Shown here piece after piece: positions 1 to 54,493 of a DNA stretch of 54,493 bases; positions within the stretch are counted from its first letter, which is position 1, and every line of letters starts with the position of its first letter. Under the pieces are notes generated by a model that saw only the letters and a program-made list of their open reading frames with translations, was not told the DNA's origin and did no database searches. The stretch is taken from positions 62,001 through 116,493 of the forward strand of contig CAUYUJ010000235.1 in the NCBI GenBank assembly GCA_963575745.1, in the 5' to 3' direction. The DNA is from Prorocentrum cordatum. Lineage: Eukaryota. The translations under genes were made by a program, and so were the position numbers.

Positions 1-1
1 G

Positions 2-262
2 ACGGCCAAAGCCTTCAACTATGGTGCGGGCTTGATTTCTCACACGTTGGAGCAATCTGGGAAGAAGCTCACTATCACAATGGCAGGTGGCTTGAAAACG
101 TTCAAGACAAAGATAGATATGTCCACAGACGTTCCATCCCAAACGATTGCTGAAAATGGGCAAGAAGTGCTGGTGACTGGCAAATGGGATGGCAACGCTT
201 TGGTCATCCTTGGGACAAGCAAGCGTGATGGACAACCTATTCAGGCTTCGAAGCGTTATTGA
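2..262 (+). CDS. Partial FABP/lipocalin-like beta-barrel protein (5' truncated by window edge; exon or truncated copy)
   Basis: Open frame from base 2: TAKAFNYGAGLISHTLEQSGKKLTITMAGGLKTFKT...VLVTGKWDGNALVI...SKRY. The strand-turn pattern and the W-D-G-x-x-L-V and K-R-Y motifs resemble FABP. It stops before the last expected strands, so a splice (e.g. CAG|GC near 245) or a truncation is possible. Confidence 0.55.
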   Translation, partial: TAKAFNYGAGLISHTLEQSGKKLTITMAGGLKTFKTKIDMSTDVPSQTIAENGQEVLVTGKWDGNALVILGTSKRDGQPIQASKRY

Positions 263-289
263 ATCGCTTCGCTCACTCCGCCGGCCCTC

Positions 290-1500
290 GAGCGTTCTAT
301 GGGGCCCCTTTGAAGCCTCTTGGGGGCCTCTTTGGGGCCAGGGGCATCTTGGGGGCCTCTTGGGGGTCTCGTGGGTCTCCTTGGCGGCGTCTTGGGGCCC
401 CCTTGGGCCTCTTGGGGGGCTCTTGGGGGCCTCTTGGGGCGGGGTAGTCGAGTGCACCCCCCTCGGAGGCCACGATCCTCGTGAGGGGTGTCGAAAGAAG
501 GCTCTCAAAACCATCTCTGGGTAGACTTGGTCGGGCAGCGGTCGGGATACTTTTCGCCGGGGGACCCCCAGGGACCGCACCGCGCGCGCGAACTAGAAAT
601 ATTGTTAACCAGTTACTGGAGATCTTAGCACGCCTCTGGCCCGTTGGGCCGGCGAATTTGGAAGGGAACGCGCTGATTCAAGAGGTATTTCCACTTTCCT
701 CCAAGTACTCCCCTGTGAGGCGTATATTCAGACTGAGATGACTGTGCCCGCCTGTTCGGTTGCATTGCGTTGCCGCGCTGACCGACAGCGCGGCTTCCAG
801 GGGCTCGAGCGCAGTTAACACGAACGCCATGGGAGTCGCACGCGCACGCACACACATACACACATACCTACGCATCATACACGCGCACACCCACACATTG
901 GCGGCTTGGTTCCAGGGTCCGGGGGCGGCCCACGTATCCAATGTCGCCCCACTGGGTCTGGGGGTTGGTTATGGTTTTCTTGGTGCTGTTTGGGCCCACG
1001 AGGCACCCCGGACGGTCTCAGAGCCCCCCCCGCGACGGCCTCGAAGGGTCTCATGACGGCCTCGAGGGGCCCCAGACGGCGCACGTGGGGCCCAAGAGGA
1101 TTCCACGACGGCCTCAAAGTGCTCCACCAGGACCAGGCCTCAAAACAATGGTTTCCCAATGGTTTTGGGAAGATTCTAGTGCTCTCGCTTTTTCGAACCT
1201 CCGACAGCCCACGAAGGTCCCAGTGTTCTCCAAGATAGCCCCAAGACGACCCAAGGGATCCCGAAAGGGCCCCCAGACGGCCCAGTGTTGCCCCAAGACG
1301 GTCTGCGAGGCGCCCATGACGGTCCTTATTGGAAGGACCCAGTAGGACCCCAAGAGGGCCCCAAGAGAGCCCGAAGTGGGAGCCAAGAGGGATTTGGGGG
1401 AGCTCTCTTGAAAGGCGCGGATCCCAAAGTGCTCCAAAGACCCTCTCGGAAGCTGCCGAGACGCTTTCAAGATGCTCCAGAAGGCTTCGGAGAGGCTAGG
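290..1500. repeat. Degenerate interspersed repeats (ttgggggcctc / cccaaga-rich)
   Basis: Many short ttggggg(c)cctc units at 300-440 and cccaagacgg/cccaagag units at 1020-1450. Similar cccaaga tracts recur at 4500-5400, 5690-6430 and 46800-47030. Confidence 0.6.
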
Positions 1501-1638
1501 ACGAAGGGGGGGTACTGGGAAGACAGTGGCGCCTCTGGTGCCGAGAGGCTCTGGGCAAATTGGCCGAGTGAGCCGATTCGCTGAAACCGCAAGGGGCCCC
1601 GAGAATCATCTCGCAGGCCCTTGACCCAGAGATCCGAC

Positions 1639-1827
1639 GCTCCAAAGAAATTCTGGCGGCGCGCAGAGGGGGGTATGGGGAGGGGGGAAGGCTTCTTAGA
1701 AGAGTGCTGGTTCTTAGAAGGCGCGGGCCTTACCTATAAATGCAAGGCCCGTACCTTCTAAGAAGCAGCCTCCTTCTAAGAAGCCTTCCCCCCCCTATTC
1801 CCTCTGCGCGCCGCCAAAAATTGGAGC
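1639..1827. mobile_element. About 190-bp imperfect palindrome (MITE-like)
   Basis: Nested inverted arms gctccaa/ttggagc, ggcggcgcgcagaggg/ccctctgcgcgccgcc, gggggaaggcttcttagaag/cttctaagaagccttccccc and gggcctt/aaggccc. A related copy is at 4311-4473. Confidence 0.7.
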
Positions 1828-1960
1828 TGACGATTCTTGGCCACTCTCGGCCTTTGGGGGCCCTCGCCGGGCCTCGGGGCCGACAAAACGACTCGGGACG
1901 AAAATCGGGCCCCAGGGAAGAGGCCCAGACCTCCGGGGCCCGCGCACCGAAAAAGTTGGA
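1821..1960 (+). repeat. Dispersed repeat family of about 140 bp
   Basis: Reverse-complement copy at about 3944-4090. Further diverged copies at 3680-3790 (-), 33385-33500 (+) and 54260-54325 (+). Confidence 0.7.
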
Positions 1961-2003
1961 GCAGCAGGGCGTCTGGGGAGAAATATCCCTTGGGCGTCGC
2001 TTA

Positions 2004-2552
2004 GAGGAGGAGGAGGAGGAGGAGGAGGAGGAGGAGAGGGGAGGGGGAGGGGGAGGGGGAGGAGGAGGAGGAGGAGGAGGAGGAGGAGGAGGAGGAGAGG
2101 AGGAGGGGGAGGGGGAGGAGGGGGAGGAGGGGGGAGGAGGAGGGAGGTGGAGGAGGGGAGGAGGGGGAAGGAGGAGGAGGAGGGGGAGGGAGGGGGAAAG
2201 GACGGGTGCACGCCTCGGGCCGGAAGGGTCCCCCTATGGGGCCCTGAAGGCTTCTTTTCGGGGCCCTGCAGGGAGGGCTTCTTCGCTGCAGCCCTCGCCC
2301 CCCCCCCCCCCCCCCCTCCTCCTCCTCCTCCTCCTCCTCCTCCTCCTCCCCCTCCTCCTCCTCCTCCTCCTCCTCCTCCCTCCTCCTCCTCCTCCTCCTC
2401 CTCCTCCCTCCTCCTCCTCCTCCTCCTCCTCCTCCTCCTCCTCCTCCTCCTCCTCCTCCTCCTCCTCCTCCTCCTCCTCCTCCTCCTCCTCCTCCTCCTC
2501 CTCCTCCTCCTCCTCCTCCTCCTCCTCCTCCTCCTCCTCCTCCTCCTCCTCC
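2004..2552. repeat. (GAG)n tract, short spacer, then (CCT)n tract
   Basis: Directly visible opposed trinucleotide tracts. Confidence 0.95.
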
Positions 2553-4310
2553 CCCCAGGAATCGCACCCCTGACGCGACGCCCAAATCCAAGCGGCTCCT
2601 CACCCACGCGGCCCGGCCGGGGAGGGGGAGGGGCGACGCCTCCCCCGCCCTTCTCCTCTCCCCCCCCCCCCGGGTCTCCGATCGCTTTTGCAGCTTCCCG
2701 CAGAGCCAGCGCCAGCGGGCGCCGAGCACAAGTCGGCGGCGAGCGAGGGGGGGGAGTGAGGAGGAGAAGGCCTTCTCAGAAGGCGGCGGGATTTCTCAGA
2801 AGCCCTCGCGCCTCCTGAGAATTGTGCTGCGTCTTCTGGGAAGGCTTTGAAAGCTTCTCGGAAGGCTGGGGGGGTCCGAGGTTTCTGAGGAGGCCCGCCT
2901 CTTATCGCCCCTTCCCACTTCCTCCTCGGGCTCGCCGCCGAAGAAGACACATCGTGCCCTTCGTCTTGTCTCCTGGCAGCGCTTCGGCCTGCGTCAGAAC
3001 CTAAGCGCGCAAGCGCGCCGCGGACCTGGATACTTCTCCAGGTCTTTGGATGACGTCCATAGTCGTCGCATGTGAGGAGGAGGGGAGGAGGATGGAGATC
3101 GTGGAAAAGTGAGACTGAGCGGCACAGAGCGGTCCTCTTTAACATTTCCCTTCGTTTTCTTTGGCATTTTCTGCATCGGACCTCAGGTTCCAGAATATGG
3201 TTTCTCCTGCAGTTGCCTTCACTTTCATCCTCCTTGTCACCTCAACCCTCCTGAAACATTTGACCAGTCAGTCAGTTATGGCATACGCCGTAGCACGTGG
3301 GCGAAGCAAGAGAACAGAAAAAGCACTCGCTGGAACCTCCGATTTGAGGTTTCGGCCGAGATGCAGGCAACAACGAAAAAGTATCGTTTACAACCGGCTT
3401 TCTGGGAATGGCTGGTGGTGCATGTTCCCAGGCCCGAGCCTAAGCTGGCAGGTTCCCTTGGGCGTCGCGTCATTGGGGGGGGGGGGGCGATACATGGGGG
3501 GGGGGGGCAGCGAGAGCCGCAGAAAGGGAGCCCTGTAGGGCTCCCAAAGGTGCCCTGGAGGGCCTAAAAGGGGGCCTGATGTAGGGCCCGAAGAGTGTAC
3601 ATTTCTCCCCCCCCCATGTATCGCCCCCACATGCAGCGACGCCCAAAACTCCCAGGATGGAGCCTGCGCACGCGCGGCGAGACCCCCAGGGGTCTCGACC
3701 CATCCCCCGAGACCGGTTTCCGTCCTGCAGCCGTTTCTTGACGGTGCCGAGGCCCGGGGAGGGCCCCCCGAGGACGAAAATAGGGCAAAACCGGCCGCCG
3801 TGACTTTTTCACGACGCCGGCCGGGGGGTGGGGTTTGGCTCAGGGGCCCCGAGCGAGCCATGCATGGGAGGACGCGGCCTCCGGGGTCCGGGAGGGCTTC
3901 CCGGGGCTTCCCGGAGGCGCTCCAGCCCAGACATCTGGCTGGTCCAATGTTTTCGATGGGTGGGCCCCGGAGGTCTGGGCCGCTTCCCTATACAGAGCCG
4001 GCGTTTCGTCCTGCATCGTTGGTTAACGACCCCGCGGGGCCCGGCGAGGGCCCCCGGAGGCCGAGAATAGGCAAAAGCCGCCAGCTCCAACTGTTGTTTG
4101 AGCTTTGGAGCGCGTCGGATCTCTGGGAAGTTCCCCGCCCGGACGTGAGAACGATCCAGGTACATTTCAGGACGGCCGCAAGAGGGCCGAGCGGGCTCCC
4201 GGTGCGGCTCCAGAAAGCCTGAAGAAGAACTCCGGGAGGTTCCCAAAGAACAAGCTTTAACTCGCTGGTGGTTTTGAGTGACTTCAGTTTTCTCGTTTTC
4301 CCCAGCTTCG

Positions 4311-4473
4311 GCCACGCGCAGAGGGGGGTGGGGGGAGGGGGGAGGGCCTCTCAGAAGCACCCCTGCTTCTTCGAAGGCGCGGGCCTGATTTATAGACGTA
4401 AGGACAGCGCCTTCTACGATGCAGCCTCCTCCTCAGAAGCCCTCCCCCCTCCCTCCACCCCCGTGTGCGTGGC
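4311..4473. mobile_element. Second copy of the palindromic MITE-like element
   Basis: gccacgcgca...tgcgtggc termini, gaaggcgc...gcgccttc inner arms and the same AT-rich centre as 1639-1827. Confidence 0.6.
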
Positions 4474-5088
4474 GCCAACAGCTTCTCCCAGCCGTGGACG
4501 GCCCAAGAGGCTCCCACAGAGGCCCGAGACGTCCCCAGGAGGGCGCCAGGAGGGTCCCAGGAGGGCTTTCGGGAGGGTATCTTGAGGTGGTGGTACGGCT
4601 CCCAGCAGGACCCCTCGTTCACCCAGGAGGCCGCAAAAGGCCCGCGAAACGGCCTCGAGAAGCCACCCTCAGCGCTCGAAGATACTTAGACGAGGTCCCC
4701 AACAAGTTCTGCATATGTAGCAATCATGTAGACCCTAAACGTTTTTGGCAGTCTTCGGCGCACTCGCCGTCCGCACCCCTCTTGAGGCCCCATCTTCCCC
4801 AAGTCTCCACCTGACGCGCCAGGAGACCCCCATAAGAGCCGAGAAGCCCGTCCAAGCGTCCGAAGAGGCTTCGAAGAGGTTCCCAAAAAGCTCCCAAGAG
4901 GCACAAGGAATACGTGTGTCTAGGTGCTTCAAGGACTTGGGAAGGATTTGAGAGGTCTGGCCCCTCCAGCCTTGGCCAGCCCCAAAAAAAGCCTCCCAGA
5001 TCGCGCGCGACCGCCCCAGAGGGCCCCGAGAGGGTCCGAAGACGTTTCTATACGGGGCGCGAGCCCCCAAGACTGCCCACGTCCTCGA

Positions 5089-5162
5089 GAGGCGAACGAA
5101 ACGAGAGGGGGCCTCTCGTTTCGTTCGCCTCAGAGCCGTCGAGAGGCGAACGAAACGAGAGG
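5089..5162. repeat. Perfect 20-bp hairpin plus a third arm copy
   Basis: gaggcgaacgaaacgagagg-ggg-cctctcgtttcgttcgcctc at 5089-5131; the arm is repeated at 5143-5162. Confidence 0.9.
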
Positions 5163-7214
5163 AGGTCGAAAGGGTGGACCCCGACACTCCTGGGCCCCAA
5201 GAGCGCCCAGCGAGGTCTCTTGGGGGGCTGTGTTGGAGGGAACGGCCTCCGGCATGCCCCCAAGGCTCTCCTTGACGCTCGTGAGAAACCTGAGGAAGCC
5301 CCCAAACGGCCACCGAAAAGCCTCCCGACGTGCCCGCAGAGGCCTCAGGGAGGCTCCTGCAAATATGCCTCGAGCCTCCCAAAACACGGCGAGATGGATG
5401 TCACGAGATCCCTAGAAGCATCCAACACACATTGGACCTATAGTCCAGGCACAGTGACGGGACGGTCCGACGGAGTGCGACGGAGAGATACAGTCGAAAC
5501 GGATAGTAAGGATCTTCCCAAGGGTACCCTTGCATCCCTGCCCCGTCGGCCCATCTTTAACCACTTTCGATGGTCAGCCCATTGTCGCGCATCCATACTA
5601 GAAGCTCTTATGGCAGAGAAGAAAGACAGAGAGATTCTGGGCCTGTGGGTCTGGCCCCGCTGCCTGCGGCCATCAGGGCGCTGCCCAGGACCCCAGCGGG
5701 CCCCAACGAGGGCCCCAAGCGGCCCCCAAGATGCAAAAACGAGCCAAAGACACCCTCAACGAGGACAACGACCACCACCACAACGACGACGGCGGCACGA
5801 ACGGGCGACCGTACAAACGACGGACGACGACGGACGGCGACGACGCACGACCACGACGACGGACCACGACGTGCCAGCGCGCGCCTTGAGCTGGCAGCGC
5901 CGGCCACCGCTGCGGACGAAACAGGAACTCAAGACGGTCCAACAAGGCCATGAGGGGCCACAAATGGCCCAAAAGGGTCCCAAGACGATTCAAAACGCTT
6001 CCAAGGCGTTCCTCTGACACCCCCAGGAGTCATTCAAAACGATCCCAAATACCCCCAAGACGGCGCCTCTAGCCGTCCCCCATGGGACTGCAAGACGGCC
6101 CGAAGACGACTGGAGGAGCAAGGAAGCTCAACAATGCCCCCGAGAAATCAAACTTGTCCAACTTCAAAGATCAAATCAAACTCGTCCAACTGCAAAGATC
6201 CAGTACAGCCCACAAGACACCAGAAGGCCCGAAGAGGCGCAAATGCATTCCTAATGAGACCCCGTCGCGGCCAGCTTGTTTTGTTCCCGCAGGATTTCTT
6301 AAGTGCTTCCCCGATTGCCGAGGAGCACACGACGAAGGGTTCGACACGGCCCAAGACACCCTCAAGATGGCTTCCGAAAGTGCCGATGCGTTACCGGTGC
6401 ACCTCGAGAGCCCCAAAGGGCCGAACGAGCGCCCACACGGCCTGACGGATTCCCCCCAAAGACGAGAAATGCGCCAAATTCTGTGCAATATCAGATGTTT
6501 TCTGTGCGTTCCACATTTTTGGGTCCAGGTGCGTTTTCTGTCCCTCCCATGATTCCCCCCTCCCTTTTCCTATCTCCCTCCTCCCTCTCGCCTCCCTCTC
6601 GCCTCCCTCTCCCCTCTCCCCCTTTCCACCAGGAGCGGGTTTCAGCTAGCAGGGTTGCTGCGTCCAGATCCCTTCGCCACCGACCCTGAGCCAACGATTC
6701 CGATAGGTTCGAGTCGCTGTCCTCTGTAGCCCTCGATCTCTTGCCCAGGACCGGCCGCAAGAGGGCCTTCTGGCTCTTCCGCCCCACTTCCCCATCCTTC
6801 GCTAGACGCTCTCCGTTCTGCATCCTCCCTCCTCACTTCCTTCTCGCACCTGCATCCCGCCTCCATCCTTCCCCTTCGTCTGTCCATCATCCCTATGCCG
6901 TTCCCCTGCCTGGCTCTTCTCGTGTCCCCCCAACCACCTATATTATCTCCTCGCGTCTCCCGTCAACGTCTTCACCACTTGTGTTTATCGTTCCTCCCCT
7001 CCTTCATTCGTTTTGTACAAAAGGTCCATTGTACTCGCGACCGCCAATCCAGGCTTCAAATTTCTTATCCGGCTGCTTGCGGCAAGTCCCGCCACTGTGC
7101 CAGTCCAGCATTCTGGGTGGCGACTGTTCGAGGGGGCTCTGGAGGCCGTCACATGTGGCACCTCGTGTCTCCAGGCTTGGGAGAGCGGTGATGAGGGTGA
7201 TGAGGGTTACGGGG

Positions 7215-7700
7215 ATGTTGGGTATGTGCCGAAATGGGCGAGCGGACCTCGCTTGGGCGCGCCCGCTTGTGCTGTCGGTAGAAATCCCTCTAAGGCACGA
7301 TCCGTGTGATGCGCCGACATGGGCGTAGGGACCGCATGCGGACGCAACCGCTGAGACCGTATTTGACGCTCCCACTGGGTCGCAATCTAGGTGGGGGGTG
7401 TGCCGGAATGGAGGAGGGGGCGCACGCGGACGTTCTGACAGGCGGTGTAGGTCGAGTTCTTTGTGGTGTGGCGCACGATCCGTGTGAGGAGGAGGAGGAG
7501 GAGGAGGAGGAGGAGGAGGAGGAGGAGGAGGAGGAGAAGGAGGGAGGAGGAAGAGGAGGAGGAGGAGGAGGAGGAGGAGGAAGAGGAGGAGGAGCGTGCC
7601 GAAGTGGAGGAGGGGGCGCACGCGGAGGTGGTCGCCAAGGCTGCGCGCCTCCGCCGTGGCAGTGACGGGGCAGTTCCCCGTACGGGGGCAAAGCACAGCA
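7215..7700 (-). repeat. Degenerate units related to the 90-bp satellite, with a (GAG)n insert
   Basis: gtgtgccgaaatggg and gcacgatccgtgtga motifs match the reverse strand of the 34.0-35.5 kb satellite unit. Confidence 0.6.
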
Positions 7701-7784
7701 CGAAGGATTGCAAGGGATTGCAAAAAAAAACCCTTCGAAGGGTTTTTGTTGCAATCCTTCGGGTTTTTTTGTTGCAATCCTTCG
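7701..7784. repeat. 84-bp nested palindrome
   Basis: Outer arms cgaaggattgcaa / ttgcaatccttcg; inner ggattgcaa-A-run-cccttcgaaggg-T-run-ttgcaatcc. Confidence 0.85.
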
Positions 7785-10700
7785 TTTAGCACGCCCTGGA
7801 GGCCAATCAGATCAGCGCTGCAGAAGTGAAGTGGAGTTGTTTTTTGACATGGGTGCGGAGGTTCCTTTCTGCTTCACGGCTGCGTGTGAGGACGGCACAG
7901 CCAAAGAGCAGTCGTGTGAGGATCCTCTGCTCGGCGGAGGACGAGGACGTGGAAGCCAGCGTGCAAATATGGACGGGGACACCAAGTGGAGCAGATGTCT
8001 GGTCAGATCGGACAATCCGTGACGACAGTAGACCAACTGTGCACAGGTGCGCCAGCGAAGGGACTACTGCCCAATGTCAGTTTGCAGGCCACAGCGGGTG
8101 CCACAGAAACGGCCAACGAATCGTGAGAACAAAGAGCCCCTCGTTCTCAAAAAGATCCGTCGTATGTTGGGGATGATCGGCAACATGAGCTACATACCAA
8201 CTGAGAAGCAGGTCGTGTTACAGTTGCGGGGATTGCGCGGAGCTGCTGGCCCAATGATGAAGCTCGACGCCAATCCTCTAGCGACTCAGCGAACAAGCGA
8301 ACTACTACTCCGAAGAAGCCCACGCCCAGACTGTTCAGTCTGACTGGGGGGATTCGCCGTTGTGGCCAGCAGCGTCCTTGTCGGATCGGGCCTATGACAA
8401 GCCGCCCGTGGTCATTTGCAATAACATGGGCGAGCACCGACCTACGAGATAATAGTTTGCTGGGACATAAGGTCAGTCGGCTACTTTCGTTTTGTGATGA
8501 ATGTCAGATGGTGCTCTCGCGGAGGGAGCCACCAGAGACGCGCTCTTGCTGCAGACTGAAACCGGGACGAAGCCCATGTCTTGCCAGGTCATAAATATTG
8601 GCCAGGAGGCACCGACACGGACGGGACTGCTTGTTGGTGTACATGATGTTAAGACGTATGTCTTTGTACCTACCACGTGCGCGAAGGACTTCAGTGATGA
8701 TGGTGTTTTTTTGGAGTGCGGCTCGGAGGCCTGCGTCAGTGCCAAGTGTGGCATTCAACGCTGGGTTCACGAAGTCCACTTTGCGGACCGATGGAGCCAT
8801 CATCTACGAATCGGAAAATACCATGTTGTTGATTGTGAAGGCTGCAGAAATCGAGACCCTTTTGCGAGCAGACCTGTCATCACAAGTCTACTATCCTCCC
8901 ACGTGGTTAATAAGAGGAGGGAGGAGGAGACGCACCCCGAGCATTGGAATCGAGTCAACCAAGCAAGAGTCGAAGCACAAGGACGAATGTTGCATCGGCC
9001 ATCGGACGACGCTCCACTCGGCGTGCGCAGTGACAAGCAGACCGGAGACAGCGATATGCTTCCGCGCTGGGCTTTGCAGCCTTGCAGCGGGCACTACCTT
9101 TGTGGTCACATCCTGATGACCTGACCACGCGGGCAGTGCAGCGGTGATTTTTGAACGCGACGGCCGTCTCGCGGACGGGGAGAAGGCCGTGGCTTTTCAA
9201 ATGTGACCTCGCTGCGGCCAGGGCCAACAGTGACAAGGCGCGGCGACGGATCCAGAGCACAGAGTGCACGGGGCGCTGCAGTTCCCAACTGGCTAACACC
9301 AACAGCTGAAGAAGGAGAAGATGCCGAAGCTGAACCCGCGCCACCTGGGGCCCCAGGCATGGCGACCCCGCCCGCCGCGGCGGCAGCAGCAGCAGCAGAA
9401 GGGCCTGAAACCGCAGACGCAGCTGGCGATCGACGCCCAGCACCAGCGGGAGGTGAGCCCCCCCCCCAAGATACCGCGAGCACTCCCACCTCCGCCGCGG
9501 CAGGGCCGCATGGCGCAGCAGGGCCTTGGAGGCGAAGGTGATTGCTATAGCTGGTCCGAACAACGCGCAGACCAAACCGAAAGTTTTGAGCGAGGGTGGC
9601 AGGGTGCCCAGGGGCGAAGTCCAGCGTGCATAGGGTTCAAGACGGACGCGGGCATCTCGAGGCGCGACGCCACTGATGCTACTGACGGTCGGTGGACGCT
9701 CTATACGAGTTCCACCAAATACAAGAAGTTCGGTTGTCTTTCAAGGATAGGCACATTGTCTCTCGGTGGCAGAAGAAAAACTCCGCATCGGAGATGGAAA
9801 ATACGCGAAGAGAAGGGGCACTGCTATTCCCGGACGTCTTCACGGGCGGAGGTAAATAAGTCGCTTTATCTTCCTCCTCTTCCAGAGCACTCCCCGAGAT
9901 GAATGAGGATGCCGCTCGTAGTTCGTTCGGTATCCGACTCAATGCTTCCCGGGCCTCTACTGCGAGGAGGACACGGGCACTTTTTGGAGCGCCAGCAAAG
10001 AGCGCCAAAACATCAGAGACCAAGAAGGATATTGCAGAGGCCCGAAGTCTCTTCGGATCTGGCGACTCGGCAGTACCTGTTGATGACTATGAAGCAGATG
10101 TTGCAGTCGCGCCTCCTCTGGGCTACTCCAAGGGAGCTCCCCTCAAGTGCTCTTCGCGAGGTGGGATGCCAACTGCTGAGGCGGCATGCGCTCGCGCACG
10201 ACGGGCTCGCGTTCTTTGGCCACGTCGCAATGGGGGTGCACCGCCGGGCAAGTCCAAGGAAGCGAATGCAGAGAATGTGAGACATACAGCAACGAGTGCC
10301 AATATTTGGGCGGGGCGCCGGCGAGCTTGGCAAACGCGGATAGTTCGAGATTCGGCATGCCATTTCCTGGGCGATGAGTCGCCAGGAGATGAGAACCCCC
10401 AAGTGCCAGCACTCGACCACGAAAGCTTGCGCGCACCGCGGTGCCAAGAGACCCCTGGCGAGGGCGAGGCGCGCGATCTGCAGGAGGCGCGCGTCGGGAC
10501 CCAGTTCGCTGACCATCTACGTCACGCAGTGAGAAGGCGACCCCGCGACGCAGGCGCCAAGGGAAAAGCGGGCCGCGGCCAAGGCAAGGGCCAAAGCCAC
10601 GGGTCGGAAATCGCGCCCAGCCGTTGCGCGCCGTCGCTCTGCACAGGCGCGCCGTCGCCCGCGGCGCGCGCGCAGCGCCCTGCAGATGATGGACCAGAAC

Positions 10701-10969
10701 CTCAACGGGCAGAGGAGGCGATGGAAAGACGATCACCAAGGCCGACGCATTCATTGGAGTGGCTGTCGGACGACAGGTCGCTGCTCAAAGCGCGATCGCT
10801 ACGAACTGCGGCCATCGAAAAGCACGCAAGGCATCGAATTCAAGTTGCCGTCGACTTTGTCACATCAAGCATTGACGCAGTTCCTGTCGACCCTCTTTCT
10901 GGCGACGGCGACGACGTTGCTGGCGCAGGGGGCGTCTGAGCTGATCAGCGGATTGCAGCGCGCGGCGCA

Positions 10970-11600
10970 AAGGCACTCGCGATTAACACCGCGCGCCCCC
11001 AACAAAGCAAGATGGCAAGAAGTTTCGAAATGCGCCCTACACGACGACGAGGTCGACATCATTGCCTCGCAGGCGATCCGTCAGAAGGCGGAGAGGCCGA
11101 GGCGGGCCATCACCGAGGCGAAGAGAGCAGGCTGGGCGGCCGCCCGCTCTGCACCACCCCCACCAAGTGCCACGCGTGAGGCGCGACAAGAGGGAACTGC
11201 CATACTTTGGGAACCCTCGCGTCTGACGCGCCTCAGTCAGTCGCGAGGCCAGCTTGGGGCGTGGGCCGGCGGGGACCAGGGCCGCCGAGGCGACGCGCCG
11301 CTCCATCCATGCGCTCCCAGCAGCGCGACGCCACGTGGACAGTTAGTATATTCCAGCAGATTCGAAGTCTAGGTGCCGTTGGCCACCCTGCATTCCTCAT
11401 GGGGGATCTGAATTGGCGGGCGTCGCACGCTGCAGCGATGGGGCCCAGCTTCCAGCTGGCGCGGTGGACGATCCAAGTACGGCGCGCGGCACAGCGCCGA
11501 CGCGATGCGGCATCTTCGGGCCACTGACGCGCACGGCTCCACAGCGCGAGGGAATGCAGCTACTACCTGGAATTCCGCCCCACGCATGGTTGAGATATTC
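10970..11600 (+). pseudogene. APE-type endonuclease domain of LINE A (frameshifted)
   Basis: VDIIASQA, GTAILW, MGDLNW, STARGTAPTR and PGIPPH motifs occur in APE order. Confidence 0.75.
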
Positions 11601-11802
11601 CAGTGACATCCCTGCGTACTCAGGAAAAGAGGAGCGTTCTCATCATGCTGCGCAGCTTGCGGTGGAGTGCCTTCCTGGCAATGATGAAAGAGATGCACTT
11701 CCGGCTAAATTCGATTCGCGCCTTCCTGCCAGGCATGACCCAGCTCTTGCAACGGAGGCTGCGGCTGCGAGGTGGAAGTCGCGGGGCGCTCGGGCCGAAC
11801 AT

Positions 11803-12180
<378 letters not shown>

Positions 12181-12699
12181 GGTCGGCGCGGAGAAGGACT
12201 GCGCGGCAGTGGGGCGACAGGCAGGACGGGCCAAAGGGTCGCCTCCAACAGTGCGACCAGCTGGTTCGGGATCGTCTCATCGCTTTGATCAAACACTGGC
12301 CTGGCGGAGAGTGCCACCTACGACTCCACAGACGCTCTACGCGTCATGTTCGATCTGGCTGTTCTCACACGTCCTCGGACATGTTGGAAACGAACCACTT
12401 GAAGTAATGTGCTCAGGCCGCGCTGGGCGCACTCTTCAAGGCCAGCGGCTATGGACTTCCTCTTTATGTTGACTCACTGGTTTCGGCATCGAGTGGCATC
12501 GCGGCCGAGAGTTTTTTACAGAGAAAGGAATGGAAGAAACGGTGCAAGTGGACGGCCCCGCTCTTTCGCCCGACGCCGCCGGCAGCCCTTGTGGGCCCAA
12601 AAGAAGCGCACGAGAGTTAGAAGGCTCAATGGAGTCCGCCAGACCACCGTGGCAAAGCTGGTGAACACGTTTGGAAATTGAAGCAGCATGCTGCCCAAG

Positions 12700-13620
12700 T
12701 ACATTTTCCCTTGTCTCCCCACAGCCAGACATGGGTTCCACCGCGCAGGTTTCCGACCGGCTCGGCGGGGCTTGGTGGGCGGGGGGCGAAATATATCGAA
12801 GCAGTCAGAAAGCGCTTTCCAGAATTGGTTGTGCAATTATGCGACGCGTGGGCATCAGCGGCTCTCTACTGCGCGCAGGAGACATGCAGAGCACCGCGTG
12901 AAGTTACTGATCTGATTTGCCATGGAGAGTGGTCGGTATTCCGAAGGGGGAATCTGACATGCGCCTAATATTCGTTGGATCCTTCTGGCCACGATGCTGG
13001 CTCAGTGCATTGGCGTAGGCAGTGCCACATACTGGCGACAAGCAGGGGGCAGGAAAGCGCAGCGCGAGCGTTGCGCGCGCAATTTCAAAGCGGCGGGTCG
13101 AAATCGCAACCCGATGCAGCTTCAGAATTGGATATTTCACGAGCGTGTGTTTAGATTGAGAATGAGATCGGTGAAACAGCCCTTCTGTCTTGTAAAACGC
13201 CCGACGCAGCGGCGCACGCGGCGGCGGCGGCCCGGACAGGACTTCGGACGCTATGCGGAGGCGGCCAATGCGCCCCGCCGATATATCCAGAGAGAAGCCT
13301 CCCGCAAGGGGGCTCGGTGGCGCCAGCGGGTATGATGGCTGCACTTATGCCGTGGCAACCGAACAATGGACGGGCCTACATGGACGATCGATTCTTGGCG
13401 AACGCGAGCGCTGATCTCGTCCAAGACGACATCAACATGGCGGAGACCTTTGGCAGAGACTGTGGGCTCGTGGAAAATACTGCAAAGCTTTGGGCGTGGA
13501 GTGCAGCAGATGATCCCTTAGCTGCGGTTGAGCATCCTGGCGCCGACACACGGACGCAGAGCGCCCCATTCTTCCCAGACGTGGATGGGAAAACATATAT
13601 CAAGCAGCGGAGACACTAGG
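12700..13620 (+). pseudogene. Reverse transcriptase domain of LINE A (degenerate)
   Basis: QG motif followed by RAYMDDRFL and GLVENTAK; upstream IFVGSFWPRCWLS and ELDISRA. Confidence 0.8.
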
Positions 13621-14639
13621 ACCTATACCTGGCGGTTCGGATGCACGAGAAAGGCTGGCAGTGACTTGTTTAAGGCCGTTATGGCATTGGGCCTCACTTC
13701 TGCCGACGCCGCCCCTTGAGGACCATCCCCGTCTCCTCCACAAGGCAATTGCGAGATCCTCTTTGGTCACACAGAGGACATGTGCACCCCCGCCTGGGGG
13801 CAGTCATGCATGCAAACAACACGGCAGTCCATGAGAAACTGGAGTGGTCACATTTCGTGGAGACGGCGGCGGTGGCCCATTGCGCCGTGCTTGGGTTTCA
13901 CCTTACGAGGTTTTCAGCACAGCAGGGTTGCTTACTCGAGGTAGACCTGCGGATGGTCATAGAGTTTCTGGGGCAGCGCAGAAATTGCCCCCACCTGGTA
14001 CTCAACGCGTCTGGACGAGAAGGCCACTGCAAGAGCGGCACAAGGGAAAGGTCGATCATGCATTGCTAACAGTAGCAGGGGTGGTCTGCTTCGAAGAAGT
14101 GGTGCAGAAAATGAGTGACGCGGAGAAAACGACGAGGTGGAGCCCAATGTTGTTTCGCATGGGTCCTTTGCCAAGTGGGCCGGAAGGCTCCCTGATGTTG
14201 GCAAGAAGCTTCTGTGCATTTATTTGCCGGGCGTGGTTTCATCAGAACAAGACGAAACGGTGAAAAATTGCAGTCATTGCAATGCGCTCTGGCCTTCTTT
14301 CAGACATGTGTGGGCAGAATGCCCAGAATTCGACCATCAACGTGTTTTGGTTATGTGACAAGTTGGGGCTGGCTCTTTCCATTTGGACCAGCGCTCCCAA
14401 AGCTACGTCTAAGAGCGGGTGGATCGTTCTCGCAGGCAGCTTCACTTCAAGAACGAGCGACCATGACGAGGGCGGCTTGCGAGTCGGCCGTACACATCAT
14501 GCACTTCAGTCCTCATCAACGCCTACAACCACTGGATTAGATCCATGTGCTGGGTCTACTTCTTCGAAAAAATGTGATTTCAGACACCAGCTTATTCTTC
14601 TTCGTCGTATGCGAAGGTGTTGACAGTTGCTGAAGGAGG

Positions 14640-14890
14640 AGTTCTCCGTGGGGTACGATCCGTTTGAGGAGTGTGCCCAAATACGTGCGGGGACGCATAC
14701 GGGCACCTTCAGTGGAGCCGTACGTAGAGTCCCCTGTGAGGCACGATCCGTGTGAGGGGTATATCGAACTTTGCATGGGGACGAATGCAGGCGCCCTCAC
14801 TGATGTCGGAGGTAGGGTTCCCTCACTGGTGCTGTAGGTGGAGCGCCCTGAAGGGGCACGATTCGTGTGAGGGGTGTGCCGGATTGATGG
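14640..14890 (-). repeat. Degenerate units related to the 90-bp satellite
   Basis: About three units of gg(c/t)acgat(c/t)cgt(g/t)tgagg(g/a)gt, with cttcagtggagc and ggtggagcgccct motifs. Confidence 0.6.
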
Positions 14891-15059
14891 AAAAGAGGAA
14901 AGGGGAGGAAGGAAGGAAGGCGAAGGACTAGTGGACGCGCGGCTCCGCGGAGACAAATCGAGGACCCAACAAGACAGGAGGGTCGGGAAGACCGGAACGC
15001 CAACCCGCACAGAGCGCTCGCGTGATGCCCCGCAGAGGTTTCCGACCCTGTCGCAATTC

Positions 15060-16200
15060 CTCTAAGCTACGAGGTGTCCCACTTTGGCGCGGACAACCCC
15101 ACAGAGCATCGAGGAGATGAGAAGCGCGCGCGAAGCGCACGCGTGGTTCCACCATCAAATTATTGTGTGCGCTGTCATCATCGGAGTCATCAGAGATCTT
15201 GAGCTTGCAGCGTCTTGCATCATACTTCCGCATCGTATGATTCTTGTTGGGGTTCTTGAAGTTGCAAGAGGTGTAGGCAAAGTCTGCGCGGTGCTTTGAT
15301 CGGTTGATTAAAAGACGAATTGTGCAGGCGTTTCGAAAGGTGGGGGACGCATCCCGAGGGCCTCTTGCTCCACTACCCAACACCCTTCCCCCTCTGCTCC
15401 CCTCGTCGCCCTCCCCGTCCCATTTTCTCCACATTTCCCTCTCCGTTCCCACTCCCCACCCTCAGTCCCTCTCCCTCTCCCTCGCCCGCCTGCTAGGCAA
15501 GACGGGCCTCGCGAAATGCACAACTCGGAACCGCTAGAGACTGGCCCCGTAGTGCGAAAAACCTTGCCCACGACCTCTCCGCCAAACGGCTTCGTGCACG
15601 GCAGACGTTGCCCATGCGGCCAGTGATTGTCCGTGCCCCTGGCATCGCTCTCTCATCGACTTTCAGCGGTTGAGGGACGACTTGAATTTGGAAGTAGTGA
15701 GCCCGCATGGTCGAGGAAGTTCAAGGCAGCGTCGGATTGTTCAGGCGACGCAAGAGAGGCTAAGCCGACGGATCTCGTCAGATATCATCGCGCTATTCCA
15801 GCCGTATGGATATGAAGCATCCACCTGGCGAGTGCGACGACAAGGGGCGTGCGTACCGTGGTTGTACTACATTCGCTCATAGCCACGCGTCGCGAGAAAC
15901 ATGTGAACATAAGCAATCGCGTGCCTCAGTAAGTTTGGTGCGCGCACATGCTGGCATGTTGAGGGTGCACGCTTCACATCCGATCGGTTCCACGCGTGCA
16001 GGTATGTCTAGACGTCGACCCCACCAAACTCGGATTTGCCCAGGGACGTCCATTCCCCTAGACCACCCCGAAGCACAGTTGAGAGAGATCAGTTTTCCAG
16101 CCAGTAGAGGGTGCTTAGTTTATGGCACCGGGCGGGACAGGCGCAAGGGCGAACTACGCCACGAATCAGGGGCGAGAGATGTTCACGCGTGTGAGTGGCA
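15060..16200 (-). pseudogene. Possible highly decayed LINE fragment (post-RT region)
   Basis: Minus-strand HYFQIQVVPQPLKVDERAMP weakly resembles the FVAQCAPLPP region of LINE C; many stops. Confidence 0.25.
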
Positions 16201-16549
16201 GATGCTTCGGTCGCGCCCTTATCCCTCCTTCTTCCTCCCTACCCTCCTCCATCCTCGCCCCTCCCTCGACCTCTCTCCCTCACCCCGCTGCTTGTAATTC
16301 AGCTTCAGCTGGGGACAGGCAGGCCACTCCTTCGTTTGGCTGTCAAGCCGTTATTACAGCTGTCTGGTCTTCAAAGGAGAGGCTGGATCTGATGTGTTGT
16401 GCATTTGGCTCGCAGGCATCCTGTTCGTGCGGGAAGGCTGCTAGAACGACACAGCCCGAGGTGGCGGCGCCAACCCTGTCTGCCTGTACGCGCGTCGGAT
16501 ACCAGAGGCGGTGACAAGTCAAGGAGGGGGTTGGTGGATTGCAGGCGGG

Positions 16550-16743
16550 TCTCCCTCTCTCTCTCTCTCTCGTTCTTCCCTTCCCCCATCTCTCTCTACA
16601 CACACGCTCGCACATCGACATACTCAGATACATGTACACGCGTACACACATACCTACCTACCTACCTACCTACCTACCTACCTACCTACCTACCTACCTA
16701 CCTACATACATACATACATACATACATACATACATACACAAAT

Positions 16744-16814
<71 letters not shown>

Positions 16815-16930
16815 TACATACATGCAAACATTCATACATACATGCATACCTTCATACATGCATGCATACAGATGGTGCCTTCTCTCTCTATATATAATAG
16901 CTCTTTCTCTCTCTACCTCTCTCCCTCCCT
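16550..16930. repeat. Compound microsatellite (CT)n-(CTAC)n-(ATAC)n-(AGAC)n
   Basis: Directly visible. Confidence 0.95.
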
Positions 16931-18578
16931 GTCTAGCCTTGGTGGCCGAAGAGTTTCGGACATGCCGACACAAAATTCAGCAGGGCTTGTGTCGGCGGGT
17001 CGAGTGGTTCCCGTCTTGGCCTCTTTCCTCTCCCCAGTTCTTCTGCGCCGCCGTGTCGGAAGGATAATAGTGTCACGAGGCACCGAACAGGGAGAGATGG
17101 ACGCCCCCTTGGCAGACGAGACGACCAGTGCTGGAAGGCGGACACGGAGGTAAGTTGCGCACGCCGCCCCGCCATCCCAGTTGTGGCCCACGACGGTGTT
17201 GTGCTTGTTGCGGTTGCAAGAAGGGCGAGGATCACCAGACCGATTGTATGCATTGCAGGAGGCTCTGTGAGGAGGCACCGAATGATGTGGGGTTACAGCC
17301 TGCGGACAGTCGCTTTCCGTCATCTCCTCGAGCCAGTATTCAATGTTCCAGGGGTAAGGTGGCAATCCCACATGGAAGATCCACCTTAGAAAGAAGTGTT
17401 CGCTTCCAGGAGCCAGGGTCCGGCTTGTCGAAGTGGGAACTACAACAGCTTATCGTCCTGGGCACCCAGGTTGGGGACGAATCAGGAGTTTCAAAATACA
17501 AGGCCGTGCTCAAGCAGTTTGGTGGGCAAGCCCAGCCCACCCCGATCCAGCAAACAGCACCTTCCGCCCATGCGAAGGTGCTGGAGACGGATTTGCAGCT
17601 GCAGAGATAGACCGCGAATGTGGACAAGGCCCTGGAGACGGCCAACGCACAGTCCGCAATCGTGCAGCGCGTACGGGACGAACTTGTTCAGGCCGATGAG
17701 CACTATCGATCGATTGTGGCTGACTTGTACGGAGCTTCGGGGGCGAAGCGAGCCGCTCTTCGATTTCAAGGAGTTCGAGTGAGAGCGAGATACCCGATGC
17801 AGATCGGAATGTTGTCCAAGCCCGTGCATGCGCCATGCGTGGTGCCCTACAGAAGTGTGCTAAGGAACTGTTCCCAGGAACAATCAAGAACGTCGAGTCC
17901 ATGAAAAAGGTGCGTGGTAAGCACAGAACTAGACCTGCTACCAACGAGCGGGAGATGGCCGAGAGAGCTGCGGCTGGAGGTGGCAAGCAGGGGGAGCAGG
18001 CAGAAGTTCAGCAGGCAGCCACGGCAGGCATGGCAGGCGCAGCATCGAGCACCGAGTCCCAGAGCAAGGAGGTTGCCAAGGTTGATCCGCGAGCAGGCGG
18101 TGGGGAGCCCATTACCGCGGGTGGCCAGAATATTCGCAGTCGTGCCGATCGCAATCTCGCGTAGACTGCGTCAGTCGGGCAGTCATCGAGATCTCAGTCA
18201 GCGCACCCGTCTGCTCGGGTTGCCGCCGCTGGGCGACGCTGCAGGCTGGATGGGTGCTGCTGCGTCAATTGGAGCGGCCGCGGGTGCGTCTTCTCACGAG
18301 CCGAGAGGGCGGGTCACCAACATCCGCCATGTGCTCAGGAAGTTGTTTTGGAAGGTTTGATTACCACGCTTCTGTCGAGTCGGCTGGTTCCCCGTGGCGG
18401 GCACAGGGCCAGAGGCCGAGGCACACGGGGGTCGCTGGCAGAGGAGAAGTGTCACGTGTCCCCCGACGTGGGGACCGTGAGAGTTCCTCTTGCAGGTGGT
18501 CTCTGGGGTCTGGGGATCTAGGCAGCGGCGGAGCCCCCCTGTCTTGCAGCGGCTCCCCAGAGCTTCCCGTGGAAGGCT

Positions 18579-18971
18579 GTGACTCTAAACTCGAGACGTG
18601 TAGCTGTCGGATTGGACTCGGTGAAAGAGCGGATGGTGATCACAAGCTTACCCGCCATCCGCACACAAGAGCACCATTCGATCGGAAACGAGGCGATGCG
18701 TGGAGCCGAGGTCCGGCGCTGCAGGAAGTGTAGGACAGGTGATTGTATTTCTGCGTCGCGTGGCCCCGCAGGAGGAGCAAGAGGCGGCGTGGCAGCGATT
18801 GTCTATGAATGGCCCAGGCTACACCACGCGCTTCCTCCATCAGGTCGAGCTGTGTTGGCCAAAGTTCATTCTCATAGTGGCACACCCGTCCTGGCTGGTG
18901 CAGTATATCCGAGGGACAGCGCAGGCCCTTCGAAGGGGAACTTGGCGGTGCTCAGCGGGATTGGGGCATGA
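18579..18971 (+). pseudogene. APE endonuclease N-terminal half (LINE B)
   Basis: TLN..., RTQEHH, GGARGGVAAIV, GRAVLA and AGAVYPRDS..NLAVL..IG motifs. Confidence 0.75.
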
Positions 18972-19129
18972 TCGGGCCCCAGGAGTCGGCGACACAAGCC
19001 GAAGCCGCGTCACCCGTGTGCAGGCCTCCCCGGAGAAGCACTTAGGGTGTAAGCGCGTGGTTGAGTAGTCGTGGGCCTGCCCATGCGGGAGTTCTGCTGC
19101 CCACTCCGCGGGCGCGGACACGGCCACGA

Positions 19130-19590
19130 CTGCTGCCACAACCACAGACGCAACGCCAGCCACTGCGGCGAACCATGCCCGCCAAGATCAACGCGACAAA
19201 CGCAACCACGGCGCACATGACGACTACGACGACGAAGAAAGCTGCAACCACGGCGGCCGCGACCACAAACCACGACGACCACGACACCGCGAGCACGGCC
19301 ACGACTGCGGCTACGACGACGACGACGACGACGACGCCGTCCGCGACGACAGCGACGACCACCGCCATGATCACGAACGCGCGACCACGTGCACGACGAC
19401 AACCCCGACGACCACCATCACGACCACGGTGACCACAACCACAATCTGTTCCAAGACGAGCACGACCACTTCCGCGAACACCAATACCACGTTCAGGACC
19501 ACGGCGACCACAGCCTCGACCACGACCATGACCGCGACACAGCCACGACCACGCCCACGACACGACAGTCATGAGCACGGTCACGACACA

Positions 19591-19638
<48 letters not shown>

Positions 19639-19645
19639 CACGACC

Positions 19646-19710
<65 letters not shown>

Positions 19711-20605
19711 GGTGATAGCAACCACGACGACCCAAACGCTGAGTTCGACCACAACGACGACGACGCCAGACAAGGAGCGGCCAAGAGCAGGATAATGGTT
19801 CTGATGTTTGTTTGCATACTGGTGGCGACGGTGGTGGTGGTGAAGGGGGTGGTTGTGATGGTGATGATGATGATGATGATGAGGAGGAGGAGGAGGGAGG
19901 AGGAGAGGAGGAGGAGGAGGAGGAGGAGGGGGAGGAGGAGGAGGGGGAGGAGGAGGAGGAGGAGAAGGATGCAGCTGCTGATGGATGCGGGATGAGGGAG
20001 GGAGAGTGGGAAGGGAAAGGAATGGAAAGGGAAGGGAAGGGAGGGAGGGGGCAGACAAGGCAGGAAAAGGAGGAGGAGAAGGAGGAGGAGGCTACCAGCA
20101 CGACGGCGACGACGACGGCGGCGCCCAGCTGTTGAGCCGATTCGGCCGAGGGGCGAGCGCGGTCCTGGTCCCCACCAGCGTACGGGCCCGGACCATTCTC
20201 ACCCCGATTTTTTCCCCTGTTCCCTATTTCCCCCTTCCCTCCGCCCTCCTCTCCCCCTCCGTTCCTCCGTCCGTCCGCCCCCCCTGTGTTTTCCTCCCTC
20301 CCCCATTCTCCCCCCCCGCCCTCCCTGCTCCCTTCCCCGCCCCCCTCCCCCGCGGGTTGGTTTCGGCATGGGCCGCGCCTGGGCGAGCTGGGCGTCCGCC
20401 GCCTTGCTGGGCCACGCGCTGCTGCGCGGGCTGCGCCAGAGCGGCGCGGGCCGCTCCGCTCGGGTGAAGGGGGGTCCTCCTCCTCCTCCTCCTCCTCCTC
20501 CTCCTCCTCCTCCTCCTCCTCCTCCTCCTCCTCCTCCTCCTTTTCCTCCTCCTGCTCCTCCTCCTCCTCCTCCTCCTCTTTCTCCTCCTCCTCTTCCTCC
20601 TCCAT
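19130..20605. repeat. Low-complexity block: (ACG/GAC)n, (GAT)n, (GAG)n, (CCT)n
   Basis: Directly visible. Confidence 0.9.
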
Positions 20606-20638
20606 CTCCAGCATGCAGCAGTATGGCATACACTGTGG

Positions 20639-21943
20639 ATGTCCCACCAGGGGACCAGCCGAGGCGAACCCCCCCGCCCATGGGACAGCTGTACCTACGA
20701 TCGCCCGCTGATCCATGTCACCCCCGAGGCCTTCAAAAAAGTCTGCAGGACCTTCAGGGCGACTACGGGAGTAGGAGCGGATCAAATACATCCCAGATGG
20801 CTGGGGGAGCTGTCCGACAAGGGCACGCAATTCATGTGCGACCTGGTCATGTACAGCAGCCAACACGTCCATTGGCCAACCAACGCGCAGCACATCCTCT
20901 ACTTCCCTCTGGATAAGAACGCTACCGATACTAGGCCTAGTGGGCGCATGACCACCACCATGCGGATCACCGAGAGACTGCATGCGGACATATACATTCA
21001 ATGGGAAGCAACAATTTCGCGGGGCTACGATTGGGCAACCAGGGGAGGAGGAGCAGAGAACGCCATGTGGACCCAGGCCCTAGCTGAGGAAGGCCTACCT
21101 GACAAAGTTGTTTCCCTCAGCGCCGTGTCCGACCTGGAGAAGGCCTTCGAGCACATCAGCGCCTACCGCCTGTGGGACACCAGCCCCGATCTCGACTTCC
21201 CGCGACAGATGATACACCTATTCATATCAATGCGCACGGGGCCCAGATGGATCATGTACCAGAAGATTGTCTTTAAATTCTGCACTGTCACCTACTCGGC
21301 CGTGATTGCGGGCTCCGGTGGTGGCACCAGAGCTCTGAAGATGGTCATCATTCCAGTTGGCTACAACATCCGCCTACAATGGCCACGTGTACGACAGGTT
21401 TTGTACGTGGACGACCACCAGATGCAGCGAGATGGAGGACGCCAAGAAGTGCGCGAGGACATCTACGCTAGCACCCAGTACTACATCAACCAGATCGAGG
21501 GCAACCTCGGCATACCCATCTCGCGCAACCGCGGGACCAAGCCAGGCAAGAGCTACTTCATCACAGCCGACAAGGAGCTGCGCCACACCTGCAGGGCCAT
21601 GGCCAACTACTTCGGCTACCAAGTCAAAGCCACAGGGGAGCAGCTCGGAGTGGACACTGCGGGGGGGGGGGGGGGGGATATCACGGAGGAAGGCTGGCTC
21701 GAGAATCCGCAAAGCCTGGGGCAGGAAGAGGAAGCTGCTCGGCCTAAAGGCCAGGAGGGGCCTCCACCAGAGCAGTGGTCTAAAACGGCCTGCTCCCCAG
21801 CATGTTCTACGCCTCGGCCAGCTTCGGGGCCCCCGCCACGATCCTCAACGCGGCCCGCATCCGCATGTCCAGCGGCCTCGGAGGCGAGCGCATGGGCAAG
21901 GACAGAACCTTGCGGCTCTGGCTTCACTCGGCCGACCCGATAG
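20639..21943 (+). CDS. Non-LTR reverse transcriptase, best-preserved ORF (frameshift at poly-G 21661-21677; natural frame continues to about 22500)
   Basis: GVGADQIHPR, DTRPSG, SDLEKAFEH, VIAGSG, LYVDDH (YVDD 21404-21415) and QLGVD motifs occur in RT order. Confidence 0.9.
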   Translation: MSHQGTSRGEPPRPWDSCTYDRPLIHVTPEAFKKVCRTFRATTGVGADQIHPRWLGELSDKGTQFMCDLVMYSSQHVHWPTNAQHILYFPLDKNATDTRPSGRMTTTMRITERLHADIYIQWEATISRGYDWATRGGGAENAMWTQALAEEGLPDKVVSLSAVSDLEKAFEHISAYRLWDTSPDLDFPRQMIHLFISMRTGPRWIMYQKIVFKFCTVTYSAVIAGSGGGTRALKMVIIPVGYNIRLQWPRVRQVLYVDDHQMQRDGGRQEVREDIYASTQYYINQIEGNLGIPISRNRGTKPGKSYFITADKELRHTCRAMANYFGYQVKATGEQLGVDTAGGGGGDITEEGWLENPQSLGQEEEAARPKGQEGPPPEQWSKTACSPACSTPRPASGPPPRSSTRPASACPAASEASAWARTEPCGSGFTRPTR

Positions 21944-22539
21944 CGCAGGCCACCCTCACCCCAATGGGCAAGTGGGCCACGGTCATCTGGGACACAGGGG
22001 CCGACTACGCCAAGCTCGAAGCAGTATGGAGAAGGGCAGTTCGCCTGGCAGCAGCTAGGCCCCCCACCGCAAGTTCGACTGGACGCAGGTCAGGGGCCCT
22101 GCCACCGCGCTCTATGGATCCCTGCACAGGCTTGGATGGACCTGGCCAGCCCCGCACATCATCATGACCCACCACCAGGAGCAGCTGAACATGAGGATCG
22201 TACCACCCCCCACGATCAAGGCGCTCGCGCTAGCCAGGCTCGAGCAGGTCGCCATGGAGGAATGGGCCGAGAAGCATGGGACACCTGGAGTTTCACGACC
22301 GTTTCTGGAACCAGTACGCGCCCTCCTCCGCCAGCAGGCTCAGCGCGACTGTCCGAGGCGAAGAGGCGCAATCAAGAGCTACCTGCGCGCCGCCTGCTGC
22401 ACCCAAGACGCACGATGGCGAAGAGGAGAGACATACCTACGAGAGTGCCAAGCATGCGGCAGTGAGATCGGCACCCAGCAGCACAGGTTCTGCAGGCGCA
22501 GTGCGCCCGAGCAGCAGAACAGGAAAGCCAGGCCTGTAC

Positions 22540-23010
22540 AGTGGCTTCGCCTTCTCCGACGGGTCGGGAGTGGGGCATCCAGGATGCAAGAGTTTCGGTT
22601 GGGGTTTCTCGTTCATGAGAGAGTCGCCGTTCGCCGTCGAATTCTCGCAATGTGGATGCCCTGCTGGCGTGCGAGCAACCCTCTCTGTCCTGCGGTGCGA
22701 GCTGTTAGGGTTCGCACAACTGTCGCAATTCGCCACCCCCCCGCTCACAGTGGGGGTTGATACTGATACTTTGTTTCGAGGCCCCAAGAGAGGCCGAGCC
22801 TGGTGCACCAACGGAGTTCGCTCGCATGCAGATGTTTGGACGCAGATTTGGAACGTCCTAGATGATAGTTTTCCTGGCCTAGCAGGGCTCACCATGGTCA
22901 AAAGCAAGGCTCACTCTGCGCAGCGCTTGAATTCCGACGACCCAGAGTGAGCTTCCTCGCCCGAGGCAATAAAGAGGCGGACGAAGGGGCCCGAGAAGGG
23001 GCCGACCTCG
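22540..23010 (+). pseudogene. RNase H domain (LINE B)
   Basis: AFSDGSG..GWG, RCELLG, VGVD, HADVWTQIW, VKSKAH and, after a frameshift, GNKEADEGAREGA: the D-E-D-H-D arrangement of RNase HI. Confidence 0.85.
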
Positions 23011-23814
23011 CCCCTCGACCTGCTGGCACCAGCACGACGCAGAAGCAAAGATATACGGACGCTCAAGCAGTTTTGAGTTTTGTGGCCGACCTTACAGTAA
23101 GGACGGAGTCTTTCGCCGACACCACCCCGAACCCCCCCCCCCCCCCCCCCTTGCCGGGAGGAGAGGGAGAGGAGGAGGAGCGTTGGCCCCCAGATGAAGG
23201 TACCGAGTTGCCCTGCAGAGACCCCACCTGGTTAGTCTCTCAGGGCTTGCCGTTTCTTGCCTCCGCTGCGGACGCAAAGCCGCCGCGAGGAAGGGGCGCG
23301 CAATATTCAGATTCCAAGAGTGTCTGGGCCGCGCGGTCTGTAGGAGGCCAGGAGGCCAAGTTCCCCCTCCTCCTCCGAATCCCCCCTCCCCCACAGGTAA
23401 TAAAAACTTGTTCCGAGGCCGCGCGCTCTGGAAGACAGGGCCCTTTGCGTTCTGCTAAAACTGCGGAAGTTTCTCGTCGCTCACGTTGAGGGGTCTGGCC
23501 GAAATCTGCAAGTTCACACCTGCAGATGAGAATGCTAAGACCCGCAGGAACCGCCTGCGACAGGGCAGGTACCCCAGGGAGAGTGAGCAGCACGCAGACC
23601 CGCGGGAGTTAGGCACCGAGGAGGTCCAGAGGTTCGAGGCCGACCTCGGACCCCTCGTGCCCGCTCCTGATGCTGCTGCTGCTGCCCCTCCCCTGGCATA
23701 GTAATCGTCTCCTCGCGCTGCGCGCGCCTGCCGCTGCTGGCCCGCCTCGCCGCCCATCCCGCCCATTCCTCCTCCTCCTCCTCCTCCTCCCCCTCCCCCT
23801 CCTCCTCCTCCTCT

Positions 23815-23836
23815 TCCGTAGCCATTTTGGCTCAAG
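23815..23836 (+). other. Full-length dinoflagellate spliced leader (DinoSL)
   Basis: TCCGTAGCCATTTTGGCTCAAG is a 22/22 match to DCCGTAGCCATTTTGGCTCAAG. It is followed by GGGCCC, not a GT donor. Confidence 0.95.
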
Positions 23837-26800
23837 GGGCCCGCTCCTGAATTGCTCCACCTCGCTCGAACATGGGCAGCAGAGCCTTCCCCCGTACCAA
23901 TTCAGGCACCCGTTCGCCTTCCTCCCGGCTGCTTGCCAGGCACCCGAGCACATGGTACCTCTCTACTTGTCACTTGCCGCCGCCGTGGCAGCCTCGGCCC
24001 GCGATTCGTCGGGCTCCGCCGATGACCGCGCGAGGAATGCGGGCGTCGCCGACACCGCCGCGCCCAAGCTGCCGCTGAGAAACAAATTACCCGAGACGCC
24101 ACTGCCATCGCTACACTGGCCGCCATAGACGCAGTCGTGGCCCTGGCTTCTCTTGCCGGCGCCGGCCGGCCTTCTGCTGATGGCGACGGACGCGATGAAA
24201 CATTTCAGGGACCTCAAGACCCGTTCCAAGGACGTCAAGACCCTTAGCGCCACCGCGCCGCCCAGCTCGCATCAGCAGCTCCTGCTGCTGCCGCGGCCAT
24301 GGCGCCTGCAGCGGCTCCAGGTGGTGGCTTTGCTTGTCTCTGGCCCGCTGGCGCGGCTGGTGCTGGGTCGATTGTCATTGCGGTTATGGCCCCGGGCCTG
24401 CGCACGGAAATTCAGGCTCTGCTCCAGCGCCAGGTCCGTGACGCCACGGCGGCTGTCGAGGTGCGGTCAATGCAGCTCCTGTAACAGGCCCAGCAGGACT
24501 TTGCGTCGCCTCTCCAGAACTGGGCGCAGCTGCTCAATCAGAGAACCGATAGCATTGCCACCGATGTCGCGGGACAGCGACTGCGGATCGATGCTGCTGA
24601 GACCGAGCAGCGGCGCTTGCGCCGAGAGGTCGACCGTCTCTCCGAGCTCATGGGCTTGGCCGAGCAGCAGGCGGGCCTCGTCGACATCGGGCGGCTGTCC
24701 GAGTGGGACCGGAAGGTGGGCCCCACTTTGTTTTCGATTTCGCGCCCTCGCAATGCTGCGCCCGGCAACGCACGGCGGGCACTGGCGAGCTGGACTGCCG
24801 CGACCCAGCCCGCCCGCCCCTGACATGGTCGAGTTCTACGACAACATCCCCGCCAGACGTTTCTGGATGCGCTCCAAAGGAGGGCCCCCGCGGCCCTGCC
24901 CCGGGCCCTGGCCCCCGCGGACGGGCGCAGAACGGCGCGCTCTCGAGGCCGCCGACGTGGACCGCGCCACCGCCCGCCCCCACGTCAACCCTGACAAGGC
25001 AGCGCCACCGATGCGCAAGGAGATCCACGCGAGGAAGGCGCAGCTGGCCCTGCAGAAGGTCGCCCCGAACAACAAATGGCGCGCGACCCACGCTCGCGGC
25101 GAGTGCCACTCCACCTGGGCGCCGGCGGCGCGGATCGGGATCCGCGGCAAAGGACTCCGAGTCCGACGTCCGACGCCGCTGCTGAACACCCGCGTCAAAG
25201 ACGCAGTCCTGCGCGAGCTCCGCGCCCCCACCGCCGCGGCAGACGCTGCGGAGCGGCGCGTTCGACGACCGCTTCGCCCCCTGGAGCTCGGCAGGCTCAC
25301 TCGGGACGGCAACGGTGGCGAGCTGGCGCGCCACTGGGCACCCGTGCTATCGCCGAAAGCGGCGCCTCCGCAAACTGCGCGCGCTCGCGCGCGACGCGGA
25401 GCCGCTGCGGTCATCCAGGAGGCGCGCGGCTCTAGCGGCGCGCCCTTTCGAGCGCGACTTCCGCGCCCCTTTCCCGTCGGCGCGAGCGGGCGGGGCGGCC
25501 GCGCTCTGGCCGCGATGCCCGCGCGCCGGGCAGCCCGCGCAGGCGCGCAATGCTCCGCGTTCCAGCCGCCAGAACTCCCGCTTTCCAGATCCGATCGCTC
25601 AACGCGCACGACTATGGGCTGTCGGGGCCGGCCTGGCAAAACATTGGGCGACGCTGGCAACGGGCAGCGGCGCGGGCCGCCCACGACCACCAGCGCCACA
25701 TTTACATTGCCGTGGGCGACTTCTAACTTCAACATTGGCGAGACGGCCCCGCAGAGCCACGCGCGCCGGATCCTCGGCACGCCATCTTCCGACCCCGAGT
25801 TGGCCATCACGCACATGCGTCTTCACGACAACCTTTGTGTGACATGATGGTGAAAGTAGTAACGGAAGCCCCCGCCCACTGCCACCGCCAGCGCCATTCC
25901 GCGACTTCCCCGGGCAGAATCCCCCGCGGCCCCCCCGCGAGCGACCTCGAGCAGCTCTTCGAGATGCAGCAGGGATGTCATATTCTCGTCTGAGTGATCA
26001 CGCGGTGGCGCGCCTCTGCCTGGGCTTCCAGGCGAGGCCGCCGCCGCCGGATCGCCCCCTCCCTGCCGGCATCTTCGACGGCCCCCTGTTTGGCGGCGAG
26101 CTCGGCCAGCTCCCGGAGCCGTCGCGCCTGGGCCGCCCCCCCGCGGCGTAGCGGCAACACCGCGAAAAACTCACGCGGCTGGCCGCGCAGTTCGTCCGCG
26201 AGCACTCGCAGAGGCCCCCCGGCGACGATCCCTCGCCGTCGGCGCAGCAGGGGCGCCAGGTCACGGCCCGGGCCATTGCGCGGGCGCGCTGGTGACAGGA
26301 CGCCCGCGTTGCGCACCTCGCGCGGAACTCCACCGATCTCGGCGCCTTGCGCATCGACGCGGCGAACGGCGCAGCGGCGCTCTCCGACCAGCGGGCGTTC
26401 GCTCGCGTCGCCGGAGTTGCCGCCGAGACAGAGCAGGCTCGCCTTCGCGGGATCGCCGCGCGCCGAGCTCGAGAAGCGCGGGCGGCGAACCAGCCTCTGG
26501 CTGCAGAGGGCCCGCGGCGAGCCAAACGCGTAGCTGCGCGGCGCGCCCTAGCCTGGGCCCCGTTTCGACGCGAGGTTATCTCCGCGGGCACCCGCGTCGA
26601 CGACTCGTCGTCCGGCGCCCGGGTCGCCGCCGACCCCAAGGCCACGCTCGACGCCATTGAGAGATTGGGGGCCCATCTTCACGAGGCCGCCCGCGCCCGA
26701 GGAGGAGACCGAGGCCTGCGCCAACGCGCGCGCGCCTGCCGGCGACGCCCCGGACACGGCGGCGCCCTGCGCGGCTAAGGCAACGGCCGCGCCGAGGACA

Positions 26801-28440
26801 TGGCGGCGATAGCAGCCAGAGCCAGACGGCTTCATCCATGACGCGCGGCCCCAACACCTGGCGTCACTGAGTGCCCCAATGGACCTGCAATCGCACGCGC
26901 ACTCGGGCGCCGATGCCCCCCCGCGCCCCAAAGACGCGGACGCGGCCTGCACCTCCGAGGGGAAGATCGCGGAATACGCCGTCGCGTCGCGCCGCGGGCC
27001 CGAAGACCCGCGCACCTTAGAACAATGACATCAAGGCTCTCGCCAGCACGATGGCCTTCAAGCCCCGCGGCCCAGCGCAGGAGCGGGCGCGCGAATCGCA
27101 GATGGGCTGCGTCCACGGCAGGAATGTCTGCAGCCTCGCGGCGGCCCTTTTACGCAGAAGCGCGGCGCGCGGGCGGACATTCCACCGCGGGCGGAGGGGC
27201 GAACGCCGAGCTTCAGGAGCTACGACTGCGCAGCCGCCTTCCCGAGCCTGTCCGGGAGCTGGCTCACGCGTGCACTGTGGTGGAATGGTCCTCCAATCGG
27301 TTACATCTGGACGTTCAGCGCCTGGCGACGGCTGGGTCCGCGCGGCTGGGCGACGACAGCGTTTTCCCCCTGCGATGGCCGGAGCAGCCCAGGGATGTCG
27401 GGCCTCTGGGGTGGCGCGGAAGGCGGCCATGAACGCCATGCTGCGTTCAACCTGCGCGCCCCCCCCCCCTCGCTGGGCGCCGGCTGCGTCGGCGGCTGCG
27501 CGGGCGACGCGGGCGTCGTCAGCTACGACGTACATGATATAAGCCTCCTGTCGGCGCCTTTCCGCGCCGCGGGGCGTCTCGCTGGACCTAGCGCTCAAGG
27601 CCACCAATTGCGTGACAGTGCCGCTGCATGTGATCCAGACACTTGCACTCGCGGCACGGCTCTCGGAACAATTGGGCTTGCTGGGCGATGAGCGGGGGCT
27701 GTTCAAGATAGCAGCGCGCGCGCGTCACTCAGGACTGTTCGCGGGGCGGGGTGCCGACAGAGCACGGCAATGGCACGGCCCGCGGCAGAAGTGGTGGGGC
27801 CGCATTCATCATACTCTTGCGACCAACGCTCCGCCCGACAGCGCGGTCCGCTTGCATGCCTCCCTCGCGGCGTCAACTCTTCAATTTGTGGCCCAATGTG
27901 CACCTCTACCTCCGACGGTTCGTTCGGATGTCCTGGCCCTCCACTCGCTCTTTAAAGTCCCTCCCAGTTCGTTCTCACGCCCTGAGCTTTTGAGTTTTGC
28001 CACGTGGTTCCCAGCGGGCGCCATCCCCTCCCTGGAGGTCATGAACACCGTTGCGCGCATGCGCACGGCTTTGCGCATTCTCCCAGATTAGAGGTTGGCT
28101 TTGGAGCGTCTTCGGAGTGCGACGGAAGATCCCACGTTGTAGATTGACTTCAGGAGGGGAGGGTGGTCGCCGCGATTTGGGGAGGACCCGGCGGCATTTG
28201 CCCGGCACCTGGCTGCGGAGGCGGAAGGTAGCGAGGACTTGCCGCCATTTCAGGTTAGGGATCTTCAAGCGACGCGGCAAGCGACGCAGGGCGAGCGCCA
28301 GCAGGCAGCGGTGGCGAGCAGGAAGCCCCACATCCAGCGTGCCGTCGCGCGCTCCCTCTTGCCCGACTCCTTCCCGCACCGCCTCCACCTCCTCCTTCAC
28401 CGCCGCTGCCGCGCATGGCATGGCGCGCCCAGGACGGTTT
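23815..28440 (+). mobile_element. LINE C: SL-headed degenerate non-LTR retrotransposon (ORF1-like, APE, RT; 3' end missing)
   Basis: Coiled-coil ORF1-like region about 24150-25200; VIQEARG (QE 25416-25421); VGDF 25712-25723; RLSDHAV (SDH 25993-26001); NNDIKALA..QMGCVHGR 27021-27125; YDCAAAFPS from 27221; AQGCRASG about 27390; CAGD (decayed xADD) 27497-27508; thumb region 27612-28091. Confidence 0.85.
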
Positions 28441-28600
28441 GAGGAGGAGGAGGAGGAGGAGGAAAGGAGGAGGAGGAGGAGGAGGAGGAGGTGGAGGAGG
28501 AGGAGGAGGAGGAGGAGGAGGACGCGGAGGAGGAGGACGGAAGGAGCGGGAGAGGAGGAGGAGAATACGGACGAGGGAAGAGGAGGAGGAGGAGGAGGAG

Positions 28601-28635
<35 letters not shown>

Positions 28636-28662
28636 GGAGAGGAGGAGGAGGAGGAGGAGGAC
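28440..28662. repeat. (GAG)n tract
   Basis: Directly visible. Confidence 0.95.
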
Positions 28663-28890
28663 GGTCGACGAGATGAGGGAGGTTTGGGGTGAGCTCCGCA
28701 GGGAACTCGTCCGTGTGCCACCGCCCTGGCGCCGGGCTCTCCTCAAAACGGCGCGCGGCGGGCGGGACGGCCCGTCGTGGGCGCCCGCGCGCCCTCCGAG
28801 CTCGGCCCCGTCGTTCCGGCTGCCCCCGGCGCGCGTGCCTTCGGCGATTCCCGCCGGTGCCTCGCATGCCCCTGCCTCGCTGGCCTCCTC

Positions 28891-28990
28891 GAGCTCGGAG
28901 AGGAAGAGCTCGGAGGGGAAGAGATCGGAGAGGAAGAGCTCGGAGGGGAAGGGCTCGGAGGGGAAGAGCTCAGAGGGGAAGAGCTCGGAT
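28891..28990 (+). repeat. 15-bp tandem repeat, about 6.5 copies
   Basis: Unit gagctcggag(a/g)ggaa. Confidence 0.9.
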
Positions 28991-29024
28991 GCCCCGGCGC
29001 ACGTGCCTTCGACGATTCTCACCG

Positions 29025-29185
29025 CCCACCAAACCACCCCAACCCAACCCGAAGGCTCTGATTTGCCCTCGATTTCCAGTGGGGGGGGGGGTCGGGAGAC
29101 GTCGAAAAAACACATGTGGAACCCTTACCCCCCCCCCAGCCCGAAATAGTCGGGTCTTCGGGTTGGGTTGGGGTGGTCTGGTGGG
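29025..29185. mobile_element. 161-bp MITE-like element with 30-bp inverted arms
   Basis: cccaccaaaccaccccaacccaacccgaag / cttcgggttgggttggggtggtctggtggg (1 mismatch); the inner G-run and C-run also pair. Confidence 0.7.
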
Positions 29186-30143
29186 TAGTCAGATTCCCGC
29201 CAGTGCCTCACATGCCCCTGCCTCACTGGCCTCCTCTTTTTCTCTCTCGTCTCCGACCCCTGCCGACCCGGTCCAGCGGCGGGCCGTCGGCACCTTCCCC
29301 ACCGGGCCGCTCGCTCGTCGCGCTGCCATACGACGAGTCGTGAAGCATTTGCCAACTACGAGAAGGAGGAGAAGGAGGAGGAGGATTCGAGGGATGTGGT
29401 ACCAACTACGAGAAGGAGGAGGATTTTTTTGACAAGGGATTCTTCTTGAAATGCTTTACAAGACGATTCCTATTGCCATCCTTTAAAACGTTCCTATTGA
29501 CATCCTTCACAAAAGGTTCCTTGCTATAACAAATTCAAGGAGGGCGAAGAGCGCCTGTCTTTTGCCGCCGTGGCGCGTTGCGTATCAGGCAGCGGCCGTC
29601 GCCTACCAGGAGTGAGCCGCGAGCGCAGCTCCTGGTCACTCAAGTGGTGTCGCCCCCCCCTCCTCTGATCCTCCTCTCCTCTAATCTCTTCTGATCCTCC
29701 CCTGATCCTCCTCTCCTCTGATCCTCCTCCTCCTCTCCTCTGATCCTCCTCCCCCCCTCCGTTTCCCGTGGCGTCGTCTCCCGAATCCCCCTCCTGTCCG
29801 CACCAGGGCCCGATTCGATCCATGCAGTAAAGACCCGTGCCAAGAAGCACCCTGCTTGCCTCCGGGGTGCCTTGTGTGTCTTGGGATTCGGTGGTTTTGA
29901 TATGGACAGCGTGGCGTTCCCACACCAAAAAACAATGGACGTTCTGGGGTTTCAGGGTTGGGTTTATTGTGGAAGGTCTCTTGTGGACTGGCCCCCACTG
30001 TATCCATTGGCGGTCGGCTGCCCACTCAGCTCGTCCCCTATATCCAGAGGCTGGCTTCTGTGACCGCGTAAGTCTGTCGAGGCATCTAGCCGTCGTTGTC
30101 GACGAACTGGCGCGCCGCAGTGTACTTGCCCTCCTCCTCCTCC

Positions 30144-30177
<34 letters not shown>

Positions 30178-30380
30178 TCTCCTCAGATTCCTCTTCCTCC
30201 TCTTCTTCCTCCTCGCCTCCTCGTCCTCCTCCTCCTCCTCCTCTTCCTCCTCCTTCTCCTCCTCCTCCTCTTCCTCCTAGCGCCAACTCGGCACAGGGAG
30301 GGCCTGGTTGCCAGCCCGCGCCATTGGCGCCTCCCGCGCCGCCCTTCCTGCCCCTGCCTCCCGCCCTCACCCGCAGATCC

Positions 30381-31070
30381 ATGGAGGAGCATCCTGATGC
30401 CGACGCTGCGCCGAAGCGCCGCCGCCCTGACCTGTCGGCGGCGGCCAGGCGGGCGCAGTACTTGCGCGCTGAGGCCCGGGTCACGGCGCACTTGCTGCGC
30501 GCCTTGGACGCCCTGTCTGAGCACCGCCGCGTGCAGCCTTCGCGCCTCGCAAGGGCTCTGGCTGCCGCGCTGCGGCCGCATACCGCTGCGCCCGCCGAGG
30601 TACACCATGCTGCCGAGGGCGGCGCTCCTGATGTTGCTGGCGACAGTGGCCCTCCAGTTGCTCCTCGGGTTCCTGCGTGTGAAGTTCCTGCTCATTCGGA
30701 TATTATGGCTTCTCGTTCCTTGCAGGTCAAAGGCACGGACGACGACGCGGACATGAGCAAGTGCAAGAACAGTAACAGTGATATGGCTGTGCGCGCCGGT
30801 ACTCGCCCTGATCCATGGGCTGCTGGCGCCGACCCGTGGTCTTTTCCCCCCTTCGAGGGTAAGGACAACTACAAGGGCAAGGGTAAAGGCAAGGACTGGA
30901 TTGACGGCGGAGTCGTCGTTGACTGCCGCGCCTGCGTGCGCATGCGCGGGTTTGCCATCCAGGGCGGAGCGGCCTGGCGCAGGGAATGCCAGGCCGCGAT
31001 GAAAAATTGCAAGGGCAAGGGCGAGGGGAAGGGCAAGGTCGAGGTGAGGCGGCAGCGCTTCGCCTTGTAG
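30381..31070 (+). CDS. Uncharacterised ORF, probably retroelement ORF1-like or a retrocopy
   Basis: ATG at 30381; helical segment RRAQYLRAEARVTAHLLRAL..HR..PSRLARAL, DPWAAGADPWS and KGKGKGK motifs; flanked by (CCT)n on both sides. Confidence 0.45.
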   Translation: MEEHPDADAAPKRRRPDLSAAARRAQYLRAEARVTAHLLRALDALSEHRRVQPSRLARALAAALRPHTAAPAEVHHAAEGGAPDVAGDSGPPVAPRVPACEVPAHSDIMASRSLQVKGTDDDADMSKCKNSNSDMAVRAGTRPDPWAAGADPWSFPPFEGKDNYKGKGKGKDWIDGGVVVDCRACVRMRGFAIQGGAAWRRECQAAMKNCKGKGEGKGKVEVRRQRFAL

Positions 31071-32652
31071 GCGCCGTTCCCCTTAATCCACTCCTCTTCG
31101 AACCATATTCTCCTCCCTCCTTCGCCTCCCTCCTTCGCCCCTCCGCCCCTCCGCTCGTAGGCATTTGGGTGGTGGAGGCCAGGAGGACGAGGCAACGGCC
31201 TCGAGCGTGCCGTCTCCTGGGCGTCGTGCTGAGACCATGCGTGGCGCCCCATGGCTGCGCTTTCTGGCATGTTGGTTGGACGGGGACCCTGTGCCGCGGA
31301 GCGGTGCAGGGTATCCCTCTAACCTTCGTTACTGGAAGGCTCAGCCTTGTCCCCCCGAAGTGTCCAATCCAATCCTCCTCTTCTTCCTCCTCCTCCTCCT
31401 CATCCTCCTCCTCCTCCTTCTCTTCCTCCTCCTCCTCCTCGTTTTCGTCCTCCTCCCTCCTCCTAGCCGTTCCTCCCGAGCGGAGGGGCCAGGCCGCCGC
31501 GCGCGCGGGGCCCCGAGCCCCCCTCGGGTCCCGTCGGCAAACTTGGGAGCGGCAATGCCGACGGGGAACCGCCAGACATAGACCGCGGCAGAGAGCAGGC
31601 TGGAGGGCAGCAGGTACATGGAGGGTTCCTCAACGGCGTGGGGAGAAGAAGGGGATCGCGCGCCGCCCCAGCGACAAGGGGGGCCAGCAGAGGCTGCGCG
31701 TCGTGGCAACTCGCCGCCCCACGGCCAAAGCTTCGCTGGAAGCCCATTCCGGTTCTGCGCATCATCTGCCACGGGCCCGCGGCCACCGGCGCAGGTGCGC
31801 CCCAGTGTGTGTTGCGGGGGGATGAACAGTGCAACGTCAATCTCTCTCTCTCTCTCTCGGGCTGGGGGGGCACCGAGGTATCGCCACAGCGTTCGGGCTC
31901 CCACTTATCCCATACCGTCTGCAGGATCATGGCGCTGTACATGTTGAAGGCCATCGTGCACTGCGGCTGGCCACATTCCTTCTTGTGCGATTGCATCCTG
32001 AGCTCTTTGTTTGGTCATGGGAGTGGTAAGTCCTCCCGTTCCTGAGGGTTGGTGCTAAACCCGAAAAGAACAAAAGAGTTATGCGAAAAGCACCAGGAGG
32101 AGGCTTGGGGTGAACCGAGAAACCCCTGTTTCGGAGTGGGCGTTTGGCCCGCTGTATCTCGAGTTCGTGTCAGTGGCCAAAGGCCGCTGGGATGGAGCGT
32201 CCAAACGAGATGTTTCAGCACCCTTATGTCTACCGCGGAGCGGGGATTGTAAGAGAGTGCACCCCCCGTGAGGGCCCCTTTCAAGAAAGGCCCCTCTCGC
32301 AGAAAGGAAATAGCCCAGGAAATAGTCCTCCCTCCTCCTGGCCCGATCTCCACGTCTGGCCCGCTCGGGATCACGCGATCCTAGCGGCTGGTGTTTCAAA
32401 CTCTGCGGGACAGGCCCGAGGCTCCCTTGCTCTTCGTACCATTTCTGGGCCAGCGCGTGCTCTTGGAGGCCACGGTGGCAAAGCAGCTCTCGCGCCAGAT
32501 GGTTCGGGGCACCGCTCTGCTAGTCGCGAAAGGCAGTCAGCTTGGATTTTGCAAGGCCGTCATCCTAGCAAAGAAAAGGCACGAGGTGCTTCGGTCCACC
32601 GTGTTCTCGGATGCGGCCCGCGATTACCTCCCGGGTAAGATGGGCCTGGACG

Positions 32653-32868
32653 ATGGGTCGCGAATGGCGGCCGTCTTCCTCCCCCTGCGCCGCCCGCCGC
32701 CCCCGAGGCGTCGCGCTGGCGCCCTCGCCGCCCCCGCGGACGTGCCGCCGACCGCCCGCGCCCTCGCCGCTCGCGGCCGGCCCGCCGGGCGGACGCCCGC
32801 CGGCGGCCAGCCCGCGGGCGGCCTCGTCCTCGCCGCTCGCCGGCAGCGCCGCCGAGCGGGCCTACGAG
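32653..32868 (+). CDS. Candidate first exon of the host gene (transit-peptide-like; frame uncertain)
   Basis: Ala/Pro/Arg-rich after ATG 32653 or 32664; ends at GAG|GC (32868). The 32653 frame joins 37187 as AAERAYE|AERAKFAS. Confidence 0.3.
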
Positions 32869-33905
32869 GCCCATGGCGCGGCCCCCCCTGGGAGGAGGAG
32901 GAGATGGACGAGGAGGAGGACGAGGAACACGAGGAGGAAAAGGAGGAAGACGACGACAACTAAGAGGAGGAGGAGGAGGAGGAGGAGGAGGAGGAGGAGG
33001 AGGTGGGAGGGAGGAAGGTGGTTGTGGAGGAGGAGGAGATGGATGAGGAGGGGGAGGAGGAGGAAGAGGAGGAGGAGGGGGGAGGAGGGGAAGGAGGGAG
33101 GGTATGAGGCGCTGTACTGGGAGGAAGGAGGAGAGGAAGGAGGAGCTGGAGGAGGAGGAGGAGGGAGGAGGAGGAGGGGAGACAGAAGAGGGAGGAGGAG
33201 TAGGAGGGACAACGACTATTACGACGGCGAAGAAGGAGGCGGGGGGGGATGGTGGGTGGGGGGGGGGTGAAGTTAGAGGAGGAGCAGGAGCGGTTCGCTG
33301 AGGGCAGAAACAGGTCGCGGTACCGCGCCTTTCCCTCATCGCCGCATCGTGGAAAAATATGCCGGGAGGTCTTGTTATTTCTTGATGCCGAGAGGCCCTT
33401 GCTGCGCCTTGAGACCGTCCAGAAACGATTCGGGATGAAAGGCCCCTCCTCGGGAAGGGATCCAGACCTCTAGGGGTCCTTGTCCTGAAAAAAATAGGCC
33501 GACGTCGGGGATCTGGGTCCCTGGCTGAGGGCAGAGAGAGGTAGAGAGCACGAGGCCTTCCCCTCGTCGCCGCGGCTGGGTACGCACCCCGGGGGAAGTC
33601 CGGGGAGCCTGGCAGCACCGTCCGGGGGAATAGATTCAGGGTCAGCGGTGGCGGTTCTCAGCTGTCGTCCAACCTCCGGGGTGCTTCATGGCAGATGCAC
33701 CTCGCGGGGAACAGCTCCTCCTTCTCTCTCTCTCTCTCTTTCTCTCTCGCAACTCTGCCCAGCGATCCCTTATGCGCTATTCCACGGGATTCCTGTTGCG
33801 ATGCGCTCCGATTTGTCCCAACCATCCTGTGGTGTTGGGTCCTCGTTTTGAAGAGACGGCGCCCCGCGTTCCTCACCTCCTCCTCCTCCCCCCCCTCCCT
33901 CCTCC

Positions 33906-33906
<1 letters not shown>

Positions 33907-33989
<83 letters not shown>

Positions 33990-34014
33990 CATCCATCATC
34001 ATCACATCATCATC
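33907..34014. repeat. (CAT)n microsatellite
   Basis: Directly visible. Confidence 0.95.
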
Positions 34015-34019
34015 AAACC

Positions 34020-35525
34020 ACCGATTTCGGCGTCACACCTCACACCGTTTCGTGGCCCATAGGGAAGCTCCAACCGAATGCCCCAGTGGCAGGGTTCGCA
34101 TGCCTCCCACTTTCCCCATTTCGGCACACCCCTCACACGCTTCGTGCCCCATGGGAGCTCCACCGAAGGCCCCAGTGGCAGGGTCCGCATGCCTCCCCCC
34201 ACCCTTTCGGCACACCCCTCCCACGCTTCCGGCCCCATGTGAGGCTCCACCGCGGCCCCAGTGGCAGGGTCCCATGCCTCCCCACCACCCATGTTCGGCA
34301 ACACCTGGAGCACCCCTCACACGTTTCGTGGCCCCATAGGGAGCTCCACCGAAGGCCCCAGTGGCTGCGCCCGCATGCGGTTCCACCCCCCATTCGGGCA
34401 CACCCCTCACACGTTTCGTGGCCCCATAGGGAGCTCCACCGAAGGCCCCAGTGGCTGCGCCCGCATGCGGTTCCACCCCCCATTCTGGCACACCCCTCAC
34501 ACGTTTCGTGGCCCCATAGGGAGCTCCACCGAAGGCCCCAGTGGCTGCGTTCGCATGTCTCCCCACCATCCATTTCGGCACACCCCTCACACGTTTCGTG
34601 GCCCCATAGGGAGCTCCACCGAAGGCCCCAGTGGCTGCGTTCGCATGCCTCCCACCACCCATTTCGGCACACCCCTCACACGTTTCGTGGCCCCATAGGG
34701 AGCTCCACCGAAGGCCCCAGTGGCTGCGTTCGCATGCCCCCCCACCACCCATTTCGGCACACCCCTCACACGTTTCGTGGCCCCATAGGGAGCTCCACCG
34801 AAGGCCCCAGTGGCAGGGTCCGCATGCCTCCCCACCACCCATTTCGGCACAACGCTCACACGTTTCGTGGCCCCATAGGGAGCTCCACCGAAGGCCCCAG
34901 TGGCAGGGTCCGCATGCCTCCCCACCACCCATTTCGGCACACCCCATCACACGTTTCGTGGCCCCATAGGGAGCTCCACCGAAGGCCCCAGTGGCAACGT
35001 TCGCATGCCGCCCCACCACCCATTTCGGCACACCCCTCACACGTTTCGTGGCCCCATAAGGAGCTCCACCGAAGGCCCCAGTGGCCTGGTTCGTATGCCT
35101 CCCCGACACCCATTTCGGCACATCCCTCACACGTTTCGTGGCCCCATAGGGATTTCCACTGAAGGCCCCAGTGATTGGGTTCGCATGCGCCCCCACACCC
35201 ATTTCGGCACACCCCTCACACGTTTCGTGGCCCCATAGGGAGCTCCACCGAAGGCCTTAGTGGCTGCGTCCGCATGCCGCCCCCGCACCAATTTCGGCAC
35301 ACCCCTCACACGCTTCGTGGCCCCACAGGGAGCTCCACCGAAGGCCCCAGTGGCTGCGTTCGCATGCCCCCCCCCACACCAACTTCGGTGCACCCCTCAC
35401 ACGTTTCGTGGCCCCATAAGGAGCTCCACCGAAGGCCCCAGTGGCAACGTTCGCATGCCGCCCCCACACCCATTTCGGCACACCCCTCAAACGGTTCGTG
35501 GCCCCATAGGGAGATCCACCGAAGA
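34020..35525 (+). repeat. About 90-bp tandem satellite, 17 units
   Basis: Core catttcggcacacccctcacacgtttcgtggccccatagggagctccaccgaaggccccagtgg plus a semi-variable segment of about 25 bp; period 89-91 bp in the central units. Confidence 0.95.
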
Positions 35526-35639
35526 CGGTATTCACACCAGCATTACTCACAACTGCGTATGGTTGGGTCCTTCGCCAGGCTAATTTGTTGCGTTGCCCAA
35601 AGAATCCTGAATGCGAGGCCGTCCAGTAGAACGTGTTAG

Positions 35640-36570
35640 ATTCCTCTCCAAAAGGTTCCAGTTGTTGGTTCCCGCAGGATCCTTCTGGGGCGTTTCCCAA
35701 AGGATTGCAAGTATTATTGATTATAACATAACGCGTGTTGTTTTACAAGCGCTTCCCAAAGGATCCCTGTTGTGAGGCCATCACATTGAATTCCTGTGTT
35801 GCCCTTCGCACAGCGTTCCAAGCGCGATGCTTTACAATCGGATAACTTCGTGGTGCTTCCCAAAGGGTTCCTCCCGTGATGCTTCCCAAAAGAAACCCTC
35901 AGCAGTGTTTTCTAAACGGTTTTGTTCAGGATGTGTTCCAACATGATTTGTTTGTCATGGTTCCGAGCGGGTTCGCGCGGCGAGGCCATATAAACCATGT
36001 GGGTTGTTGTCCGAAGGATTCTTGTTGCGGGCGCTCCCACACAACCCTTTAGTGTGATGTCCAAAGGATCTCTGTTGTGAGGCCTTCCGATGCAACCTTC
36101 TAGATTATTTTCCATTGTATTATTGATGCGAGGTTGTCCCCACAGAGTTACCTCTGAAGCGTTTTCCAAAGGATTCCAAGTATGATTGTGTCTAAATGTG
36201 TTTGTAGCGCTCTCCAAGGGTCCCTCTTGTGAGGCCATTCACTGGAGTCCCTGCGTAGCACTTCTCAGAGTTCCGAGCGCGAGACTTTCCGATGCGATCC
36301 TTTTGTTGTGTGTTCCTTACCGATTCCAGATGTGAGGTTTTCCCACATAATCTCTTTGTGGCGCTTTCCGAAGGATTCCTCCTGTGACGCTTTCCAATAA
36401 AACCATTAGCTTTCCAAACGGCTCCGCGCATGCGGCTTTGTAATCGAACCCCTTGGTAATGATGTCCAGCAAATTCCTGTTGCGAGACCATAGAGTATGC
36501 TTGTTGTGCTTTTAAAGCGGGTTACCTTGTGATGTTTCCCATAGAATCCCGCAGTCGGCTTTCCAACGGA
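35640..36570 (+). repeat. Decayed AT-richer tandem repeat (ttccaaaggat(t/c)cc...gttgtgaggcc)
   Basis: The motif recurs at about 35692, 35752, 35856, 36058, 36162, 36210, 36363 and 36462. Confidence 0.65.
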
Positions 36571-37186
36571 ATCGTCGTATGATGCGTTTTAATCGAAACA
36601 TGAAGTGACCTGTTTCGGGAAGAAGCTAGCAGAATGATGGTATAGTTTAAGAGAAAAAGAGAGCGAGATAACAACGAAAGATAACAACATATAAATAAAG
36701 AACGCGAGAGAGATGTTGATATATAGAAGGTTTATAACGAAGAAGAGGGAAAGGGCTACGACAGGTCCTGTGGAACCCCGTGTGACTCCACGCTTTACCA
36801 GTCTCTTTTCCTCCTCCTCCTCCTCATCATCCTCCTCTTCCTCCTCCTCCTCCTCTCACCTCTTCCTTCCCCTCCTCCTTTTCCGCCTTCGTTTCCTCCT
36901 CCTGTTCCTCCTCCTCTTTTTTTCCTTTCTCTTCTCCTCTTCCTCTTCCCTCTCCTCTCCTCCTCGTCCTGCTGCTCCTCCCCCTCCTCCTCCTGCTCCC
37001 CCCTCCTCCTCCTCCTCCTCCTCCTCCCCTCCTCCTCCTCCTCCTCCTCCTCCTCCCTTCCATCTTCCTCCTCCTCCTCCTCCTCCTCATCTCCCTCTTC
37101 CGTCCCTCACACCTTCCTTCTCGTCGCCGCCCCCTCCTTCCCCCTCCACCGTTTCTCCTCCCTTGTCCCTTGCTGCTCGCCCGCAG

Positions 37187-37365
37187 GCGGAAAGGGCGAA
37201 GTTCGCGAGCGCGCGATGCGCCGAGCGCCANNNNNNNNNNNNNNNNNNNNNNNNNNNNNNNNNNNNNNNNNNNNNNNNNNNNNNNNNNNNNNNNNNNNNN
37301 NNNNNNNNNNNNNNNNNNNNNNNNNNNNNNAGAGCGGTGCCCACAGCGCTGCATTCGCAGCTGCA
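37187..37365 (+). CDS. Candidate second exon of the host gene, broken by the gap
   Basis: Polypyrimidine then ccgcag|G acceptor at 37186; AERAKFASARCAER..(gap)..ERCPQRCIR. Donor not resolved. Confidence 0.3.
37231..37330. other. Assembly gap (100 N)
   Basis: Run of N. Confidence 1.
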
Positions 37366-39569
37366 CGTGGCCGGGCCCTTCGCCGGGATCTCATTTTTTT
37401 GCCTGCTCCCGGGGGGGCCCTCGTGGCCACGGCGGGGCGCAGCTCGAAGAACTGGCCGGACGGGCCCAGGGGGAGGAGGCGTCGGGCCCAGGGGGAGGAG
37501 GCTCCTCCTCCTCCTCCTCCTCCCTCCCCTCCCTCATTTCCTCCTCCTCCTCCTCCTCCCTCCTCCTCCTCCCTCCTCCTCCTCCTCATCCTCCCTCGTC
37601 TCCCCTCCTCCCTCCTCCCTTCCCTCCCATCCTCCCTCCGCCTCCTCCCTCTCCTCTCCTCCTCCCTCCCCACTCCTCCCTCCTCCCTCCCCTCCCTCCT
37701 CTCCATCCTCCTCCCTCATCGCTCCTCCCCTCCTCCCTCCCTCCCCTCCTCCCCCCCTCCTCCCCCTCCCTCCTCCCTCTCCCCTCTCCCTCCTCCTCCT
37801 CCCCTCCCTCCCTCTCCTCTCCTCCTCCCTCCTCTCTCCTCCTCCTACTCTCGCTCCTCCTCCTCCTCCTCCTCCTCCTCCTCCTCCTCCTCCTCCTCCT
37901 CCTCCTCCTTATCCCCCGATGACCCCAGGGACCCACCGAAGCACCGGGACACCCGAGGGCACCATCGAAGATCGATGAGGAACGTGTCCCTGTCTGTTCT
38001 TTCTGGGGGGCAGGATTTCGTAGCAGATGCGCCGGCGGATCGGGGAAGTTTTGGATGCACGCGACGCGGCCGGCCGTGGCGAGGTCGGGGTCCACATGTG
38101 GCCAGATGTCTTTCCAGCGCTCGGCCCTCCCGTGGCCAGGGAAGGCTGGCCCTCCACGTGTGCATCGAGCGTGCTGCTTCCGTGTGACGCACGAGTGATG
38201 CCAGCCATGCGTGTGTCCCAGCCTCCTGGCAGGTTTCCCCGTGCTGCGATCTCGGCAGACCCTTCCCGGAGGGCCCCGAAGCCTCCACAAGTCGGGGTTA
38301 TGATTCCGATCGTGTCGTTGACAACTTGCACGCGCCAGCCCATGAACATGACCAGGCAATAGCAGGAGGAAACGGAGCAGCAGCAGGTAGAGGAGGATGC
38401 CCATCATGAATACGATCACGACAAGGCAGCGGTGGGAGGAGAAGGGGGATGGAGGAGAACCAGGAGGCAGATGCGGAGAAGGAGGCAGAGAAGGAGGAGG
38501 AAGAGAGTACCCCCAACGGGGATATGCATCCCAGGACCCCGGTAAGCTGGATACACGTTTGTGGGAGCGCTCACCGCTAATCAGGGCCGCGCGTCGGCGA
38601 GTCTAGCAACGTCTCGTTTGTCCACCCCATTGCCTGTCCTCCTGGCGGCCCTAGAAACAGTTATAAAACTCTGTCGTACCTCCTTGAGCTCTTCTTTGGA
38701 GCCTTACCTAGATCTTTGGCCCCTCTGACAGCCTCCTCCTGCACTCTCCCACCTTCATCCAGTCCATGTCCTCCTCCCTCCACCCTTTTCCGTCCTCCTC
38801 ATGCTCATCCTCCTCATGCGCATCTTCCTTCTTTATTTTCCTGCTCCTCAAACCTCCCATGGTCCCTCTCCTCCTTCTCCCCCCTGCCTTCTCTCTGCTC
38901 CTCTCCTTCGTCTCACCCATCCCTCCTCCCTCCATCCCTTCCCATTTCTGGCATCTTCTTCGATGTTTCAACTCTCTCCATCCCACAACGATTTCGAGAT
39001 TATAGTTTCCCCAACTTCTGTTCTAATGAACTGGGCCTGACGATCGGTCTGGGCGCTATGTAGTTGCCATTGCCGCCCCGTCGCCGCCTCGTCGCCGCTC
39101 GTCGTCTGGGCCTGTGTGTCGGTCGTGGCGGCTATGTAGTCGCCGCCGCCGTCGCCACGTCGCCGCCTCGTCGCCGCTTCGCCGCCGCTCTAGATTGCAC
39201 AGCACAGATTGCACCGCATAAAGCGCACAACCTATTTAGCACCACCTACAGTGCACAACATCTACTGCACCACATAAGTTGCACCACATGGATTGCGCCT
39301 CATAGATTGCACAACATACCTTGCGAAACATATATTGCTAAGCACTCTGCTTGGGGTCCAGTCTGGCTAACATTGGTTTATGAATATAGCACACTCGGTT
39401 TAATTCCTGCTCCTCCTCCTTCTTCTCCGCTTGCCTCCCTCCCTGCTTCCCTGCCTGCCTCCCCCCCTCCCCCCACTCCTTCCCCTCAGCCGTCCATTGC
39501 TCCCCCTCCCCTCCCCCCCCCGCCCCTCCGCCCCACACCCCCTCCACTCCGGCCCCCCGCCCCCCTCAC

Positions 39570-39735
39570 CCAGTCAGTTTGGCTTTGTGGGATGTGTGGG
39601 TGTTACCGGCACCAGTTGCTGGACGGACTCGGCCGTCCATGTGTTCGCCCCACCCCCACAGGCTTGAATCAGTATCTCTCCGGAATCGCTCGTGGGCTTT
39701 GGCCAAAGGTTTCGAGCATGACGGAGAAGGCCACC
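39570..39735 (+). pseudogene. 3' ZnF-like fragment of a LINE B-type element
   Basis: WLCGMCGCY..LDGLGRPC..P...YLSGIARGLWP parallels FC*NCGSF..LRGLAEIC..P...RLRQGRYP at 23440-23580. Confidence 0.6.
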
Positions 39736-40096
39736 AGACGTGACAGTACGTCATGAGGGTCGGCCCTCTGTTGTATTGCATGTCTCTCTCCAGCACTGCC
39801 GATTGCCATTGCACCTCTGGCACTGCCACACTCCCAACTCCAGCTCCAGTTGCCCCGCCCAAGCTCGGCGGCCAAGTGCAGCGCCGTGTACCTCCACGAC
39901 GACGGCGGCGAGGAGTCATGGGGGGAGGAGGAGGAGGAGGAGGAGGAGGAGGAGGAGGAGGAGGAGGAGGAGGAGGAGGAGGAGGAGGAGGAGGAGAAGG
40001 AGGAAGAAATGCTTATCGAATCCCAGTTCCAGCTCCAGTTGCCCCGCCATTTCCTCCCCCCTCCGGCCTCTGCCCCTCCGCCACCCGCGGCCGCAG

Positions 40097-40207
40097 GCGC
40101 GCGGCGAGTGGATGGGCAACGACTGCAGCCGGGGCGCCATCGTGGAGCGGTTCGAGTCGCTCAGCCGGCTCGTGGGGCCAGAGGTGGCCCTGGACTCTGC
40201 CACCAAG
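40097..40207 (+). CDS. Host gene exon (helical repeat protein, mTERF-like repeats)
   Basis: ccgcag|G acceptor and AAG|GA donor; 111 nt, phase 0; ARGEWMGNDCSRGAIVERFESLSRLVGPEVALDSATK joins the next exon in frame. Confidence 0.65.
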
Positions 40208-41354
40208 GACCTGCCGAGGAAGGGCCCCGAACAGGAGGAGGGGGAGGAGGAGGAGGGGGGGGAGGGGGGGGAGAGGGGGAAGAGGAAGGGGAGGAGGGAG
40301 GAGGAGGAGGAGGAGGAGGAGGAGGAGGAGGTGGAGGTGGAGGTGGAGGGGGGAGAAGGTGGGGGGGGGGGAGAGGGCCTGATGATGATGATGATGAGGA
40401 GGAGGAGGAGGAGGAGGAGGAGGAGGAGGAGGAGGAGGAGGAGGAAGGTGTGGAGGGTGAGGATTGTCTGGAGAAGGAGGAGGTGGAGCCGAAGGAGGCA
40501 AATTGGGAAGAGGGCTTCGACGTGTGCAGCCCGTCTTGGAGCCCCGCTGACGGCTGGCTCCGCCTCGAGTTCCTGGGCGGAAGGCGCCCGAGGAGAGGCC
40601 GGAGAATCCCCACCAGGGCTCAATGCCTGGAGGATGGAGGAGCGCGCGGTGACGTCAGGGAAGGGAAGGGGAGGGGGCACGTCCCATAACTGTCGGGAAG
40701 CAACGGGCGCCGCGGCCGTTCCAGGCCGCTCCGAGAATGAGCAAGCCTGGAAAAGGAGTGGGGGGGATCAAAGCCTGCCACCACTACACAGATGGAGGGC
40801 GGAGGAGCATACAAGTGGTTAGCTCCTCCGAGGCGGACACGTGGTGGGTAGCGCCTCCCGCGGGCACAGCGCACGCCACCCTGTACGGGGTCCGAGCGGC
40901 GGGCTCCCGAGAGTACACCCACCACGAGGCTGGACAGGCGGCGGTAGACAAACACTCTGGGCAGGCTGTGCCGCCCGGAGAGGGAGGGAGAGAGGAGGGG
41001 AGCAGCAGGCAGGCAACGACCAACGCGCAGGCGGGGGGCCGGGGCCGGCGGGACGAGGCGGGCGGGCGGGCAGGCGGGAGGGGAGGTAAGCAGAGGGCTG
41101 CAGGCGGGAGGGGAGGGGGGGGGGGGGGGGCGCAGAGCTGCACGAGACGTGCCAGCAAGCTGTGGGGGGTCCCGGGAGGCGCCAGGGAGGGGCGGGGGCC
41201 GCCGACCCTCCTCCCCAGAGCGCCCACGGCCTCGAGGGCGGCGGTCTGGGACTCCGCGTCGGGTGCAGTGGCTTGTCAGGCAGCGGCGCAGCGCCCTGGC
41301 GCGCCCATAGCCCGACCAAGCAATGTTCTAAGAACCTTTTTTGTGGCTTCCACG

Positions 41355-41377
41355 AGAAATGTTCTTCGAACATTTCT
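41355..41377. repeat. Perfect 10-bp hairpin within an AT-rich island
   Basis: agaaatgttc-ttc-gaacatttct; neighbouring ttctaaga/tcttaga motifs at 41325-41465. Confidence 0.8.
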
Positions 41378-42061
41378 GGCGGGGTCTGTCTTGTTTTATC
41401 ACTTCGGGTTTCTGTTCTAAGAGCACTATTCTTCTTCTTAGAGCATTTCTGGGTGCTAAGAACATGTCGTGGTATGACTGTAGGACTGCCGGGACGGTCG
41501 GTCCCTGCTCAAAGCTTGTTCCTTCCGTTCTGGAGGATGTCCTCTCTGTCCGTGCGCTACGGATCGTCTCGAAGGTCCCGGCGGCTCCTCGGAGGACCCT
41601 CGGAGGCCTTCGGCGGCCCGCGGGGGCTCCTCGGCGGCCCTCGGAGGCGTCGCCGCCACACCCTTCGAAGCTCGAGGCTTCGGGGCTTCGAGCATCGGGG
41701 CCTGAGGTGTGTTGTTGGTCCTTGGTTGGGCTTCAGACGCAGGCCCCCCAAGGCGACATACGAATACGTGGGCTTGAGTGAGGTTTGGGGTATGGCCTTG
41801 AGGGTATGTCTTGAAGGTACTGGAGTCTCTGGGGCTCTGCCAGCCAGACCCTGCCTCCCCAGAGGGTCCAAAGCATCTAGGACGAAACCTCCGATCGCGT
41901 CACGAATTCTTCGTCCAATCTGGGCGTTAGCTGTCCTTGGTTCTGAGGGCTTAGGGAGCTCCCTCACCCCCTCCTCTCCCCTCCCCCTCTTCTGTCCTCA
42001 CGCCTCCTCATTCTCCTTCATTCGCTCTCCTCCTCCTCCTCCTCCTCGTCCTGGTCCTCTT

Positions 42062-42074
42062 CTTCATCATCATT

Positions 42075-42141
<67 letters not shown>

Positions 42142-42307
42142 GCATCAGCATCAGCATCAGCATCGTCATCATCATCGTCATCATCATCAGCAGCATCATC
42201 ATCAGCAGCAGCATCAGCATCATCATCGTCATTGTCACCACCACTACCATCAGCATCATCATCGACATCAGCATAATCACCATCATCATCATCATCATCA
42301 TCACCAC

Positions 42308-42358
<51 letters not shown>

Positions 42359-42784
42359 TCAAGTGTGTCGGTTCGGTTGTAACGCTGTGGGAGGTGATGC
42401 AATTGAGCATTACGTGAGTTGCCCCATAATTCGTCCTGTGCTCGCTCGCCGTCTGCCTCTGCTTCCTTGTTTGTGGGGGGGAACGGGGATCATTTGTTTG
42501 CGCGTTTTTGTCACCGATACCCTTGGCCTCTCTCAAGCGAATGGTTGAACTATCGTTGTCGCGTTTTACCTCCTGTCCTCCTCCTTCAACTCTCTCAGGG
42601 TGCGCCATCTTGGTTCAACTGAGAAGGCGCACGAATGCATTTACAGCCGTCTCCGTGCGCTGTCTTCGGCGTCGAGAGCTGCACGACAGCTTCCCCAGGG
42701 GAGCGACCCATTCGGGTCGCTCAAATTGTCACCATCGCGTCGCCGTGGTTGCTGCCACCGTCACCTGCCGTGCGCCGAGTGCTG

Positions 42785-42824
<40 letters not shown>

Positions 42825-42833
42825 GCATCATCA

Positions 42834-42886
<53 letters not shown>

Positions 42887-43066
42887 ATCGTCATTACCAC
42901 CACCATCAGCATCAGCATCAGCATCAGCATCATCATCATCATCATCATCAGCATCAGCATCAGCATCAGCATCAGCATCATCATCATCAGCAGCATAAGC
43001 ATCAGCAGCATCATCATCATCAGCAGCAGCATAAGCATCAGCAGCATCATCATCAGCATCATCATC
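42062..43066. repeat. (CAT/CAG)n tracts flanking a LINE scrap
   Basis: Tracts at 42062-42358 and 42785-43066. Confidence 0.95.
42360..42780 (+). pseudogene. 3' CCHC zinc-knuckle fragment of a LINE
   Basis: CRFGCNAVGGDAIEHYVSCP, a C-x3-C...D..EH...CP motif. Confidence 0.7.
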
Positions 43067-43202
43067 CCCTTCGTAGGAGGAGGGGCGCGTCGCTGGCCTC
43101 GGGCGAGTTAGTCAAGCCCTGACCGCCCCTCCCTTCTCCCCGTTTTATTATGGGCAGCGAGCCTTCTCCTCCTCCTCTTCCTCCTCGCCCCCTTCCTCCA
43201 AG

Positions 43203-43340
43203 GACCCCATCATCCTGATGTGGGGGGCAGAGTCCCTGAGGGAGGGCTGGACCGCTTTGAAGCAGCTGGAGGAGGACGAGCCCACGATCGCCGCCGCCAG
43301 CGTCGTGCGGAAGAACCCTCGGATTCTCACTATCACCATG
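43203..43340 (+). CDS. Host gene exon (not in ORF track)
   Basis: cctccaag|G acceptor; DPIILMWGAESLREGWTALKQLEEDEPTIAAASVVRKNPRILTITM; phase 0 with the 40207 donor. The 3' donor (ATG|GC) is uncertain. Confidence 0.7.
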
Positions 43341-44914
43341 GCGGCCCAGCCTTCGGCCGCGAATCAGTCGGACCGACACTGACACTGGCCAGGCCAGCAG
43401 GGAGCCAGATATTCGGGGTCCCCCGCATGGTGCGGTGACCACACCATGTGGTGAGTCAGTGGGGGTTGGGGGGTCACCGCACGGTGTTGGGTGGGTCGAT
43501 TTCCGAGGACGTCTCATCTCGGGCGGCTGGGGCCTCCAGGGTCACAAAGCAGTTTGGCGGCGGACCGTGCGGTGATTTCTTTGGGGATTCCGAGGTCACC
43601 GCACGGTTGTGGGCCCCCAAAGATACACACGCAATCCGATTCGGCGGTGTCCTGGCAACTCCTCCAGCCTGGCAGGGGGCTGCCTAGAGCACCCGTGATC
43701 TGAGCGGGCAAGAATGAAGTGCAGGATGAGGAAGAGGAGGAGGAGGAGGAGGAGGAGGAGGAGGAGGAGGAAGAGGAGAAGGAGGAGGAGGAGGTGGAGG
43801 GGTATGTCAAGTCTTGTTTCCGTTCCGGACCCTACCCCCCTGGAGGCCTCCGGAGGCCCCCAGACGGGAGAACATGTCTCAGGAGGGAAAAAAACAAGGA
43901 CACGATGATCGACGATCCCTAAGAAAAGGTTGGAAAATACGGGAATTGGGATGGGGAATATTGTATTTGTGTGTATTTCTTGGTGTGTCCTTGGGCCCCT
44001 TGAATGTCAAACATCAAGAGTCGGCCGAACGTGTGCAGAAGCGTGCCTCCTGGACCTTCCAAGGCCCAGTGCAGATCCGAGTTGGAGGAGGAGATGGGTG
44101 CGGAGCCTGGGCAGGCGCCCCGTCCGGTGGCTCCTCTTGGCTTCCTGGCTCGGGGAGGAGAATCATCCTCATCTCTCAAAAAAGTAGCAGAGTACGAATA
44201 GTTGTTTAGCTCCAGCTCCGGCAGCAGACCGAGTTTCGGCATCTATATACTTGAAACTGGCGCTCCCGATGATTGCTGTCGATTGCTGTGCCGAACAGCT
44301 CTGCAGCTCATCTGCAGCTCGAGAGTTGCGGAAGGGCGGTATAGGGCTGCGGCAGGAGGCATCGCGAAAGCTGCCGCAGCCGCTCGCCGCCCTCCCGCCC
44401 AGCGCGCTCCTCGAGGCACGGCCGCTCTCTCCGCCCCTCCTGCCGTGTCCCCGCTGGGGGGCCACATGGGAACCCTACCCCTACCCCCCACGATTTCTGG
44501 GGAGAGGGTGGGGTCCACTTCGTTCGGGAGCTCCTGAAATCGTGGGGGGTAGGGGTAGGGGTAGGGGGTAGGGTTCGCAGGTGGCCCCCTAGGGGGTAGT
44601 GTAGGGGGTAGGGGGTAGGGGTAGGGGGTCTAGCCAGCTCGAGCGAGTCAAGCATGGCATGCCCATTCCCACCCGCCCTCCCACAACATAAGAAACAGTG
44701 ATGGCACAACTGGGGGCTGTGCGGGCATTCAAGTGCGAGTGGAGGATACCCCAGGACACCGCATTGACGTCCGCGCGGGATGTGCGCCGCGTCCCATTCC
44801 TGCCACGCATTTCGCATCGTCGACGACAAGACTGGCCATGTTGAAAGGAACAACGGACACGTTCCGCCCTCCCACAACATAAGACACAATGCTGGCGCAA
44901 CTGGGTGCTGGTGC

Positions 44915-44920
44915 GTAGTG

Positions 44921-44952
<32 letters not shown>

Positions 44953-44992
44953 CGTCGTAGTAGTCGTAGTAGTCGTAGTAGTCGTAGTAGTC

Positions 44993-45054
<62 letters not shown>

Positions 45055-45057
45055 TAC

Positions 45058-45113
<56 letters not shown>

Positions 45114-45126
45114 CAGTAGTAGTAGT

Positions 45127-45158
<32 letters not shown>

Positions 45159-45607
45159 TAGTAGTAGTAGTCGTAGAAGTAGTAGTAGTAGTAGTAGTAG
45201 TACTAATAGTAGAGTAGTAGTAGTAGTAAGTAGTAGTAGTAGTAGTAGTACTAGTAGTGGTAGGGTGTATTGGTAGTAGTAGTAGTAGTAGTAGTACTAA
45301 GTGGTAGTAGTAGTCGTAGAGTAGTTAGTAGTAGCAGTAGTAGTAGTAGTGTAGTCGTAGTAAGTCGTAGTAGTAGTAGTTGTAGTAGTAGTAGTAGTAT
45401 AGTAGTAATAGCAGTAGTCGTAATAGTAGTAGTAGTGTAGTTGTAGTAGTAGTAGTAGAAGTAGTAGTACTAGTAGTAGTAGAAGTCGTAGTAGTAGTAG
45501 TAGTAGTAGAAGTAGTAGTCGTAGTAGTAGTAGTAGTAGTAGAAGTAGTAGTTGTAGTAGTGGCAGCACTAGTAGTGGTAGTGGTAGTGGTAGTGTTAGT
45601 GGTACTG

Positions 45608-45653
<46 letters not shown>

Positions 45654-45655
45654 AC

Positions 45656-45695
<40 letters not shown>

Positions 45696-45924
45696 AGTGG
45701 GGATACGAATAGGTAGTAGTACGAGTAGTACGAGTAATAATACGAGTATTATAAGCAGAAGTACTACAGGTAGTACAAGTACTCGTACGAGTCGTAGTAC
45801 AGAGTAGTAGCACTATGGAAGTAGAAGTACTAGTAATACTTTTACTACTGCTAGACTAGTAGTAATGCCATTGGTAGTACAATGTGCAGAACACGTAGTA
45901 GCAGGAGTAGTAGTAGTAGTAGTC

Positions 45925-45970
<46 letters not shown>

Positions 45971-46075
45971 CAGTAATAGTAGTAGTAGTAGTAGTAGTAG
46001 TAGTCGTAGTAGTAGTTGTAGTAGTAGTAGTAGTCGTAGTAGTAGTAGTAGTTGTTGTAGTAGCAGTAATAGTAA

Positions 46076-46113
<38 letters not shown>

Positions 46114-46155
46114 ATAGTAGTAGTAGTAGTAGTACTAGTAGTAGTAGTAGAAGTC

Positions 46156-46201
<46 letters not shown>

Positions 46202-46230
46202 TAGTAGTAGTAGTAGTAGTAGTAGTGTAG
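44915..46230. repeat. (GTA)n microsatellite block 1
   Basis: Directly visible; shares an embedded island (gagtggggatacgaat...) with block 2. Confidence 0.95.
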
Positions 46231-48224
46231 TCGTACCAATGGTACTAGTAGCACTACTCAAGATGGGAGGGCCCGCAGACCGCATGGACGTCCGCGCGCG
46301 ATGCGCGCCGCGTCCCACTCCTGCCACATCTTTCGCACCGTCGGCGACAAGGCAGGCCATGCTGAGAGGAAACATCGAAGACTTTGTATTGATTTTTTAC
46401 AGTCAGGGTGGGCGGGCCCAGATTGACTGCCGCGCGCGATGTGCGCCGCGTCCCATTCCTGTTACGTTGTTCGCATCGTCGACGACAAGAAAGACGATGT
46501 TGAGAAGGAAAACTGCCACTTTGTATTGATTTGTTGTATTGATTTTTTGCAGTCCGGATGGGAGGTCCCGGATTGGGCCGCTATCGGCCGGAATACGAGG
46601 TAGGTGGGGGTATATAGTAATAAGGAACAAGGATGGGGGGGTTAGGGGGCAGGGGGCAGGGGGTAGGGGTCAAGCTAGCCAGCTCGAGCGAGTCAAGCAT
46701 GGCATGCCCAGTCCCACCCGCCCTCCCACAACATAAGAAACAGTGATGGCACAACTGGGGGCTGCGCGGGCATTTCAGCGTCGCAGGTCCCAGAGCGCTG
46801 ACTTCCAGGTCCCAGAGCGCCCCAGGAACGCCCCAAGAGAGCCGAGACGCCCCCGAGACGATCCGAGGGGCCTTGAGTCGCCGAAAGATCGATCCAAGAC
46901 GCCCAAGATGGCCTCCAGACGGCCGCAGACGCCGCCAAGAACCCGCGGGGAGCCTCAGGAGGCCCTCCAAAAGCCTGGACAAGCAAAAACCTCCCAGGCA
47001 TTCGTCACCCCAGGGCCTCCTGGAACGCCCCGGCGCCCAATGAATTGGCGAGCTAAAAACGTGCGCCGGGCCAAAGCGGGAGCGCAACTTTGAGAAAATT
47101 TCGTTCGGCGCCCAAGCGGGAAGATCATTTCATTCACTTCGAGCGGGGGGGGGTGTGCCGCGCCCAATTCTTGCCATGCACTTTTCCGGGGTGGACGACA
47201 AGAACAGCTATGTGGGCAGGGAAAATCAGCATGGCATTGTTGCTGACAAGTAAGGTGGCCCCTCCCGCCTTGGGGTTGCCGCAAGAGTCCGCGCGCGATG
47301 CGCGCCGCGCCCCATTCCTGCCACGCATTTCGCACCGTCGACGACAAGACAGGCCATGATGAAAGGAGAAACGGTAACTCTGCATTGTTTTTAACAGTCA
47401 GGATGGGAGGGCCCGCGGCCCGCATGGACGTCCGCGCGCGATGCGCGCCGCGTCCCACTCCTGCCACATAATTCGCACCGTCGGCGACAAGGCAGGCCAT
47501 GCTGAGAGGAAAAAGCGGAGACTTTGTATGGATATTTTACAGTCAGGATGGGCGGGCCCGGATTGACGGCCGCGCGCGGGATGTGCGCCGCGTACCATAT
47601 GTGCGCCGCGTCCCACTGCTGCCACATATTTCGCACCGTCGGCGACAAGGCAGGCCATGCTGAGAGGAAAAAACGAAGACTCTGTATTGATTGTTTACAG
47701 TCACGATGGGCGGGCCCAGATTGACTGCCGCGCGCGATGTGCGCCGCGTCCCATTCCTGCCACGTTTTTCGCATCGTCGACGACAAGAAAGACGATGTTG
47801 AGAAGAAAAACTGCCACTTTGTATTGATTTTTGTTACAGTCCGGATGAGAGGTCCCGGATTGGGCCGCTATCGGCCGGAATGAAAGGCAGGTGGGGGTAT
47901 ATTCTAATAAGGAACAAGGATATGGGTAGGGGTCAAGCTAGCCAGCTCGAGCGAGTCAAGCATGGCATGCCCATTCCCACCCGCCCTCCCACAACATAAC
48001 AAACAATGATGGCACAACTGGGGGCAGCGCGGGCATTTAAGTGCGAGTGGAGGGTACCCCAGGACACCGCATTGACGTCCGCGCGGGATGCGTGCCGCGT
48101 CCCATTCCCGCCACGCATTTCGCCTCGTCGACGACAAGACTGGCCATGTTGAAATGAACAACGGACACGTTCCCCCTCCCCACAACATAAGAAACAATGC
48201 TGGCGCAACTGGGTGCTGGCGCGT

Positions 48225-49555
<1,331 letters not shown>

Positions 49556-50335
49556 AATGGTACGAGTAGCACTAGTCAGGATGGGAGGGCCCGCAGCCCG
49601 CATGGACGTCCGCGCGCAATGTGCGCCGCGTCCCACTCCTGCCACATATTTCGCTCCGTCGGCGACAAGGCAGGCCATGCTGAGAGGAAGAAACGAAGAC
49701 TTCGTATTGTTTTTTACAGTCAGGGTGGGCGGGCCCAGATTGACTGCCGCGCGCGATGTGCGCCGCGTCCCATTCCTGTTACGTCGTTCGCATCGTCGAC
49801 GACAAGAAAGACGATGTTGAGAAGAGAAACGGCAACTTTGTATTGATTTTTTAGAATCCGGATGGTAGGTCCCGGATTGGGCCGCTATCGGCGGGAATAC
49901 GAGGTAGGTGGGGGTAGATTCTAATAAGGAACAAGGATGAGGGGGTAGGGGTAGGGGGCGAAGTGAACCCCACCCTCCCACTCAGAGATCGTGGGGGGTC
50001 CGGGGCAGGGTTCGCATGTGGCCCCCTAGGGGGTAGTGTAGGGGGTGGGGGGTAGGGGTAGGGGGTAGGGGGGTAGGGGGTAGGGGGTAGGGGTAGGGGT
50101 AGGGGTAGGGGTAGGGGGTAGGGGTAGGGGGCGAAGTGAACCCCACCCTCCCACTCAGAGACTCAGAGATCGTGGGGGGCGAGGGGTAGGGTTCGCATGT
50201 GGCCCCCTAGCCGCTGGACGATGCGGAGAGCTCCTGCTCAACGCGCGTCGCGCCGTCGGCTCCGGCCCGCGCCGCGGCCCGGCCCCCGGGCGTCAAGGCC
50301 CCCTTCATAGCCTTTCGGAGCCGCCGGGCCCCCCC

Positions 50336-50590
50336 TTCCAAAAAAAACTCTTGGAAAGCCCTCCTCACGAAGGACCCCGGATTCCTGGAGCCTTTCTCCA
50401 AAAGCCTTCCAGAAGCCCTCCCCGCGAAGAACCCAGGAGTCCTGGAACCTTTCTCCAAAAAAACCTTCCATACAACCGTCCGGAGAACCCCCATCACGAA
50501 GAACCCCGGATTCCTGGAGCCTTTCTCCAAAAACCTTCCAGAAGCCTTCTCCACGAAGAACCCATGAGCCTTGGAACCTTCCAACAAAAA
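50336..50590 (+). repeat. About 60-bp tandem repeat, about 4 copies
   Basis: Unit cgaagaaccc..gga.tcctgga.cctttctccaaaa.ccttcca. Confidence 0.85.
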
Positions 50591-50739
50591 CTGACCCTAA
50601 AACCCTCCTGGAGCGGGGCGGCACGTCGACGATCTCGCAGGGCACGCGTAGCGCGTCGCGGGGGTCGCCGCCGCTGCACGCCGAGCACAGCTTCCCGCCC
50701 GCAGCATCTGTCCCGGCTGGGCCGCCACGGCACGGTCAG

Positions 50740-50830
50740 CGGCGCCAGCATCAAGACGAACAGCCTCGGATTCTACGACGCTGCCGCCACAGTGCTGGAC
50801 GCGCTGCGGCCGCTGGGGCCGCTGGGGCCC
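50740..50830 (+). CDS. Probable further host gene exon (boundaries uncertain)
   Basis: GASIKTNSLGFYDAAATVLDALRPLGPLG is protein-like and GC3-rich. Candidate acceptors are AG at 50704, 50739 and 50748. Confidence 0.45.
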
Positions 50831-51126
50831 AGCCCCAGAGGGTCCAAGGTCTCCGAAAGGGAGGTCTCGATCTCCAGGGCGCACGCGGACCCCCCCCCCT
50901 CGCGGCGGACGGGGGGCCACCACCGGGCCCGAGGGCTTTTTGGTAAAACGGCACCGCATGGGGTCTGGGCAGAAAGAGCTTTCCCAACCAGGAATGGAGG
51001 CTCTGACTTCCAGCACGGGCGCTCCAGCACTGGCGCTCCAGCCTCCAGAACGGGGTAGGCTGCAAGCTCCATGGTGAGGTTTGGGCCCCTCCGCTCTTTA
51101 GGAGATGGAGGAGGTAAAGTTAGGTC

Positions 51127-51740
51127 CCCCTTCGGGGCGCCAAGATAATCGCGACTCGCGCGCCGCGGCCTCCGCTGGAGAGCTGCCCTTCTCCAGGAGA
51201 GCCTCGCGAGGCAGCGACCGAGCGCATCGCGGGGCGCGATGCGCGGGGTGACTTCTCTGGGGGAGGCGACGCCTCTCCTGGAGACCTCAGCCCCCAGGGG
51301 AGAGGTCCCAGCACCCGGCACCTTTGTGGGCCCCGGAACGGCAGGGCCGTTTTTTCACCGATTCCAAAAAAAAACGTCCCTTGAAAATGGAAACGGCAAA
51401 AAAAACGGCGACCGGAAACGACAAAAAAAAACGGCTCCAGGACTGGAACCGGAGCCAGAACCGGTCAAACAACGGCGACGGAACCGGTAAAAAAACGGCG
51501 TCGGAACCGGTACAAAAACGGCAAAACGTAACCGGTAAAAAAGCGGCCCTGTCGCTTCCAGGGCCCACTAAGCCCGGCACTGAGACCTCCAGGTCTGCGG
51601 AGTTTGCCCAGAGCGGGGGGCGCGAAGCGCGAGGTGCGCGGTGGAGTGCGCCCCGCCCCCTTCGCGCCGTCCCCCCCTGGAGAAGGGCAACTTTGCGGCC
51701 AAGGCTGCGCGAAGCGCGATTATCCTCGCGCCCCCGCGGG
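51127..51740. mobile_element. About 610-bp foldback element with arms over 200 bp and an internal array of about 23-bp units
   Basis: gataatcgcg/cgcgattatc, tgcccttctccagg/cctggagaagggca, gtgggccc/gggcccac and cagggccgttttttcaccg/cggtaaaaaagcggccctg pair in nested order; core units aaccggtaaaaaaacggcg. Confidence 0.8.
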
Positions 51741-53254
51741 TGGCAAAGGAGGCGCGAATGCACAGAGCCAGATCAAAGTCGATCTTCGGACCGCTTCCTG
51801 GCCCACCCTGGTCGAGAGAGGAGCTGCGTCCACGACGTGACCGCGAGGGCACCGCTGGAGGCCCAGAAGAGAGGGCAGGCGGCAAGACTGGCAAGTCGTC
51901 GATCATCGACCCCTCCAGTTTGGAGTGGCATTGGATCCTCTGGGCCCGTCTTCCTGAGACCTCTATGTTTTTACGTGATGTATGTCCTCTGCAATGGCTT
52001 GCTTGGCTTCTTGCAAAGAGCGCCCGCATCTTGAGTGTCGAGGCCACATGGTCCGCAATCGGAGGAGGGGCGGGAGGAGGAGGAGGAGGAGGAGGAGGCG
52101 GAGGCGGAGCAGGAGGAGGAGGAGGAGGAGGAGGCGGAGGAGGGGGGGGAGGAGGGGGGGAGGAGGAGGCGGAGGAGGAGGAGGCGGAGGAGGAGGAGGA
52201 GGACGCCGATATTCCGTCCTGGACCAGACCAGCCAGCGCCTCACCTGACCGGCCGCGCCCCCAAGACGAGGCGTGCGCCCGTGGCGCCCGCCCTCGGCTC
52301 GCGTCTTGCGGAGCGCCGCCGAACTTTTTATCCTGCCTCTCGCTTCGCGGGGTGTACGCCCAGCATGCGCAACTTGTCAACCGAGCGACCGCATGTTGCG
52401 GCAGGAGAAGGGGGAGCCAACGGAGAAGGACGAGGAGGTGGAAGCCTTTGACCTCGTGGACTGTCAGGGGTTTGTCTCTCAGGCCCCTCTGTGCCTTGCT
52501 GGCCAGCTCCTATAGTTGTAGGTCGGGGAGTTCTGCCCTGCAGAACTCGGCTTCACATGTCACAGAGGCCACAAGAGGCTTTTGGGAGGTCCCTTGTGGT
52601 CTGCTGCGAGGCTTCTTGGAGGCGTATTGTTGGAAGCGTCTTGGAGGTTCCCACAGAGGGTTCCCCTTCCTAGGGGCAGCTTTTCCTCCTGGGTCTACGG
52701 TTGATAGCCCCGGGCCCGATGACGGGCCCCAGGGGCCTGAGTCGAGAAGAAGCGCCCAGATCTACACAATCAGATCGTCGGAGATCTGGGCCCTCGTCCT
52801 GCCCCCCCTCCTCCTTCGCAGCCGCTTCGGCTCTGGCGGCCCGTGCCCCTACCTCCCCTCCCCCCCCTGCCCCCCCCCTCCCCCCCCCCTGCCCCCCCAG
52901 GGCGTCACCCCTCCCCCCTCCACAATTACTCAATATGAAAATACTCTCCCTCTTCCCCTGATGGCGTCCGGGTGATGGCCGCGCACCCTCCGCGTACTGT
53001 GTTTTTACACACAGGATGCCCGGGAAATCCCGGGAATCGACTCTCGCTGAGGCGCCGGCGTCATTTTTTCCCAAAATGTTGCTCTCGTTGAGGCGCCGGC
53101 CTCATTTCTGCTCCCGAATCGTTCCGAATCGTGCTCCCGCTGCAGCGTGGGCCTCATTTTCGGATCGGTGTTTGGCCTCCGTCGTTCAGGATGGCGTTCT
53201 CGCCCCAGCGCGGGCCTTTTTCTCGCGCGCCCATCCGCCCGCCACCACCGCGCC

Positions 53255-53430
53255 GCACCACCACCACCACCACCACCACCACCACCACCACCACCACCAC
53301 CACCACCAGCACCACACCAGTACCAACACCAACACACACCACCACCACCAGCACCAGCACCCAGCACCACCACCACCACCACCACCACCACCACCACCAC
53401 CACCACCACCACCACCACCACCACCACCAC
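53255..53430. repeat. (CAC)n microsatellite
   Basis: Directly visible. Confidence 0.95.
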
Positions 53431-54493
53431 GACAACCACGCACACACGCACGCACGCACGCACGTGCACCACCACCCACTACGCACGCGCGCGCGGAGCC
53501 ACAGGTCCGCTACGACACGCGTCCGCGGATAGAGAAAATCAGCGCCATGGTAAGGGATGGGAGGGAGGGGTAGGACGCCAGATATGACGCGAGCGCACCT
53601 AGCTTGCCCCCTGCCCCTCCCTCCCCCCGCTCCCCCCCTCCTCCCCCCCCCCCCCTTGCCCCCCCCCCCCCCCCGCCACCCCCAGGGCGTCACCCCTCCG
53701 CGGGCGGCGCCCGAGCGATGGCATCCGCCGGCGCAGCCGCCCCGCCCGCCGGCGGCGGCGGGTGGCACCCGCTGGCGCACATCAGGAAGGCCCCGACCCT
53801 TCAAGGTTCGAGCCTCGAGGTGCGAGCTCCGTGGTGGCGCAAGGGCGGCCAGGGGCGGCCGACAGAGGCTTGGGCGCCCGCTGGCCTCAGTCAGGGGCTG
53901 CGGCTCGCAGGCTTGGGCGGGGTCCGGTGAGACGCACATGCCTGTAGGATCCGATGGCACTCTCTGGCTTCCCCTCCTGGGCTCGCAGGGGCGGCGCTGG
54001 GGGCGCCGCCAGGGGGGCCAGCGCCGATCCAAGAGATCCGCGCCTCGAGGATCTACAGGCTCAAGGTTTTCTGGCCTTCGGGGGCCCCCTTCGTCGCCAC
54101 AGCTGGACGCAGCTCGTAAAACTTCTGATTCTAGATCCTGGCATGTGTCCGGGGACCCATGTTGAGCGGATTTTGAAACCTCCTCGCGTCGTGAACACGG
54201 GCTCCGTGGGCGACAGGGGCATTCGGGAGGCCCGTCCCCATGTTCGGGCTCCCGGGCTCTTCGGGGCGCCGCCAAAAAACGACTCGGGACGAGAAGAACG
54301 TCCCAGGGAAAACCCCTGCCAGACAGCACTTGGCACTCTAGCACGCCGCAACGTGCCAGGGGGCACGTTGGCGGAGTAGCAGCAGAAGGCGGACCAGGAG
54401 GAGGACGATGACGAGGAGGAGGAGGAGGAGGAGGAGGAGGAGGAGGAGGAGGAGCAAGAGGAAGAGGAGGCGGAGGATGAGGAGGAGAGGGAG

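What the first reader, a model, noticed from the sequence alone, without database searches (positions are those of the whole stretch)
23815..28440. LINE whose 5' end is a perfect, full-length spliced leader
Seen: a 22/22 DinoSL directly after a (CCT)n tract, followed by ORF1-like, APE and RT remnants on the same strand, with no GT after the SL. Known: dinoflagellate mRNAs receive this SL by trans-splicing, and retroposed genes keep relict SLs. The SL-targeting elements CRE, SLACS and NeSL use RLE nucleases, whereas this element has APE. Inference: the element RNA was trans-spliced and fully reverse-transcribed, so it may lack its own promoter and use host read-through transcription plus trans-splicing to define its 5' end. 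The SL is intact while the ORFs have decayed, which hints at re-splicing and re-mobilisation in trans.
Basis: partly seen in the sequence, partly recalled or inferred. Interest (0 to 1): 0.8.

Follow-up and report, generated by a model that had tools for sequence, protein, structure and literature searches.

The report
Dead LINE copy starting with spliced leader
A decayed L1-like jumping gene in a dinoflagellate genome begins exactly with the 22-base leader that these cells splice onto their messenger RNAs, and four related elements from environmental DNA do the same, which suggests that these elements get their 5' end by trans-splicing.

Summary
An exact dinoflagellate spliced leader (DinoSL) lies at 23815-23836 (+), directly after a (TCC)n tract and followed by GG, not GT. 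On the same strand follow remnants of an L1-type ORF1, an APE endonuclease and a reverse transcriptase. Pfam did not detect these in the window's own ORFs. They appeared through a close relative labelled Prorocentrum cordatum (P0085), which aligns colinearly over 24165-26857, and through APE+RT proteins that match 26666-28418. The copy is dead: at least six frame changes, six stops, and RT motif ADD changed to AGD.

The core reading is supported. A scan of metagenome contigs for the exact SL found four independent loci in which a homologous ORF1 lies on the SL's strand at the same distance (0.6-0.8 kb). Three of them carry a relict SL directly behind the full one, which indicates repeated rounds of trans-splicing and retrotransposition.

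Not shown: that the element lacks a promoter, and any RNA evidence. The intact SL beside decayed ORFs needs no special explanation.

Seen in passing: many giant-virus contigs encode the exact DinoSL between an early-type promoter motif and ORFs.

The parts
23767..23814 (+). (TCC)n microsatellite forming the 5' flank. It is host sequence, not part of the element.
   Evidence: TRF array 23767-23817. GAG/CCT-type arrays occur many times in the window, so the tract itself is not special.
23815..23836 (+). Full-length dinoflagellate spliced leader (DinoSL), encoded in the DNA, at the 5' end of the element.
   Evidence: Exact match, the only copy in the window, 0.01 expected. Followed by GG rather than the GT of SL-RNA genes.
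23837..24179 (+). Presumed 5' UTR of 343 nt. It contains a weak second SL-like motif at 23892-23912 (14 of 21 bases).
   Evidence: First in-frame ATG of the ORF1 frame lies at +344 from the SL end. The motif is rare by Hamming count (11 hits at <=7 mismatches in about 109,000 positions) but is not significant by local alignment (p 0.14). Homology to relatives is not shown for 23837-24164.
24180..25151 (+). Remnant of an L1-type ORF1 (N-terminus, coiled coil, RNA-binding-type C-terminal domain), broken by frame changes.
   Evidence: P0085 residues 4-50 match 24165-24308 (56% identity, E 1e-10). P0085 69-136 and 139-253 match 24605-25151 (79% and 56% identity). A relative's ORF1 folds as a long helix plus alpha/beta domains, and its best PDB matches are the human LINE-1 ORF1p trimer.
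25444..26010 (+). Remnant of the APE-type endonuclease, with a stop and frame change inside the GDFN motif and SDH retained.
   Evidence: P0085 328-508 matches 25444-25969 and P0085 511 onward matches from 25954. P0085 290-814 aligns to P0076 57-579 (E 9e-23). P0076 40-305 is Pfam Exo_endo_phos.
26666..27583 (+). Remnant of the reverse transcriptase fingers and palm. Motif C reads AGD (27500-27508) where relatives have ADD.
   Evidence: P0085 750-813 matches 26666-26857. P0001 9-343 matches 26666-27598 and P0001 175-338 matches 27155-27583. P0082 681-708 matches 27500-27583. Both relatives carry Pfam RVT_1.
27588..28418 (+). RT thumb and C-terminal region of ORF2, one frame further on, with two in-frame stops.
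   Evidence: The ORF 27543-28091 gave 81 hits at E<=1e-3 among 1.84 billion representatives. It aligns just behind RVT_1 in APE+RT proteins.
28441..28661 (+). (GAG)n microsatellite, probably expanded inside the ORF2 C-terminal region.
   Evidence: TRF. P0050 residue 744 ends at 28418 and residue 752 resumes at 28670.
28670..28762 (+). Last detectable piece of ORF2. The true 3' end was not found and lies somewhere between 28762 and about 29019.
   Evidence: P0050 752-782, 45% identity, E 8e-4. A high-copy repeat starts near 29019 (loose ends and depth). No poly(A) tract or target-site duplication could be recognised.

Best explanation
This is a dead, roughly 5-kb copy of an L1-like LINE (ORF1p-type protein, APE endonuclease, reverse transcriptase) in a GC-rich dinoflagellate genome. 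Its closest protein matches carry the label Prorocentrum cordatum.

Proposed mechanism. A source copy was transcribed. The transcript received the 22-nt DinoSL by trans-splicing at an AG upstream of what is now 23837. The capped, SL-bearing LINE mRNA was then reverse-transcribed to its very 5' end and inserted next to a (TCC)n tract. The SL thus became the first 22 bases of the new copy, which afterwards decayed.

In related elements the DNA-encoded SL was spliced again in later rounds, leaving a relict SL behind a new full SL.

Shown: the SL, the LINE parts and their order and strand, the decay, and the recurrence of the SL-leader-ORF1 layout in four other loci, three of them with relict SLs.

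Inferred: trans-splicing of the LINE RNA, insertion by target-primed reverse transcription, and any dependence on outside transcription.
For: - **Exact SL.** It lies at 23815-23836, is unique in the window and is not followed by GT.
- **Colinear LINE homology on the same strand.** P0085 matches 24165-26857 at 48-79% identity across six frame changes. RT core and thumb match 26666-28418.
- **APE shown by a chain of matches.** The window matches P0085, P0085 matches P0076, and P0076 carries Pfam Exo_endo_phos.
- **Relatives are L1-like.** The best solved relatives of two family members are human LINE-1 ORF2p (E 2.7e-9 to 7.8e-7). The ORF1 model's top nine PDB matches are the human L1 ORF1p trimer (E 3e-5 to 1.3e-3).
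- **Recurrence.** 126 metagenome loci hold the exact SL. I counted 29 dinoflagellate-like loci with at least 1 kb downstream that are not SL-RNA genes. Four of these 29 (L008, L059, L037, L020) hold a homologous ORF1 on the SL's strand. L008 and L059 were found by tblastn (E 3.5e-7 and 8.3e-5). L037 and L020 were found by an HMM built without them (E 1.2e-15 and 1.5e-12). None has the ORF1 on the other strand or upstream.
- **Constant geometry.** The conserved domain starts about 656, 723, 607 and 608 nt after the SL in the four loci, and about 817 nt in the window (derived).
- **Relict SLs.** They follow the full SL directly in L008 (AGCGATTTTGGCTCGAG, p<0.002), L059 and L020.
- **Different upstream flanks.** (TCC)n, (GT)n, a palindromic tandem repeat and two unique sequences, as expected for independent insertions.
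- **An intact relative.** The L059 ORF1 is intact and is followed by a further open frame that runs off the contig end, in the position of an ORF2 start.
Against: - No second genomic copy of this particular family could be examined at its 5' end. No genome is held and the window holds no other copy.
- Homology to relatives starts at 24165, so 23837-24164 is assigned to the element only by analogy with the other loci.
- The four supporting loci were selected for having an SL, so they do not say what share of LINE copies start with one.
- Their contigs end before the APE and RT. Their LINE nature rests on ORF1 homology, the fold and a 54-residue open frame after ORF1 in L059 that gave no Pfam hit.
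- The ORF1 fold match has low TM-scores (0.20-0.24 by query, 0.31-0.36 by target) and the model has pTM 0.39.
- This copy has no relict SL behind the full one, and no poly(A) tract or target-site duplication was found.
Confidence: 0.8

Rival explanations
1. Coincidence of two events. The SL belongs to an unrelated retroposed host mRNA fragment covering about 23837-24160, which happens to lie just upstream of a 5'-truncated LINE on the same strand.
For: Homology with the LINE relative P0085 is shown only from 24165 onward. SL-tagged retrocopies are common in dinoflagellates (PMC5585692 and PMC6050394, passages).
Against: P0085's predicted protein starts at the point where homology starts, so the LINE is not 5'-truncated within its coding part. 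Four other loci put an SL 118-278 nt before the start of a homologous ORF1, on the same strand and at near-constant distance.
Confidence: 0.06
2. The SL was added during reverse transcription and not to the RNA. At the 5' end of an unspliced LINE RNA the reverse transcriptase switched template to a free SL exon or to an SL RNA, in the way U6-L1 chimeras form in mammals (recalled).
For: Template switching at the 5' end is a known property of LINE reverse transcriptases (recalled, not tested here). The join SL|GGGG has no sequence feature that excludes it.
Against: Only the 22-nt exon is present, with no SL intron. Relict SLs trimmed to the usual form directly behind a full SL (L008, L059, L020) are the pattern attributed to trans-splicing of a transcript that already carries an SL (PMC7245778 and PMC12014239, passages).
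Confidence: 0.05
3. The DNA-encoded SL is a transcribed leader. The element has its own promoter, which starts transcription at or near the SL, so its RNA looks like a trans-spliced mRNA without being spliced.
For: Giant-virus contigs place the exact SL between a promoter-like motif and ORFs (106 of 131 sites). A DNA-encoded SL leader is therefore used elsewhere.
Against: This does not explain how the SL first came to the element, nor the full-SL-plus-relict arrangement in three relatives. The upstream flanks differ completely between loci, so no shared upstream promoter exists.
Confidence: 0.05
4. Site-specific insertion into an SL-RNA gene, as with CRE, SLACS, CZAR and NeSL, so that the SL is target DNA.
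For: Such elements exist in other trans-splicing organisms (recalled).
Against: The nuclease is APE-type. The flank is a microsatellite. The window has no SL intron, no second SL and no Rfam RNA gene. The complete exon lies on one side only. The five loci have five different upstream flanks.
Confidence: 0.01

Closest known systems
Dinoflagellate retrogenes with DinoSL relicts (Slamovits and Keeling 2008, as cited in PMC6050394; Song et al. 2017, PMC5585692; PMC12014239)
   Same: A DNA-encoded SL sits at the 5' end of an inserted cDNA. A full SL followed by a trimmed relict SL appears after repeated rounds.
   Different: Here the tagged RNA is that of an autonomous LINE, the kind of element that supplies reverse transcriptase, and not a host gene. 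Song et al. noted only that the GO term 'RNA-dependent DNA replication' is enriched among SL-tagged genes (passages). The passages I read say that the machinery of retroposition is unknown, and PMC6050394 favours LTR Ty1/copia elements.
Human and mammalian LINE-1 (ORF1p trimer 2ykq; ORF2p 8c8j, 8uw3, 8sxt)
   Same: ORF1 with a coiled coil plus RRM-type domains, then an APE endonuclease and a reverse transcriptase, in that order.
   Different: L1 defines its 5' end with an internal promoter in its 5' UTR (recalled). These elements carry the host's spliced leader at that place. Sequence identity is very low: Pfam Transposase_22 is not hit, and E is about 1e-7 to 1e-9 to ORF2p.
L1Tc / ingi LINEs of trypanosomes with the Pr77 internal promoter (PMC1874656 and PMC8190864, search listing with start of abstract)
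   Same: APE-type LINEs that live in a host which trans-splices its mRNAs.
   Different: According to those abstracts Pr77 drives abundant unspliced transcripts. That is the opposite solution to the one suggested here.
SL-gene-specific LINEs CRE, SLACS, CZAR and NeSL (recalled, no call)
   Same: A LINE lies next to spliced-leader sequence.
   Different: Those elements use a restriction-like endonuclease and split an SL-RNA gene. This element has an APE, a whole SL exon on its 5' side only, and unrelated flanks.
SymbioLINE-Dnmt and other LINEs of Symbiodiniaceae (de Mendoza et al. 2018, PMC5890265, passages)
   Same: Two-ORF LINEs that are abundant in dinoflagellate genomes.
   Different: There ORF1 is a DNA methyltransferase. 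The term 'spliced leader' does not occur in that paper's main text.

Membership tests
SL-tagged retrocopy (retroposed trans-spliced RNA) of dinoflagellates | DinoSL encoded in genomic DNA at the 5' end of the inserted sequence, and not part of an SL-RNA gene | tested here: met
   Exact SL at 23815-23836, followed by GG. No SL intron and no RNA gene nearby.
SL-tagged retrocopy (retroposed trans-spliced RNA) of dinoflagellates | Relict (trimmed) SL directly behind the full SL, as a sign of repeated rounds | tested here: not met
   None is adjacent in the window, and there is only a weak SL-like motif 55 nt downstream. The feature is met in the relatives L008, L059 and L020. It is not required for a first-generation copy.
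SL-tagged retrocopy (retroposed trans-spliced RNA) of dinoflagellates | 3' poly(A) or tail, and a target-site duplication | tested here: inconclusive
   The 3' end could not be located (28762 to about 29019). The microsatellite flank makes a search for a duplication meaningless.
APE-type, L1-like LINE | Reverse transcriptase domain (RVT_1) with its motifs in order | tested here: met
   Pfam finds nothing in the window's own ORFs. However, 26666-28418 aligns colinearly with proteins that carry RVT_1, 12 of the 18 long hits scanned. Motif C is mutated to AGD.
APE-type, L1-like LINE | Apurinic-endonuclease-like nuclease N-terminal to the RT | tested here: met
   25444-26010 matches P0085 328-530. 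P0085 matches P0076, whose residues 40-305 are Pfam Exo_endo_phos. P0085 itself gets no Pfam hit.
APE-type, L1-like LINE | ORF1 protein with a coiled coil plus RRM and C-terminal domain | tested here: met
   The model of the homologous L059 ORF1 has helix 63-142 and then alpha/beta domains. Its top nine PDB matches are the human L1 ORF1p trimer. Confidence is moderate (pLDDT 71.9, low TM-scores). The window's remnant is homologous.
APE-type, L1-like LINE | Intact ORFs, that is, a possibly active copy | tested here: not met
   At least six frame changes and six in-frame stops between 24605 and 28418, plus the catalytic ADD changed to AGD.
SL-gene-specific LINEs (CRE/SLACS/CZAR/NeSL) | Restriction-like endonuclease, and insertion that splits an SL-RNA gene | tested here: not met
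   The nuclease is APE-type. The whole SL lies on one side only, and no SL intron or gene array is present. The family's defining features themselves are recalled.

The most novel reading that the evidence does not exclude
L1-like LINEs of dinoflagellates have given up an internal promoter. The spliced leader they carry in their DNA acts as a portable trans-splice acceptor, so any read-through transcript is cut and capped into a full-length LINE mRNA, and each new copy is again ready for splicing. If so, these elements are the long-sought machinery behind the mass production of SL-tagged retrogenes in dinoflagellates, and perhaps behind SL-tagged inserts in the genomes of giant viruses.
Probability: 0.35. 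Interest if true: 0.75.

Novelty: new variant of a known kind. Interest (0 to 1): 0.55.

Why it matters
Dinoflagellate genomes hold thousands of retrogenes tagged with spliced-leader relicts. The papers I read in passages say that the machinery making them is unknown, and one favours LTR elements (PMC5585692, PMC6050394).

Here L1-like LINEs, with an ORF1p-type chaperone, an APE nuclease and a reverse transcriptase, carry the same full-SL and relict-SL signature themselves. That makes them a concrete candidate for this machinery. It also shows that their cDNA synthesis can reach the very 5' end of the RNA.

It further suggests a way for a LINE to do without an internal promoter, because host trans-splicing would define and cap its 5' end. 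This can be tested directly on existing genome assemblies and long-read cDNA data.

Six literature searches, including the two aimed at the virus side observation, and passages of ten papers gave no explicit description of LINEs that begin with a DinoSL. Subscription-only papers and supplements were not seen.

Tried and rejected
- **Pfam on the window's ORFs.** 0 of 31 ORFs of the region gave an RT or APE hit. 101 other ORFs of the window gave only two weak, unrelated matches.
- **Other copies in the window.** Self-blastn of 23600-28500 against the window found none.
- **Genome and earlier notes.** No genome is held for this window. Earlier notes of the scan gave nothing relevant.
- **Sequencing runs.** One DNA run (X1) holds 9% of the sampled words, and no RNA holder is listed. 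Laying X1 gave short contigs, mostly under 95% alike, with low depth over the element. It gave no information at the SL junction, because the repeat 23758-23825 was skipped.
- **Low-stringency tblastn.** Running full-length relatives at E up to 20 was too noisy to use.
- **Second SL-like motif at 23892.** It looks rare by Hamming count but has p 0.14 by local alignment with shuffles. I treat it as unproven.
- **Target-site duplication.** The search was swamped by the microsatellite.
- **SL intron and RNA families.** The SL-intron search gave only 10-16 nt chance matches. Rfam gave nothing.
- **Protein search with the L059 ORF1.** It gave one near-identical protein and no distant relatives.
- **Rejected inference.** I do not accept that an intact SL beside decayed ORFs implies re-mobilisation in trans. 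The decay seen fits a divergence of a few percent, at which 22 bases often stay unchanged (inference).
Full report
**1. The observation.** The + strand reads TCCGTAGCCATTTTGGCTCAAG at 23815-23836. This matches the published DinoSL consensus DCCGTAGCCATTTTGGCTCAAG (PMC7245778, passages).
- The 21-mer without the variable first base occurs once in the window at up to three mismatches, where shuffles give 0.01.
- A (TCC)n array at 23767-23817 abuts it. The first base, T, could therefore belong to either.
- The next bases are GGGG, not the GT that follows the SL exon in SL-RNA genes. In the metagenome loci, 34 of 139 SL occurrences do have such a GT-type continuation.
- The window holds no Rfam family and nothing resembling 33 SL introns taken from those loci.
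- GAG/CCT-type microsatellites are frequent in the window. The window is GC-rich (0.605) and has one assembly gap, far away at 37231-37330.

**2. Is there a LINE behind the SL?** Pfam found no reverse transcriptase or endonuclease in any of 31 ORFs of the region at E<=1.
- A full HMMER search with the ORF 27543-28091 found 81 proteins at E<=1e-3, the best at 2.2e-10.
- I scanned 18 long hits with Pfam. 12 carry RVT_1, and three of these (P0034, P0065, P0076) also carry Exo_endo_phos in front of it. Two hits (P0039, P0049) are unrelated repeat proteins.
- The query aligns just behind RVT_1, which is the thumb region.
- tblastn of the hits back onto the window placed the RT core at 27155-27583 and the thumb at 27588 to about 28400, one frame apart. 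No other LINE was found in the window.

**3. A close relative.** A search with the coiled-coil-like ORF 24485-24823 returned one protein, P0085 (814 aa, 79% identical). Its source labels it Prorocentrum cordatum. Two of the RT hits carry the same label. The window's GC fits the 59.7% reported for that genome (PMC10666404, passages).
- P0085 aligns colinearly with the window:

| P0085 residues | Window coordinates |
|---|---|
| 4-50 | 24165-24308 |
| 69-253 | 24605-25151 |
| 328-508 | 25444-25969 |
| 511-746 | 25954-26658 |
| 750-813 | 26666-26857 |

- Identity is 48-79%, across six frame changes and several in-frame stops.
- P0085 290-814 aligns to P0076 57-579 (E 9e-23), and P0076 40-305 is Pfam Exo_endo_phos. 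So 25444-26010 is an APE remnant. The GDFN motif is broken by a stop and a frame change, and SDH is kept.
- The RT motif C reads AGD at 27500-27508 where P0082 has ADD.
- P0050 ends at 28418 with residue 744 and resumes at 28670-28762 with residue 752 (E 8e-4).
- The 3' end was not found. A very high-copy repeat begins near 29019.

**4. What kind of LINE.** Two family members, P0076 and P0082, have human LINE-1 ORF2p as their best solved relatives (E 1.6e-7 to 7.8e-7 and 2.7e-9 to 1.3e-8). For P0082, R2 follows far behind.
- The ORF1 part has no Pfam family.
- An AlphaFold model of the intact homologue from L059, built with a five-sequence alignment, has mean pLDDT 71.9 and pTM 0.39. It shows a disordered N-terminus, one long helix (63-142) and then alpha/beta domains.
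- Its nine best Foldseek matches in the PDB are chains of the human LINE-1 ORF1p trimer (E 3e-5 to 1.3e-3), followed by RRM domains. TM-scores are low: 0.20-0.24 by query and 0.31-0.36 by target.
- I read the element as L1-like in architecture, with moderate confidence for ORF1.

**5.
- No genome is held.
- Only one DNA run holds 9% of the sampled words. Its contigs say nothing at the junction.

I used a different test and scanned metagenome contigs for the exact 21-mer.
- tblastn with all 85 proteins then held, on both strands of all loci, gave two hits. Both are to the ORF1 part of P0085 and both lie on the SL's strand: L008 (E 3.5e-7) and L059 (E 8.3e-5).
- An HMM of the ORF1 C-terminal domain, built from L008, L059 and P0085, found two further loci: L037 (E 1.2e-15) and L020 (E 1.5e-12). 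Both again lie downstream of the SL on its strand. The next-best hits had E>4.
- Of the 105 SL occurrences that are not SL-RNA genes, 51 (in 44 loci) have at least 1 kb downstream. I counted 29 of these loci with GC>=0.40, that is, not the AT-rich virus-like contigs. So 4 of 29 testable loci carry this LINE ORF1.
- The conserved domain starts about 656, 723, 607 and 608 nt after the SL in L059, L008, L037 and L020, and about 817 nt in the window (derived).
- The leaders between the SL and the ORF1 start codon are 208, 278, 201, 118 and 343 nt.
- The ORF1 proteins are only 19-23% identical to that of L059. The upstream flanks are unrelated: (GT)n, two unique sequences, a palindromic tandem repeat and (TCC)n. 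These are therefore independent insertions of distant family members, probably in different hosts.
- L059 has an intact ORF1. It is followed by a further open frame that runs off the contig end, which I read as the start of ORF2.

**6. Relict leaders.**
- In L008 the full SL is followed at once by AGCGATTTTGGCTCGAG, which matches 15 of 17 bases of the SL's 3' part (p<0.002 against shuffles). A further CCATAGCCATTT lies about 105 nt downstream (p 0.02).
- In L059 the SL is followed by GCCATT..CTCAAG, and in L020 by CCATTTGCTC. These two do not stand out in a whole-leader shuffle test (p 0.2-0.5). I accept them because they start exactly at the junction (inference).
- According to the passages read in PMC7245778 and PMC12014239, a full SL plus a trimmed relict is the mark of a transcript that already carried a DNA-encoded SL and was trans-spliced again.
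- The family has therefore gone through repeated rounds of splicing and retrotransposition.
- The window's copy and L037 have no adjacent relict.

**7. Mechanism.**
- Shown: the order and strand of the parts, the decay, the recurrence and the relicts.
- Inferred: the LINE RNA was trans-spliced like other nuclear mRNAs and was reverse-transcribed to its capped end. The encoded SL offers its own AG for the next round.
- Not testable here: that the element has no promoter.
About seven indels and six stops in 3.8 kb suggest a divergence of a few percent since inactivation. At 3% a 22-base stretch stays unchanged in about half of cases (my estimate, not a computation on copies).

**8. Rivals.**
- A chance neighbour retrocopy is made unlikely by the constant geometry in five loci.
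- Template switching onto SL RNA would bring the intron along or give odd joins, and it does not give trimmed relicts.
- Insertion into an SL gene is contradicted by the APE nuclease, the one-sided whole exon and the five different flanks.
- A self-transcribed SL leader remains possible as an additional feature.

**9. Literature.**
- Searches.
- Passages read: PMC7245778, PMC3229502, PMC8045281, PMC11453091, PMC5890265, PMC3942190, PMC12014239, PMC10666404, PMC5585692 and PMC6050394.
- None describes LINEs that start with a DinoSL.
- The nearest statement is in Song et al. 2017: 'RNA-dependent DNA replication' is enriched among genes with DinoSL relicts.
- Supplements and subscription-only papers, including Slamovits and Keeling 2008 itself, were not seen.

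**10. Side observation.** Many SL-bearing contigs are AT-rich and look like giant viruses. Pfam finds RNA polymerase Rpb2, the Pox_A32 packaging ATPase, DUF5847, a PIF1 helicase and DUF4116 repeats.
- In IMG/VR the exact 21-mer occurs at 131 distinct sites in 119 loci, nearly all in giant-virus MAGs.
- 125 of the 131 sites have A before CCGTAG, and 3 of 131 are followed by GT.
- 106 of 131 have AAAATTGA within 120 nt upstream, against 5% of control windows. I recall this motif as the mimivirid early promoter.
- 99 of 131 are followed by a first-ATG ORF of at least 80 residues.
- In the metagenome contigs, 13 of 16 ORFs behind such an SL are GC-rich islands.
- This may be mimicry of host mRNA leaders, capture of host cDNAs, or both. 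It deserves its own study.

Noticed in passing
L002, L003, L017, L018, L043, L047, L061-L063 (metagenome contigs); L127 onward (IMG/VR, 119 loci): Giant-virus-like AT-rich contigs encode the exact DinoSL in front of ORFs. There are 131 distinct sites in IMG/VR, mostly in a few giant-virus MAGs with dozens of sites each. 125 of 131 have A before the SL. 106 of 131 have AAAATTGA within 120 nt upstream, against 5% of control windows. 99 of 131 are followed by an ORF of at least 80 aa. In the metagenome contigs, 13 of 16 such ORFs are GC-rich islands. This may be host-leader mimicry, captured host cDNAs, or both. Two literature searches found no paper on it. Evidence.
   Followed up: partly
L019, L054, L059, L096, L116 (also L005, L039, L066, L070, L112, L114 by eye); window 23767-23814: Simple repeats directly abut the 5' side of DNA-encoded SLs more often than expected: 5 of 67 non-SL-gene sites against 16 of 3271 control windows (binomial p 2e-5). 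The window's (TCC)n|SL junction fits this pattern. The cause is unknown. Target preference, junction formation and assembly bias are all possible.
   Followed up: partly
L006, L037, L044 (upstream of the SL): Three contigs share a palindromic tandem repeat (AAAGGACCCCGGGGTCCTTT-like) directly upstream of the SL. One of them, L037, is a LINE locus.
   Followed up: no
window 28942-29208 and 29743-30000; also 23068-23601: Very high summed contig depth in run X1: about 15,500 and 9,000, and 160-390 for the third stretch. The LINE body has under 10. These are high-copy repeats of unknown kind flanking the element.
   Followed up: no
window 34017-35524: A tandem array of a 90-bp unit, also scored at 269 and 450 bp. 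The unit holds CCCATTTCGGCAC, which gives several of the window's best partial matches to the SL at 7-8 mismatches. This is probably chance.
   Followed up: no
window 44915-46235 and 48223-49554: Two (GTA)n arrays of about 440 copies each, flanked by related 140-160-bp repeats at 47287-47754 and 49610-49879.
   Followed up: no
P0001, P0002: The two best hits for the RT-thumb ORF (30% identity over the matched stretch) are labelled Pyramimonas sp. CCMP1952 in EukProt. One of them shares a 90% cluster with a protein labelled Prorocentrum cordatum. This suggests cross-contamination of that data set, and it is a hint that the LINE family is represented there.
   Followed up: no
window 23837-28418: The element body is GC-richer (0.696) and has a higher CpG observed/expected ratio (1.14) than its surroundings. 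The flanks have GC 0.63, and the rest of the window on either side has CpG o/e 0.77-0.84.
   Followed up: no
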